This document shows positions 1 through 64,000 of a stretch of DNA of 64,000 nt, piece by piece. The DNA comes from an uncultured Sphingopyxis sp. (GTDB lineage: Bacteria > Pseudomonadota > Alphaproteobacteria > Sphingomonadales > Sphingomonadaceae), in assembly GCA_964542975.1 (NCBI GenBank), contig CAZIVW010000006.1, forward strand, positions 22,937 to 86,936. Reading direction: 5' to 3'. The notes beneath the pieces were generated by a model, which worked only from the letters and a program-made list of their open reading frames with translations, was not told where the DNA came from and ran no database searches. Each line of letters opens with the position of its first letter. The first letter of the stretch is position 1. Both the position numbers and the translations under genes were made by a program.

Positions 1-665
1 TCCGCCATCCATGTGCTGGGCGGCGGCGGCGCTGGCGCGTCACCCGCGGGTAAATTGGTGCCAATTTGTGGCAAATCGGGGTTGCTGGCATCCAGCGTGC
101 AATGCCCCATGGCGGCATGTTCGGCCGTGCAACTGGCGGTGCCAGCCTGAACAGCGGCATGGTCGTCTGCATGGTCGCCTGCATGGTCGTCGACTTTGAC
201 ATCGGCCACCGCGCCATGACCAGCATGACCGCTATGATCGCCATCATCGGTCTTGGGTTGGGCCTTGGCAGGTGCGGAATGCGCATCATGTTCCTCGGCC
301 TTGGCGGGCAAAGTGCAATGCCCCATCGCCGCATGTTCTGCGGTGCAAGTGGGTGCGGGTGCGGCTGCCTGCGCCTTCTGTGCCCCATGGCCGCCATGCG
401 CTTGATGCGATGCGTCATCGTGCGCGCCATGGCCTTGATGTTGGCCTTGATGCGCGCTGTGATCCTCGGCCTTTGGCGTCAGGGTGCAATGACCCATGGC
501 CGCATGTTCGGCGGTGCAACTGGGGGCGCTGGCCGCAGGCTTTGCGCCATGGTCCACATGTGCGCCATGCCCATCATGTCCCGAACCATGGCTCTGCGCG
601 GCAACAGGCACGGCAAAGGCCAGCATCGAAATTCCACCCATCAGGGTCAAAGACAGATATTTCAT
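1..665 (-). CDS. copB: Copper resistance protein B, N-terminal part (runs off window start)
   Basis: Not in the ORF track. ATG at 663-665 overlaps the copA stop; manual translation MKYLSLTLMGGISMLAFAVPVAAQSHGSGHDGH... gives a signal peptide, His-rich linker and three CTAEHAAMGHC repeats; directly downstream of copA. Confidence 0.85.
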   Translation of the reverse strand, partial: MKYLSLTLMGGISMLAFAVPVAAQSHGSGHDGHGAHVDHGAKPAASAPSCTAEHAAMGHCTLTPKAEDHSAHQGQHQGHGAHDDASHQAHGGHGAQKAQAAAPAPTCTAEHAAMGHCTLPAKAEEHDAHSAPAKAQPKTDDGDHSGHAGHGAVADVKVDDHAGDHADDHAAVQAGTASCTAEHAAMGHCTLDASNPDLPQIGTNLPAGDAPAPPPPSTWMA

Positions 666-2410
666 GCCTCTTCTCCCTTCGGACGAACGCTGACAACGCG
701 CATCATTCCGGCGTGCATATGATAGAGTAAATGACAGTGGAACGCCCAATCCCCCAGCGCATCGGCGGTAAAGTCAAAGCTGGCGGTTCCACCCGGTTGA
801 ACAATGACCGTATGCTTGCGCGGCGAATGGTCGCCCTTGCCCGTCACCAATTCAAAGAAATGGCCGTGCAAATGAATGGGGTGGCTCATCATCGATTGGT
901 TGATCAAATTCACCCGCACCCGTTCGCCTTCGATAAAGGGAATGGCTTCGTGATGATCCGACATTTTCACCCCGTCGAACGACCACATAAACCGTTCCAT
1001 ATTGCCGGTCAGGTGGATGTCCAGCGAACGGCTGGGCGCGCGCACATCGGGGTTGGGTTCCAACGATACCAAGTCATGATAGGTCAGCACCTGATGCCCC
1101 ACATTTTCCAAGCCTTGGCCGGGTTCATGCATCCGGTCGACGGGCATGGGCGAAATCGCCTGCACGCTGGGGTCGCGCTTCACTTGTGGAGCAAGGCTGA
1201 AATCGCGCATGCCATGGTCCATGCCGCCGCCGGAACTGTCGCCGCCCACGGTGCAATGGCCCATCGCTTCATGTTCAGGGGTGCAATCACTGCCCGACAT
1301 ATCGCCCATGCCCATATCTTTCATGGTCGCCAGCGGCCTTTCACGCAGCGCCGGAACAGGCGCTACCATGCCTGCACGCGGGGCCAAGGTCGCCCGCGCC
1401 ATGCCACTACGGTCGTTCATTTCCGCCACAAATGTATAGGCTTGGTCTTCGGTCGGCGTGATGATCACATCATAGGTTTCGGCCACACCGATTTGAAATT
1501 CATCGACTTCTACGGGGCGCACATGCAATCCATCGGCCTGAACCACGGTCATCCGCAGGCCTGGAATACGCACGTTAAAAATCGACATGGACGATGCGTT
1601 GATAATCCGCAAACGCACCCGTTCACCGGGGCGGAACAGGCCGGTCCAATTGTCCTTGGGACCATAGCCATTGACCAAAAATTCCAAAATCGACCCGTTC
1701 ACATCCGCCACGTCGGTCGGGTCCATCCGCATTTTGCCCCACGCCAACCGTTCGGACAAAGACAGGCCTTTGCCCTTAATCAGATCCATGAACGTCTGAC
1801 GCTGCATGTTCCAATGGCCGTGGCTGACCTTCATCTTGCGAAAAATTTCATAAGGCGACAGGTGGCTGTGGTCCGACAACACCATCACATGTTCACGGTC
1901 ATAGGCCACGGGATCAACGCCCGCCGGATCGATAACGATCGGCCCATAATGGCCCAAAGCTTCCTGCAACCCGCTATGGCTATGATACCAATAGGTGCCA
2001 TTTTGCACGATCGGAAATTCATAGGTGAAGGATGATTTCGGCTTAATCCCCGGAAAGCTCACCCCCGGTACGCCGTCCATATGAAATGGCAAAATCAGGC
2101 CGTGCCAATGGATGGAGCTATCCTCATCCAAATCATTGATCACCTTCAGGCGGACATTTTGCCCTTCCTTCAGGCGCACCAACGGCGCAGGAATGGTGCC
2201 GTTCACGCCAATGGCCTTGGCCACCATGCCATCAATACGGATTTTCTGTTCCGCGATGCGCAGCGTGATATCATCACCGCTGACGGTCGGCAGGGTCGAG
2301 GGAAGTCCCTGAGACACGGGCTGCGCCCATGCCGGATAATGCGCCGCGAGCGCGGCCATCGCGCCTCCCCCAAGGGCAGCACTTGCAAAACGACGCCTGT
2401 CCAACTGCAT
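662..2410 (-). CDS. copA: CopA-family multicopper oxidase, Tat-exported
   Basis: Tat signal MQLDRRRF; MCO motifs HWHG, WYHSH, HPIHLHGH, HCHLLYHMHAGM; start moved to ATG 2408-2410 behind a GGAG RBS. Confidence 0.95.
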   Translation of the reverse strand: MQLDRRRFASAALGGGAMAALAAHYPAWAQPVSQGLPSTLPTVSGDDITLRIAEQKIRIDGMVAKAIGVNGTIPAPLVRLKEGQNVRLKVINDLDEDSSIHWHGLILPFHMDGVPGVSFPGIKPKSSFTYEFPIVQNGTYWYHSHSGLQEALGHYGPIVIDPAGVDPVAYDREHVMVLSDHSHLSPYEIFRKMKVSHGHWNMQRQTFMDLIKGKGLSLSERLAWGKMRMDPTDVADVNGSILEFLVNGYGPKDNWTGLFRPGERVRLRIINASSMSIFNVRIPGLRMTVVQADGLHVRPVEVDEFQIGVAETYDVIITPTEDQAYTFVAEMNDRSGMARATLAPRAGMVAPVPALRERPLATMKDMGMGDMSGSDCTPEHEAMGHCTVGGDSSGGGMDHGMRDFSLAPQVKRDPSVQAISPMPVDRMHEPGQGLENVGHQVLTYHDLVSLEPNPDVRAPSRSLDIHLTGNMERFMWSFDGVKMSDHHEAIPFIEGERVRVNLINQSMMSHPIHLHGHFFELVTGKGDHSPRKHTVIVQPGGTASFDFTADALGDWAFHCHLLYHMHAGMMRVVSVRPKGEEA

Positions 2411-2445
2411 AGAAATGGAAACTCTCCTGATAATCTGTGCAAGAA

Positions 2446-2470
2446 TACGCAGGCGGCGCCGCGACCCCTC
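2446..2470 (-). promoter_or_regulatory. Putative CnrH-type ECF promoter of copAB (GAGGG-N16-CGTA)
   Basis: Same motif and spacing found at 3814-3838 (-) and 3865-3889 (+). Confidence 0.65.
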
Positions 2471-2503
2471 ATGCCAAGCGGCCAAAAACAGCCGAGAGAT
2501 GGG

Positions 2504-3073
2504 CTAGGACAAATCGCCCAACTGTTCGCGCATCCGCAATCGCGCGCGATAAAGGCGGGTTTCGATAGTCTTTTCGCTGACGCCCAAAATTTTTGCAGCC
2601 TCGGCCTGTGACATTTCATCAATCGCGCGCAAAATCAGCACTTCGCGCAATTTGTCTGGCAAAGCATTCATCGCCCGGCGCACCTGCTCAACCTGCCCGC
2701 GCCCACTCAATTCTTCGTCTGGCAAAGGCTCTGCGCTGGCAACATCAAAGGCTTTTTCCAGCGGCAACGCCGCCGAAAAAAAGGCCCGAACCTTGCGTCG
2801 CCGTGCCCAATCGCGACACTTATTGACCGCAATACGGCTCATCCACACGCGAAACGCGCGGCTGTCATCATAACGATCAATGGCCGCAAAAGCCGATACA
2901 AAAGCCTCTTGCACCAAATCCAGCGCCTCGTCCGGATCACCGATATAATTGCAAATGAGGCGATAAATCGGGGCCTTATATCGGGTTAAAAATTCCCGAT
3001 AAGCCAATTGCCTGCCCATCCGTGCATGGCTGGCCAGTTGCGCGTCCGTTAATCTCGAAAAATCAACCGTCAC
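2504..3073 (-). CDS. ECF sigma-70 factor (CnrH/NccH-like)
   Basis: Region 2 (DLVQEAF...FRVWMSRIAVNKCRD) and region 4 HTH (EAAKILGVSEKTIETRLYRAR); follows sensor and anti-sigma genes. Confidence 0.9.
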   Translation of the reverse strand: MTVDFSRLTDAQLASHARMGRQLAYREFLTRYKAPIYRLICNYIGDPDEALDLVQEAFVSAFAAIDRYDDSRAFRVWMSRIAVNKCRDWARRRKVRAFFSAALPLEKAFDVASAEPLPDEELSGRGQVEQVRRAMNALPDKLREVLILRAIDEMSQAEAAKILGVSEKTIETRLYRARLRMREQLGDLS

Positions 3074-3519
3074 TGCATATCAGTGGTCAAGGCCTCGACC
3101 ACAATTTTGTCAAACTGCCCTGCTTGCTGTTCATCCAACACATCGCGCATGGCAAAAAGATATTGCAGCGTTTCCTTCTGCAAATCGCCCATCAATCGAT
3201 GGGTTTCATCAATGGCATCCGTCACTTGCGGGCCATAGCCATGTTCCAATTGAATGCCGATGGCCAAACGTTCATTGGCTTCGCGCATCTGCTTTTCCAG
3301 CAATTTGCGCCGCAGGTTAAACGCGGACTCCACGCTCGCCAACTCTGCACGCTGGTCCGGCTGCAATTGCAGTTCATCATATAATTTGGCGTGCAATTCA
3401 AATTGGCTATGATCCGGCTTGTCGGTCAACGCTCGGCCAACCCAGACGCCCGATGCGGCGGCCAAAAAAGCCACAACCGCCACCAATGCCACTAGCAAAA
3501 CCTGTCTTTTGGGCGCCAT
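3070..3519 (-). CDS. Periplasmic heavy-metal sensor (CnrX/NccX-like)
   Basis: N-terminal TM, helical hairpin with H/E/M ligands (ELHAKLYDEL...HRLMGDLQKETLQYLFAMR). Confidence 0.85.
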   Translation of the reverse strand: MAPKRQVLLVALVAVVAFLAAASGVWVGRALTDKPDHSQFELHAKLYDELQLQPDQRAELASVESAFNLRRKLLEKQMREANERLAIGIQLEHGYGPQVTDAIDETHRLMGDLQKETLQYLFAMRDVLDEQQAGQFDKIVVEALTTDMQ

Positions 3520-3785
3520 CAGTTACGGTCCGCCATGCCAACTTGCGTCAATGGCGTGTGCGGCACCAACAAGGTCAAGGGGCTGGCAGCTTCGGCGGGC
3601 GCAGGCAAAGCCGCACCAGCGACAACACCGCCGCCCATCGAAATAAAGGCCGCAAAGACCATCATGCGGCGCATCGCCTTGGCTTCCTTGCGGCGCATCA
3701 GCGCGTCCGCGACAATCACATCGTCCAAGCCTGCCAATTCTGTCGGCAAATCCGTCACACGCAAAATTTTCAAATCATGGTCCAT
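3519..3785 (-). CDS. CnrY/NccY-like anti-sigma factor
   Basis: 88 aa, one TM, C-terminal SPLTLLVPHTP; first gene of a YXH-type arrangement. Confidence 0.7.
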   Translation of the reverse strand: MDHDLKILRVTDLPTELAGLDDVIVADALMRRKEAKAMRRMMVFAAFISMGGGVVAGAALPAPAEAASPLTLLVPHTPLTQVGMADRN

Positions 3786-3813
3786 AAACGTCTCACTTGC
3801 CCCCTTCCCACTC

Positions 3814-3838
3814 TACGCAGCCCACAGCCATCGCCCCT
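3814..3838 (-). promoter_or_regulatory. Putative ECF promoter of the cnrYXH-like operon (AGGGG-N16-CGTA)
   Basis: Motif shared with the copA and copC upstream regions. Confidence 0.6.
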
Positions 3839-3864
3839 TATAAAAAACGACGAAATGACGGGTT

Positions 3865-3889
3865 GAGGGTAATTTCCCCCTTTCGCGTA
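3865..3889 (+). promoter_or_regulatory. Putative ECF promoter of copC (GAGGG-N16-CGTA)
   Basis: Motif shared with the copA and cnrY upstream regions. Confidence 0.6.
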
Positions 3890-3929
3890 TTATCAGCACA
3901 GCGCAAAAACGCCGAGCAAAAATCAAGGA

Positions 3930-4322
3930 ATGGAAAAAATATTGTCACGCACCTTTGCTGCCATCGCTACATCGCTTCTCTTGCTGGGCGTGAGTGTTCC
4001 TGCAGACGCACGGCTTGCCGTCGCCAGTGCACGACCCGCTGCCAACAGCACGGCGACCAAGGTGACATCCTTGTCCCTGCAATTTAACGAAACCATTATT
4101 CCATCCTCGCTGCGCACAGAATTGGTCATGACCGCCATGCCCGGCATGACCGACCATCCGCCGATGAAAATGCGCACGACATCGGCCATTGGCCGCGACA
4201 GTCGCTCCTTGACGATGACGCTGAAACGTCCACTCGTGCCCGGCACCTATCGCGTCAGTTGGACAGCGACCGCAGCGGGCGGCCAACCCACATCGGGCCA
4301 ATATAGCTTCACGGTTCGATAA
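3930..4322 (+). CDS. copC: CopC-family periplasmic copper-binding protein
   Basis: Signal peptide; PAANST, LQFNE, Met motif MTAMPGMTDHPPM, GTYRVSW...GQYSFTV. Confidence 0.85.
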   Translation: MEKILSRTFAAIATSLLLLGVSVPADARLAVASARPAANSTATKVTSLSLQFNETIIPSSLRTELVMTAMPGMTDHPPMKMRTTSAIGRDSRSLTMTLKRPLVPGTYRVSWTATAAGGQPTSGQYSFTVR

Positions 4323-4599
4323 CATATTTAGAAATCAGATAATTTTCTGCCGCACCATCTTGTCTATACATAAAAACGACATGGATGATGCGGCAGCATC
4401 ATCAAAAGATACTATTCTATATATTTTGATGTTGCCAATTAGTCACATATAATCGCCACATTGCAGCAAATTTACATCACTTCATTGACCCCCCGCACCC
4501 CCTGCCCCTAGAGGCACGCCGGTCAGCCCAAGATATGGCACGGCAAATCCTGCCGAGCCGCTTGCGTTGGCACCATTATCCATTCGGGGGAATATCATC

Positions 4600-5184
4600 A
4601 TGACGAAATTCGCACTGGCATTGCTCGCTTCGGTTGCCATCACCGGCACCGCGCATGCCGAAACATTCGAAGGTCCTTATGTTGGCGTGGCCGCTGTTCG
4701 CGATGCCTATGAAATCAAGGGCGATCTGCTCGGCGACGTCCAGATCGACGGCCTCAGCGCCAATGGCTATGGCGCCGCACTTTATGCGGGCTATGACCTG
4801 CCTTTGTCGGCCAATATCTTCGCTGGCCTCGAAGCCAATGCCACGCTGACCAGCGCAGCGCTGACCTTGTCGGAAGATGATTTCAAATCGCAAATCAAGG
4901 CGCGCGAAAGCTTCGGCTTCAGCACGCGCTTGGGCTATAAGGTAACGGACGCAACGGGTATTTATGCCCGCGTTGGTTATCAACGCACCAAATTCAAAGC
5001 GACCATCAGCGACTATGACAGCCGCAATAGCGAAAATAGCACGCAAGAAGCGCTGGTCTATGGTGCAGGCCTCGAAACCGGCCTTGGCAGCAAGACCAGC
5101 CTGCGCGCTGAATATATCATCGAAGATTATGACAGCGCGACCAGCAACAGCAAGCTGAGCGTCGGCATCTCTTATCGTTTCTAA
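4600..5184 (+). CDS. Outer-membrane beta-barrel protein (Omp25/RopB-like)
   Basis: Signal peptide, FEGPYVG, C-terminal GISYRF. Confidence 0.85.
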   Translation: MTKFALALLASVAITGTAHAETFEGPYVGVAAVRDAYEIKGDLLGDVQIDGLSANGYGAALYAGYDLPLSANIFAGLEANATLTSAALTLSEDDFKSQIKARESFGFSTRLGYKVTDATGIYARVGYQRTKFKATISDYDSRNSENSTQEALVYGAGLETGLGSKTSLRAEYIIEDYDSATSNSKLSVGISYRF

Positions 5185-5233
5185 TCCGACCGCGCCTGAT
5201 GGTCGCGATCATACAGCCGAAAGGCTCCTTGCC

Positions 5234-5262
5234 GGAGAGGGCGCCCAATGGGCGCCCTCTTT
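5234..5262. terminator. Hairpin terminator between convergent genes
   Basis: agagggcgccca-a-tgggcgccctct stem. Confidence 0.65.
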
Positions 5263-5303
5263 GCCTTTGGTGGCCACCAATCATGCCGCCGCCTTATGGT
5301 CGC

Positions 5304-5876
5304 TCAGGAAATCAAACCCGCCGTTTGCGCGATCACCCACAAACCGATAATCAAGAATAAAGCCGCCGCAACAAAACGCACCTTGGCCAAATCCACACGC
5401 TGCAACAACGCCTGCCCCAGAAAAATCGCGGGCACATTGGCCAACATCATGCCCAGCGTGGTTCCCGCCGTAACCCACAATAAATCCTGATATTGCGCGC
5501 CCAGTGCAATGGTCGCCACCTGTGTCTTGTCGCCCATTTCCACCAGAAAAAAGGCCACCAAGGTGGTCAAAAACGCACCCGAACGATTTTTCGGCGCATC
5601 ATCATCTTCAAATTTATCGGGGATCAAAGTCCAAGCCGCCATCGCGACAAAGGCAATGCCAACGGCATAGCGGAAATATTCGCTGTCCAACAGCGACGCC
5701 GCCTTCACCCCCACCAACGCCGCCAAGGCATGATTGGCGATTGTCGCAACAAAAATACCCAAGATGATCGGCACAGGCTTTCGAAAGCGCGTAGCCAGCA
5801 AAATCGCCAATAATTGCGTCTTGTCGCCTATTTCGGCCAGCGCCACCACAGCGGCTGATGTCGTAAATGCATCCAT
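5304..5876 (-). CDS. TMEM165/GDT1 (UPF0016) Mn2+/Ca2+ transporter
   Basis: Two E-x-G-D-K-T motifs (AEIGDKTQ, VEMGDKTQ), multiple TMs. Confidence 0.93.
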   Translation of the reverse strand: MDAFTTSAAVVALAEIGDKTQLLAILLATRFRKPVPIILGIFVATIANHALAALVGVKAASLLDSEYFRYAVGIAFVAMAAWTLIPDKFEDDDAPKNRSGAFLTTLVAFFLVEMGDKTQVATIALGAQYQDLLWVTAGTTLGMMLANVPAIFLGQALLQRVDLAKVRFVAAALFLIIGLWVIAQTAGLIS

Positions 5877-5949
5877 AAACAGTCCCCGGGCCGGGCGGCA
5901 AATAAACCAATAGACACCTTCTCTCGCCGCCCAGCCCGGACAGAAAGAT

Positions 5950-6075
5950 CGGTGTCATTGGTCTCGCCCAAACGGAAAATCCGTTTCCACTGCACCACGG
6001 CCTCTCGACCGAGTATGTTGACACAGCGGCCCGTTCGGTCACACGAACGGCTGGCTACTCCCCAGATGACCTTTA
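5950..6075 (-). ncRNA. yybP-ykoY manganese riboswitch
   Basis: Minus strand has GGGGAGTAGCCA, GTCAACATACTCGG...CCGTGGTG and GGCGAGACC in order, upstream of a UPF0016 gene. Confidence 0.88.
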
Positions 6076-6354
6076 TTCCCTACCCATGCTGCCTGCCACT
6101 GGCAAGCGAAAAGACATGGGCTGGCCCGTCGCTGCATCAGGCTCTTGACCTGTAACCTGCACCCCATCGTCACTTGCTGCCAGCCCCATTTCGGTCCGCA
6201 CACGGGCATCTTCGGCGTCCAACGCACGGGCACGCTGGGAAATTTCTTCGCTCGCTTTTTCAAAGCGTGTGTCAAAATCGGGCTCGTCAGAACAAGCCGC
6301 CAACAGGCCCAGCATCATACCGCCCACGACCATCCAGCCCAGCCGCATGGTCAA
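6073..6354 (-). CDS. Small hypothetical lipoprotein
   Basis: Lipobox LAAC; overlaps the tamB stop. Confidence 0.7.
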   Translation of the reverse strand: MTMRLGWMVVGGMMLGLLAACSDEPDFDTRFEKASEEISQRARALDAEDARVRTEMGLAASDDGVQVTGQEPDAATGQPMSFRLPVAGSMGRE

Positions 6355-9300
6355 TAATCCTTCCGATAGCGGACGCTCATATTGGTCTGACCAGACCCGC
6401 CCGCTTGGCTCAGGATAGACAAAGCCCGTGTCAGGCTGATTTCCAATTGGGTCGCCGTATATCCGCGCCCATCGGTAATCACCTCTAGGTAAATATCCTT
6501 GGAAATATATTGCCCTGCCGCAATCGCCGTGCCGCGCCCTTCGCTTTCATCCGCGCCCAGCACCCGCAGACGATCAATGCCTGCAACCGATTGCAAAGCG
6601 CCCAAGGGGTTCAAGCCGCCGCCGCCGCTGCGCAAACTGTTGAGCGATGTCGCCAATTGCACCGCTTGCACCGGCGACAGGTTGGTAATGCTTTCGCCAA
6701 ACAAAATGCGCGACACAATTTCGTCCTGCGGCAAGCCGGGAACGCTGCTGAAGCTGATCACCGGATTTTGCGCGCGCCCGCTGACATTGACGCTGACTTC
6801 CACATTTTCGATGGTTTCGGTCGCCACCAATTGAATGGCAGGGTCATAAGCATTGCCGTCGGGGAAGCTGATCCGTCCGGTTTCCAGCGTAAAGCTGCGC
6901 CCCGCAAAACCCAAGGTTCCGCGCACCAATTCCACATCACCGACAATGCGCGGCGTTTCGGTTGTGCCTTGCAAACGGACATCGGCTTGCCATTCGGATT
7001 CCAGCCCCATGCCGCTGACATAAATTTGCTCATTCGCGCGCAAGCGAATGTCCAGCCGGATCAGGTCAAACAAGCCGCCGCCCACATCTTGCAGACGGTC
7101 GCCCGTCACGCGCGCACGGCCCAAGGCGGGCTTGCGGCGCACTCCGGTCAAGCTCGGCACCGACGCCGCGCCTTCGCGGACATATTTATACCGCGCCTCG
7201 GGTATCCGCAAATCGCCAGACAAAAGCGCCGTTTGTCCGGCGGTTTTCACCAGCTCCAACGCGCCCGTGGCCTCTGCCCCCAAATTGTCGCTGCGCGCCA
7301 AACGGGCATTTTTCAAATTGGCGGTGATGTTCATCGGATAGCCTTGCGCCGCCGACAGGCTGATATAGCCGGATGCGTCAATATTGCCATCGCCCGCCTT
7401 GGCCGTCATATTTTCAATCAACAAGCGGTCGCCATTAAAGCGACCCTTCAGGTTCATTCCGGTCAAACGCGTGCCAAAGACTTGGTTTTCATACACCATA
7501 TCCTTGCCATGAATGACCCCTTCCAGACATGGGCTGTTCACAACACACCCAAAATCGGCCGCCACCGCGATCGGCCCGCTGACCGCCTGTTGGGCTGGGC
7601 CAAAGAAGCTATACAGCGTTTCGGCGGGTCCATTATAGCGGAAACCGCCCGCCAAGGGCGATGCCATCAAGCGGGTCGACCAATCCGCACCAGCGCCAAA
7701 TGGGTTCAGCGCCGCTTGCAAACGGCCAATCACCGTTCCGCGTTGCCGCATCACGGCGCGCACATCGCCGCCATCACCCTGCAATTGCGCCACCAAATTC
7801 ATGTCCACCGGCTGGCTAACCGCCACCGCCGTGGTGCGGGTGAAATCGCTGATCGACAAGCGCACATCGGCGGTTGGCATGGCATTGGCCCCCGCTTGCA
7901 CAAAATCAATGCTGCCACTGGCGCGGCCACCCAAGCCCATGTCGGGGTATAGATTGTTCAGCAGGGCCATATTTACGCGGTCCAAGCGGCTTTGCAGCAT
8001 CATACCGTCTTGGCCATATCGACCCGCCACACGGGCGCGGCTGCCACGGCCCAAATTCAGGGTCGTGGGCAATAATTCATATCCAGCGGACTGCACCATG
8101 ATGCGCGCTGGATTTTCGGTGCGGAAATCCACGCCGCTGGCGCGCCCATTCACGGCCATGCGCCACAATCCGGGCGTCAGGTCGCCGTTCAGCGCGACAC
8201 GGAACGGCACGCCGCTAGTGCCTTCCAACAAGGCCTGAACCTTGCCCGACCCATCGCGATAATCCACCTTCGCACGGCCGACCGCGATGTGATAGCTTTG
8301 ATAGCGCGTATCCGCGATCTGCACATCCGCGACCACATGCGGCGTGTCATATAAGGTGACATCGGCGTCGACAATCGCCGACCCAATGGACAGACCCGCC
8401 GCCCCTGGCATCACCACATCATTGGCACGAATATTGCCTTTTGCGGTTTGATATTTTCCGTCCGCACCCAATCGCACGACGCCGCCCATGCCATTTCCGC
8501 TGGCATCCAATTGCCCGACAAAGGGACCGGCAGGGTCTTGCACCAAACGGCCCGCAAAGCCCACGCCCGCCAAATTGGCGCGTTCAATATCAATCGTCAG
8601 CGGGCCTTTCTGCATCAACAGCACGACATCCGCCGCCAAGGGACCATAATCCGTTTCGCCCACCGCATTCAGCCGATATCCGCCGTTTGCGCCTGTCACC
8701 TTGGCCAGCAAATTTTTCAATCCAATGCCCAGCCCCGGACGCTCGGCGCGCAACGTCGCCTGCGGATTGGTGATCGTGCCTGTTACGGCCACATCCAAGG
8801 GACCATAATCCGCACTATTCGCCCGCGCATTCAGCGTCAGTTGCCCGTTCGGCGCATAACTGCCCTGCCCGCCCACCACTTGCAGCTTGGGCGATGTCAT
8901 CCGCAGATTGGAAAAGCGCACAACCCCATCATCACCATAGCGCACGGCGCTGCTGGCGACGACATTGCCGCCGGTCAAATCCTGAACCCCGCTGTTGAAC
9001 AAACGGGTTGACCGCGCTCGCACCGTGCCCGCCAAGGCAAAACCGCGCTTGGTGGTTTCCAAATCCATATCGGTGCTAATGTTAAACACACCAACGCTAT
9101 CAATGCGATAATCATTGATGCGGCCATCAATCGCACCGGTATAAAAGGCCCGATTAAAATCAGCAACAATGATCGCTTTGGCGTCAATGCGCGGCGAACG
9201 CAGGCGTAAATTATCGCTCAGCAAACGCCCGTCCTTATAGGCAAAGTCGCCATCCAGCCGCACATCCACCAAGCTTCCGCCTGCGGCGGTATCCAGCCCG

Positions 9301-10661
9301 CGAATGGCCGCCGCACGGCCCGCAACCGGAACAATGATCTGGTCCGCATCCACCCGTGCTTTGCCCGACAGGTTTAATCGTTCGACGACAATATCATTCA
9401 CAGCCACCCGTGCGGCCTGCGCGCGATAATCCACCAAAGGCTTGGCAAATTCACCGTCCAGCACCGCATGAACCTGCATATTTTGCGCTTGGATTTGCGG
9501 CAACACCGCCGATGGGCGCAATATTTTCAGGTCCAGCGCCAAAGCGTCATAGCGGTTTTCACCCAAATCCACGCCGCCCGCCACGTCCAAACGCATGGCA
9601 TCCGACGCCAAATTCCCGCTCAGCGCGGCCTTGCGTTCGGATAATTTCGCTTGCAAATCAATGGCAACAGCGGGGATCAAGACGCCGCGCAGGGCATCGC
9701 CGACCAATTCCGCCGCCTTGGCTTCGCCCTTCAGGCTGAACAGACCGTCCCGCGCGCTCAGCGCAATATTGGCCAAATCACCATCGGCCAAGCGCGCCGT
9801 CAAACGGCCATCCCACGCCTTCCAATCACCCGCGCCGTCCAACTTCGCGGTCAACGGCTTGTCCAATCCCGCCACGGCGGCAATCACGCCGCCTTGCGGC
9901 GCAGCAATATCCGCCTTCATCAGCAATTTATTGGCTTCCGGCACCGCATCCAGCACCAGTTTCAGCTTGTCGCCTTTCAGCGTGCCGATGGTGTCGGCAT
10001 CGGCGTTAATCTTGGCGCGTCCATCGGCAATCGCGACATTGCCGACCAATCGCAGATCATGACGCTGGCCCGCCACCGCTTCACCGACAACGAACCGATC
10101 CACCCGCAATGTGCCAATATCAATATCCAGATCGGGCAACAGCGGCTCATCGCTGGGCGGCGTCACTTTAAATTCTGGCAGACGGGTCAGGTTGATCGTC
10201 TGCGACGTTGCGGATTTAATATTCAAATGTTTGGATAAAAATGAAAATGGACGCCAGTCTACCCTAATTTCCGGCGATGTTAAAAACACACCTTTGGGGT
10301 CCAGCAACTTAAATTCGCGCAGCCGCATTTCGCCATATAGCGACCCATCCAGCCGCCCTATGTCGATTTTCATGCCATTTTCAAATTCCATCTTTTCGAT
10401 TTGCGTCACCACAAATCGCCGCCCCGCATCGCTGTTCAGCCCAATCAGGAACAGCACCGCCAAGGCCAGCAAACCACCGACCAAAATGCCCATCCAGCGC
10501 AGGAACATGCGCCCCGCGCCGCGCCGATGCGCACGCCCGCTCGTGGTCCCTGCGCTGTCCGCCTCAGCGTCAGCCTTAGCGACACCGGTTGCATCAACAG
10601 CATTGGGGTCCATCTTCGGCTCACCCCCAGCGGCGCCCTGTTCCGCATCCTTGCTCATCAA
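6351..10661 (-). CDS. tamB: Translocation and assembly module TamB
   Basis: 1436 aa, N-terminal TM, beta-rich repeats, C-terminal DUF490-type region (AGQYISKDIYLE...YRKDY); downstream of an Omp85 gene. Confidence 0.9.
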   Translation of the reverse strand: MMSKDAEQGAAGGEPKMDPNAVDATGVAKADAEADSAGTTSGRAHRRGAGRMFLRWMGILVGGLLALAVLFLIGLNSDAGRRFVVTQIEKMEFENGMKIDIGRLDGSLYGEMRLREFKLLDPKGVFLTSPEIRVDWRPFSFLSKHLNIKSATSQTINLTRLPEFKVTPPSDEPLLPDLDIDIGTLRVDRFVVGEAVAGQRHDLRLVGNVAIADGRAKINADADTIGTLKGDKLKLVLDAVPEANKLLMKADIAAPQGGVIAAVAGLDKPLTAKLDGAGDWKAWDGRLTARLADGDLANIALSARDGLFSLKGEAKAAELVGDALRGVLIPAVAIDLQAKLSERKAALSGNLASDAMRLDVAGGVDLGENRYDALALDLKILRPSAVLPQIQAQNMQVHAVLDGEFAKPLVDYRAQAARVAVNDIVVERLNLSGKARVDADQIIVPVAGRAAAIRGLDTAAGGSLVDVRLDGDFAYKDGRLLSDNLRLRSPRIDAKAIIVADFNRAFYTGAIDGRINDYRIDSVGVFNISTDMDLETTKRGFALAGTVRARSTRLFNSGVQDLTGGNVVASSAVRYGDDGVVRFSNLRMTSPKLQVVGGQGSYAPNGQLTLNARANSADYGPLDVAVTGTITNPQATLRAERPGLGIGLKNLLAKVTGANGGYRLNAVGETDYGPLAADVVLLMQKGPLTIDIERANLAGVGFAGRLVQDPAGPFVGQLDASGNGMGGVVRLGADGKYQTAKGNIRANDVVMPGAAGLSIGSAIVDADVTLYDTPHVVADVQIADTRYQSYHIAVGRAKVDYRDGSGKVQALLEGTSGVPFRVALNGDLTPGLWRMAVNGRASGVDFRTENPARIMVQSAGYELLPTTLNLGRGSRARVAGRYGQDGMMLQSRLDRVNMALLNNLYPDMGLGGRASGSIDFVQAGANAMPTADVRLSISDFTRTTAVAVSQPVDMNLVAQLQGDGGDVRAVMRQRGTVIGRLQAALNPFGAGADWSTRLMASPLAGGFRYNGPAETLYSFFGPAQQAVSGPIAVAADFGCVVNSPCLEGVIHGKDMVYENQVFGTRLTGMNLKGRFNGDRLLIENMTAKAGDGNIDASGYISLSAAQGYPMNITANLKNARLARSDNLGAEATGALELVKTAGQTALLSGDLRIPEARYKYVREGAASVPSLTGVRRKPALGRARVTGDRLQDVGGGLFDLIRLDIRLRANEQIYVSGMGLESEWQADVRLQGTTETPRIVGDVELVRGTLGFAGRSFTLETGRISFPDGNAYDPAIQLVATETIENVEVSVNVSGRAQNPVISFSSVPGLPQDEIVSRILFGESITNLSPVQAVQLATSLNSLRSGGGGLNPLGALQSVAGIDRLRVLGADESEGRGTAIAAGQYISKDIYLEVITDGRGYTATQLEISLTRALSILSQAGGSGQTNMSVRYRKDY

Positions 10662-13114
10662 AATGCCTGCCCGATGGAAACATATACACTCACGCGGCTT
10701 TCACCCGGTTTCCGGCCAATGGGGGTGGCGACATCCAGCCGCATGGGACCAAAATTGGTGTAAAAACGCCCCCCAAGCCCGACGCCAACACGCATATGGC
10801 TGAAATCGGGTGTGCTGCTCGTATAGACTTGCCCAGCGTCGACAAAGCCCACGACACCATAGCTGCCAAAGCGATACCGCGCCTCCAGCCCGACTTCATT
10901 CAGGCTGCGCCCACCAATGGGGTCATTATTCGGGTCTTTTGGCCCCAATTGCTGATAGCCAAATCCGCGCACCGACCCGCCGCCGCCGCCATAAAAGCGC
11001 CGTGATGGGGCCAATCGCTCGCGCTCCGCGCCCAAGATACTGGCCACCCGCACACGGCCCGCAATCACCAAATTATCCATCACCGGATAATAAGCGCTGC
11101 CGTCAATTTGGGTGCGTGCATAAGGCGTAAAGCTGCCCGCCAAAGACCCTTCGGGTTGCAGCAAGGCCGTGATCCGAAAACCTTTGGTCGGGTCCAGCAT
11201 GGAATTCGACCGATCAACGCCCAATTGGCCCGTCAGCCCCAAAATGGTGTAAAAATCTTTGCGCCGTGATTGGTTGGCAAAATCATAATCATCTTCGCGG
11301 GTGGCGATCAAATCGGCGCCAAAACTATAGGTCAGCTTTTTCTGCCACAAAGGCGTGCTTTCGCGGCTGATCCGGAAACCGAGGCGGCCCGTAATCGCTT
11401 CAAATGCGTCATAATTGCTGCGCAGCGCCTCGGCCACCACTTCAAAGCTGCGGTCGCGCCGCCCAGCATTGCTGCGCCGCATGGTAACGCCCAGACTTTG
11501 TTCCTGCGTCCCCGCCAGACCGCGCACAATCAGCGCCCCTTCGGGTGGGAATAAATTGCGGTGCTGCCAGCTTCCTTCGGCGCGCAGCCCTTGTCCCGTG
11601 CCATAACCGATACTGCCCGCCAAGGTGCGCGGCGGGCCAGCCTGCTGCGTCACCGCCATGGTCACATATTCGCTGCCATCCTCGGCATAACGGCCCGTCG
11701 GCTGTGTTTCCGCCGCCACCGTCGACAGCAAGCCGGTCGCCACCAAGGCTTGGCGCAAATCATCCACTTTGCGGCTGTCATACAGGTCGCCCTGTTTGAA
11801 ACGGGCCAGCAATTCGACATGTTCGGCATCAAATGCCAAATCACCCGACGTCGTTATCCCGCCAAAGCGCGCGCGATTCCCGACCTCGACTGGCAAAGTA
11901 TAGGCCCCTGTTCCGGCCGCCCCATCCAGCAAAATGTCCCGTTGTCCAACTTTGGTAAAAGGATAGCCATGCTCTGGTAAACGCAGGGCAATCGCGGCCT
12001 CGGCTGCCAAATCCCGTTCTGCCACAATCGGTTCACCAACCCGCAACGGGAAGTTCGTCGCGATTAAATCATCCGGAATGGTGGGGCCAGCTTCTACGCG
12101 AATTTCCGAGAAATTATACCGCGTACCGGCCGTGACATCCAATGTCGCGGCCAATGGGTCATCCGCGCCCGCCCGAACGATCCGGGTGTTCACGGCGGCG
12201 TCATAATATCCTTCGGACGCCATAATCCGCTGCACCAATTCGCCATCGGCGGTCAATCGTGCCCGCAACATGGCAATATTATCCGCCTTGCCATCCCCAT
12301 CATGCAGAGCCGACAAAGACCGGAACAGGCGGCCCATGGAAATTTCGCTGCTGCTTTCCGCTTCGCTCATTCCATTAATTTTGATGGAATATCGCACCTG
12401 CCTGTTGCGGCTATCATCCGCCGCTTCGGCAAATTCGACGGGCGTCACATCAAAACTATCCAGCGGCGGCAAGGGCGCGGACAATTCCGTATCCCGGATT
12501 GGCGCGCTGCCAATCACCGGAACCATCAAGGGGGCTTGCACTTGCCCCGCATTGGGCTGTGCGGCGGCGATATCCGTATCGCTATCGGCGGCATCATTTT
12601 GCGATACCAAATTATCGCCATTGCTTTTTGCGTCCTTGCGGCGCGCCAGCCGCTCCGCCGCTTCGTCGTCCTGCCGCTGCTCAAATTCCGCAATGCTTTC
12701 CAAGGGGCGGCTGAGTTCGGGATCATCCTCCGCCGTGATCGGCGGTATGGCCTTACGAAATTCATCATCCTCAATAATCGGTTCAATGATAGGGAATAGC
12801 ACGTCCGGCGGGGGCGGCGATGGGGCCGCAATGTCGCGGCTATCGTGGGGCGGATTAGCAGCGGCATCGGACGTGGATGATGGGTTGCCATCCCCTTGCG
12901 CCGCGGCCGCATTATCTATCGATGCGGGACTCGTCGATGCGGGCGCATCAGCTTGAACCCCAGCATGAGCCTGTGTTCCCAGCAACAGCGCGGCGGCCGA
13001 GGCCGAAACCGATAAAGTATAGCGCGCATAATCGGGCCATCGCGTGCCGGCTTTGCGCGTGCTGGTTTTGGCAATATCGCGCCCGATCAAAATCACATCG
13101 CCCTTTTTCATCAC
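10658..13114 (-). CDS. tamA: TamA/Omp85-family outer-membrane protein
   Basis: POTRA-like regions, RFYGGGGGSVRGF, C-terminal YVSIGQAF. Confidence 0.9.
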   Translation of the reverse strand: MMKKGDVILIGRDIAKTSTRKAGTRWPDYARYTLSVSASAAALLLGTQAHAGVQADAPASTSPASIDNAAAAQGDGNPSSTSDAAANPPHDSRDIAAPSPPPPDVLFPIIEPIIEDDEFRKAIPPITAEDDPELSRPLESIAEFEQRQDDEAAERLARRKDAKSNGDNLVSQNDAADSDTDIAAAQPNAGQVQAPLMVPVIGSAPIRDTELSAPLPPLDSFDVTPVEFAEAADDSRNRQVRYSIKINGMSEAESSSEISMGRLFRSLSALHDGDGKADNIAMLRARLTADGELVQRIMASEGYYDAAVNTRIVRAGADDPLAATLDVTAGTRYNFSEIRVEAGPTIPDDLIATNFPLRVGEPIVAERDLAAEAAIALRLPEHGYPFTKVGQRDILLDGAAGTGAYTLPVEVGNRARFGGITTSGDLAFDAEHVELLARFKQGDLYDSRKVDDLRQALVATGLLSTVAAETQPTGRYAEDGSEYVTMAVTQQAGPPRTLAGSIGYGTGQGLRAEGSWQHRNLFPPEGALIVRGLAGTQEQSLGVTMRRSNAGRRDRSFEVVAEALRSNYDAFEAITGRLGFRISRESTPLWQKKLTYSFGADLIATREDDYDFANQSRRKDFYTILGLTGQLGVDRSNSMLDPTKGFRITALLQPEGSLAGSFTPYARTQIDGSAYYPVMDNLVIAGRVRVASILGAERERLAPSRRFYGGGGGSVRGFGYQQLGPKDPNNDPIGGRSLNEVGLEARYRFGSYGVVGFVDAGQVYTSSTPDFSHMRVGVGLGGRFYTNFGPMRLDVATPIGRKPGESRVSVYVSIGQAF

Positions 13115-13256
13115 GCCCGTCTTTACCTTATTGGGTCACGCTGATGCATTATGGCGCACCGGTCAACCAATCTGCAATCTTTACCGCCGTCTTTATATCC
13201 CTACCAAAGATTGCATCTTTTGACAGGGAACCACCAAGCGCGCACTAGGTTCCCCA

Positions 13257-14732
13257 TCATGTCCCGCAAAAGGTCCGATAGGGTGGATTTTCTGTGGGTG
13301 CGGGCTGGTCATATCCGCTGGCATCCGCTTGTGGGTGATAGGGGCTGCGAACGATGGTCAATAATTTTTCCCACGAGGTCAAATCGCCCAATTCGGCCTG
13401 TTCCAGCGCCGCTTCGACCAAGTGATTTCGTGGGATATATAGCGGGTTCACCATATCCATGGCATCGGCCCGCGCCGCCAAATCCACCCCGCCGCCTTCG
13501 CTTTGCAAACGCGCACTCCATTGGTAACGCCAAATATCCCAATCATCCCCGCCAAAGGGCAATAACGCATCCGCATCCCCGCGCAATATCATCGCCAAGG
13601 CACGGAAAAATCCGGTAAAATCGGCGCCCACCGCCTCCATCACCTCGAACAGTCCGTCAAATAATTCACGGTCCTGATCGCGCGCTTCGCTCAGCCCCAA
13701 TTTGGCGCGCAAATTCGCGTCCCATTTGGCGCGAAAGCGCGTGGGGACAGTCTCCACCAACGTCTTGGCCGCTTCCACATCATCGGCATGAACGCTGTGA
13801 ATGGCGGGCAACAAGGCTTCGGCAAGGCGCGCCATATTCCAATGCAAAATATGCGGCTGGCGTCCATAAGCATAGCGGCCATTTCGGTCGATCGAACTGA
13901 ACACCGCGCCCGCCTTAAAATGATCGACAAAGGCGCAGGGACCATAATCAATGGTTTCCCCGCTGATCGCCACATTGTCCGTGTTCATCACCCCATGCAC
14001 AAAGCCAAGCGCCATCCAATCCGCAACCAACTGCGCCTGCCTGTCAATCACGCGGTCCAACAAGGCCAGCGGCGGGTTGGCGGCTGCGGCCAAGTCGGGA
14101 TAATGGCGATTGATGCTATATTGCGCCAATTGGCTGACATAAGGTTCGCCATAATGGGCCGCAAAATATTGGAACGTCCCAATCCGAATATGGCTGGCCG
14201 CAACCCGCGTTAACACCGCGCCGGGGTGGGCTTTTTCGCGCTGCACACGCCCGCCGGTCGCCACCGCTGCCAAGGCCCGCGTCGTCGCCACGCCCATCGC
14301 GGCCATTGCCTCTGACACCAAATATTCCCGCAGCACCGGCCCAATGGCGGCCTTGCCATCCCCATTGCGCGAAAATTCGGTGCGCCCTGCCCCTTTTAGC
14401 TGCACGTCCCACCGCGTCCCATTGGGTGCGACAATTTCCCCCAATAAAATAGCACGCCCATCACCCAATTGCGGGGAGAAATGCCCAAATTGATGCCCCG
14501 CATAAGCAAAGGCCAAGGGATCGCTGCCCTCAACCGCTTCCGCGCCCGACAACCAGCGCGCCCATTGATCTTCGCTGGCATCATCACCAGCCCACATGCC
14601 CCCCAGCCCCAATTGTTGGGCCAAGGGTTCGTTAAACGCCAACATGGTTGGGGCTGGCGCAACTTCGGCAACAGCGGGGGCGTAAAAGCCCTGCATCTCT
14701 TGAAAAAAACTGTTGTCGAATGGGAATCGCAT
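13257..14732 (-). CDS. selO: Protein adenylyltransferase SelO (YdiU)
   Basis: YAGHQFG, LGDGRA, QLKGAG, HGVMNTDN, C-terminal TFCGT. Confidence 0.95.
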   Translation of the reverse strand: MRFPFDNSFFQEMQGFYAPAVAEVAPAPTMLAFNEPLAQQLGLGGMWAGDDASEDQWARWLSGAEAVEGSDPLAFAYAGHQFGHFSPQLGDGRAILLGEIVAPNGTRWDVQLKGAGRTEFSRNGDGKAAIGPVLREYLVSEAMAAMGVATTRALAAVATGGRVQREKAHPGAVLTRVAASHIRIGTFQYFAAHYGEPYVSQLAQYSINRHYPDLAAAANPPLALLDRVIDRQAQLVADWMALGFVHGVMNTDNVAISGETIDYGPCAFVDHFKAGAVFSSIDRNGRYAYGRQPHILHWNMARLAEALLPAIHSVHADDVEAAKTLVETVPTRFRAKWDANLRAKLGLSEARDQDRELFDGLFEVMEAVGADFTGFFRALAMILRGDADALLPFGGDDWDIWRYQWSARLQSEGGGVDLAARADAMDMVNPLYIPRNHLVEAALEQAELGDLTSWEKLLTIVRSPYHPQADASGYDQPAPTENPPYRTFCGT

Positions 14733-14803
14733 GGACTGTCTCCTTGGCCCTATCTATGAAAGCGCCAAGGATAAAAGGCCAGCCGCCGATGCGCCGTGCC
14801 GCG

Positions 14804-16051
14804 CTATGCCATGCGTTTATCCGCCAAATCCCGCGCGATTTTCATCTCCGGATCCCGCTCTGTTTCCTGCCCTAACCCCTGCGCCTGCCACCATGCCGCA
14901 ATTGCCTGACCGATCTTCTCGCTCGCATGACCATCACCATAAGGGTTGTGCGCAAATTGCATCGCGCGATAGGCCGCCGCATCGTCCAACAAATGCTGCG
15001 CGGCGGTCCAGATCGCCTCGGCATTGGTGCCGACCAACTGCACCGTTCCCGCCGCCACCGCTTCGGGCCGCTCGGTAACATCGCGCATCACCAACACGGG
15101 TTTTCCCAAAGACGGGGCCTCTTCCTGCACACCGCCGCTGTCGGTCAAAATAAAATGGCTGCGCTGCATCAGATAAATGAAGGGCAAATATTCTTGCGGC
15201 GGTAACAAATGCACATTGGGCAAATGCCCCAATGCGGCCTCAACCGGCCCTTTGACTTGCGGGTTGAGATGGACGGGATAGACAATTTCGACATCATCGC
15301 GAGCAGCCAATCGCCGCAAAGCTTGGCATATTTGTGCAAAACCATCGCCAAAGCTTTCCCGCCGATGACCCGTTACCAAGATCATCCGTTTGTCTGGGTT
15401 GAGCGAAAAAGACGACGACATCTCTGCTTCCATCGCGCTGCCGCTGGTCATTTGCGACGCGACGCGCATCAACGCGTCAATGACCGTATTTCCGGTCACA
15501 AAAATCTGATCTTCATCGATATTTTCGGCCAGCAAATTGGCCTTGCTGCGCAGCGTTGGCGCAAAATGCAATGTCGCAAGATCGCCCGTTAACCGCCGGT
15601 TCCCCTCCTCTGGCCATGGCGACAAAAGATTGCCGGTCCGCAGACCTGCCTCGACATGGCCGATGGGGATTTGTTGATAATAAGCCGCCAAAGACGCGCT
15701 CAATGTGGTGCTGGTATCGCCATGCACCAACACCAAATCCGGCGCACAGTCCCGCAATATGGGGCGCAAGCCCTGTAAAATCGCACAGCAAATGTCGGTT
15801 AAATCTTGCCCCGATCGCATGATATCCAAATCATAATCGGGAATAATGTCGAACAGGTCCAGCACCTGATCCAACATCTGTCGATGCTGCGCGGTGACGC
15901 ACAGCTTGATGGTCATGCCGCTATGGTTTCGCAGCCACAATAGCAAGGGCGCCATTTTGATCGCCTCTGGCCGTGTTCCGAATATCAGCAATACCACCGG
16001 CTGGTTCCGGTCGATTGCTTCCCCCCCCTTTTGTGTCATCGGATCCCCCAA
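14804..16051 (-). CDS. wecB: UDP-N-acetylglucosamine 2-epimerase (non-hydrolysing)
   Basis: [42 protein letters not shown]. Confidence 0.95.
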
Positions 16052-16126
16052 TCCTTTGACAGCCTGTCCCGTGTATTGGACACCCCAACAGGGATATCTG
16101 CTATCGGCTAAGGCCGTCTTGACCTG

Positions 16127-17191
16127 CTATTTTTGGTAATAGTCGCGGTACCACTCCACAAATATTTTTACCCCGTCAACAATATTGGTTTGGGGGCGAT
16201 ATCCGGTCAGGCGCTCCAGCAACGCGCAATCCGCCCATGTTTCATGAACATCGCCCATTTGCATTTCCATGAAATTACACTGCGCCGTCTGCCCCAATGC
16301 TTGTTCAATGGCGCGAATAAAATCCATCAGCGGCACTTTGTCGCCATTGCCAATATTCACCACCCGCCATGGCGCCGCGGGGGACAGGCTGTCGCCGTCA
16401 TAACGCAGAAAATCCATATCATCCCGCACCGCGAGCTGGGCCGGAACCGCGTCGACCAACAGGCGAATGGCCTGCACCAAATCCACAACATAAGTGAAAT
16501 CACGTGCCATTTGACCATTATTATAGACGTCAATGGCTTTGCCATCCAAGATCGCGGCAACAAATTTGAACAAAGCCAAATCGGGCCGCCCCCATGCCCC
16601 ATAGACGGTGAAAAAGCGAAACATGGTGATGGGCATGTGATAAAGATGGGCATAGCTGTGGGCCATGGCTTCGCCCGCCACTTTGGTCGCCGAATAAATG
16701 CTCAGCGGATGGGCCACCGCCTGATTTTCGGTAAAGGGCATATCGTCATTAGCCCCATAAACCGACGATGTTGACGCCATCAAAATATGCTGCGCGCCGA
16801 CCGCCTTGGCCGCTTCCAGCAAATGAAATGTGCCAATGATATTGGCGTCCACATAAGCGCGCGGCTGTTCCAGACTGTGCCGCACCCCCGCCTGCGCCGC
16901 CAGATGGATCACAATATCCGGTTCACATTGCGCCATGGCGCGGTGCAGCGCCTCACCATCTTCCAACATGGCTTCGGTGGCGGTGAAATGCGGGTTTTGC
17001 AGCAAAATCTGATGCCGACGACGCTTTAACGACACGTCATAATAATCGGTCATGCCGTCATATCCCGCGACGACAAATCCTTCGGCCAATAACAATTGCG
17101 CCAGATGAAAACCAATAAAGCCAGCCGTGCCCGTTATGAACACACGCCGTTTTTCATCCGCTCCCTCGATCATCGCGTCCGCCTCATCCAA
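16127..17191 (-). CDS. NAD-dependent epimerase (UDP-glucuronate 4-epimerase/CapI-like)
   Basis: [37 protein letters not shown]. Confidence 0.9.
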
Positions 17192-17429
17192 ACTTTCGAC
17201 CCCAAGGCCGCACGCACCAATGCTGCGCCGTCCCCATCAAAACGGCTCGCTTTCGCACGGCCCAAGTCCATCATCCCCGCCATCCCAACTCGCAATGGCA
17301 CAAGGTCTGCCCGATCCATGGCCCGCCAGCAAGCCTGAATAGCAGGACAAGCCGCCGCCCATGCCCAGCGCAGCCAATGCCGCCCAGCTCGGCACCAATA
17401 AAAAAGGCCATGTCCGATGCCCTGCATCT

Positions 17430-17458
17430 CTTGCGGGCTGCCGCCTTATTTCCCATAT
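17430..17458 (+). promoter_or_regulatory. Putative RpoH promoter of hslVU
   Basis: CTTG-N18-CCCATAT just before the hslV start. Confidence 0.5.
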
Positions 17459-17466
17459 CGCCCATT

Positions 17467-18033
17467 ATGACCGATCCTCATGCACATAGTGCCTCGCCTT
17501 GGCACGGAACCACTATCCTTTCCGCCCGCAGCGACAATAAAGTCATCATCATTGGTGATGGTCAGGTGTCGATGGGCCAAACTGTAATGAAGCCCAACGC
17601 CCGCAAGGTGCGCCGCCTGCATGATGGCAGCGTGATTGGCGGATTTGCGGGCGCGACCGCTGACGCCTTCACCCTGTTCGAACGGCTGGAGGCCAAGCTG
17701 GAACGCCACAATGGCCAATTGCTGCGCGCGGCGGTGGAATTGGCCAAAGATTGGCGCACCGACAAATATTTGCGCAACCTCGAAGCAATGATGATCGTCG
17801 CCGACAAGGATGTCACGCTGGTCATCACCGGCAATGGCGATGTGCTGGAACCCAAGGGCGGCATCGCGGCCATTGGGTCGGGCGGCAATTTCGCTTTGTC
17901 CGCCGCCCGCGCACTGGTGGATTATGAAAGCGACCCTGAAATTTTGGGCCGCAAAGCCATGCAAGTTGCGGCGGATATCTGCGTCTATACCAATGACCAG
18001 TTCACGCAGGAAGTAATTGAGATTAAGGCATAA
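17467..18033 (+). CDS. hslV: ATP-dependent protease subunit HslV
   Basis: [36 protein letters not shown]. Confidence 0.97.
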
Positions 18034-18035
18034 TC

Positions 18036-19337
18036 ATGAACAAAGACCTGACCCCCAAGGCGATCGTCGCCGCGCTGGACAGCCATATTATTGGCCAAAA
18101 AGCCGCCAAGCGCGCCGTCGCCGTCGCGCTGCGCAACCGCTGGCGTCGTCAACAATTGGACGCCAATTTGCGCGACGAAGTGACGCCGAAAAACATCTTG
18201 ATGATCGGCCCCACCGGCTGCGGCAAAACCGAAATTTCGCGCCGTCTAGCCAAGCTGGCGGACGCCCCCTTCATCAAGATCGAAGCGACGAAATTCACCG
18301 AAGTCGGCTATGTCGGCCGCGACGTGGAACAAATCGCCCGTGATCTGGTCGAAGAATCCGTGCGCCTTGAAAAGGAACGCCGCCGCGAAGCCGTGCGCGG
18401 TGCCGCCGAAGAGGCCGCACTGGAACGCTTGCTGGACGCGCTGACCGGTAAGGGCGCAAGCGAAGCCACCCGCGCCAGCTTCCGCCAACGGTTCCAAGAC
18501 GGGCATCTCGCCGACAGCGAAATTGAAATCGAAGTGGCCGACACCCCCTCCATGCCAATGGACATTCCCGGCCAACCGGGCGGCATTGGCATGATTAATT
18601 TGGGCGACATGCTGGGCAAGGCCATGGGCGGTGCGCCCAAGAAAAAGCGCAAGCTGAAAGTCGCGGACGCATGGAAGCGTTTGATCGAAGAAGAACAGGA
18701 CAAGCGGCTGGACCAAGATGATGTGGCCCGTGTCGCCATTGCCGATGCCGAAGCCAATGGCATTGTTTTCTTGGACGAAATCGACAAAATCGCTGTCAGC
18801 GACACGCGCGGCGCATCGGTCAGCCGCGAAGGCGTGCAGCGCGACCTGCTGCCCTTGATCGAGGGGACAACGGTGGCCACCAAATATGGTCCGATGAAAA
18901 CCGACCATGTGCTGTTCATCGCATCCGGCGCTTTTCATGTCGCCAAGCCCAGCGACCTGTTGCCAGAATTGCAGGGCCGCCTGCCCATTCGTGTCGAATT
19001 AGACGCGCTGACCGAGGCGGATTTTGTCAGCATCCTGACCGACACCAAGGCCGGTCTGCCAGAACAATATATGGCGCTGCTGGGCACCGAGGGCGTCCGC
19101 TTGAATTTCGCGCCAGACGCCATTGCCGAAATCGCTAAAATGGCGGCGGACGTCAATGAACGGGTGGAAAATATCGGTGCGCGCCGCCTGCAAACCATTA
19201 TGGAACGCTTGGTCGAAGAAGTCAGCTTCAATGCCGAGGATATGAACGGCGTGACCGTCGATGTCGACGCAGCCTATGTCCGCAGCCAATTGGCCGATGT
19301 GGTTCAGGACACCGACCTGAGCAAATATGTGCTGTAA
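18036..19337 (+). CDS. hslU: ATP-dependent protease ATPase HslU
   Basis: [35 protein letters not shown]. Confidence 0.98.
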
Positions 19338-19363
19338 CAGCGGCGTCTGTTAATACGGCCACG

Positions 19364-19396
19364 ATGCGGGGCGGCGGTCCATAAACCGCCCCGCAC
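19364..19396 (+). terminator. Hairpin after hslU
   Basis: tgcggggcgg...ccgccccgca stem; no clear U tract. Confidence 0.45.
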
Positions 19397-19533
19397 TACC
19401 TTGAGCCATAATCTTCACAATATTGTTCAAATTGCGCCTTTTCGGCGTGATGACCATTTGACTTTTCCAGCGCCGCAATGCGATGAACAGCAAATCGGAC
19501 CCAAGCAACAGTTGGGCAGCGTCGGAGACAAAA

Positions 19534-20439
19534 ATGGCAGATGAACAGATCGCTTTAGAAGGCCAAGAAGCGATCAAATTGACGGGCGACCGGCTGCGCG
19601 AGGCACGCGAAGCTTTGGGTTTGACGCTGGCCGATGTGGCCCAGCGCACCCGCATCACCCAGCGCCATTTGCGCGCCGTCGAAGAATCACAATTTTCCGA
19701 ACTGCCTGGCCGCACCTATGTGACGGGATTTGCCCGCGCTTATGCCCGCGCTGTCAATTTGCCCGAAGCAGACGTCGCCGCCGCCGTGCGCCGCGAATTG
19801 GAGGATGAGCATTATACCGCTCGCCCCCTCTATGAGGCTTATGAACCCACCGACCCAGCCCGCCTGCCACCCAAGCGCCTAGCGATCACCTTTGCGATCA
19901 TTACGGCCCTGCTCGCGTCGGCCTATGGCGTCTGGCGTTTTGTCTCGGTCGAACCGGACGAAGCGTTGCGCGCCGCCCAAATGCGCGCCGCCGATGACAA
20001 AGCCCCCGCAGCAGTAGCTCCGGCAGCCAAGAATGCGGCAGCAGGTCAAACCATTGCCGCCGATGCTCCGGTCATCCTGTCTGCCTCCAGCGATGTTTGG
20101 ATCGGTTTTGACGATGCCCAAGGCAAGGCCCGCGACAGCCGCACGTTAAAATCGGGCGAGCAATTCCAACTGCCCGCCGATTATGTCGCCAATTACACGC
20201 TGCGCACCAGCCGCCCGCAGGCCCTGCAAATCACCGTGGGTGGCCGCGATGTGGGCGCGTTGGGTTCCGCCGATTTATTGGTGAAAAATGTGTCTTTGAA
20301 GGTCGCAGACCTGATTGCCCGCGCCGACAGCAACGGCACATCCAAAGCCATTGTCCCGCAAAAAACCACGGCAGCGCCCAGCATCACACCGCCGCCTGCG
20401 GCGTCCGGCCCTGCCACCACGTCGGCGCCCACGCGCTAA
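19534..20439 (+). CDS. rodZ: RodZ-like cytoskeletal protein (HTH, TM, DUF4115)
   Basis: GDRLREAREALGLTLADVAQRTRI, YVTGFARAYA, single TM. Confidence 0.85.
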   Translation: MADEQIALEGQEAIKLTGDRLREAREALGLTLADVAQRTRITQRHLRAVEESQFSELPGRTYVTGFARAYARAVNLPEADVAAAVRRELEDEHYTARPLYEAYEPTDPARLPPKRLAITFAIITALLASAYGVWRFVSVEPDEALRAAQMRAADDKAPAAVAPAAKNAAAGQTIAADAPVILSASSDVWIGFDDAQGKARDSRTLKSGEQFQLPADYVANYTLRTSRPQALQITVGGRDVGALGSADLLVKNVSLKVADLIARADSNGTSKAIVPQKTTAAPSITPPPAASGPATTSAPTR

Positions 20440-20642
20440 ATTTCGGTCGGGCGGTGGGTTTCCCATCCGCCCACCCTTGTCGCCACAGACCATCCGCTGC
20501 TGTCCCACACGCCCATGCGTTCCTTGGTCCAGAAAATGGATGGTCCGTTTTTCGGATGGGCCGAATTGGATTTGCACTCCCCTAGGCTGCAGTCCTATGG
20601 TCCATTTCTGTCACTTTACCATATTTGGGGGCCTCGCGGCAC

Positions 20643-21590
20643 ATGATAAAGCAAGCTGTTCTTTTCCTTGGCACCGCCACGGCGGCCTTGTCCGCCCTTT
20701 CTGCGCCGACGGTTTACGCGCAAAATAACACCGTCGAAAAGCGCGTCGAAAAATTGGAAAGAGAGATGCGGGCGGTCCAACGCACTGTTTTTCCGGGCGG
20801 CAGCCCCACCTTCTTTGAAGGTGAAATCAGCCCGAACAGCAATGCCGTCCCCCCGCGCAGCACCAACAGCGCCGATACGCCGGTCATTCAATTGACCAGC
20901 CGCGTCGACGCGCTTGAGGCACAGTTGCAGGCGCTCACCGGCCAAAGCGAGCAGAATGCGTTCAAAATCCGCGAATTGGAATCCGCATTTAACGCCTATA
21001 AAGCCCAAGCCGAAGCCCGCGCGGCCGCCGCGACCAGCAGCGTCCCCAGCGAAGTCAGCGGCCTTGTACCCCCGCCCGTCACACGCACCCAAACGCCAAC
21101 GACCAACACGTCGGCCACCAAGCCCAGCACCACGGCCCCCAGCGGCGGGGCGGATGCCGCCCGCCTGGCCCGCGTTCGGCAAATCGACGTTCCCGCCACC
21201 GGCAATGATGTCGAGGACGGCTATAATTACGGCTATCGTTTGTGGGAGGCGAAATTATATCCCGAGGCCCAAAGCCAACTCAAAGAAGTGGTGGCGAAAT
21301 GGCCCCAGCACCGCCTTGCCAGCTTTGCGCAAAATCTGTTGGGCCGCGCCTATATGGACGATGGCAAGCCCAGCCTTGCAGCGGTTGCTTTCTATAATAA
21401 TTATAAGGACCGCCCCGATGGCGCGCGCGCACCGCACAGCCTGATGTATATGGGCGTTGCCCTCACCAATTTGGGCCGCAAGGCCGATGCCTGCAAAGCC
21501 TTTGCGGAATTGCAGGATGTATATGGCAGCAGAATGCCACAGGATGTTCGCACCGATGCAAACGCCGCAAAATCAAAAGCAGGCTGTTGA
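20643..21590 (+). CDS. cpoB: Tol-Pal associated CpoB/YbgF (coiled coil and TPR)
   Basis: Signal peptide, coiled coil, C-terminal TPR (AQNLLGRAY...ACKAF); upstream of tilS-ftsH. Confidence 0.85.
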   Translation: MIKQAVLFLGTATAALSALSAPTVYAQNNTVEKRVEKLEREMRAVQRTVFPGGSPTFFEGEISPNSNAVPPRSTNSADTPVIQLTSRVDALEAQLQALTGQSEQNAFKIRELESAFNAYKAQAEARAAAATSSVPSEVSGLVPPPVTRTQTPTTNTSATKPSTTAPSGGADAARLARVRQIDVPATGNDVEDGYNYGYRLWEAKLYPEAQSQLKEVVAKWPQHRLASFAQNLLGRAYMDDGKPSLAAVAFYNNYKDRPDGARAPHSLMYMGVALTNLGRKADACKAFAELQDVYGSRMPQDVRTDANAAKSKAGC

Positions 21591-21609
21591 CAGCCTTCGC
21601 CTAGAACGC

Positions 21610-22557
21610 ATGGCCGCCGGTTTACAACTGGCGGTCGGCGCGGGCTGGCAAAATAAACGCTATGGCGTGGCGGTGTCCGGCGGGCCGGACTCCATGGCGC
21701 TGACATGGCTGATGGCCAATTTATTGCCCGAAAATATGGCGGCGGCGACGGTCGATCATGGTTTTCGCACCGCCTCCGCCGACGAAGCGCGGATGGTCGC
21801 GGGCTATTGCGCCCATGAACATATTAACCACCAAATTTTGCGTCCCCCCGTCCCCATTACCGGCTCGCTTCAGGCCGCCGCCCGCACCGAACGCTATCGC
21901 TTGCTGGATCTGTGGCGGCGGGATCATGGGCTGGATTATATTTTGACCGCCCATCATGCCGATGACCAATTGGAAACCTTGTTGATGCGCCTCAACCGGT
22001 CCAGCGGCGTGTCGGGTCTGGCGGGGGTGCGCCGCCGCAATGGGCGTGTGGTGCGGCCTTTGCTGCAATGGCGGCGCGCCGAATTAATGGCCATCGCGCT
22101 GGAACAAGATATTCCCTTCATCGAAGACCCATCAAACACCGACCAACGCTTTGACCGTGCGCGGCTGCGCCATGCCTTGGCGGGACAAAATTTGATCGAT
22201 GCCGAGGCCGCGTCCCGTTCCGCCGCTTATTTGGCAGACGCCGAAGATGTGGTGGAATGGGCGGTCGATCAAGCGCTCGCCACTTGGCCGGCCAGCGATG
22301 GTCCCCATATTATCCGCGACCATGGCTATCCGGACGAGCTATTTCGCCGCATCATCCTGCGCCGTTTGCGCCACCACTGCCCGGACTTAAGCGTGCGATC
22401 TACGACGCTCGATTCGTTAATTTCTGCCATGCGCGCGGGCCGACGCGCCATGGTGGGGGACTTGTTGATCGACCGCCAACCTCGTTCTGGCGCACAGGGC
22501 CACACAATCTGGCGTATTTCCGCGGCTCCACCTCGAAATGACCAGAAAAACCCATAA
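21610..22557 (+). CDS. tilS: tRNA(Ile)-lysidine synthetase (start uncertain)
   Basis: [38 protein letters not shown]. Confidence 0.93.
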
Positions 22558-22658
22558 AGGGTGCATTGTTATTTAATCCTGCCCCCCTATCTTGTAAGTT
22601 AGACAGATATAGGCGTGATTTTTTCACCGCCTGCGACGATATTTTGGAAAGATTCTGC

Positions 22659-24605
<1,947 letters not shown>

Positions 24606-24608
24606 GGC

Positions 24609-25115
24609 TTGGTGCCATATCATCTATTTTCATCAAGGGGCGCGGCCAAAAGGTTCGCGCCCCTTTTTGCGCCCGCCGCCAGCATGGCGCTGTTCGCGGC
24701 GCGCGGCTTATCCTTGTTGCGCCGCTGGCCCGCACACAGCGCCGCCGCGCTGGCCTGTATCATGTTCATGGTCCCCGTCAGCCATGCCGCCGCCGCGCCC
24801 AGCGGCAGCGTGGCCCATTTCTTGGCCCGCGCCGAACCGCTGATGCGCCTTGGCCCCTTGGCCCTCGCCAGTCCCGAAGCGGGCCGGTTAAAGGCCGAAG
24901 TGATCCATGTTGCGCGCCTGTATAAAAGCCGCAATGACGCCCAGCGGCGCAGCGGCCAGCCCCGCAAAAGCTGCCCCCCACCCAGCGGAGAGATGGAGCC
25001 GGATCAATGGCTGGATCATCTGCGCAGCTATCCCGCCCCCATGCGCGCGCATATTTCCCTTTCCACCGCCTTTGAACATTTGATGGAAAAACATTTCCCC
25101 TGCCCTGCTCCCTAG
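24609..25115 (+). CDS. Hypothetical exported protein with a Cys pair (start uncertain)
   Basis: Signal-like segment, SCPPP...HFPC; fills the gap between ftsH and DUF3800. Confidence 0.6.
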   Translation: MVPYHLFSSRGAAKRFAPLFAPAASMALFAARGLSLLRRWPAHSAAALACIMFMVPVSHAAAAPSGSVAHFLARAEPLMRLGPLALASPEAGRLKAEVIHVARLYKSRNDAQRRSGQPRKSCPPPSGEMEPDQWLDHLRSYPAPMRAHISLSTAFEHLMEKHFPCPAP

Positions 25116-25129
25116 GGCAGACTGAGGGC

Positions 25130-25753
25130 ATGACCATTTATTGCGACGAATCCGGCGGATTAAACGCTGGTGCCATGACCTTTGCCGCGGTCATGTTGAC
25201 CCCCGATAGCGCAGCCGCGATCCACGACAGGTTTCGCAGCGTGACCGGCCTGCGCGGCGAGTTAAAGGGCAGCCGTATTGGCTTGGTCGAACGCGCCTAT
25301 TTGCTGGAATTATTTGACCGCGCGGGTGGCCGCGCATGGGTGGCAACGGCGGACAACGCCATGCTGGCGCATATCGCCCAATCCGCCGGTCATGGCAAAA
25401 AAGCCCATAGCGATTTGGAATTATACACCGCCTTGCTCAATCTGGCGATTGGCCGCTGGCTTCCCGAAACCGGCGGCGTGTGCACCGATGTGGTGATTGA
25501 CGAGGGGCGCTACGACCCCGTCATCCTTGCCAATGTACAGGCCGAAATTCAGGCGGGCTTGGGCCAATGGGGCCGGGCCAGCTTGGCCGACAGCAAGCGC
25601 AGCGACGGGGTGCAAATCGCCGATGTCATCGCCAACAGCCTTTATAATCTCACGGCAGGGTCCGAACGCGCGCCGCGCATCAGGCGCATTTTGGATCCCA
25701 TGCTGACCAGCAAAGCGATCCGCATCGCGCCCCTATCACCCACCGATTTCTAA
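25130..25753 (+). CDS. DUF3800-family protein (RNase H-like)
   Basis: YCDESG, ELKGS, VVIDEG, QIADVIAN. Confidence 0.85.
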   Translation: MTIYCDESGGLNAGAMTFAAVMLTPDSAAAIHDRFRSVTGLRGELKGSRIGLVERAYLLELFDRAGGRAWVATADNAMLAHIAQSAGHGKKAHSDLELYTALLNLAIGRWLPETGGVCTDVVIDEGRYDPVILANVQAEIQAGLGQWGRASLADSKRSDGVQIADVIANSLYNLTAGSERAPRIRRILDPMLTSKAIRIAPLSPTDF

Positions 25754-25804
25754 TCGTCCGCACGGCGCAGCCAACAGGCCCAGCCAATATCAGCAAAGCC
25801 CAAC

Positions 25805-25837
25805 AAAAAGGGCCGTGATTTTCACCACGGCCCTTTT
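25805..25837. terminator. Bidirectional intrinsic terminator
   Basis: aaaaagggccgtg...cacggccctttt between convergent genes. Confidence 0.75.
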
Positions 25838-25864
25838 ATCTATATCATGCGCGAATGGCGCAGC

Positions 25865-26209
25865 TTATTCAAAATCCGCACCGCTGCCTGCGGGGCTGCG
25901 CGGCGGGGCCGCTGCCGTCAAACGCAAAGCTTCGGCAGAGCGCGCGATCGAGCTGATTTCATCTGGCGTATCATCATCATCCAGAACAACTTTTTGCATC
26001 GACCCGACCATGCTGTCCTGCAAATCAGCGGGGAATACGGTCTGTTCCGCAATTTCACGCAAAGCCACGACAGGATTTTTATCACGGTCGCGGTCGACGG
26101 TCAGTTCCGAACCGCCCGAAATTTCACGAGCGCGGTGTGCGGACAGCAGGACCAAGTCGAAACGGTTGGAAACTTTGTCGACGCAATCCTCGACAGTAAC
26201 GCGGGCCAT
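25865..26209 (-). CDS. rpoZ: RNA polymerase omega subunit
   Basis: MARVTVEDC...NRFDLVLL...[12 protein letters not shown]. Confidence 0.97.
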
Positions 26210-26407
26210 ATGAATTCCTTATGCGCGGGATATGCCATCCCCGAAAAAGGGCACGGCGGCAAGCGCTGCGCGCTACCAGTCCGGACCCCAAATGTCAAGA
26301 AAAGCGACATCCGATCTTATCTATTCTAACTGGCATCATAATCTATTTCCCACGCAATTGCGAAGCAAATTTCTTGCGGCCCGCCGCCTCTCGCTTATGA
26401 TTGGCCC

Positions 26408-27652
26408 ATGTCCGGTTCCCCTGCTGACCCTGCGCCCTATTTTCGCCCTGCATCCTTGACCGCGCGCGATGTCGCTGGCCATCAAATCGAGGTTATCACT
26501 ACGGGCAGCGAACGGCTGCGCCGCCTGTTGGCCCTGATTAACGAAGCCGAACGCAGCCTATATCTTATTATGTATATTTATGCGGATGACGCGGCTGGCC
26601 GCCAAATTGGGGCCGCCATGGTCGACGCAGCACGGCGCGGCGTGCGGGTGCGCGCGGTGATCGACCGTTTCGGTTCATCCAATTTGCACGACAGCTTTTA
26701 TGCGTCGCTGCGCGATGCGGGCGGCGAAATTTGCTTTTTTTCGCGGCGCTGGGCCTCATCCTATCTGATCCGCAATCATCAAAAGCTGATTTTGATCGAC
26801 GGCAAAATCTGCGTGTCCGGCGGATTTAACATCGCCGACAGCTATTTACAGGACAGCCATAGCGACGACTGGCTGGACCTTGGGCTAATCGTGACTGGCC
26901 CATCGATTATTCGCATTCGCCGCTGGTGCCGCCAACTGTTCATTTACAGTCGCGATCATGACGGCAAATTATTGATTTTACGAAAAATAATTAAAAATTG
27001 GCCGATCAGTCGTGCGCCCGTGGCATGGTTGGTGGGCGGCCCCACCGAACGCTTATCCCCATGGTCACGCACCTTGAAACGCGACATGGTCCGTGCGCGG
27101 CGGATCGACATGGCGATGGCCTATTTCTCCCCCGGCCATGGCATGTTGCGCCGCCTTGGCCGTATCGCAAAATTTGGCAAAGCCCGCTTTATTATGTCGG
27201 GCAAAAGCGACAATGGGGCAACCATTGGCGCATCCCGCCTCGCTTATCGTCATTTGCTAAAACGCGGGGCCAAAATATCCGAATTTGGCGAATGTCGATT
27301 TCATATGAAATTGATCGTCATCGACGACATCACCTATATTGGCACCGCCAATTTTGACGTGCGCAGTCTGTTTTTGAATGTCGAAATGATGCTGCGCGTG
27401 GCCGATGCCGATTTTGCCAGCGATATGCGCCGCTTGATCCGCGAAGTGGAACAAGCCTCCGCGCCCATCACCTTGGCAGAGCATATGAAAAACGCCAATT
27501 TCTTCACGCGTTTGCGCTGGACCTTGGCATGGCTGGTGGTCGGCGTGGTGGATTATACCGTATCACGCCGCCTGAATTTCGGCCTGCGCGATGACCCCGC
27601 CCTTGCCGAAGCGGCGGAAGCCTATCGCGCGGACCAGCTCGACCGCGTGTAA
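26408..27652 (+). CDS. Phospholipase D family, cardiolipin synthase-like
   Basis: Two HKD motifs (RNHQKLILID, HMKLIVID...GTANFD). Confidence 0.9.
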   Translation: MSGSPADPAPYFRPASLTARDVAGHQIEVITTGSERLRRLLALINEAERSLYLIMYIYADDAAGRQIGAAMVDAARRGVRVRAVIDRFGSSNLHDSFYASLRDAGGEICFFSRRWASSYLIRNHQKLILIDGKICVSGGFNIADSYLQDSHSDDWLDLGLIVTGPSIIRIRRWCRQLFIYSRDHDGKLLILRKIIKNWPISRAPVAWLVGGPTERLSPWSRTLKRDMVRARRIDMAMAYFSPGHGMLRRLGRIAKFGKARFIMSGKSDNGATIGASRLAYRHLLKRGAKISEFGECRFHMKLIVIDDITYIGTANFDVRSLFLNVEMMLRVADADFASDMRRLIREVEQASAPITLAEHMKNANFFTRLRWTLAWLVVGVVDYTVSRRLNFGLRDDPALAEAAEAYRADQLDRV

Positions 27653-27653
27653 T

Positions 27654-28292
27654 TCAGTCTTTCCAACCCCAGAATAAAAAGCATGGCGGAACATTCCACC
27701 ATTCAAAATCCTTGTCGATGCGGCGGAAATGCGCGGCCAGAAAATCCCGTGCCTTGGCCCGAAATTGATAAACCAAAAAGGCACCACCGGGCCGCAACGC
27801 GCGATGCGTCGCCGCCGCAATCGCTGGCCCCACACCGTCGGGCAGCGTCGAAAAAGGCAAGCCAGACAAAATATAATCGGCCTGTTCATACCCATGTTCC
27901 GCGATAATCGCTTCGACATCCGCCGCCGACCCATGCACCGCGACAAAGCGGCTGTCGGATATTTCTTTGTTCAAATAATCGATAAAATCGGCATTGGTGT
28001 CGATGGCAATCAGCTTGGCATCACCCGACAATTTTTCCAGCACCGGACGGCAAAATGTGCCGACACCCGGCCCATATTCCACAAATAATTTGGTATTTTT
28101 CCAGTCCACCGGTCCCAGCATCCGGCGAATGAGCGCGGGCGACGATGGCACCACGCTGCCCACCATCACCGGATGTTTCACAAACCCCCGAATGAACATG
28201 CCCCATGGACCCAAAATCCGCTTGGACCGTGCGGTTACGCGCTTCAAAAAATCGGAACGTGATGGTTGAGTATGCGCATGCGGATTTGTCAT
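27654..28292 (-). CDS. Phospholipid N-methyltransferase (PmtA-like)
   Basis: VGSVVPSS, VEYGPGVG, SGLPF. Confidence 0.85.
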   Translation of the reverse strand: MTNPHAHTQPSRSDFLKRVTARSKRILGPWGMFIRGFVKHPVMVGSVVPSSPALIRRMLGPVDWKNTKLFVEYGPGVGTFCRPVLEKLSGDAKLIAIDTNADFIDYLNKEISDSRFVAVHGSAADVEAIIAEHGYEQADYILSGLPFSTLPDGVGPAIAAATHRALRPGGAFLVYQFRAKARDFLAAHFRRIDKDFEWWNVPPCFLFWGWKD

Positions 28293-28375
28293 AGTCGCTT
28301 TCGCTTTGCTTCCGTTGCGCCAAGCGTGGCAAAATCCCACCAAGCGCGCAACAAAAGAGTGGGTTCAGATAGGAA

Positions 28376-28537
28376 GGTCAGGCCCCATAAATTTCATGTT
28401 ATCGGCGTCGGGACTCAACCGACAGGCCCCATGGCTTCACCGAAAAGCCTTGAAATCTTATCATACTCCTCCGTCTTTCCGCCTCGCCCTGCGACCTATC
28501 GCCTCAAGCATCGATCACGAATTTATGGGGCCTGACC
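28376..28537. repeat. 162-bp element with perfect 18-bp terminal inverted repeats (MITE-like)
   Basis: ggtcaggccccataaatt at 28376-28393 and aatttatggggcctgacc at 28520-28537. Confidence 0.7.
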
Positions 28538-28605
28538 CTAGACACAACGCCTCGACCCGCTATCGTGGTTCCGCACCCTAACAAAAATGAAAGAAAATAT
28601 GGGGA

Positions 28606-29934
28606 ATGACGGAGAGTAGCAGCAGCCTTCCCAAGGACCGCATGGCCGTATTATTTTTGGTTATGTTGGTGGCCGCCGCGGGAAACACCGCCATGCAGTC
28701 GATCTTACCGGCCATCGGAACCAAGCTGAAAATTCCGGATGTCTGGGTCAGTCTGGCCTTTAGCTGGTCGGCCTTATTATGGGTATTTACCGCGCCCTAT
28801 TGGGCCCGCATGTCGGACAGGCGCGGACGCAAGGCGTTGATGTCGCTTGGCATCTTTGGCTTCGTCAGTTCGATGCTGCTGTGCGGCCTGATTTTGTGGG
28901 TCGGCCTGTCCGGTTGGTTGGTCGCCAGCCTGACCTTCATCCTATTTGCGCTATCCCGCAGCCTTTATGGCGGCCTTGGGTCCGCCGCCCCGCCCGCTGT
29001 GCAAGCCTATGTTGCGGCGCGAACCGACCCCAGCGAACGAACACGCGCGCTGTCCTTGGTGTCCTCCTCCTTCGGGTTGGGGACCGTTATTGGTCCGGCC
29101 GTGGCTCCCTTTTTCATTCTGCCCATTTTCGGCTTGGCTGGTCCCATGCTGATATTCGCTTTGCTGGGCGTCATCGTCTTGATCTTGCTTCATTGGCGCT
29201 TGCCCGATGATATGCCCCGTTTTGCCGCGCGCGGCAAAATCATGTCCTATCCCCTATCCGGCGGCCCCCCCGAGCCAACGCAGGACGAGCTAGAGGAAAG
29301 CTCGGACGCCGACGATATGGCCCCTACCCCGCCACCCCAGTCCCATTTGCGCTGGCGCGACAAGCGGATTGCGCCGTGGTTGGTCGCGGGTTTGCTAGGC
29401 GGCCAAGCACAGGCCATGCTGCTGGGGATGATCGGTTTTGTCATTTTGGACCGCTTGCATCTGCGCGCCAATCCCGACGAAGGCGCCGCCTTCACCGGTA
29501 TCGTCTTGATGGCCGGTGCTTTTGCAACCTTATTGGCGCAATGGGGGCTTATTCCCTTGCTGCAAATGTCGGCGCGAACGGCGGTGCTGCTGGGTGCATT
29601 GCTCGGCGGTGTGGGGGCGACGGCGCTGGCCTTCGCCAGCGACCTGCATTCCATCGTCATCATTTTTGCCTTCACGTCGCTGGGTTTCGGCTTGTTCCGC
29701 CCGGGTTTTACGGCGGGCATATCTTTGGCCGTTCCGCGCAGCGAACAAGGTGCTGTCGCGGGCATGACGGCATCCATCAATGGCTCCGCCTATATTATTT
29801 CACCCGCCATGGGGGTCTTGCTCTATAATTGGCATGAAGGCATCGCATTTGGGCTGATGGCCTTTTTCTGCTTTGCCTTGGTGCTCTGGGGCGTGTCTGC
29901 ACTCAAGCTGCCCGACCTCAGCAAAGCGAGGTAA
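28606..29934 (+). CDS. MFS transporter (DHA1/TetA-like)
   Basis: About 12 TMs, motif A SDRRGRK, AVQAYVA. Confidence 0.9.
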   Translation: MTESSSSLPKDRMAVLFLVMLVAAAGNTAMQSILPAIGTKLKIPDVWVSLAFSWSALLWVFTAPYWARMSDRRGRKALMSLGIFGFVSSMLLCGLILWVGLSGWLVASLTFILFALSRSLYGGLGSAAPPAVQAYVAARTDPSERTRALSLVSSSFGLGTVIGPAVAPFFILPIFGLAGPMLIFALLGVIVLILLHWRLPDDMPRFAARGKIMSYPLSGGPPEPTQDELEESSDADDMAPTPPPQSHLRWRDKRIAPWLVAGLLGGQAQAMLLGMIGFVILDRLHLRANPDEGAAFTGIVLMAGAFATLLAQWGLIPLLQMSARTAVLLGALLGGVGATALAFASDLHSIVIIFAFTSLGFGLFRPGFTAGISLAVPRSEQGAVAGMTASINGSAYIISPAMGVLLYNWHEGIAFGLMAFFCFALVLWGVSALKLPDLSKAR

Positions 29935-29957
29935 ATTCATGGAAAAGCAAATGGGAT

Positions 29958-29992
29958 AAAAAAAGGGCCGCTGTGACGCGGCCCTTTTCTTT
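29958..29992. terminator. Bidirectional intrinsic terminator
   Basis: aaaaaagggccgc...gcggcccttttcttt. Confidence 0.75.
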
Positions 29993-30019
29993 TAACCTGA
30001 TCTCGGCATGTTCCGATGA

Positions 30020-32335
30020 TTATGGCTCATCATGTTTGCGATCGCGCACTGGTTTCAACATGCCGGGGGCGAAAAAGCCGATGGGGTCGACACTCATCGC
30101 ATTTTGCTTAATTTCGCCTTGGATTTTCTCATAATCCCGCTCCATCGCTTCGGTCACCGATGCCCGTGTATCCGCCAGCGCCGCTTCAAAATCCGCCGCC
30201 GTCACGACATCGCTATCCATCGACCGCTTGAGCGCCGCCAACCCAGCCCGCCGCACCAGATCTTCCAAATCTGCGCCAGTAAAGCGGTCTGCCCGTGCCG
30301 CCAGATCATCCAAATTCACATCCGATGCCAAGGGCATATTTTTGGTGTGAATTTCCAATATGCGTTTGCGCCCATCGGTGGTGGGAACCGACACATAAAT
30401 CAGCTCATCCAAGCGTCCGGGACGCAGCAAAGCGGGGTCAATCAAATTGGGCCGATTGGTCGCCCCAATGACGACAACCGACTGCATTTCTTCAATGCCG
30501 TCCATTTCCGCCAAGATCGTGTTGACGACCCGCTCGGTCACTTGCGGTTCACCCGATGCCCCCGAACCGCGCGCGGGTACCAAACTGTCCAGTTCGTCGA
30601 TAAAGATAATCGTCGGGGCCACCGCCCGCGCCCGCGCAAACAGACGCGCAATTTGCTGTTCGCTTTCCCCATACCATTTGGACAGCAAATCCGATGATTT
30701 GATGGCAATGAAATTGGCATCCGCTTCCCGTGCTGCCGCCTTGGCCAGCAAGGTTTTGCCGGTCCCCGGTGGGCCATAAAGCAGAAAGCCTTTGGCCGGA
30801 CGAATGCCCAAACGGCGGAAAGCTTCGGGATTTTTCAGGGGCAATTCAATCCCCTCAATCAGCCTGTCCCGCGCAGCATCCAAGCCGCCAATATCGCTCC
30901 ACCTTGTGGTGGGGGCTTGCACCATCACTTCGCGCATCGCGGATGGTTGCACCCGTTTCAAGGCGTTGAGGAAATCGTCGCGGGTCACGCGCAATTCGTC
31001 CAGCACCTCTGGCGGGATGGTCCCTTCTTCCAAATTCAGCTTGGGCATGATGCGGCGCACGGCGTCAATCGCCGCTTCACGGGTCAGCGCCGCCATATCA
31101 GCGCCCACAAAACCAAAGGTGGTGCGCGCCAATTCCGCCAAATCCACATCCTGTGCCAAGGGCATACCGCGCGTGTGGATGCCCAAAATCTCGCGCCGTC
31201 CGCTTTCATCCGGCACACCGATCACAATTTCGCGGTCAAAGCGGCCTGGCCGCCGCAGCGCCTCATCCAGCGCATCGGGCCGATTGGTGGCCGCAATGAC
31301 AACCAAATTGGTGCGCGGTTCCAACCCGTCCATCAAGGTCAGCAGTTGCGCGACGATCCGCTTTTCCGCCTCGCCCTGCACCTGCCCGCGCTTGGGCGCG
31401 ATGCTGTCAATTTCGTCGATAAACAAAATCGACGGGGCAGATTTCGCCGCTTGTTCGAAAATCTCCCGCAACCGGCCTTCGCTTTCACCATAGGCGCTGC
31501 CCATGATTTCTGGCCCGTTAATCAGGAAAAACTGCGCATCGCTTTCATTGGCAACCGCGCGCGCGAGGCGGGTTTTGCCCGTTCCCGGCGGCCCATAAAG
31601 CAACACGCCGCGCGGCGGATCGACGCCCAGTCGCTGGAATAATTCGGGGTAACGCAGCGGCAGTTCGACCATTTCGCGCAATTGGTTGATCGTTTCGCCC
31701 AAACCACCCAAATCATCATAGGTCACATCGGTCCGGCGGCTGTCCTGCGGCTCGACATATTCGGGCAGCAGCTCAACCTCGGTATTTTCGTCAATATAGA
31801 CAACGCCTTTGGGGCTGGCGGACACCACCATCAAACGCACTTCGGCCAAGGCATATGCGGGGGCGTTGAGCATCTGGCGCAATTGCGGCGGCAAATCCCC
31901 ACTCGCCAATTGCTGCTGCCCCGTGGTTGCGACCGTGTCACCCGCCACAAAGGGCCGTCCCAAAAAGCTGCGTTTCAGCGCCAGCGCGGACCCTTGCAGG
32001 CGCAAATTTTCTTGGGCAGGCGCAAAGGCGACCCGCATGGCAGGGCGCGCTTCCACCCGTTCCAACACCACATGATCGCCCGCACCCGCCCCCGCATTGG
32101 CGCGCTGCAACCCGTCCAAGCGAATGACCGCCAGCCCTTCATCCTCGGCATACGGCACCATGACACGCGATACGGTATGTTTTTTACCGCTAATTTGGAT
32201 CACATCGCCTTCGGTCACGCCCAATTCGGCCATGACATTGCGCGGGATGCGGGCAATACCCCCGCCGCTTTCTTCGGCCCGCGCATTGGCGACCTGTAAT
32301 TTCACTTGATGTTCCTTATCATTGTCGTCGGCCAA
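30020..32335 (-). CDS. CDC48/VCP-family double AAA+ ATPase
   Basis: N-domain plus two AAA modules (GPPGTGKT twice, FIDEIDS/FIDELDS); probable TTG start behind GGGAGG. Confidence 0.92.
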   Translation of the reverse strand: MADDNDKEHQVKLQVANARAEESGGGIARIPRNVMAELGVTEGDVIQISGKKHTVSRVMVPYAEDEGLAVIRLDGLQRANAGAGAGDHVVLERVEARPAMRVAFAPAQENLRLQGSALALKRSFLGRPFVAGDTVATTGQQQLASGDLPPQLRQMLNAPAYALAEVRLMVVSASPKGVVYIDENTEVELLPEYVEPQDSRRTDVTYDDLGGLGETINQLREMVELPLRYPELFQRLGVDPPRGVLLYGPPGTGKTRLARAVANESDAQFFLINGPEIMGSAYGESEGRLREIFEQAAKSAPSILFIDEIDSIAPKRGQVQGEAEKRIVAQLLTLMDGLEPRTNLVVIAATNRPDALDEALRRPGRFDREIVIGVPDESGRREILGIHTRGMPLAQDVDLAELARTTFGFVGADMAALTREAAIDAVRRIMPKLNLEEGTIPPEVLDELRVTRDDFLNALKRVQPSAMREVMVQAPTTRWSDIGGLDAARDRLIEGIELPLKNPEAFRRLGIRPAKGFLLYGPPGTGKTLLAKAAAREADANFIAIKSSDLLSKWYGESEQQIARLFARARAVAPTIIFIDELDSLVPARGSGASGEPQVTERVVNTILAEMDGIEEMQSVVVIGATNRPNLIDPALLRPGRLDELIYVSVPTTDGRKRILEIHTKNMPLASDVNLDDLAARADRFTGADLEDLVRRAGLAALKRSMDSDVVTAADFEAALADTRASVTEAMERDYEKIQGEIKQNAMSVDPIGFFAPGMLKPVRDRKHDEP

Positions 32336-32517
32336 AACCTGCCTCCCACCAAAAACCAAAGTGCCAATCACTTGTTAACAAAACACATAGGAAGCGCCTT
32401 CGCAATTTGCGACCCCTGCCCTATCATGTCATTTTTCCCAACGCTTCGGCGCGATATTCGTTACGGAAAAACTAGAGGCTTGTTCTTTCCGATAAAGCCA
32501 GCATAAGCGGGACAGTT

Positions 32518-33396
32518 ATGGCAAGATTACCCCCGATCAGCAGCATGGAAGCATTTTTGGAAGTGGCCCGCCACGGCACCGTCAAGGCTGCTGCGACGGA
32601 ATTGGGCCTGTCTATGCCGGCTTTGTCCCGCCGCATCCAAACCTTGGAACATGCGGTGGGTCGGCCTTTGTTCAACCGCCACCACCACGGCCTGACATTG
32701 ACGGAATCCGGCCGCAGCCTGCAAGAAAATCTCGCGCCGCTGCTCGACGAACTGCGCTCGGTGATCAAAAAAGTGGGCAGCCCCAACGCACAGGTCCGCC
32801 TGCGGCTCAATTTGCTGCCGCTCTTTGCCCAGCAACGCTTGTTTCCGCGTATGCCGGAACTTCGCGCTTTGCACCCTGAATTGCATATCGACATCGACAC
32901 CATGTCCCATGCCGAAGCCCGGCTGGGGGACGGTATTGATGCAGCCATTGCGCTCGCCCGTCATGTCGATCCGGCGCTCTATTCCGCACGGCTGGATCAA
33001 GACAAAGTATTTCCCATTGCATCCAGCAAATTGACCGATGCCGGACGCCCCATCACCGTGCCCGAACAATTACAGCGGATGAACATCCTGCTGCACCGCG
33101 AAATGCCGGACACGTTCAACGAATGGCGCAAGGCCATTGGCATGCCTTATTTGGAACCGGCAGGCACCGATTATTTCGACAGCGGCCCATTGATTTTGGA
33201 AGCCGCAGCCCAAGGCTTGGGTGTGGCCTTCATGATGGGTCAACATTTGGACGACAGCCACGACCCGCGCCTGACCCGTCTGTTCAATTATGACGTCGAC
33301 AGCCCCTACAGCTATTGGTTTGTATGCCGCCCGCGCGCGCTGCGCCAACCCGCCGTCAAAATGTTTCACGACTGGCTGTTATCTGCCAATATTTAA
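32518..33396 (+). CDS. LysR-family regulator (GcvA-like)
   Basis: N-terminal HTH AAATELGLSMPALSRRIQTLE, LTESG. Confidence 0.93.
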   Translation: MARLPPISSMEAFLEVARHGTVKAAATELGLSMPALSRRIQTLEHAVGRPLFNRHHHGLTLTESGRSLQENLAPLLDELRSVIKKVGSPNAQVRLRLNLLPLFAQQRLFPRMPELRALHPELHIDIDTMSHAEARLGDGIDAAIALARHVDPALYSARLDQDKVFPIASSKLTDAGRPITVPEQLQRMNILLHREMPDTFNEWRKAIGMPYLEPAGTDYFDSGPLILEAAAQGLGVAFMMGQHLDDSHDPRLTRLFNYDVDSPYSYWFVCRPRALRQPAVKMFHDWLLSANI

Positions 33397-33530
33397 CCTG
33401 CCGCGCTGGCCCAATCGGCTTATTTTGCGGCAAGCAAAATTTCACCAAGGCTGACCGCTTTTGACCCCGTCTTGTGAGCAAACTGGTATTTTCCATTTTC
33501 GCTCACATGTTCGTTCAAAAGGGGTCATCG

Positions 33531-36500
33531 ATGCGTTCCACTTTATTGGCTTCTACCTGCCTCATCGCGTTTATATCCGCACCGGCCTTGGCCGAAACCA
33601 GCATCAGCACCGCAACGACAACGCCGGTTAACACCGCCACCATCAACTCCGGCAACCCCGACGATTTGAAAATTACCAGCGCAGGGTCGATCAAGCCCAC
33701 CACGGGCACCGCTGTCACCATCAACAGCAACCATAAAGTCGTCAATGAAGGCACGATTGAAACCACCAATGTCGATGGTTCGCGCGGCATCGTCGCCAAT
33801 GATGGCGTGAACAGCGGCATCACCAATGGCACGACCGGCAAAATCAACCTGACCGAAAGCTATGCCCCAACCGACAGCGACAATGACGGCGACTTGGATG
33901 GCGCTTTTGCGGTCGGCACCAACCGTATCGGCATTGAAACCGTTGGGGCCTTCACCGGCAATATCACCAACAATGGCAGCATCACCATCAAGGGCAATAA
34001 CAGCGCTGGCATTGTGGCCGATGGCCCGTTGACCGGAAAATTTGTCAATGACGGGACGATTTCTGTCACGGGCGACAATGCTTTGGGCGTTGGACTGAGC
34101 GACGTCACCGGCAACGTCCGTTTGGCAGGAACCATCACCGCAAGCGGCCAAAATTCCACGGCAGCCCGCCTGTCCGGCGACATCAATGGTGCGTTGGAAG
34201 TGCAAGGCAATCTGACCTCGTCAGGCTATCGTTACACCACCGCCCCCACCGACCCCAGCAAGCTGGACGCCGATGATCTGTTGGCTGGCGGCCCCGCTTT
34301 GTGGATCGAAGGCGATGTGACGGGCGGCATCATCTTGGCCGTTCCGCCGACGACGGGCGACAGCAGCAGCACCGACAAAGACGCCGACGGCATTGAAGAC
34401 AGCAAAGAAGGCAGCGCGGCCGTGCGCTCTTATGGCGAAGCGCCCGCAATGCGCATCGGCTCCAACGACCGTGACGTGACCATTGGCGCGGTGGCGGGCA
34501 CTGGCACCGGCTTTGGCGTCATCATCGACGGCACCGTTGCTGGCATGGGCGTTTATGCGGGCAAAAACGCCACGGGCCTGCAAATCGGCGGCATGGACGG
34601 CGATGTCACCATCGCGGGCGGCCTCGGCATCAGCGGCGGCGTTGGCGCGCAATCCAAGGATGCAGCCGCCACCGCCATTTTGATTGGCGATAATGCAAGC
34701 CTGCCCGAAATCCGCAACAGCGGCAAAATCGAATCCGTCACGGGCGGCAAAGCCGCATCCTCCATTGCCACCGGCATTTTGGTGGACAGCGGCGCGTCGC
34801 TGGGCACCATCAGCAACAGCGGCAGCATCACGGCGAAAACTGGCGGCGAAGCGGGCACGGCGGCCGCCATCGTCGACCGTTCGGGCAGCGTGACGTTGGT
34901 GCAAAACAGTGGCCTGATCAGCGCAACGGGCGCACCCAGCGATTCTGGCCGCAACATTGCCATCGACCTGAGCGCCAACACCAGCGGCGCGACCATTCGT
35001 CAAACCGCCGTGGCCAGCGACAAAACCGCGCCGTCGATTACCGGCGATGTCAAATTTGGCACCGGCAATGATATTTTCGACATTTTGGACGGCAGCGTCA
35101 CGGGCAACACCAGCTTTGGTGCAGGCAATAACAGCCTGAAACTGTCGGGCGATGCGGTGCTGACTGGCATTAGCAGCTTTGGCGGCGGCGATGACGCGGT
35201 GACCATCGCTGGCACATCGCGCCACATCGGCAATATCGACTTTGGCGGCGGCAGCGACACGCTGGGCATCACCGACACCGGTGTTTTTTCGGGCAGCTTG
35301 ACCAACGCGACGGGCCTTGCGGCTAGCGTTGCGGGCGGCATTTTTGACGTCAAGGGCAATGCCAGCATCGCGTCGCTGGCTGTCACGGGCGGCGGCACGC
35401 TGGGCGTCACCTTGGGCGGTCCTTCGGACACCAATATCACCGTATCGGGCAACGCCAGCTTTGCGGATAACAGCAAATTATTGCTGCAATTGTCCAGCAT
35501 CGAAGAAGGCGAAGGCCAGCATATTGTGCTGACCGCAGGCAGCATCACAGGCGGCGACAAGCTGACCACATCCACCGACATGCTGCCCTTCCTTTACAAG
35601 GGCACATTGACCCACAACAGCACCCAATTGATCGTCGATGTGGCACGCAAAGACACGGACGAACTGGGTCTGAACCGTTCGGAAAGCACCGCTTTTGACG
35701 CGATCATCGACGCGGCGGCCAATGACGATATGGTGGAATCAACCATTTTGGGCATTCGCGATGGCACCAGCTTCCGCGCAAAATTGGGGCAAATGCTGCC
35801 CGAACATGAAGGCGGCGTCTTTGAAACCGTCACCACCGGTTCGCGCGCCCTCGCCCGCGTTCTGCAAGACCCGACAGCCCCCTATAAAGACCAAGGCAAA
35901 TGGGGCTATTACATCAGCCAAATCGTCTGGGGTTCGTCCAAAAATGTCGGCGACACAGCGGGTTACAAGGTCAGCGGTTGGGGCATTAGCTTGGGCGGCG
36001 AAATTCGCACCGACATCGGCAATTTCGGCGGTTCGGTTGCCTATCTGGCGGGCAAGGACGGCAACCGCGCCAATGCCAATGAAGTGACGTCCAACCAATG
36101 GGAAGGCGCGCTGCACTGGCGCTTGGCCAGCAATGGTTTCCAAGCCTTTGCCCGTGTTTCAGGCGCGCCGGTCAGCCTTAAGGGCACCCGTATTTTTGAC
36201 GGCACCTCCGGCGGCATGGCAACGGAAAAGACCATCAAGGGCAAATGGGACGCCACCTTATATTCCGCAGCAGGCGGCGTGGCCTATGATGGCAAGCTGG
36301 GCGGCATGACCCTGCGTCCTGCCGTGTCGGTTGATTATTACAAATTGTCCGAAGATGATTATCAAGAAAGCGGCGGCGGCGATGCTTTGGACCTCAAGGT
36401 CTTGGGCCGCGACAGCGATGAACTGGCCGTCAATGGCACGGTAACGCTGGGCCTAAACTTTGGCGGCAACGATGAATATGCTGGCTGGACCCGCTTCGAA

Positions 36501-36734
36501 CTAGAAGGTGGGCGTCGTCAGATTGTTGGCGGCGAATTGGGCCAGACCACCGCATCGTTCAAGGATGGCGATCCCTTCACCCTGACCGCTGCCGATCGCA
36601 CGTCCGGCTGGATTGGCCGTCTGCGCGGTTTGGCTGGCAACAGCGCCTTCCAAGTCGGCGGCGAAGTGTCGGCCGAAGAACAGCAGGGCCGTGTGGCATG
36701 GGGCTTCCGCGCCAGCCTGCGTATGGGCCTGTAA
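33531..36734 (+). CDS. Autotransporter-like outer-membrane protein
   Basis: Signal peptide, G/T/N-rich beta-helix passenger, C-terminal beta-barrel. Confidence 0.85.
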   Translation: MRSTLLASTCLIAFISAPALAETSISTATTTPVNTATINSGNPDDLKITSAGSIKPTTGTAVTINSNHKVVNEGTIETTNVDGSRGIVANDGVNSGITNGTTGKINLTESYAPTDSDNDGDLDGAFAVGTNRIGIETVGAFTGNITNNGSITIKGNNSAGIVADGPLTGKFVNDGTISVTGDNALGVGLSDVTGNVRLAGTITASGQNSTAARLSGDINGALEVQGNLTSSGYRYTTAPTDPSKLDADDLLAGGPALWIEGDVTGGIILAVPPTTGDSSSTDKDADGIEDSKEGSAAVRSYGEAPAMRIGSNDRDVTIGAVAGTGTGFGVIIDGTVAGMGVYAGKNATGLQIGGMDGDVTIAGGLGISGGVGAQSKDAAATAILIGDNASLPEIRNSGKIESVTGGKAASSIATGILVDSGASLGTISNSGSITAKTGGEAGTAAAIVDRSGSVTLVQNSGLISATGAPSDSGRNIAIDLSANTSGATIRQTAVASDKTAPSITGDVKFGTGNDIFDILDGSVTGNTSFGAGNNSLKLSGDAVLTGISSFGGGDDAVTIAGTSRHIGNIDFGGGSDTLGITDTGVFSGSLTNATGLAASVAGGIFDVKGNASIASLAVTGGGTLGVTLGGPSDTNITVSGNASFADNSKLLLQLSSIEEGEGQHIVLTAGSITGGDKLTTSTDMLPFLYKGTLTHNSTQLIVDVARKDTDELGLNRSESTAFDAIIDAAANDDMVESTILGIRDGTSFRAKLGQMLPEHEGGVFETVTTGSRALARVLQDPTAPYKDQGKWGYYISQIVWGSSKNVGDTAGYKVSGWGISLGGEIRTDIGNFGGSVAYLAGKDGNRANANEVTSNQWEGALHWRLASNGFQAFARVSGAPVSLKGTRIFDGTSGGMATEKTIKGKWDATLYSAAGGVAYDGKLGGMTLRPAVSVDYYKLSEDDYQESGGGDALDLKVLGRDSDELAVNGTVTLGLNFGGNDEYAGWTRFELEGGRRQIVGGELGQTTASFKDGDPFTLTAADRTSGWIGRLRGLAGNSAFQVGGEVSAEEQQGRVAWGFRASLRMGL

Positions 36735-37028
36735 ATCGCGATGCGCGGCGCGCCAGATAAATGGGCAGCCCCCACCCCGGGGCCGCTTTATCGGCGCGTC
36801 TTGCAACATCGGTTGACGGCACCCGCCAATCGGGTGCCGTCAACCGCGACGGACATATTTCAACAGGGCCAGCAACAGGGGCAACGGCATGGACGGTTGC
36901 GTGCCAATGGCGCTGCGTTATATATCAGGAAAAGACAGGGGCGCGTTGCGCTCTTGGATCTTGAATGCCGCAAAATGGGTGTGCTCGTCTATTTTATCGC
37001 CCAGATCGGACCAACAAGCGAAGCCTCT

Positions 37029-37553
37029 ATGACTGACGCGCCATCTGATCATGAAACGCCGCCGAATATTACCCATATTCTGCTGAGCCAGCGCAGCCGG
37101 ATTTTGCATTTCTTGCGCCTGCGCGGCGCGGGTGACGCGGCAGAGGATGTGTATCAGGAATTGTGGATGCGGCTCAGCCACCGCGCCATGGACCAAATCG
37201 CCGATCCGGCATCCTATGTGATGCGCGCGGCCAATAATCTGATGCTGGACCGTTTTCGTTCCAATCGCCAACGCGAATTGCGCGATGCCGCATGGAACGA
37301 CCTGTCCGCAACGACCGAGGCCAGCGCGGAAAACCGCGTCATCGCGCGCCAACAATTGCACCGGATCAACGCGGCCATTAACGGCGTTGGTTCGCGCCCC
37401 GCCCATATTTTCCGCCGTTTCCGACTGGACGGCATCCACCAAAAAGATATCGCCACCGAATTGGGCATCAGCATCAGCACGGTCGAAGCGGATCTTCGCA
37501 AAATATATGCAGCCATTGCTGCGACAAGGAGGCAGTTTGATGCCCCACAATGA
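37029..37553 (+). CDS. FecI-like ECF sigma factor
   Basis: AEDVYQELW, ANNLMLD, IATELGISISTVE; overlaps fecR. Confidence 0.85.
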   Translation: MTDAPSDHETPPNITHILLSQRSRILHFLRLRGAGDAAEDVYQELWMRLSHRAMDQIADPASYVMRAANNLMLDRFRSNRQRELRDAAWNDLSATTEASAENRVIARQQLHRINAAINGVGSRPAHIFRRFRLDGIHQKDIATELGISISTVEADLRKIYAAIAATRRQFDAPQ

Positions 37554-38562
37554 AGGCATAGCCCATGCGGCAGCGGCCAATAATTGGCTGATCCGCCAGC
37601 GCGACCCCGATTTTGCCGATTGGGACGATTTCATCTCTTGGCTCGAAGCCGATCCAGCCCATGCCGCCATTTATGACGAATTGGCGTTGCTGGACCATCG
37701 CTTGGATGACCTAGCCGACCTCGCCGATGCCCCAGAAAGCAACATGGTCGGCAGCATGGAACCATCCACTGGCGGCCATGCGGCTTCCCGCGCCATCTCC
37801 GCCGCCGCCGCCACCGCCGCTAATGACGATGGTCGGGGCCGCTGGTCATCATCGCGCCGCTGGTTTGGCGGGGCCTTGGCCGCCGCCCTTATCGCGGCCA
37901 TCGCCATTCCAAACCTCGCCCCCCTGCTGGACCGCGATGTCCGCCGCATCGAAACCGCTGCCGGACAGCAAGAAAGCATTACCTTGGCCGATGGGTCGCG
38001 CATCGACATCAATGGCGACAGCGTGCTGGAACTGGTGGAAAACCGTCCACGCTATGCCCGCTTGACCAGTGGCGAGGCCATGTTCCATATCGTCCATCGG
38101 GATGATGAACCTTTTTTGGTCGAAACACAGGGTGCCAATATTTTGGACTTGGGAACAGCCTTTAACGTCAAGCGCCAAAATGGCGAGACGACAGTTGCCG
38201 TGTCCGAAGGCGTGGTGGTGTTTAACCCCAAAAGCGACAATGTAAAAATGCGCGCTGGTCAGGCCTTGGTTGCGCCGGACAAGCGCCAAGGCCGGTTGCG
38301 GACGAAATCCGTGGACGTCGCCGCCGTCGGCGGTTGGCGCGACGGATTGCTGGTTTATAATGGCGCGCCCTTGTCCCAAGTGGCGGCCGATTTGCACCGC
38401 ACCACGGGCATGGATGTCAGCGTATCGGTGGACGCAGCGGACATTAATTTTCGCGGTGCCTTAAGCATTTCGACCGACAGCCAGCAAACGATCGAAGATT
38501 TGGCGGCGCTGTCCGGCACAAGGGCGCTGAAACAGGGACGTGGATGGATGTTGTCCCGCTGA
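37540..38562 (+). CDS. FecR-family anti-sigma/sensor
   Basis: AANNWLIR...WL, TM, LADGSRIDIN, GEAMF, DLGTAFNV, VSEG. Confidence 0.9.
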   Translation: MPHNEGIAHAAAANNWLIRQRDPDFADWDDFISWLEADPAHAAIYDELALLDHRLDDLADLADAPESNMVGSMEPSTGGHAASRAISAAAATAANDDGRGRWSSSRRWFGGALAAALIAAIAIPNLAPLLDRDVRRIETAAGQQESITLADGSRIDINGDSVLELVENRPRYARLTSGEAMFHIVHRDDEPFLVETQGANILDLGTAFNVKRQNGETTVAVSEGVVVFNPKSDNVKMRAGQALVAPDKRQGRLRTKSVDVAAVGGWRDGLLVYNGAPLSQVAADLHRTTGMDVSVSVDAADINFRGALSISTDSQQTIEDLAALSGTRALKQGRGWMLSR

Positions 38563-41039
38563 GCATAATTTTCCGCCTTGCCGCCACCACCATATTCATG
38601 TCGCCTTTGGTGGCAGGGACGTTGTCGGCCCAAGAAATGCGGCAATTTAACGTCGCCGCTGGGCCGCTATCCACCACTATTCCCAGCATTTCTCGCCAAG
38701 CGGCGGTCAGCATCAGCGTCACCGACGCGCGGCTATGGTCGCTGCCCGCCCGGCCCGTTTCCGGCAAAATGCCGGTCGAACAGGCGCTCAAAAAATGGCT
38801 GCGCGGCACTGGTGCCCGCGCGGTGCGTGTCACGGACAGCAGTTGGCGGATTGAACCCGCCCCCATGGTTCGCCGCCGCCCCGCCCCGCCCCACGCCGCC
38901 CCAATCCAAGCCGAAAAACATCAGGCATCGCGGGCCGAAGCGCCAGTTCAAGACATTGTCGTGACCGGCAGCAAAGCCCAAATACCTTATTCGCATTTTG
39001 CCGGCACAGTGACGTTGATCGACGCTGATGATTTGGAATTTGGTTCCGAACGCGGCATGGACGGCATCATGCGCCACACAGCCAGCCTGTCGTCGACGCA
39101 TTTCGGGTCGGGGCGCAACAAGCTGTTCATACGCGGCATCGCCGACAGCAGCTTTACCGGCCCGACACAAAGCACGGTCGGCCAATATTTGGGGGACTTG
39201 CGCCTCAGCTATAACGCGCCCGATCCCGACCTGCGCCTCTATGATCTGGACGGCGTTGAAGTGATTGAGGGGCCGCAAGGCACGCTATACGGCGCGGGGT
39301 CGCTGGGCGGTATCATCCGCATGGTCCCCCAAGCACCGGTCAGCGACGCCCTGGAAATACGGGCCATTGCGGGCGGCAGCATCACCCAGCATGGCCAGCC
39401 CGGCGGCGATATTGCGGCCATCGCCAATATTCCCTTTGGCGATCCCGACACGGGCCAAGGCCATGCCCTGCGCGCCGTGGGATATATGATTTCCGAGGGC
39501 GGCTATATCGACAATGACCAGCTCGGCCAAACCGACGTCAACCGCACCCATATTCGCGGCGGCCGTGCCACGCTGCGTTTGGTGCCCAGCGAACGCTTTT
39601 TGGTGGATATTGGCGGAGTCTATCAACATATCCGCGCTGACGACGCGCAATATGCCGATCGCGGCACCGACCTCCTCACCCGCAACAGCCCCATCGTCCA
39701 AGGATCAAGCGCCCGCTATGCGATGGCCAATTTGGTGCTGACCCGCGAAATGGGCGATTATGAACTGCGCAGCAGCCACGGCTATGTGCAGCATGATTTG
39801 GACGAACGTTTTGACGCCAGCCCAGATGGCCATAGCGCCCAAGCGCTCAACCAACGCAATCGCACGCGCATGTGGGTCAGCGAAACCCGCCTATCCCGCC
39901 CCTTTTACGACAATTTTGGATGGGTATTGGGCACCAGCTTCACCCACAACCAAGCCCGCCAGCAACGCGAAACCGAAAGCAGCACCCTGCGCACCCCCGT
40001 AACCGGTGTCCGCAACAATGTCAGCGAATGGACCGCCTTTGGCAATGCCACCTATGCCATCACCCCCGATTTGGTGGCATCAGGCGGGCTGCGCCTGTCG
40101 CACAGCAAATTAAGCGGTCAGGCCGAGGATATCAGCCACGCTTTGTCGGCGGCATCGCGGGCGATCACGGCCAGCCGCACCGAAACGGATTTGCTAACCA
40201 CCGCATCCTTGATGCATGCCGTGGGTCCGGGCCTGCGCGTTTACATCAGCTATGCACAGGGGTTCCGCCCCGGCGGTCTGGCAATTGACCGCAATTTTGT
40301 GCGCCGTTTTCGCCACGACCGCGTGGACACATGGGAAGCGGGGGTGCGCTTTTCCGATTTGCTGATGCGTCAGCTTGATGCCAGTCTGTCGATATCCCAT
40401 AATCGCTGGCGCGACATTCAGGCGGATTTCATTGACGGCAATGGCTTTCCCACCACCGCCAATATCGGCAATGGCCGCATCACCAGCCTGTCCGCCGCGC
40501 TGACGGTGCGCGCCACGCCCCAATTCACCATCGAAGTCTCCGGCCTTTACAATAGCAGCCGCGTCGACACTTTATCACCCGAAGCCAATGGCTTGTTGGC
40601 GCAGATGGCCGAACGTTTTGCGCAATCCTTGCCATTGGGGGTCGCGGCCATAACGCCGCCGCCGCCTGTTGATCAGAACAGGCCCACCGACACGATCCGC
40701 ATTCCCAATGTCGCCAGCCACAGCCTGCGCGCCGCCATTACCTATGCCACCAGCATTGGCGATCAGGATTTACGCTTTAATGGCTGGGCGCAATATATCG
40801 GCCCATCGCGATTGGGAATTGGGCCAGTGCTGGGGCACAAACAGGGCGATTATGTCGATGGCGGCCTTGCCATGCGCTATGGCACGGACAAACGCGCCTT
40901 CACGGTGACTTTAACCAATCCGCTGGACGCACGGGGCAATCGTTTTGCGCTCGGCACCCCCTTTCGCGATACCGATCGCGGTTTCATCACCCCGCTTCGC
41001 CCGCGCACATTGCGGATCGCCGTTGAAATGGCCTATTAA
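38544..41039 (+). CDS. TonB-dependent receptor with N-terminal signalling domain
   Basis: STN-like N-terminus, IVVTG, VEVIEGPQGTLYGAGSLGG, C-terminal PRTL. Confidence 0.9.
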   Translation: MDVVPLSIIFRLAATTIFMSPLVAGTLSAQEMRQFNVAAGPLSTTIPSISRQAAVSISVTDARLWSLPARPVSGKMPVEQALKKWLRGTGARAVRVTDSSWRIEPAPMVRRRPAPPHAAPIQAEKHQASRAEAPVQDIVVTGSKAQIPYSHFAGTVTLIDADDLEFGSERGMDGIMRHTASLSSTHFGSGRNKLFIRGIADSSFTGPTQSTVGQYLGDLRLSYNAPDPDLRLYDLDGVEVIEGPQGTLYGAGSLGGIIRMVPQAPVSDALEIRAIAGGSITQHGQPGGDIAAIANIPFGDPDTGQGHALRAVGYMISEGGYIDNDQLGQTDVNRTHIRGGRATLRLVPSERFLVDIGGVYQHIRADDAQYADRGTDLLTRNSPIVQGSSARYAMANLVLTREMGDYELRSSHGYVQHDLDERFDASPDGHSAQALNQRNRTRMWVSETRLSRPFYDNFGWVLGTSFTHNQARQQRETESSTLRTPVTGVRNNVSEWTAFGNATYAITPDLVASGGLRLSHSKLSGQAEDISHALSAASRAITASRTETDLLTTASLMHAVGPGLRVYISYAQGFRPGGLAIDRNFVRRFRHDRVDTWEAGVRFSDLLMRQLDASLSISHNRWRDIQADFIDGNGFPTTANIGNGRITSLSAALTVRATPQFTIEVSGLYNSSRVDTLSPEANGLLAQMAERFAQSLPLGVAAITPPPPVDQNRPTDTIRIPNVASHSLRAAITYATSIGDQDLRFNGWAQYIGPSRLGIGPVLGHKQGDYVDGGLAMRYGTDKRAFTVTLTNPLDARGNRFALGTPFRDTDRGFITPLRPRTLRIAVEMAY

Positions 41040-41115
41040 TCCCACCATAAACCGCCCGACCGGCGCAATCATTGCTAGAGCTTTTGGCCCAGCCTCCCTA
41101 TGATAAGCATGGAAT

Positions 41116-42687
41116 ATGGAGGTTGATTTGAACATCATCAGCACAGCCCGCCTGCAATCGCCCATGCGGATCGCTGGCGCAGCCGCGGCTATTTTGCTGA
41201 CCATCGCTGCTTGTTCCGTCTTTGAACCCAAGGGTCCCGTCCGCATTGCGGCCATCGGCACGCTGCAAATGGATGTCACCCCCACCAAAGGGCCTTTGTC
41301 CCTGCCGTCCGCTACCTATTTGGATGCCACCGCACAGGGGCTGGTCAGCTTTGACGCCGATGGGCAAATCGAACCGGGCCTTGCTGAACGCTGGACCGTC
41401 ACCACCGACGGGCGCAGCTATATCTTCCGCATTCGCGAGGCCAAATGGCCCAATGGCCGCAAAGTAACCGCACAGCAGGTCGCAACAATTTTGCAATCCT
41501 ATCTGCGTCCATCCAGCCGCCACCCCCTGAAAGATGATTTCTCGGAGGTGGAGGATATCCACGCCATGACCGACAGCGTGGTGGAAATCCGCTTGCGCTT
41601 GCCCCAACCCATGTTGCTGGAACTTTTGGCCCAGCCCAGCATGGCGATGGTCGCAAGCCGCCCCGCCCGCGCCAGCGATAAAGGCAGCAACGGCGGCTGG
41701 GATCGTGGCTGGGGCCCGATGCGCGTCCAGCCCCGTGGCAAGGCCTTGGTCTTTTACCCCGCGCCCGACCCGCTGGACGACGAAGCAGACGGGCCGCGCC
41801 ATCCTGACGCCGATGAAAACAGCCACCGCACCGTCGAAATGGTCGGCGTCACCGCGCCGCGCGCCTTGGCCCGCTTTAAAAATGGCTATGCGGACGCCGT
41901 GATTGGCGGGCGTTTTTCGTCCCTGCCCTATTTCCATTCCACCGGCATTGCCCGTTCGCGTTTATTGGTGGACCCGACGTCGGGCCTATTTGGCTTGGCC
42001 TTTCAAACGACCGATGGTTTTTGGGCGGTGCCCGAACATCGCATGGCGCTGTCGTCCATCATCCGCCGTGACCGTTTGATCGAGGCCTTTGGCATCACGG
42101 ATTGGACCAGCCAAATCAGCCTGCGTCCGCCTGTCGCGGAACGCAGCGGTTTGCCGCCGCCCGCGCTGCCCATTTGGGCGAATGAAGACGACAGTGCGCG
42201 CCTTGGCCATATGCAGCGCCTGATCGCGCAATGGACGGGCCTTGGCCGCGACATTGCGCCCTTGCGCATCGCCCTGCCCGACAGCCCGGGGGCGACCATC
42301 CTATTCGGTTATATCGCTTCCGACCTAAGCCGCGCAGGCTTGGAAGTTCAGCGAGTGGCTGCCAACGCCGCACCCGACCTGACGTTAATCGACGAAGTCG
42401 CCCCCAATGACGACATCATCTGGCCGCTGCGCCGCTTGTCGTGCCGCCGCGATACTTTGTGCAACACGGCCATCCATGACCATATCGCCTTGGCCAACAA
42501 TGAAACCGATAATCTGCAACGCCTCACCCTGATCGCGGATGCCGAGGCGGATATGCTGCGCGAAGCCTCTTTCATCCCGCTGGCGTCTCCGCTGCGTTGG
42601 TCGGTGGCAAATTTGCGCTTTACCGGTATCCGGCCCAATGCACGTGCGCATCACCCATTGAATCGGATGATCAGCGAAACCAAATAA
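41116..42687 (+). CDS. ABC transporter substrate-binding lipoprotein (family 5), orphan
   Basis: Lipobox IAAC, GLVSFD...PGLAERW...DGRSYIFRIR. Confidence 0.85.
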   Translation: MEVDLNIISTARLQSPMRIAGAAAAILLTIAACSVFEPKGPVRIAAIGTLQMDVTPTKGPLSLPSATYLDATAQGLVSFDADGQIEPGLAERWTVTTDGRSYIFRIREAKWPNGRKVTAQQVATILQSYLRPSSRHPLKDDFSEVEDIHAMTDSVVEIRLRLPQPMLLELLAQPSMAMVASRPARASDKGSNGGWDRGWGPMRVQPRGKALVFYPAPDPLDDEADGPRHPDADENSHRTVEMVGVTAPRALARFKNGYADAVIGGRFSSLPYFHSTGIARSRLLVDPTSGLFGLAFQTTDGFWAVPEHRMALSSIIRRDRLIEAFGITDWTSQISLRPPVAERSGLPPPALPIWANEDDSARLGHMQRLIAQWTGLGRDIAPLRIALPDSPGATILFGYIASDLSRAGLEVQRVAANAAPDLTLIDEVAPNDDIIWPLRRLSCRRDTLCNTAIHDHIALANNETDNLQRLTLIADAEADMLREASFIPLASPLRWSVANLRFTGIRPNARAHHPLNRMISETK

Positions 42688-42721
42688 GATGTTCCGCACC
42701 CCAGCGGTGGTCCAAGGATGA

Positions 42722-43150
42722 ATGATGATGGCGCAAATTCCGCCCAATGCAGACATGATGTTCGATGCCATGATGGCCAACAGCAAAGACCCTGCTGTCA
42801 TTTTGAAACGGCTGGAAACGCTGGAGTTTATGCTGGAACGCAGCTTCACCCTGCCCGGCATCAACCGCGCCGTGGGCCTTGATGCCATTATTGGCTTGGT
42901 GCCTGTCATCGGCGATTTTATCTCCGCCGCCATTGGCAGCTATTTGGTCTGGGAAGCGCGCAATTTGGGCCTGCCCAAATGGAAAATCGCCCGCATGATG
43001 GCCCATATCGGCATTGATACCGCGCTGGGTGCCGTGCCTTTTATCGGCGATGCCTTTGACGTGATGTACCGTTCCAACAGCCGCAATTTGAAAATCATCA
43101 AAAGCCATTTGCATAAACATCATCCATCCACGGTGATTATTGACCAATAA
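42722..43150 (+). CDS. DUF4112 membrane protein
   Basis: GLDAIIGLVPVIGD, GAVPFIGDAFD...SNSRN. Confidence 0.88.
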   Translation: MMMAQIPPNADMMFDAMMANSKDPAVILKRLETLEFMLERSFTLPGINRAVGLDAIIGLVPVIGDFISAAIGSYLVWEARNLGLPKWKIARMMAHIGIDTALGAVPFIGDAFDVMYRSNSRNLKIIKSHLHKHHPSTVIIDQ

Positions 43151-43244
43151 GGCCGATCCCATTCGACGAACGTCATGAGAAAGGCCTAGGCGCTAGATCA
43201 TTTCATATGTTACCGCTTCATCAAATTTTTTAATGGAGATGTGA

Positions 43245-45359
43245 ATGTTCCGTGCCGCCGCTGTGACCGCGCTTGCCCTTTGTACGTCCGCCATCAGCGT
43301 GGCAGCGGCCAACGAAGCCAGTACCGACAATTGGCTGTGGCTAGAGGATATCGAAGGCAGCAAAGCCTTGGAATGGGTGGCCAAAGAAAATGCCGCCACC
43401 GATGCTTTGCTGCTGAACCGTCCCAATTTTGAAAGCGACCGCCAACGCGCCCGCGCCATCTTGGACGACGACCGCCAAATCGCCATGCCCGATCAAGTGA
43501 TGGGCGACCAGATCACCAACTTCTGGCGCGATGCACAAAATCCGCGCGGCATTTGGCGGCAAAGCCCGCTGGCCGATTATCTGGCCGGCAACCCCAAATG
43601 GACGCCGCTGATCGACGTTGATGCCCTTGGCAAAAGCGAAGGGCAAAGCTGGGTCTGGCACGGGGCGGATTGTCTGGCCCCCGACTATCGCCGCTGCCTT
43701 GTCTCGCTCAGCCCCGGCGGCACCGATAGCGATGTCGTCCGCGAATGGGACCGCACGACCCAAAATTTTGTCACCGACGGCTTTGTCCTGCCCCAAGCCA
43801 AAAGCAGCGTGGCATGGAAAGACGCCAACACGCTGTTGGTCGCCACCGATTATGGCGCAGACAGCATGACCAGCAGCGGCTATGCTCGCATCGTGAAACA
43901 ATGGATCCGCGGCACGCCATTATCCGCCGCCAAATTGGTGGCCGAAGGACAGGCTGATGACGTCCGCCTTTACCCCATCACCCTTGATGACAAATCGAAA
44001 AGCTGGTCGCTGATTGGCCGTGCGCCCAGCTTTTACACCAATGAATATCGCATCTTGTCCGCCGATGGCCGCCGCTATCTGCCCATGAACCTGCCGGAAA
44101 CGGCGGAAATTCGCGGTGTGCTGAACGGCCAAGCGATTGTCCTGCTGAACCAAGCCGAAGGCGATCTGCCCCAAGGGTCGCTGGCCAGCATTTCGCTGAA
44201 AGATTTGGCCGCTGGCCGCCCCGCCAAATTGCAATTGGTCATGCAGCCCAGCGCCGCCCAAGCGATTGAGCAAGTCTATGCCAGCGACAATATTTTGTGG
44301 GTCAAGGCGCTGGATGATGTTGAGGGCAAGCTGTTCGCGCTGAACCAAGATGCCAAAACCGGCGAATGGCACAGCCGCCCTGTCCCCTTGGCGGATAATG
44401 CGACCGTGCAAATTGCGGGCGGCATCGCCAAGCAAGATCGGATTTTCGCCACCAGCGAAACCATGCTGACGCCGCCCAGCCTTTATGCCGTGTCGCTGAT
44501 TGACCCGCCCTTGCTGGTGCAAAGCCTGCCCGCCACCTTTGACGCCAAGGGCATGACCACCGAAAAACGCTTTGCGACATCCAGCGATGGCACGAAAATC
44601 CCTTATTTTCTGGTCCGCAAAGCGGGCACCACAGGCCCCGTTCCGGCCTTGGTCCACGGCTATGGCGGCTTTCGCGCCGCCCAAACCCCCGGCTATTTGA
44701 CGGGCCAACCCTATCGCGCTGGTCCGCTCGGCCTATTTTGGGTGGAGGATGGCAATGCCTATGTCCTCGCCAATTTGCGCGGCGGCGGGGAATATGGCCC
44801 CAAATGGCATGAAGCGGCGCTGCGCGAAAATCGCCAACGCAGCTTTGACGATCTGCACGCCATTTCCGAAGATTTGATCCGCACGGGCGTGACCACCAAG
44901 GGCAAAATCGCCATTTCGGGTCGTTCCAATGGCGGCGTTTTGGTCGGCGCGGCGATGACCCAGCGTCCCGACCTATATGGCGCAGTGATTTCCGGATCGC
45001 CGCTGAAGGACATGCAGCGCTATCATAAATTGCTGGCGGGTGCGTCATGGATGGCGGAATATGGCAACCCCGATGTGCCGTCCGATTGGGCCTTTATGTC
45101 CAAATATTCGCCCTATCAAAATATTCGTCAGGGCGTGACCTATCCGCCGATCTTCCTCTATCTGTCCACCAAAGACGACCGCGTCCACCCCGGCCATGCC
45201 CGCAAATTTGGTGCGCGGCTTCAGGAATATGGCAACCGCGTCTATTATCATGAATTTCTAGAAGGCGGGCACAGCGTTGGCAGCGACAATGCCGAAGACG
45301 CCATCCGCGCCGCCATGCTGCATGGCTTTTTACAGCGGGAATTGATCGAGAAAAAATAA
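43245..45359 (+). CDS. Prolyl oligopeptidase (S9A)
   Basis: Signal peptide, WLEDIE, RGGGEYG, GRSNGG, DDRVHP, GGH. Confidence 0.93.
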   Translation: MFRAAAVTALALCTSAISVAAANEASTDNWLWLEDIEGSKALEWVAKENAATDALLLNRPNFESDRQRARAILDDDRQIAMPDQVMGDQITNFWRDAQNPRGIWRQSPLADYLAGNPKWTPLIDVDALGKSEGQSWVWHGADCLAPDYRRCLVSLSPGGTDSDVVREWDRTTQNFVTDGFVLPQAKSSVAWKDANTLLVATDYGADSMTSSGYARIVKQWIRGTPLSAAKLVAEGQADDVRLYPITLDDKSKSWSLIGRAPSFYTNEYRILSADGRRYLPMNLPETAEIRGVLNGQAIVLLNQAEGDLPQGSLASISLKDLAAGRPAKLQLVMQPSAAQAIEQVYASDNILWVKALDDVEGKLFALNQDAKTGEWHSRPVPLADNATVQIAGGIAKQDRIFATSETMLTPPSLYAVSLIDPPLLVQSLPATFDAKGMTTEKRFATSSDGTKIPYFLVRKAGTTGPVPALVHGYGGFRAAQTPGYLTGQPYRAGPLGLFWVEDGNAYVLANLRGGGEYGPKWHEAALRENRQRSFDDLHAISEDLIRTGVTTKGKIAISGRSNGGVLVGAAMTQRPDLYGAVISGSPLKDMQRYHKLLAGASWMAEYGNPDVPSDWAFMSKYSPYQNIRQGVTYPPIFLYLSTKDDRVHPGHARKFGARLQEYGNRVYYHEFLEGGHSVGSDNAEDAIRAAMLHGFLQRELIEKK

Positions 45360-45544
45360 GGCCTGATCCGCTCCAGCCCCATTTTCGGCGTCTCACACCG
45401 CCCCGCCCCTGCGCCCATCCTCGCGCACAGGGGCGGGCGGCCACCAGATCTGGCCCATCATCCTTTCCGCGCGCGCATCCCCCTCTTGCGCGGCCCTGCC
45501 CGATGACGTTACGACCTGATCCCATCTTGGGGGAGGATGGATTG

Positions 45545-46171
45545 ATGGGACGTCACAGCAAAAAACGACCAGAACAATCCCATATCATCCCCTTTCCCGC
45601 GTCCCAGCGCCGCCGCCATCGGCAGCGCAAAGCGCCGCGCCGCACCGAAAAGACCAGCCTTTTGTCCTCCTTCAAAAAAATCGTCATCCCCGCCGCCCTG
45701 CTAGGCACCTTTGTCGGCCTCGCTATGTCTCCGTCGGTCAGCATCAGCGATATCATCGCCGAATTGCGCCAAAAAAATGCTGAAAACAGCACCGACACGA
45801 TTTCACGCGACAGCGCCGCCATTCCCACCGCGCGCCTGAATGGCATGCCCGATGTCATGTGCCGCAATCCCCGCGTCACCGATGGCGACACGCTGCGCTG
45901 CGGCGACATTCGCATTCGCCTTCAGGGCATCGACAGCCCCGAAATGGGCGGAAAATGCCGTCCGGGCCGTGAATGTGTGGACGGCGACCCAATTGCCGCC
46001 AAAGCCAATCTCCAACGCCTTGTCGCGCGGGGTCCGCTGGAATGCACACAAAGCGACACCGACCGTTATGGCCGCATGGTGGCCCGCTGCGTGGTCGCCA
46101 AAGTCGACCTAAGCTGCGAGCAAATTCGCACGGGCCATGCTGTCCCCCGCTATGCGCGGATTGACTGTTAA
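45545..46171 (+). CDS. Thermonuclease (SNase-like) family, membrane anchored
   Basis: VTDGDTL, RIRLQGIDSPE, DRYGRMVARC. Confidence 0.88.
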   Translation: MGRHSKKRPEQSHIIPFPASQRRRHRQRKAPRRTEKTSLLSSFKKIVIPAALLGTFVGLAMSPSVSISDIIAELRQKNAENSTDTISRDSAAIPTARLNGMPDVMCRNPRVTDGDTLRCGDIRIRLQGIDSPEMGGKCRPGRECVDGDPIAAKANLQRLVARGPLECTQSDTDRYGRMVARCVVAKVDLSCEQIRTGHAVPRYARIDC

Positions 46172-46303
46172 GCGAACCAAGGCCTCCGCGCGCCTTCTTC
46201 GATAGATTAAGATAAAATATCGCAATTTGTGATAAGAATCATATCCTCTCATGCTAGCATGATCGCATATTCAACATATTATATCTGCAGAGAGATGGAG
46301 TAA

Positions 46304-46777
46304 GTGATGCGTAAATTCATGGGCCTTGCCCTTTTGGCCCTGACCGCTTGCGGTTCGGCTGAAACCAGCGAAACGACCCAGATTGGCGATACGACCATCA
46401 CCAACAACGCCGCAGACGGCAGTTCGACAATCAAAACGAGCGAGGGCCATCTGACGGCCACCGAAGGCGCGGGCAATATCACATTCCCCGCCGTCGCCCC
46501 GCAATATCCCGGCTCCACCGTCACCGGCTCCCTCGAATCCGCCGGAAAGGACAAGCGCGTCAAAACCATGGTCAATATGACCACCAACGACAGCGTGGAA
46601 AAAGTCGGCGAATATTATCGCGGCGTTCTGACATCCCAAGGCCTGACCATCGGCATGAATATGGTCACACCCGAAGCCGTGATGATCAACGCGGAAAAAG
46701 ACCCTGTGAAGGTCAATGTGATGGCTGGCACAGAGGAAGGAAAAACCGTCATTTCCATGAGCTTCAGCGGTATATAA
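46304..46777 (+). CDS. Hypothetical lipoprotein
   Basis: Lipobox LTAC, GGAG RBS. Confidence 0.8.
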   Translation: MMRKFMGLALLALTACGSAETSETTQIGDTTITNNAADGSSTIKTSEGHLTATEGAGNITFPAVAPQYPGSTVTGSLESAGKDKRVKTMVNMTTNDSVEKVGEYYRGVLTSQGLTIGMNMVTPEAVMINAEKDPVKVNVMAGTEEGKTVISMSFSGI

Positions 46778-46835
46778 GGCCGCCTTCCGGCCTCATCGCC
46801 CCCTACGGCCTCGGCAGCAAGCTGCCACCAACAAT

Positions 46836-46869
46836 AAGGGCCGCGTCATTATGATGACGCGGCCCTTTG
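46836..46869. terminator. Bidirectional terminator
   Basis: aagggccgcgtcat...atgacgcggccctttt-type stem between convergent genes. Confidence 0.7.
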
Positions 46870-46890
46870 ATATTATATGTCAGCCTATCG

Positions 46891-49237
46891 TCAGAACTTC
46901 ACACCCAAGGTCACGCCATAGGTGCGGGGATGCAGATAATCGGCCACAATCAAACCGCCAAAGCTGCTGCCGAAATCGATGAAGTTGCTCGGCTTATTTT
47001 CCTTGAACAAATTGCGCACATAGAAACTAATCTCGGCTTTCTGATTGGCCAATTGCAGTTCCGACAATTTGGCCCGCATATTCACCAAAGTACGGGCTTC
47101 CGTCTTGCTGTTATGTGCATTTTGGTCGGACAGACCCGGTGTCCGCAGCGCAAATGGATAGGTAAAATAGCTGCCCGTATAGTTTAAATCGGCATAGATA
47201 TTAAACTTACCCCAATTGCGCTCAGCCACTTGCAAATCTGCACCCAAGGCCGCTGTCACCTTTGGCGCATGCATGAAGGCGCGATTGTCGCTCACGTCGA
47301 TACCGCCATCAACATAATTTTTATATTTGGTGCTGAGCAGCGCCAAAGAACCATTGAGCGTCAAGGCATCCACGGGGCGGAACACCGCTTCAAATTCCAA
47401 TCCTTGCACCCGTGCCTTTGCCGCATTTCGTACAATGGATTCCGTGCCCGTCTGGGCGCGGAAAATGCTCAATTGGATATCATTATGAATATCGTGGAAC
47501 GCCGCCACATTGAAAATCAAGCGATTATCAAACAGCTTTGTCTTAATCCCCAACTCATAGCTGTCCACGGTTTCCGCGTCATAAGGCTCGCACAATTCGG
47601 TTGCGCCAAATGGGCAGCCCAATGGTGCGCTGGGATCGCCAGCAACGGTGGTTTCCCCGTTAAAGCCGCCCGACTTAAACCCGCGTGCGAAGCGTCCATA
47701 AACGTTAATAGTCGGTGACACTTCATAAGCCAAAGTGACAGCAGGCGAGAAATTGGAGAATTTCGCATCCGGCACATCGCCATAGCCCACATCAATCACG
47801 GTCACGGGCGTCGTAATATTATTCGCTGGATCATAATCCACACCGAAGAAACGCTTCACATCCTTCACTTCGCGCGTATAGCGTGCGCCGACCGACAGCT
47901 TCAGCGCCTCTGTCAGATTATAATCCAACTGCGAATATAGCGCGAACGCCTCTGTGTGCGATCCCATATTGCCGGACAGGCGCGTCGATCCACCAAAGAA
48001 GCTTTGCGGATTATCCGTTTCGCCTTTTTCCTTAAAATAAAATGCACCCAGCACATATTTTAAGCGATCATTCAAGGCGGCGCCGGTCAACTGCAATTCT
48101 TGGCTGAATGCATGATAATCCGTATCGCGATTGGTATAAACCAGCGGCAATGGCGTGCCATCAATATCAATACCATCTTGCCACGACAGATCGCGATAGG
48201 CGGTGATCGACTTCAGCGTCGCTTCACCCATTTCTGCGGTCAGGGTGAGCGCATGGCCATAGCTGCGCGAGCGTTCATAAATATCGCCATCAATGCTCAA
48301 TTCGCGCTCTCGCTTGTCCTTGATATATTTATCGGCAGGAAAAAAAGCTCGCATAATCGGGCGAATTGGGGTCAAAAATATCACCCGTCAGACCATTTTG
48401 GTTCACAGCATATAGCTGCTGCGAAGGTGGACGTTGGTTCGCCTTGTTATAGTCAAAGGTATAATCCGCCGTCACGGCGTCGCTCAGCTGTGCACGGACC
48501 TGTACCATGAAGCTGCCGCCCTTGGCATTGTCGGCGTCTTTTACCTTGGCTGGCTCGGCACCAGGGACGCCAGCGATGGGATTGGGCACGACCTTATAAA
48601 AACCGTCTTGCTTGTGAAATTGGCCAGAAATTTTGGCGCTAAAAATGCCCATTTGCGGCAAATCAATCACGCCGCGCAATTTCAATTCATTGAAATTGCC
48701 ATAGCTGATTTCGGCGCGCCCACCGGCTTCTCCGCTGGGCTTTTTGGTCACCAAGCTCAGCGCACCAGCCAAAGCGTTGCGGCCATAAAGCGTGCCTTGT
48801 GGGCCGCGCAAAATCTCCACACGCTCCAGGTCGGCAATATCCATGAAGCTGCCCTGCGCCTTGGCGATATAGACACCGTCAATATAGATGCCAACGGCGG
48901 GTTCCCATGTGATGGCGGGGTTGTTGGTCACAGAACCACGAATAGAAATTTGCGAGATCGTCTTGCTGGACGGTGCGCGCTCGACCTTCACGTTGGGCGC
49001 GATATTTCCAATATGTTCAATGGAATCAATGCCGCGCGATTCGAGATATTCGGTTCCGACAGCTGAAATTGCGATGGGCACTTGCTGGATATTTTCCGAC
49101 CGCTTTTGCGCCGTCACCACAATATCGCCCAAACCGCTAAAATTGCTCGTTTCATTATCCTGAAACGCCATTGCCGGTGCGGTCACCACCAAAGCGGCTG
49201 CCATAGCCGTCGCAGACAATAATTCCCTCATCAACAT
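46891..49237 (-). pseudogene. TonB-dependent receptor split by one extra base in a T7 tract
   Basis: Plug ORF 48329-49237 (IVVTAQKR, LRGPQGTLYG) and barrel ORF 46891-48384 (ends PRTYGVTLGVKF) join as ...DYASFF-PADK... if one A of the A7 run at 48340-48346 is removed. Confidence 0.85.
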
Positions 49238-49725
49238 CTCTCCCTTTTGAAATCATCGTTATTTTGCGATACTAGATACGCAAATATAACAATGCCTCAA
49301 GTATAATTAGATATATCAGACGATAATTGCTCATCATGCTTCGCACATGGCCAGCCAACATATGTCCGACAGCGCATAATTTGGCGTCCGCACAAGCCGC
49401 TGCCCGCGAACAAAATTGGCTAATAATTCAACGCAATAAAAAGCGGGCACATCACCGCCGCCTAAAAATCTAAAAAATGATCCTCGAATCATCACAGCCC
49501 AGCGAGCGATTCTATATCGGTGATGATTCGGCGCTCATCATATGGACGCGAATCTATACCGAAACAGAATTACAGCCCCACGCCCGCGAAGCCCCCGCGA
49601 AGCCAATGACGGGCAATTTCATCACTGCGATGCACAAGATCGTCATATAATGGGAATGATTCGACGGAAAACTGCCCTTTTCGGCCCTCACAAGGCCGAT
49701 TTGCCGTTTTCCTATCGTTCCAATG

Positions 49726-49761
49726 AAAACGGGGCGTAACAACATTTGTTGTTACGCCCCG
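49726..49761 (-). terminator. Intrinsic terminator downstream of the tRNA 3' fragment
   Basis: 14-bp stem cggggcgtaacaac/gttgttacgccccg followed by TTTT on the minus strand. Confidence 0.8.
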
Positions 49762-49766
49762 CGGGG

Positions 49767-49790
49767 TGGTGGACAGGGCTGGATTCGAAC
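49767..49790 (-). other. Prophage att site: 3' 24 nt of a tRNA (probably tRNA-Tyr)
   Basis: Minus strand GTTCGAATCCAGCCCTGTCCACCA is a T-loop, acceptor strand and CCA; no 5' tRNA half upstream. Confidence 0.85.
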
Positions 49791-49862
49791 ACTCGTTTAT
49801 TATCAAAATTCTAGCCTTGGCTAACCGGCCCAAACTCGCAACGGATTACTGCGGCGTCCCAA

Positions 49863-50318
49863 ATGCTTTGGCTAACCTTTTTGGGCCGGTTGGGTGCCAT
49901 ATCCGATCAAGATTTTGGGGCATCGGGTGGTGGACCGATTAGGCTGGTTCAGCCGTCCCTATCCTTGGAGCATCCGACCATTCTATTAACCCTCGCTCTC
50001 TGCATTTCGTCCGTCCATGACGGTGACACTTTCCGCACCTGTGACGGGGTCAAGGTTCGCCTTGTGGCAGCGTCGGGACCGATGGACGCGCCCGAAGTGG
50101 CGGGCAGCCCTCGTTGTCGTCGCGAAGCTTGTGACGTGCGGGCCGGTGAAGCTGCTCGCGATCGGTTACGTGAAATCTTGGACCAACCGGCCGAGATGAT
50201 ATGTGCTGGGCAGGATAGATATCGCCGCACCCTGTGCCGCGTCACCGCGGGCGGCGCTGATGTGGGCGATATGATGGTGCAGGAAGGGCATGCCGTCATC
50301 CGCAACGATTGGCGGTAA
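49863..50318 (+). CDS. Prophage thermonuclease (SNase-like); true start probably about 100 nt downstream
   Basis: VHDGDTF, DAPE, DRYRRTLC, MVQEGHA. Confidence 0.8.
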   Translation: MLWLTFLGRLGAISDQDFGASGGGPIRLVQPSLSLEHPTILLTLALCISSVHDGDTFRTCDGVKVRLVAASGPMDAPEVAGSPRCRREACDVRAGEAARDRLREILDQPAEMICAGQDRYRRTLCRVTAGGADVGDMMVQEGHAVIRNDWR

Positions 50319-50331
50319 TAAGTTGCTTGTC

Positions 50332-50369
50332 AAAAAAACCCAACTTCGCGATGGCGCGAAGCTGGGTTC
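50332..50369 (-). terminator. Intrinsic terminator of the DUF4760-like gene
   Basis: aacccagcttcgcg-ccat-cgcgaagttgggtt followed by a T run on the minus strand. Confidence 0.75.
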
Positions 50370-50382
50370 CTAGAAATTTAAC

Positions 50383-51027
50383 TTAGGCGTCTGAGCCGCT
50401 TAGTGGAGAAAAAAGACTACCATCAACGGCAAATTTCGCTGTCTTTTTCTGCAGGTCTGGGTGCCATGTACACGTTAACCGCTCAAAATATTCGTAATAA
50501 GTTGAGTCAGATTCTTGGGTTTTATCAATATGGTGTCGAAGCCCCAAGTATATACGTTTAAACACTAATATCTGCGCCTGCTTAATCATGTCATGATTTA
50601 CGGCGCCATACACGATTGCAACGGCCGCCTGCTCGTACACGCTGAGCAATTGCTCGATTTCTCGTTCGGGCATAGCCGGACGATTACCGCAATCTGTCTT
50701 CTGATATTCATTGTAATCGTTTATATATGGATAGACGACGGCCTTCAGTGTGCTCACATCGCTTGAGGACAAACGTTCAAGAAGTGACAGAGCGTTTGTC
50801 TTGCGGACCATCAGAATGGTCATTCGACCAGACCAAATCCACCCGATGGTAGTTAAAACGATCGCCAATAGCGCTCCCAAGAATATTATTTCATCTTTGA
50901 ACCCCCCTCGGTTCATAATCGCCAGCGAAAAGATAGCGATTAAAATACAGCCCCCTGTAAACCAAAGAGCCCCGTAAAAACGGGGCTCAAGTTGGTTAAT
51001 TGCGAATTTTTTTATCGCCGCTATCAA
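50383..51027 (-). CDS. DUF4760-like protein with two N-terminal TMs (AT-rich moron)
   Basis: Pattern LLSVYEQAAVAIVYG...HIDKTQ...YYEYFERLTCTW resembles DUF4760. Confidence 0.7.
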   Translation of the reverse strand: MIAAIKKFAINQLEPRFYGALWFTGGCILIAIFSLAIMNRGGFKDEIIFLGALLAIVLTTIGWIWSGRMTILMVRKTNALSLLERLSSSDVSTLKAVVYPYINDYNEYQKTDCGNRPAMPEREIEQLLSVYEQAAVAIVYGAVNHDMIKQAQILVFKRIYLGLRHHIDKTQESDSTYYEYFERLTCTWHPDLQKKTAKFAVDGSLFSPLSGSDA

Positions 51028-51033
51028 GGGCAG

Positions 51034-51060
51034 TTACCAGGAACCAGATACTTTTGTCAT
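51034..51060 (-). CDS. Putative 8-aa micro-peptide MTKVSGSW
   Basis: GAGGAGACCATA-ATG ACA AAA GTA TCT GGT TCC TGG TAA; in frame with the downstream TTG. Confidence 0.5.
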   Translation of the reverse strand: MTKVSGSW

Positions 51061-51436
51061 TATGGTCTCCTCACCGTTATATCCCGTCTGCCTTTCGGGC
51101 ATCAGGCCGTTTGTCAGTGTTTTATATATATCTATGAATATGTGAATGTCACCTTGATAAACAAGGTTCCCACCAAGGGTGGTCGTGATTAAGCCTCATA
51201 TCATTATCGCATTTCAGGTACTTAATATGAAATCATCACTATTTCAGCGTGAAGAAATGGCGCCCAAATAAGTGAATTCCAGCTCAAATTAGTCGTTTTC
51301 AACCCTGTTTGCAGAATATCAGGGATGCCAATTTCGAGTATGATTCGACGGTCAAAATCAGCCATATTTTCAGACTGACGGCCTCTGGAGCAGAGCACCC
51401 AGCCGATAACGCCCGCCCTGTTCAGGCAAGATCACA

Positions 51437-52474
51437 TCATTCCTCTTTTTCCGTCAGGGCATGATCGCCGCCGCCGTTGCTTTTCTCTGCCTCGACATTG
51501 GTGGTGTAACCGGCCGTGGAATCCAGCGCGTGGGTGGCGCGTTTGATGGTCCAATTGCCGTCCACGCCGCCGCGAAAGCCGGACAGGGTCAGGGGCACCT
51601 CTGCCAATAAATCGGTGCGACCGGGTCCGTCGAATGTCACGGTTTCTTCTGCCCGCTGGCGTTTGTCCAATTCCGCGCGCACGGCGGCCACGGCTTGTTC
51701 CCGCGTCGAAAATTGGGTGCGGATGCGGCGCACCGGTTCCCCCTCCCCCATTTCCACCACCTGTCGCTTGGCTTTTTTGGTCGCATGCCATGCGGCCACC
51801 ACCTTGCCCGACGCTTCTTTCCGGCTGAGTTTCAGAGAATAGGCCGTGGTTTCCGCGCCGGTCACGGTGACGGGTGACAGGGCCTTGCCGCTGGCGCTTT
51901 TCCCTTCCCCATGTTTGGCCAACACCAATTTGCCATCGGCGGGCTTGACCACCGCGTCATATTTTTTACCGACCCGCACCAACAAGTGCATGTCGCTTTC
52001 GTCCGACTGGTCGATATGCGGCAGGCTGATGCCGCGCAGGCTGGGGGCGCAGGCGGGTTGCAAGCCATGATCGCCCGCAATTTTCGCGACCATGTCACCC
52101 AGCGTCGTGCCCCGTTTCCAACTGCGGGTTTTCTGGCTTTGCAGTGTGTTTTTGCCGCCTGTCGATTTTTCAAAGGGGGCAGCTTTGGCCGATATGGTCA
52201 TAATGCCCGGCCAACCGGACAATTCCACTTCGTCCACAACGAACAGGCCCATGCGGTCCAATTGCCCGTCATAGCCCAAGAATAATTCCAGTTCCGCGCC
52301 CGTCGATGGAATTTCGATGGGTTCGTCTGGCCGGTCGTCGGCCAAGGTGACGGTCAACGTATCCGCCGCCAGCCCCGCTTCGTCGGTAAAGCTGAGCGAT
52401 TGAAAGCGATCACGGATAATATCGGTGATATCGCGTTGGTTGGCGGACAGCCGATATTCTGGCTTTAATCCCAT
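51437..52474 (-). CDS. Phage late control / baseplate hub protein (P2 gpD-like)
   Basis: DITDIIRDR...FTDEAG..ADTL, LFLGY, HIDQSDESD; start at MGLKPEY overlapping X. Confidence 0.9.
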   Translation of the reverse strand: MGLKPEYRLSANQRDITDIIRDRFQSLSFTDEAGLAADTLTVTLADDRPDEPIEIPSTGAELELFLGYDGQLDRMGLFVVDEVELSGWPGIMTISAKAAPFEKSTGGKNTLQSQKTRSWKRGTTLGDMVAKIAGDHGLQPACAPSLRGISLPHIDQSDESDMHLLVRVGKKYDAVVKPADGKLVLAKHGEGKSASGKALSPVTVTGAETTAYSLKLSRKEASGKVVAAWHATKKAKRQVVEMGEGEPVRRIRTQFSTREQAVAAVRAELDKRQRAEETVTFDGPGRTDLLAEVPLTLSGFRGGVDGNWTIKRATHALDSTAGYTTNVEAEKSNGGGDHALTEKEE

Positions 52475-52677
52475 AACCGCAACGCCTTTTGGCTGGATGA
52501 TTGTTGGACGTCGGGCAAGGTGATGACCACCCCTGCGGGCAATTCGGGGCCATGGTCGGCCAACACAGGGTTGGCGTCCATCACCTGTTCCACAATCTGT
52601 CCATCGGTGCGGCCATATTGGCCCCACACAATGGCGTCCACCATATCGCCTTCGCGGCTGGTATATTTGCTGGTCAT
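52465..52677 (-). CDS. Phage tail protein X
   Basis: GDMVDAIVW..YG, ANP.LA..GPELPAG..ITLPD, LWD. Confidence 0.92.
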   Translation of the reverse strand: MTSKYTSREGDMVDAIVWGQYGRTDGQIVEQVMDANPVLADHGPELPAGVVITLPDVQQSSSQKALRLWD

Positions 52678-52689
52678 GCGGCCCCTTCC

Positions 52690-53625
52690 CTAAATTCGGC
52701 CTGCTGCGATGGCCGTTTGCCGTGCCAGCGTGGTGGCGGCATCGGCGGCGCGCTGGGCTTCACGCATCGCGGCGCGGCCATCGGCCGACACGCTGGACAA
52801 TTCCCCAATTTGGCGGCCGGTATCGCGCATGACCACCGACGCACTTTCGGCGCGGGCCACCAGTTGCGACGCGCGGGCGGCCATATTTTGCGCCTGATTA
52901 AGCACATTGGACGCCAAGGGGCGCGCCCCCACGCTGGCCAAGGCACGGTCCGCCATCAGGCGCAGTTCGTCGACCACCGCCAGCGACCGCGACACGCCGC
53001 CCATGGCGTCTTGCGCCAGATCGGTGATGGGGGCCAAGCGTTGCTCAATCAATCGGCCGGCATTGTTCAGCGTAGCCCCCAGCCCCTCTGCCGCCGACGA
53101 CAAATTGCTGGCCAGCCCCGTCATTTTTTGCGCGGATGTGGTGGCATCGGCCGGAATGGACAGCGCCGACGCATTGGCGGGCGGTTTGGCGGTTGCCGTC
53201 TTGCCCGCCATGGCCCCCGTCGCATCGGGCGCGCGCCGCAGTGACAGGGTGAAATCCATTTTGCGCGGGACGCCCGCTTTGCCGAAGTTGCTGTTTACTT
53301 CCTCGACCGTTTCAATCACCCAGCGGCCCAGCGCATCGCCATGGCCCGACACCATGTTCAAATATTCCCCGCGCCCTGCCAATTCCGTCATCGCCAAAAT
53401 CTGGCCCAGCCCACCGCGATATTCGGGATAAACCACACCGGGCAGCGTGACCGTTTCCGCCCCCGGCCCCAGATATTGCAGCGACGGGCGCTGACCAAAC
53501 AGCTCGCTTTCCGCCCAGCGGTGCGCGACGTTGCGGGTCAATTCTTGATAGGCGGCGGTGGATATGCCGAATTCAAAGCTGCCCAAATGCATCATCACCG
53601 ATGCGCCGATTTCCAGCCCTTCCAT
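52690..53625 (-). CDS. P2 gpU-like tail protein with long C-terminal extension
   Basis: MMHLGSFEF, QYLGPG, GRWVIE, FTLSL, then an Ala-rich helical tail. Confidence 0.88.
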   Translation of the reverse strand: MEGLEIGASVMMHLGSFEFGISTAAYQELTRNVAHRWAESELFGQRPSLQYLGPGAETVTLPGVVYPEYRGGLGQILAMTELAGRGEYLNMVSGHGDALGRWVIETVEEVNSNFGKAGVPRKMDFTLSLRRAPDATGAMAGKTATAKPPANASALSIPADATTSAQKMTGLASNLSSAAEGLGATLNNAGRLIEQRLAPITDLAQDAMGGVSRSLAVVDELRLMADRALASVGARPLASNVLNQAQNMAARASQLVARAESASVVMRDTGRQIGELSSVSADGRAAMREAQRAADAATTLARQTAIAAGRI

Positions 53626-53628
53626 ATA

Positions 53629-55662
53629 TTATCCCCCCGGCCTATCGAACAACAGGCTGTTTTGACGGCCAGCCGTCGCATTGGTCGCCATGCCAGCAAC
53701 TTGGCGCGCAAATGCCGTGGGATTGGTGCCCGCTGGCGCTGTGACATTCCATGTCGTCTGACTGTTGTCCTGAACGGTGCGGCCACCCCGCCCTGTCGCC
53801 ATGCGCGGCATGGGTGGCGGTTTTCGTCCGGCCGGTGCAGCGGGGGCAGCGCCCCCATCGCCAAAGCCAAAGGCACCCTTAATCTCGCGCCACGTGTCAC
53901 CGACCTTGGTAAGCTTGTCCATGATCCAATTAATGGCGACTTTTACAGTTTCTTTTATTCCATTGAATAAGCCTGTAAAAAATCCCTTAATAGGCTCCCA
54001 ATTTTTGATGATCTTCCCAAGGGGCGTGTAGTTCAAGAAACTATCTTTAATCCACGTCCACGCCACCTCGGCATAATGTTTGATGCCTTCCCACAGATCG
54101 AGGAAGAACGCTTTGATGGGTTCCCAATTTTGATAAATCAGGACAGCCGCTGTCGTCAGAATGACAAAGGCTAGCCCCAACGGGTTAGTGGCCGTGACCA
54201 ATTTCAGCGCGTTGAATGCAAATTTCACACCGCCAATCGCCATTTTTACAGCGTTCATAGCGCCCACCGCACCGAGCACAGATCCGGCGACCGTGGCTAT
54301 AGTCGTAGCGAGTTTTGGGTTTTCGCGTACCCAATCGGCAACGCCCGTGACCAAAGCAGAAACGACGGGCAGCACGGCATTGACAGCAGGCAATAATATG
54401 TTGCCGATATTGACCGCAACTTCGCCGACCTGATTTTTGAACATCGTCCACTGTGCCCCCGCTGTCGCGTTTTGGGCGTCGGCTTCTTTACCCATCGAAC
54501 CTTTGGCATCTTTGCTGTTCGCGAGGCCGATTTGCTTGCGGTATTCCCCCGTGTTGCCCGCCAGCTTACCTGCGGTGTCGGCATGCTCCATTCCGAACAT
54601 GTCAATCAGCACGCCCATTCGCTTGGTTTCGGGCAGCTTGTTGACCGCCTCCATCACCTTCATCAGCGTGGCCTCGGCATCCTGTTGCATACCGGTTTGG
54701 ATTTCATTGGCGGTCAGGCCCAGCTCGGCCAGCGCGCCTTGGAATTTCTTGGTTCCTTTATCCGCTGCCGCTAGTTTACCAAACATGGCATTGGTTGCCG
54801 TGCCAGCCGTTTCGGCTGCCTCACCGAGCGTCAGCAACGTGCTACCCAACGCCGCCATCTGGCCGCCTGTGATCTTCACCATCCCTGCGGAACTGCCGGT
54901 GCGGGTCAGGAAGTCGATGATATCGCTGCCCGTGGACATCGCATTATCATCCAGCCAGTTAATCTTATCAGCCAGATCGCCGATGGCAGGGATTGGGATT
55001 TTATAAAGATTGGCGATTTTGCCCATGCTTTCGGCCAACTCGCCAGCGGGCAATTCAAATGCGGCAGCCATCGTTCCCGCCGTGCGCGTGAAATCAATCA
55101 GATGTTCCTTGGCAACGCCCATCTTCGCGCCTTCGGCCACCATCTCTGCGATTTCATTGGTCGCAATGGGCATTTCTCGGCCCAGCATTTGCACCTGCTT
55201 GGCCATGTCGTAATAAACTTGGGTCAGCTTGCCGTTATCGTCCCGCGCACCTTCAACCTGTTTGGCAACCCCCAGCATGGCCGTTTCAAATTGCGCGGCC
55301 TGAACGACAGGAAAAATTCCGGCAGACGCGATAGCCCCAACGATGCCGATGCCTGTAGCGCCGCTGGCCATCATCGCTTTGCCCTTGCCCATACCTTCGT
55401 GGGCACTGGTTATCTTCTGCTGCTTTTTCCGAACGCGATCAATGGCATCGCCAACTTTGTTATACTCTTGGCGCAACAAGCGGACATTGCGGCCCATGGG
55501 CGCTTCCAATTGTTGCCCCAGTGCCTTTTGCTTTTTCTCGAGATCGCGAATTGTGGAACCAAGGCTTTTCAGCTTGCTTTGGGTGCTGCCCAGCGCCGAT
55601 TTCAGGCTGCCCGTGACAGCCCCGCCGATGGTGATAATCGCGTTCAGGCGCTGGTTGGCCAT
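53629..55662 (-). CDS. Tail tape measure protein
   Basis: FETAMLGVAKQV core, Trp-spaced repeats (NWEPIKAFF); follows the chaperone genes. Confidence 0.92.
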   Translation of the reverse strand: MANQRLNAIITIGGAVTGSLKSALGSTQSKLKSLGSTIRDLEKKQKALGQQLEAPMGRNVRLLRQEYNKVGDAIDRVRKKQQKITSAHEGMGKGKAMMASGATGIGIVGAIASAGIFPVVQAAQFETAMLGVAKQVEGARDDNGKLTQVYYDMAKQVQMLGREMPIATNEIAEMVAEGAKMGVAKEHLIDFTRTAGTMAAAFELPAGELAESMGKIANLYKIPIPAIGDLADKINWLDDNAMSTGSDIIDFLTRTGSSAGMVKITGGQMAALGSTLLTLGEAAETAGTATNAMFGKLAAADKGTKKFQGALAELGLTANEIQTGMQQDAEATLMKVMEAVNKLPETKRMGVLIDMFGMEHADTAGKLAGNTGEYRKQIGLANSKDAKGSMGKEADAQNATAGAQWTMFKNQVGEVAVNIGNILLPAVNAVLPVVSALVTGVADWVRENPKLATTIATVAGSVLGAVGAMNAVKMAIGGVKFAFNALKLVTATNPLGLAFVILTTAAVLIYQNWEPIKAFFLDLWEGIKHYAEVAWTWIKDSFLNYTPLGKIIKNWEPIKGFFTGLFNGIKETVKVAINWIMDKLTKVGDTWREIKGAFGFGDGGAAPAAPAGRKPPPMPRMATGRGGRTVQDNSQTTWNVTAPAGTNPTAFARQVAGMATNATAGRQNSLLFDRPGG

Positions 55663-55664
55663 AT

Positions 55665-55802
55665 TTAATCCTTTGGCAGCCCATCCAGCCACCAAAGAAA
55701 GCGGCTGGTTGTCATCGACATGATTTCGCGTTCTGACCAGCCAGTGTGCGACGCCAGCGCCAAAGCGCCGTGCCGCACATCCTCACTGGTCAGTCGATAA
55801 AA
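55665..55802 (-). CDS. GpE'-like frameshift extension of the tail assembly chaperone
   Basis: The -1 frame from AGT TTT ATC reads YRLTSEDVRHGALALASHTGWSEREIMSMTTSRFLWWLDGLPKD*. Confidence 0.75.
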   Translation of the reverse strand, partial: FYRLTSEDVRHGALALASHTGWSEREIMSMTTSRFLWWLDGLPKD

Positions 55803-56074
55803 CTGCGATATGCCGCCTGCACGCGCGTATAATCGCGCAGACGCATTCGTTCGATGTCCGCCTCCGTCAGTTCCAGCAAATTGGCAAACAGGCGAAGTTC
55901 CGAAGCAATAGAGGAGCCCGCGGTCGCGGCGACCTTTTGATCGGCGACGGTTGGCTCGCGCATTTTCAATGCGGCCCGTTCCTGTCCGTCAACGACAAAG
56001 GGGCGCGACAACGTGATGGTTACCGTGCCGGCCGTTTCGTCATGCGCCAGCCACTTGGGGGTTGTGTCAGTCAT
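55790..56074 (-). CDS. Tail assembly chaperone (gpE/gp41-like)
   Basis: TITLSRP, MREPTVAD, LFANL...DY. Confidence 0.88.
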   Translation of the reverse strand: MTDTTPKWLAHDETAGTVTITLSRPFVVDGQERAALKMREPTVADQKVAATAGSSIASELRLFANLLELTEADIERMRLRDYTRVQAAYRSFID

Positions 56075-56148
56075 TTTTGCACTTTCAAATCAAAAAAACT
56101 GGGGGAGGATCGCAGTCCTCCCCCAAGTTTGGGAGGAACGGGTTGTGG

Positions 56149-56655
56149 TTACATACCCAGCGCGCGGCGATGTTCGGCCAGTTGGTCGACGCCGTTGACG
56201 ATACGCAGCATGTTGTGCGGGTCGATTTCGTGAACCGTGGTGGCACCGTGGACCAGCTTGTAATAATCCAGCGACAGGCTGACCTTCATCGACGGTTTGT
56301 CGCCTGCCTTGAGGGTGCCTGTGTCAATTTCGCGGATCCGGCCGCGCATGTGGTGAATGACGCTGGTGATGGTTCCGTCATGGTCTTCCAACGATGTGCG
56401 CGCTTGGAAAGGCAGGATAGCGCCGGTCACCAGACCAAAGGCCGTCAGAACATGGCGGTCATAGCTGATCAGGCTGAAATCCGCTTCCAGCTTTTCCATC
56501 CCAAACGGAATGTCGGTGGGGGCATCCATGCCGCCAGCCCGAAACTCTTCCATTTTCATGACGAATTTGGGCGGCGTAAATTCTTCGATCTGGCCCGCGT
56601 GGCCGCGACCATCGACGAACAAATTAATGTATTTCAGAACAGCCTTTGCAGCCAT
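56149..56655 (-). CDS. Major tail tube protein (P2 FII-like)
   Basis: NLFVDG, EEFRAGGM, GMEKLE, YYKL...EID...NGVDQLA. Confidence 0.93.
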   Translation of the reverse strand: MAAKAVLKYINLFVDGRGHAGQIEEFTPPKFVMKMEEFRAGGMDAPTDIPFGMEKLEADFSLISYDRHVLTAFGLVTGAILPFQARTSLEDHDGTITSVIHHMRGRIREIDTGTLKAGDKPSMKVSLSLDYYKLVHGATTVHEIDPHNMLRIVNGVDQLAEHRRALGM

Positions 56656-56666
56656 GGTCAGGTTCC

Positions 56667-58184
56667 TTAATCAAACAGGTCGGCGACGAAGTCATCCACC
56701 ACATGGCTGCGGAAGATGACATGTTCGGCGGGCGATGCGTCGGTGAAGCGATAGTTGAAGAATATCTTGCCCTGCGCATAAGCGGCTGGCGTGTTCAATT
56801 CCCCGTCCGCCCAGCAATCGCCGCCCAAAATCGCGCCCAGCGCGGTGATCTGGCGCAGATAGGCGTTCACGCTTTCCGTCACATCCTCGACATAAGTGCG
56901 CGTGATGTTGCGATCGACGGCCCATAAATGGGCGCGCTGGATGCTTTCGTTGATGGCATCGGCAATGCGGCGGCGGGTGATGAACGCCCATTTCGGGTCG
57001 CTGGACAAGGTGCGGTTGCCCCACAGGCGCAGCCCCCCGCCTTCGCGAATGAAGGTGGTGACATTGGCTTCGTTCAGCAAATTGGCGCGGCTGTTGGCAT
57101 CGCCAGTCGTATAATCGACGGGACGCGACAGACCGGAAAAGCCGGAAACCACATGGTTGGATGGCGACACCCACCAGCCTTCGTCATTATCGACCTGTGC
57201 GATCAGGCCAGCCGCCGCCGCGCTGGGCGGGCGGGCGATGACCACGCCATTGTCGTCGGGGCGCAGCAACCATGGGTCGATCAGATAGGCACGGCTGTTG
57301 TCATGATCTTTGGCGGCGGCGCGCGCTTCGGCATCTGTGCTGTTCGGGCCGTCGATCAGCGCGATACCGCGCAGGCGGTGCGCGACCGTCAACAGGGCGT
57401 CGACCACCATGTTCGCGGCGTTGTCGGCCCGTTGGTGGGTAAAGCCTGGGGCAATCAAAATGCGGGGGCGCAGGCCAAGCTGGCTTTCCGCGCCCAACAA
57501 TGCGTGAACCCCTTCATAACCGCCGGTCACGTCATTGATGCCGCCGATGACGTTGGCCGTGGTGGCGGCATCGTCTGCACCGGGGGCCACGCGGATCACC
57601 ACCACCACGGCCCCCGCCTGCATGAAAATATCATCCAGCGCGTCGGGGATGGTGCCGGTGCTGCCCAGCCCAGCCGGACGGCGGCCCATAATTTCAATGG
57701 GGGTATTCAGGGGAAAGGGTTCGTTGACCCCACCTGTCAGCGCCTGCGCCGCGGCAGCGGCGACAACGCCCGCCCCTGTGCTGGCCCCAATGGCCGTAAT
57801 GCCGACCAGTGCGTGGGCGTCAGCATCTGCCTCTATCGCCGCTTTCAGGGTCGTTGCGGTGGTGGTGATGGCCCCCGCGCTGCTGGTGGCGAGGCTGATG
57901 GTGATGGTTTTACCGACCACATCCACGGACAGGCTTTGGCTGTTTCCGGCCGGATTGACCAGTTCCACCGCAATGTCATTGCCCAGCACGCCCACCAGTT
58001 TCGATGTCAGGCGCAGGCCGTTGTTGGCGGCCGCCGTGCCAAGGTCCAAAACAGCCTTGGTGTCCGGCGTGGCATTGGGGGCCGTGCCGACCAGCCCGAT
58101 AACCGATGTGCGAATGGTTTGAACGGGCCGTGCGCCAGAGGTAACCTCTTGCACCTCGACGCCGTGAAAAAATATATCAGCCAT
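56667..58184 (-). CDS. Contractile tail sheath protein (P2 FI-like)
   Basis: FFHGVEV, SVIGLVGTAP, PRILIAPG, WWVSPSN, RLWGNRT. Confidence 0.95.
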   Translation of the reverse strand: MADIFFHGVEVQEVTSGARPVQTIRTSVIGLVGTAPNATPDTKAVLDLGTAAANNGLRLTSKLVGVLGNDIAVELVNPAGNSQSLSVDVVGKTITISLATSSAGAITTTATTLKAAIEADADAHALVGITAIGASTGAGVVAAAAAQALTGGVNEPFPLNTPIEIMGRRPAGLGSTGTIPDALDDIFMQAGAVVVVIRVAPGADDAATTANVIGGINDVTGGYEGVHALLGAESQLGLRPRILIAPGFTHQRADNAANMVVDALLTVAHRLRGIALIDGPNSTDAEARAAAKDHDNSRAYLIDPWLLRPDDNGVVIARPPSAAAAGLIAQVDNDEGWWVSPSNHVVSGFSGLSRPVDYTTGDANSRANLLNEANVTTFIREGGGLRLWGNRTLSSDPKWAFITRRRIADAINESIQRAHLWAVDRNITRTYVEDVTESVNAYLRQITALGAILGGDCWADGELNTPAAYAQGKIFFNYRFTDASPAEHVIFRSHVVDDFVADLFD

Positions 58185-58234
58185 GCTGGTCCCCGCGGTT
58201 GCGTTGCGAAATATTGGACGCAACCATGGCGGGG

Positions 58235-58579
58235 TCAGTCGCTGCTTTCCTCTTGTGGGATTTCCGCTGGGTTGGCGGTGTTCGGGGCAGTGTTGGCGGC
58301 GGCATCAATCAGCGCCGCAACGTCGGGGTTGTCGCGCAGAAATGCCGCCATTTTTTCGGTGGCGCTGGGTTCTGCCTTGGGCTTGGGACGATTGACCAAA
58401 TCCCAGCGGCTGCCCGTCCAGCGCGGCCATTTGTTATCTGGCCATGTGTCGGGCGGCGGGGTCAGCGTGCATCCGGCCGGAACATGCCACACATCGGGTT
58501 CCAGCGGGCTTTCGTCCGCTTCGGTGGTGCCGACGAATAATCCGGCATGATCGCATTGATAGGCTGGCTTGGATGCCAT
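58235..58579 (-). CDS. Tail fibre assembly-like protein
   Basis: AYQCD..G.FVG...ADESPLEP..W.VPAGC...PP; follows the tail fibre. Confidence 0.75.
   Translation of the reverse strand: MASKPAYQCDHAGLFVGTTEADESPLEPDVWHVPAGCTLTPPPDTWPDNKWPRWTGSRWDLVNRPKPKAEPSATEKMAAFLRDNPDVAALIDAAANTAPNTANPAEIPQEESSD
58246..58266 (-). promoter_or_regulatory. 21-bp late-promoter-like element, copy upstream of sheath
   Basis: CGGAAATCCCACAAGAGGAAA-N17-CATGGT; identical to 59999-60019. Confidence 0.65.
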
Positions 58580-58597
58580 GCGCTTGCTCCCTTAATT

Positions 58598-59953
58598 TTA
58601 ATATTTGATGCAGACCAAATAGGCCTTGTTACGCGGCCGGTTTTCATTGGCGGTGGGCACAACGCGCGCCGCGGAAAAGCTGACCACGCCCCCGCCCGAT
58701 TTGCCGTCCGCGCCCGTGCTGCCCGACGATTGGCGCGCAAAGGCCCCTGTTTTATTGGCGTCGCCGTCATTGGTGTTGCTGTCGAATGTGCCGGTGATGT
58801 TCCGAATGGCGTCGCCTTGGGCACTGGCCAGCGCGCGGCCCACGTCCACCCCGCGCCCATCGTCCCACCCACGCAGAAATTCGCCGCGATCATCGCCCAC
58901 ACCAAATGTGGTGACGCCGTCCCCCGCACTGTGGCGCGTGCCCAATTTGGCAAATAAGGCGGCATAGGTTGTGCGGCTGATGTTGGCCCCATTGCGTTTC
59001 AAATATCCGGGCGGGGCCACGGTGTCGTCCACATAGATAAGGGTGCCCACCGGCACCAGCTTGGCCGTATCCTCGGCGCTCATCACGCCCAAATTTGTGC
59101 GCGCTGCCGCTTTATCGGGCACGTCCGACAGGTTCTTGCTGCGTTCCAACGGCGCGCCGCTGGCCCCCGATGGTTCGTTTTGCACCGCGATCAATATGGT
59201 GCCCGCCGCATAGCTGGTGCCCAAGGTCAGCTTGGCATCATCGCTGCCATCCGGCGTCCATTCGTTGTTGGCCAGCCGCACCCCGTCGATATAGATGGCC
59301 AGCCCGCGTGTCGTGCATTGGACCAAGTTCACCACGGTTTGGCTGGCGGCCAATGTTTGATGTTCCTCGATCGTGTCGACATGCGCCGTGACTTCCAACG
59401 CATCATCCCATTCGGTGTCGCCGTCGGCGTTGGATTTTTTGCGCAGATATTGTCCCGTCGTGCCCCCCGGCAACATCCAACCGATGGTGATATTGTTGGT
59501 CACCCATTGCTGGGTCGCCACGGCCACATTGGGGTCCACCACCAATGTGACGATTTCGGCGTTGGACACGCGAAACACCATGCGCAGCACGGCGTCAGAA
59601 AATGCCCCCGACCCCGCCGCTGGTTTATAAGTATCGGGCAGATTGCCGACGGCGAACAAACTGCCATCGGCGGTGTAAATGCCCAATTCGCGCATGGTAA
59701 AGCCGCCAGCGGACGCAGGCACAACAAATTCCGCCACAAAGGCCCCGCCATGTTCGGGCGATTGATAGACGCGGTTCACGGCGCCGCGATATGTTTCACG
59801 GACCAGCGCCGTTTGGCCTTCGGACAGTTCCACGGCCATGCCGTTGCCGTCGCCCACGCCCATATGGGTCAGGTTAATCGCCGTCCCCGCCGCCACCGCC
59901 GCCGAAATAGCGGCCAAACCCAGCGCCGTGTGGATCGTTTGAAAATCAGCCAT
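58598..59953 (-). CDS. Tail fibre protein (P2 gpH-like N-terminus and tail collar domain)
   Basis: MGVGDGNG, GGFTMRELG, GGTTGQYLRKKSNADGD, collar region GYLKRNG...RGEFLRGWDDGRG, ENRPRN. Confidence 0.9.
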   Translation of the reverse strand: MADFQTIHTALGLAAISAAVAAGTAINLTHMGVGDGNGMAVELSEGQTALVRETYRGAVNRVYQSPEHGGAFVAEFVVPASAGGFTMRELGIYTADGSLFAVGNLPDTYKPAAGSGAFSDAVLRMVFRVSNAEIVTLVVDPNVAVATQQWVTNNITIGWMLPGGTTGQYLRKKSNADGDTEWDDALEVTAHVDTIEEHQTLAASQTVVNLVQCTTRGLAIYIDGVRLANNEWTPDGSDDAKLTLGTSYAAGTILIAVQNEPSGASGAPLERSKNLSDVPDKAAARTNLGVMSAEDTAKLVPVGTLIYVDDTVAPPGYLKRNGANISRTTYAALFAKLGTRHSAGDGVTTFGVGDDRGEFLRGWDDGRGVDVGRALASAQGDAIRNITGTFDSNTNDGDANKTGAFARQSSGSTGADGKSGGGVVSFSAARVVPTANENRPRNKAYLVCIKY

Positions 59954-59998
59954 GAAAAACCCCTTCGCTGGCCAGATAATGGCGCGGCGAAGGGGCTG

Positions 59999-60019
59999 TT
60001 TCCTCTTGTGGGATTTCCG
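59999..60019 (-). promoter_or_regulatory. 21-bp late-promoter-like element, copy upstream of tail fibre
   Basis: CGGAAATCCCACAAGAGGAAA-N17-CATTAT. Confidence 0.65.
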
Positions 60020-60098
60020 GTTACCTGACACCTCATGCCAACCGGTTCAAATTAAATTAACAGTTTATAAATATGAAACGGATGATTAACTGCAGAGT

Positions 60099-61058
60099 AT
60101 GAACAGAGAAATCGATAGCTATATTGGCATTGGCAAATTTCCTTGGGCTTTACTAATATCAGTATTATTATACATAATTGTTATTTTATATATAAAAGAC
60201 ATAAGTTTTGCAAAAGGGAATGGTCAAACCTTGGCAGGCCACGCCACCATGTTCCTTTTTCTGATTCTATTGTCATTTCTTTGCAGGCGCTTTGCGACAG
60301 TGTCTTTATTGCTGGAGGCGACTGCCTACCTTGTCGCGGCCTGGCCATTGCTTCGAATTTTCAACCATCTCATTATGATTAATGACGTTCCGTTGGCGGA
60401 TGCTACGCTGGCGTCTTGGGATGCGTTATTCGGCTTTGATTGGCTATCCTACGCTCACTTTATTGACCGACAGCCCATACTACTGACAGCCTTTCGCTTA
60501 ACCTACTGGGGCTTGAGCGCCTACACTTCCGCATTTTTTATTCTAATTTTCGCCTTCAACCTGTCCAATCGGGCCGTTGTCAATGAGTTCATCACTCTGT
60601 TCGCTGTCACCGCGATGGCTTGCTCGATCATTGGCAGCTTTTTCCCAGCCGAGGCTGCCGCGATATATTACGCGCCTGACCTGTCTGAGTTTAGGACGTT
60701 TAATCCCACAGGTGGCAGCTATCATATCGAGCATTTGCGTGCCCTGCGATCAGGCTTGCCGATTATCATAGACACTAACTCACTTCCGGGACTGACAACA
60801 TTTCCTTCATTTCATACAGCCATGGGCATGGTGTGTATGTATTGCACAAGGCACAATTCCGTTATCTTTCCCACGTCGATACTCGTTAATCTCATTATGA
60901 TTTTCTCCACACCTGTTGCGGGGGCTCACTATTTAATCGACGTGATCGCTGGGGCGTTGGTGGCACTCGTGGCGATCGGTTGGCATAGAGGGGTGGCGGC
61001 AAGAATGCAGCACCCCAAAATGCCCCTGCAGCGAGCTAAGGCAACACCTCTAATGTAG
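60099..61058 (+). CDS. PAP2-superfamily membrane enzyme (Aur1/IPC synthase-like, PAP2_3 type), prophage moron
   Basis: Multiple TMs; DATLASWDALFG, FFPA, TFPSFH, HYLIDVIAG; AT-rich and opposite strand to the tail genes. Confidence 0.85.
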   Translation: MNREIDSYIGIGKFPWALLISVLLYIIVILYIKDISFAKGNGQTLAGHATMFLFLILLSFLCRRFATVSLLLEATAYLVAAWPLLRIFNHLIMINDVPLADATLASWDALFGFDWLSYAHFIDRQPILLTAFRLTYWGLSAYTSAFFILIFAFNLSNRAVVNEFITLFAVTAMACSIIGSFFPAEAAAIYYAPDLSEFRTFNPTGGSYHIEHLRALRSGLPIIIDTNSLPGLTTFPSFHTAMGMVCMYCTRHNSVIFPTSILVNLIMIFSTPVAGAHYLIDVIAGALVALVAIGWHRGVAARMQHPKMPLQRAKATPLM

Positions 61059-62088
61059 CACTGAACTGTGCAACTATTGCGTCATCAACCGTCCCATCAC
61101 TACGCGCGAATTGGTGTCCGACGCGGAACTTAACGGTTCCCATGGGCACACTGGCGTTGTGCCGCTGGCGCGTTGGCGACTGTAGCCATGGCCGAGGCGT
61201 AGCCGCGTCTTCTACGGCGCCCAGCACTACATCGCCTGCACCCAAAAATTGCACATAGGACCGGCTCTTGTCAGAGCTGTTATTTCGCCAATTGATTAAG
61301 TTTAAACGCGCTACCGCATTACTAGACGCGACTAACGCCAACGCAGCCGGAGTTAGAACGATGTCCCTGTGATAAGCTAGGTTCGCTTGGGAACCTCCCC
61401 AAGCCGACGGTACAGCAAATATCCCAGAAAATTCACTGGTTGTCGAAGTGGTTGTGCTTCCCGTGATGTTGCCCGCCGTGACAGTCCACCCAAGTTCGGC
61501 GGGAATATTCCAAGCAAAGATCGGGACGCATTGTCCCGCTGACGGAGAAATGGTAACGGATACATTGCGAAAATAAAAATCGGCATTAAGCCCATCTAAC
61601 TGACGGCACGATATTGCGACTGTTATTGATCTAGTCCCCAGCGGTGCTGGTACGGCTAGCGTGTATGAGGCCTTGGCTCCGGCTGACTTGAGATCATCCG
61701 ACCAGATTATCGCTAAAACATCGCCGCTCCCATCAACACCTGAATGACACCGAAGAGTTGCGATCCCGTAATCGACCACAGTCTTTGTAGTGGTCCGATA
61801 ATCAAATGAGAAATTTATCGTCCCCTGCCCCATCATGGACTGATACTCAGTCGGAACATTCACGATTTGACGTTGACGCAGCGTCTTTAATGCAAGCGAT
61901 CCCGTATTCCCAAAGAAGAAATTGTGCTGACCGGCATCAACATCACCCACGCGTGTCGTGAACGCGGTGCCCAGTTCTGCATCCCAACCCACAATGCCGT
62001 CATCACCGTTGGGGTTCACGATCAGGTTTGGCGAAGTGGGCGCACCGCCCGCTCGGCGCATTTGCTGCGCCAAAATACCCGCCATCAT
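61036..62088 (-). CDS. Putative receptor-binding/adhesin protein with carbohydrate-binding-like domains
   Basis: NLIVNPNGDDGIVGW motif, beta-rich, apparently two similar halves; start overlaps the upstream gene. Confidence 0.55.
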   Translation of the reverse strand: MMAGILAQQMRRAGGAPTSPNLIVNPNGDDGIVGWDAELGTAFTTRVGDVDAGQHNFFFGNTGSLALKTLRQRQIVNVPTEYQSMMGQGTINFSFDYRTTTKTVVDYGIATLRCHSGVDGSGDVLAIIWSDDLKSAGAKASYTLAVPAPLGTRSITVAISCRQLDGLNADFYFRNVSVTISPSAGQCVPIFAWNIPAELGWTVTAGNITGSTTTSTTSEFSGIFAVPSAWGGSQANLAYHRDIVLTPAALALVASSNAVARLNLINWRNNSSDKSRSYVQFLGAGDVVLGAVEDAATPRPWLQSPTRQRHNASVPMGTVKFRVGHQFARSDGTVDDAIVAQFSATLEVLP

Positions 62089-62654
62089 TCCGCCACCGTC
62101 TGGCCGAGCAGATCAAAAACATCTGCTGCCACCCGTTTGAGCGTGACCGTCATGCCTGATGCCATCGTAAGCGTGCCACCATGTGGCGGATTGACCGTCA
62201 CACCGCTTGCTGGTGCGAACTCCACATCGCCGGTTGCGCGGAAATGCCATTCGCCATTGCTCGGTAAAGCCAACGTAGCGTTTGGTGCGACTGTAATGGA
62301 CACAGCACCGCCCCCGCCGATGCGGATGTATGCGCCTACATCGGCAGCGGCCAAAGCATAATTCTCTGTCTTGTTTACCACTTGCGCGAAACTGGTCGCA
62401 GCCCCCTCGCTGAACGCGATCCGCTGAATATATTCCCGCCCGCCGCCGACGATTTTCAAATCATATCGGCCATCGGGCGCGGCGAATTGCACATGGCCGC
62501 GATCATTGCCGTTGAACGGATTGGTCAGCGCCGCGCCGTCTTTGTCCACCAATCCCGTGGCCAGTGTTTCGCTGTTCGGCAAATAAACAGTGGCCGTGGG
62601 GTTGGCCACGGCGGCGCCATTGGCGGCGGTGATCCAGAAATTCTTTAATTCCAT
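62085..62654 (-). CDS. Putative short accessory tail fibre/adaptor
   Basis: N-terminus MELKNF...ATVYLP...LTNPF...QFAAPDGRYDL resembles tailspike anchors; C-terminal NYALAAADVG...TLKRVAADVF module. Confidence 0.55.
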   Translation of the reverse strand: MELKNFWITAANGAAVANPTATVYLPNSETLATGLVDKDGAALTNPFNGNDRGHVQFAAPDGRYDLKIVGGGREYIQRIAFSEGAATSFAQVVNKTENYALAAADVGAYIRIGGGGAVSITVAPNATLALPSNGEWHFRATGDVEFAPASGVTVNPPHGGTLTMASGMTVTLKRVAADVFDLLGQTVAE

Positions 62655-62682
62655 TATGCCTTCCCCGTCGCAATATTCGGCT

Positions 62683-63255
62683 TCACAAAATGATGCGATC
62701 TTCGTGGATCGCCATTTGCGGCCATTGGTAATTACTCACTTCGATGATGCTGCCAACCACCGATGCCCCCGCCATGAACAAGGCGGTGTTGCTGGTGACG
62801 GTGATTTCCAAACCCGACAAATGCGACCGCAGGTTTTTGGTGCGGCCCAACACTTCGAACAGGCCGATTTGCGCCGCTTCGGTGATGCCGCTTTGGCCCA
62901 CGCCCATGAACATTTTGAATGTATAAGGCGCGCCTATGGGGGTTTGGCGGTGCCATTCTTGGATTTGCACATCGATATTCAGCGCGGCCAACGCATCGCG
63001 CACCGCGCCGATCGTGCCTTTCATTCGGTGCACGGTCACGCTGGATTTGATAAAGGCGCGCTGTTGCTCATCGCTCCACCCGCTGACCCATTCATCCACG
63101 CTGAATGCCGATGCCAGCCACGGCAGCCATTTTTCGGGGCAGATGTCTTCGTTCCAAATATCGCGCAGCGGCGTGGGCAGCGCGTCGATGCGCAGCGACA
63201 GTTCCGCTAACGCCCGTTCTTGCGGCGTCGCATTGGGGGGCAGCAGGTCAGACAC
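62683..63255 (-). CDS. Phage tail protein I (P2 gpI-like)
   Basis: LLPPNAT, CP..WLPWLA..FSVDEW, HRMKGT, QEW. Confidence 0.93.
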   Translation of the reverse strand: MSDLLPPNATPQERALAELSLRIDALPTPLRDIWNEDICPEKWLPWLASAFSVDEWVSGWSDEQQRAFIKSSVTVHRMKGTIGAVRDALAALNIDVQIQEWHRQTPIGAPYTFKMFMGVGQSGITEAAQIGLFEVLGRTKNLRSHLSGLEITVTSNTALFMAGASVVGSIIEVSNYQWPQMAIHEDRIIL

Positions 63256-64000
63256 CGGACAAAATCTGTGTGCTCAGGCGGATGTCGGTGCAATAGGCCG
63301 CTTCGCCGGACGTGATTTCCAAATTGGCGCTCGGTTCGACCAGCTCGACCAGATGAACCCCCGGCTGGTGCAGCGCGGCGTAAATGCCGGACAGGTTGAT
63401 GTCGCAACCCATGCGGTGCTGGGTCCGCACAAAATCATCCAGCGCAGCCTGCGCGGCGGCCAGCACCACTTGGGCATCCGGCCCGGGCAAGATGTGCAGC
63501 ACCGCCTCTACCTCATAATCGGTAATGCTGGCGGACAAGACGGTCAGATGGTCGGTCATGGGCCGGACATGCTGGTCGTTCAGGGCGGCGGTGACTTTGT
63601 CGACCAAATCCACATCGGCCGCGCCATTGCCGACGCGCGACAGAATATAAACCGTCACATCGCCGGGGTCGGGCGACACAGCGGACACGTCCTTGACCTG
63701 CCCCGACGCGGTCAGGGCGTGGAACACATAGGCCCCCTCGCTGCCCGCGCTGGTATATCCTTCCAGCGACAGGGGGATGCGTTGGCGAAAATCGACATCG
63801 CTTTCCATAACCGCCGCCGTCGGGGGGATGGCGTCGGGGTCAGCGGGCAAGACAACCAAGCGCGCCACCCCAAATCGGGCGGCGATATGGTCCAAATCCG
63901 CCCCCACCGCCAAGGCCAGCGTCACCGCCTTGGCCGCTGCATTAACGCGGTTGCGCATGCCCAATTCGCGATAGGCGAAAACCTGTATCAGCTTCATGGC
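63248..64000 (-). CDS. Baseplate J protein (5' part outside the window)
   Basis: AYRE..MRNRVN, GADLDH, ESD..FR, AGSEGAY.FHAL, VRPMTD. Confidence 0.93.
   Translation of the reverse strand, partial: AMKLIQVFAYRELGMRNRVNAAAKAVTLALAVGADLDHIAARFGVARLVVLPADPDAIPPTAAVMESDVDFRQRIPLSLEGYTSAGSEGAYVFHALTASGQVKDVSAVSPDPGDVTVYILSRVGNGAADVDLVDKVTAALNDQHVRPMTDHLTVLSASITDYEVEAVLHILPGPDAQVVLAAAQAALDDFVRTQHRMGCDINLSGIYAALHQPGVHLVELVEPSANLEITSGEAAYCTDIRLSTQILSGV

Follow-up and report, generated by a model that had tools for sequence, protein, structure and literature searches.

Described systems and layout of the locus

Among serotype-converting prophages, P22, epsilon34 and SfII/SfV/SfX carry gtrABC genes, and a moron that varies next to the tailspike gene is reported in the same work (PMC2629481). 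The prophage studied here resembles the gtrABC phages in combining a putative envelope-modifying membrane enzyme, probably expressed outside the late transcript, with a variable, predicted receptor-binding protein, but its enzyme is a single predicted Aur1-type phosphotransferase, the gene of this enzyme runs into that of the adhesin within the tail operon, and there is no GtrA/B/C or other glycosyltransferase (profile searches gave no match to a GtrA/GtrB/GtrC-type family among the three slot proteins). For Aur1 itself, a catalytic triad (H255/H294/D298) and a two-step mechanism have been described (PMC13133130), and its homologue in Bacteroides, BT_1522, makes PI-dihydroceramide (PMC9246714). 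Membership in PF14378, a His...His-x3-Asp triad, eight predicted helices and an extracytoplasmic site, the latter predicted in our case, are common to Aur1 (9IVC, 9VJ4), BT_1522 and the prophage enzyme. Besides, sphingolipids have been reported to alter phage adsorption in Caulobacter (PMC6445935).

On the side of the adhesin, CBA120 TSP4 (5W6H) and Klebsiella Kp7 gp52 (7XYC) have a beta-sandwich lectin-like fold that is also present in our model, and the minor-tail pairs of Erythrobacter ZS04 and Sphingobium Lacusarx join an adaptor domain to a virion gene overlapping by 4 bp, as here. Unlike these tail proteins and gene pairs, the present adhesin is stand-alone, has two domains, belongs to no Pfam or PHROG family, is joined to the tailspike anchor of a P2-type myovirus and is paired with a convergent membrane enzyme.

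All three slot genes are carried by an intact P2-like prophage of 40.9 kb. The preliminary description had placed three genes between gpI and gpH, and their open reading frames, sizes, strands and convergent 23-bp overlap were confirmed: the adaptor and adhesin genes overlap by 4 bp, and the 3' ends of the adhesin and enzyme genes share 23 bp. The relevant features of the window, i.e., the whole stretch of 64,000 nucleotides that was analysed, are listed below.

49755..49790, plus strand: 36-bp attachment-site repeat (its partner at C6:113601 covers the 3' portion of tRNA-Tyr, and the two bound the 40.9-kb prophage)
58247..58265, minus strand: 19-bp motif ahead of the sheath gene (second copy within the window)
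58598..59953, minus strand: gpH, a tail-collar fibre of 451 aa that flanks the slot on the left (PF12571, Phage_tail_fib, E 1.3e-46; PF07484, Collar)
60000..60018, minus strand: 19-bp motif GGAAATCCCACAAGAGGAA, lying 65 nt ahead of the start of gpH and marking the left edge of the slot
60019..60098, plus strand: AT-rich region upstream of the enzyme gene (from sequence)
60099..61058, plus strand: PAP2_3 (Aur1/Ipt1-type) integral membrane enzyme, 319 aa, convergent on the adhesin gene (ORF)
61036..62088, minus strand: predicted adhesin, 350 aa (ORF)
62085..62654, minus strand: adaptor, 189 aa (ORF)
62683..63255, minus strand: gpI, a baseplate/tail protein I of the P2 type that flanks the slot on the right (Tail_P2_I E 1.9e-47; TIGR01634)

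Exchange of the slot and its probable expression

Within the P2-like prophage, 60019-62316 forms a cassette that can be exchanged. Contigs X5 (study P2) and X6-X8 (study P3) match the flanks, differing by 5 letters in 719 in X5 and by about 10% in X6-X8, and then turn into unlike sequence at edges located at 60018/60019 on the left and 62311-62317 on the right; runs X1-X4, all from one study and possibly the source data, were left out. Beyond the left edge these contigs show two further sequences, and their adaptors are the alleles P0127 and P0128 (87 and 82%); none joins across the middle of the slot, where a PAP2/adhesin allele below 80% nucleotide identity could sit. Moreover, in nine of the ten close gpH relatives that include gpI, the gap between both genes contains a co-directional insert of 1.9-5.4 kb with tailspike/fibre-type genes. 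A parallel layout is found in L187, with a sulfotransferase convergent on the partner gene. As regards swapping of the slot, the earlier suggestion is supported: the contents differ between relatives with matching flanks. Within 400 genomes of the family, gpH had no other match and the adaptor only one, so that these genomes provided no second prophage of the same type.

Base composition bears on the extent of the imported piece. The enzyme gene had been called AT-rich, which holds relative to the genome and gpH (GC 0.47 versus 0.57 and 0.61) and not in absolute terms. Because the adhesin, the C-terminal part of the adaptor and the PAP2 gene share a low GC3 (0.53, 0.56 and 0.53, against 0.68-0.77 in the flanks), the foreign piece is the whole of 60019-62316 and not the enzyme gene alone. 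The 189-aa protein, previously taken for a second fibre or anchor-like protein, does resemble a tailspike N-terminal anchor over residues ~1-85, where it matches tailspike/SGNH proteins and genes behind gpI in L093, L094 and L106, and is better named an adaptor. Its residues ~85-189 match PHROG virion/minor tail families and form a domain found at the end of many phage tail proteins, where an overlapping partner gene comes next (at 25 of 28 loci). No solved structure was matched by the adaptor sequence, its atlas matches were unnamed phage clusters, PADLOC had no family for any slot protein, and modelling of a complex of three C-terminal adaptor domains together with residues 1-185 of the adhesin spoke neither for nor against such an assembly (score 0.03, mark 0.32).

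The 19-bp motif GGAAATCCCACAAGAGGAA occurs in six perfect copies, all on the minus strand and inside the prophage, and nowhere else in 2.9 Mb at up to three mismatches; the motif-plus-flank pattern had no match in the viral contig collection. The motif is probably a late-promoter or activator site. The adaptor and adhesin would be made from a late transcript starting before gpW and would assemble on the baseplate, while gpH would keep its own late motif, so that a convergent gene in the slot would not block expression of the fibre and sheath. The enzyme gene, lying opposite to the late operon, would, like a moron, depend on a separate promoter and would probably be on in the lysogen; its leader contains one weak sigma-70-like candidate (60057-60086, 9/12 consensus), in a 3-kb scan that returned eight sites against 3.0 +/- 1.7 expected. 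A virion-borne PAP2 protein was considered and rejected, given the eight predicted membrane helices of the present enzyme and a gene opposed to the late transcript.

The predicted adhesin, the enzyme and the host lipids

The structure and HMM searches of the 350-aa beta-rich protein, which had been proposed to be an adhesin, returned lectin-like folds known from tailspikes. In the predicted model (pLDDT 67.8), a short N-terminal MxxGIxA-type peptide is followed by two beta-sandwich, CBM/galactose-binding-like domains, of which domain 1 aligns with CBA120 tailspike 4 (Z 15.4), Kp7 tail fibre gp52 (Z 14.7) and CBM61/16/4 (Z 13-14); the best row covering domain 2 reached Z 11.7. Sequence searches retrieved tandem CBM22 (E 1e-8) and viral minor tail/CBM proteins. 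The protein is thus predicted to be a receptor-binding adhesin of the two-domain lectin type. Speaking against the masking of a ceramide receptor discussed below, polysaccharides are the usual ligands of CBM-type domains, which may be unable to reach a short ceramide headgroup.

The enzyme scores 98.4 bits against PF14378 (PAP2_3; cut-off 27, E 5.9e-28) and falls below the cut-off for PF01569 (24 vs 27.2). Its motifs PSFH (from residue 236) and HYLID (from 277) provide an intact triad, H239, H277 and D281, which is invariant in all 37 aligned sequences. No solved structure was matched by sequence, and identity to Aur1 is only 13-17% for this phage-borne protein; nevertheless, the model (pLDDT 92.5, eight predicted helices) has Aur1 as its top Foldseek match over nearly the whole chain (E 3.3e-4, TM 0.49) and as its best structural match (Z 16.1, rmsd 4.9, 258 aligned; LpxE comes lower, with Z 12.5 and 162 aligned), with near-identical spacing of the triad histidines (38 vs 39 residues). 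The density of K+R is 0.12-0.24 in alternate loops versus 0.00-0.07 in the motif-bearing loops, a positive-inside pattern that would place the catalytic site on the periplasmic face. These data support an Aur1-like enzyme rather than a canonical phosphatase.

The stricter label of IPC synthase, also raised in the preliminary description, is not supported: the Aur1-like fold and triad stand, but inositol-1-phosphate synthase (PF01658) was not found in the one host genome, with the control positive in 6 of 14 and inositol uptake being possible, which argues against a strict IPC synthase. The lack of this synthase and of an inositol gene cluster, together with no Kei1-like partner being seen, also sets the prophage enzyme apart from Aur1 and BT_1522. 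The host genome (99.99% complete) has no LpxC, which rules out lipid A-borne O-antigen as the target, and one of its loci groups Spt, ACP, a candidate GNAT-type ceramide synthase and a DAGK-family kinase. The assumption of a host with sphingolipids in place of LPS is in keeping with its ceramide genes and the absence of LpxC, and a sphingolipid is the putative acceptor of the enzyme. The host's own PAP2_3 protein is only 29% like the prophage enzyme, and the enzyme subfamily is present in just 4 of the 400 genomes of the family, with none among six congeners, so that the prophage brings something that the host lacks.

Proposed masking of the receptor and competing readings

Our verdict is that the cassette represents a new form of lysogenic surface conversion, in which an adaptor and a lectin travel with an Aur1-like enzyme that would mask the receptor of this same adhesin, a reading to which we give a probability of about 0.45. 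The enzyme would take a phospho-headgroup from a common phospholipid, which would be PG, PE or PC and not PI, and transfer it to a lipid bound for the surface, in the likeliest case a ceramide. Catalysis would proceed in two steps via phospho-H277, on the periplasmic side of the inner membrane. The headgroup on the surface lipid would then hide the structure bound by the adhesin and shield the cell from phages using it.

The more specific proposal of sphingolipid seroconversion, that the enzyme adds a phospho-headgroup as a cap to the ceramide-based lipid of the outer membrane and is transferred with the adhesin as a unit between unrelated phages, is tentative and on balance doubtful. In 28 of 50 genomes with 30-45% relatives of the enzyme (50 of 80 loci, many of them MAGs of unknown completeness) no ceramide synthase was matched, and five of these 28 had only 33-35% Spt matches, pointing to non-ceramide acceptors in the wider subfamily; one row without ceramide synthase, L025, sits inside the sphingomonad clade. 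The 33 chromosomal loci inspected had no adjoining sphingolipid genes. Recurrent neighbours, tried as a clue to the substrate, were only housekeeping genes.

One rival of receptor masking is an active, general lysogenic-conversion moron, which would remodel membrane lipids to the overall advantage of the lysogen (affecting charge, peptide resistance or unrelated phages) and ride with the adhesin through the gene overlap in a tolerant slot. As to linkage, the closest relative of the enzyme (P0002, 50%) and relatives of the adhesin (P0123, 54%) and of the adaptor C-terminal part (P0130, 56%) are each on three contigs, the longest of 28,032 nt, and from these matching counts and sizes they almost certainly share one contig, their adjacency there being presumed. 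The N-terminal anchor of P0130 is unrelated to that of our adaptor, which suggests another phage type. In the careful tree of 34 rows, from which the long-branch rows L004, L006 and L007 were left out, P0001 and P0002 are sisters (100/100), and this phage pair lies inside a clade (99/98) of 19 rows, 15 of them sphingomonad; a 95-row tree served as a quick search. Regarding co-variation of PAP2 and adhesin alleles, both genes occur in two elements, the second presumed as above, set beside a fragment without PAP2_3 (L209, a 30% adhesin relative from a record 24% complete). L209 was the only hit of the wider alignment; the adhesin had no match in phages or, by close alignment, in viral/metagenome contigs.

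Against a general moron, both proteins have diverged to about 50% and yet apparently remain on one contig, the slot is swapped even between phages 90-99% identical and yet the pair is apparently kept, and none of 109 loci had a PAP2_3 match, the enzyme not being seen with any other partner. The background for the linkage is low: PF14378 was absent from 50 and from four other related phage records (a fifth, picked for its PAP2_3, was excluded), and 50,697 annotated phage records gave no hit either. On the other hand, the 23-bp overlap alone could hold the two genes together, and a slot edge at gpH's own motif would accept any convergent gene. Relatives stand alone among housekeeping genes on chromosomes; others belong to a Tad cluster (L029) or follow acyltransferases (L024, L026), and the distant L006 (29%) accompanies a glycosyltransferase outside the tail region of another P2-type prophage. 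Loss of inositol lipids in Bacteroides is also reported to alter antimicrobial-peptide resistance (PMC9246714). Overall, a general moron is possible, though we consider it rather unlikely.

Canonical PAP2 enzymes carry the motifs C1 KxxxxxxRP, C2 PSGH and C3 SRxxxxxHxxxD. These motifs bear on a third reading, that the enzyme is a hydrolase (a lipid phosphatase or phospholipase C) that, for instance, dephosphorylates ceramide-1-phosphate produced by the host kinase, or that creates the receptor of the adhesin rather than hiding it. Such activity would accord with the DAGK-family kinase in the host spt locus, with the database label 'membrane-associated phospholipid phosphatase' of the relatives and with the core helical fold (Z 10-12.5 for LpxE, PgpB and G6PC1) and triad shared with that family (PMC13133130). 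However, the enzyme has no monoester-binding C1 motif, which was found in 1 of 120 relatives, and neither PSGH nor the C3 arginine, both found in none of the 120. Unlike PgpB, LpxE and LpxT, with which it shares the core fold and catalytic histidines, the enzyme has extra N-terminal helices, absent from the phosphatases and included in the Aur1 match, and a hydrolase is therefore improbable. A silent passenger, recently captured and with no role for phage or host, is very improbable despite the low GC, the rarity and the weak promoter match, since the frame is full-length, the triad is intact and a sister of the same 319 aa keeps the triad at 50% identity, which needs long purifying selection.

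Even if the enzyme turns out to have nothing to do with the adhesin, no Aur1-like lipid transferase carried by a phage was found in the phage records screened or in the literature searched, in which phage receptors and exclusion in LPS-free sphingomonads are also barely described. If the masking reading is true, the lectin would be a matched probe and the enzyme a one-gene switch for finding a sphingomonad phage receptor. In that case, a rare PAP2_3 subfamily of Alphaproteobacteria, on which no paper was found, would also gain its first assigned function, and seroconversion would widen from O-antigen to sphingolipids.

Anatomy and exchange of the tail slot

A 36-bp repeat at tRNA-Tyr marks both ends of the P2-like prophage, which measures 40.9 kb and contains integrase, terminase, head and tail genes, as judged from its ORFs. 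The three reading frames reported in the preliminary description were all found in place between gpI and gpH, and the observation is real:

60099-61058, plus strand: PAP2_3 enzyme, 319 aa, 23-bp tail-to-tail overlap with the adhesin gene
61036-62088, minus strand: predicted adhesin, 350 aa, 4-bp overlap with the adaptor gene
62085-62654, minus strand: adaptor, 189 aa

At 47% GC, the enzyme gene lies below the genome as a whole (57%). Third-position GC is 0.68-0.77 in the flanks and drops to 0.53-0.56 over the enzyme, the adhesin and the last third of the adaptor.

The slot is exchangeable between phages, as expected for the swappable module proposed earlier. Contigs of two other studies match both flanks and then become unlike from 60018/60019 and 62311/62317, and in this comparison of slot flanks and edges three different sequences follow the left edge (those of the window, of X5 and of X6-X8). 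The adaptors of the X5 and X6-X8 phages, assigned to these contigs by length and hand reading of loose ends, are alleles of the window adaptor family (P0127, 87%; P0128, 82%). Moreover, of the 14 full-length gpH relatives that ranked best in IMG/VR, ten include gpI, and nine of these carry a co-directional insert of 1.9-5.4 kb in the gpI-gpH gap, with no insert in the tenth. The inserts consist of tailspike- or fibre-type genes (pectate-lyase, GDSL and one DGR-like set), three of them opened by the adaptor's N-terminal anchor, and this is therefore an ordinary receptor-binding slot of the phage clade.

A further slot allele, P0129, lies on a 28,357-nt contig and joins the same anchor (92% over 85 aa) to an unrelated C-terminal domain. 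Two related P2-like phages carry reverse transcriptases directly upstream of gpH (L103:2911-3963 and L104:5120-6310), which are probably diversity-generating retroelements. Besides, a low-GC DUF4760 gene lies at the left end of the prophage (50383-51027, minus strand), and a contig of X7 has 373 other letters instead of 50243-51436, indicating a second variable slot.

The left edge of the slot is the exact end of one copy of a 19-bp motif, 65 nt ahead of gpH. Six perfect copies occur in the host genome, all inside the prophage, preceding lysis, head, baseplate, gpH and sheath genes:

window 58247-58265 and 60000-60018, minus strand
host contig C6, 87473, 92638, 95422 and 99487, minus strand

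No copy was found outside the prophage in the 2.9 Mb genome at up to 3 mismatches, and near-identical motifs stand at equivalent tail positions in two related phage loci (three in L094, two in L093). The motif is likely a late-promoter or activator site; its 14-base core was not found in the literature searched. Such a site before gpH would make gpH and the genes behind it independent of transcription through the slot. Since the motif also precedes gpH in L094, where no convergent gene occupies the slot, it permits a moron and is no proof of one.

A predicted adhesin and a predicted headgroup transferase

The adaptor is bipartite: residues 1-85 align with the N-terminal ends of proteins annotated as tailspikes, and residues ~85-189 match a domain that ends many phage tail proteins, for which no family name was found. 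In 25 of 28 loci (21 of 24 once four duplicate pairs were merged), the next gene overlaps the one that ends in this domain, and this partner begins with a short MxxGIxA-type peptide, as does the 350-aa protein. Nine of 18 partners scanned contained LamG or F5/8 lectin-type domains, three had other domains and six had none; the annotation of Erythrobacter phage ZS04 names the two a minor tail and a virion protein. The model of the 350-aa protein (pLDDT 67.8) has two beta-sandwiches and an unresolved linker. The first sandwich aligns with CBA120 tailspike 4 (Z 15.4, rmsd 2.3, 142 residues), Kp7 fibre gp52 (Z 14.7) and several CBMs, and the two-domain unit also terminates long tail proteins (P0163, with Phage-tail_3). 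Because of the partner-gene pattern, the sandwich matches and this terminal unit, an adhesin is a well-founded prediction.

The two-gene module, with varied lectin domains in the overlapping gene, is widespread (L181-L208). At L187, a Sulfotransfer_4 gene (8344-8922, minus strand) converges on a BNR-repeat partner gene with an 8-bp overlap, which is the window layout with another modifying enzyme.

The suggestion of an Aur1-like membrane enzyme was borne out by a profile match to PF14378 and by residues H239, H277 and D281, invariant across 37 aligned relatives and corresponding to the essential triad H255/H294/D298 of the fungal IPC synthase Aur1, which acts via a phospho-histidine (PMC13133130). 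Aur1 is also the best structural match of the model (pLDDT 92.5), over nearly the whole chain. Monoester phosphatases are marked by the C1 motif, PSGH and the C3 arginine; among 120 relatives C1 occurred in one and the other two in none. Basic residues alternate between loops, a composition that would place both motif loops on the periplasmic side. Taken together, these features make a headgroup transferase more likely than a phosphatase. An IPC synthase in the strict sense did not hold, since no inositol-1-phosphate synthase was found in the host genome, and the donor is for this reason probably PG, PE or PC; the enzyme would work like Aur1, yet not as an IPC synthase. A bacterial precedent is BT_1522, whose deletion abolishes PI-dihydroceramide (PMC9246714).

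Possible acceptors and distribution of the enzyme

The host spt-acp locus (L174, contig C1, 137.8-148.9 kb) encodes a GNAT-type ceramide-synthase candidate, a desaturase, an LptF/G-like pair, DUF2141, a DAGK-family kinase, Spt and ACP, with gene roles that we presume to be those of Caulobacter. LpxC was not found in the host genome. In the tree, the phage enzyme and its relative P0002 are sisters (100/100) within a 99/98 clade of 19 rows, including 15 sphingomonads (three assigned by their place in the tree and their ceramide-synthase score), a Rhodovulum MAG and an unlabelled protein; the sister clade occurs in Roseobacter, Rhizobium and Roseibium relatives. The subfamily is rare (4/400 family genomes, 0/6 congeners). 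The host's own PAP2_3, between a sirtuin-like and a ribosomal protein gene (L175, contig C12, 80494-81567), is 29% alike. In 50 genomes tested, out of 80 loci with enzyme relatives, a ceramide-synthase match was present in 22 (one weak) and absent in 28, five of the latter having only paralog-level Spt matches; the PAP2_3 family is therefore able to act on other acceptors. Chromosomal relatives mostly stand alone among housekeeping genes. In two sphingomonad-like genomes PAP2_3 is coupled to an upstream Acyl_transf_3 gene (L024:5697-7753, L026:5655-7741), and in a chromosomal Tad pilus cluster it is repeated several times (L029:1067-7783), contexts that hint at envelope decoration in general.

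Linkage of enzyme and adhesin, and a proposed function

In a search of 5.8 billion proteins, P0002 (50%) came closest to the enzyme. It is almost certainly on one contig with the adhesin relative P0123 (54%) and with P0130, which is related to the adaptor in the C-part (56%), because each is recorded on 3 contigs with the same longest contig, of 28,032 nt; they may also be adjacent there. Since the N-terminal anchor of P0130 differs from the window's, the three genes have apparently been transferred between types of phage. Against such a unit, the linkage comprises two elements only, and the gene overlap could keep enzyme and adhesin together without selection. The 24%-complete record of one adhesin relative (30%) contains no enzyme, and in another P2-type prophage (L006:3553-5824) a distant PAP2_3 and a UDP-glycosyltransferase gene converge away from the tail genes, between the replication and portal genes. 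In favour of a unit, PAP2_3 is otherwise scarce in such phages: none was found in other related phage records (0/50 and 0/4; 20 records at least 90% complete), in 109 loci or in 50,697 phage records.

Alternatively, the enzyme might serve general lipid remodelling and hitchhike in the slot, which we consider somewhat less likely than the reading preferred below. A hydrolase, or a role in making the receptor, appears more doubtful still, and a silent passenger is very improbable. Among the open-access papers listed, no describing paper was found for PAP2 with prophage and lysogenic conversion, for prophage-encoded sphingolipid modification or for this enzyme family in Alphaproteobacteria.

The reading that we tentatively prefer (probability about 0.45) is that the plus-strand gene would provide the lysogen with an inner-membrane transferase capping a surface-destined lipid, probably ceramide, and reducing how well the cassette's own lectin binds; upon induction the adaptor would anchor the lectin to the baseplate. 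The cassette would work like seroconversion (PMC2629481), but is not a gtrABC system. Phage adsorption in Caulobacter is altered by sphingolipid status (PMC6445935), and prophages benefit from limited re-adsorption (PMC13622650). The reduced lectin binding would protect against reinfection and re-adsorption.
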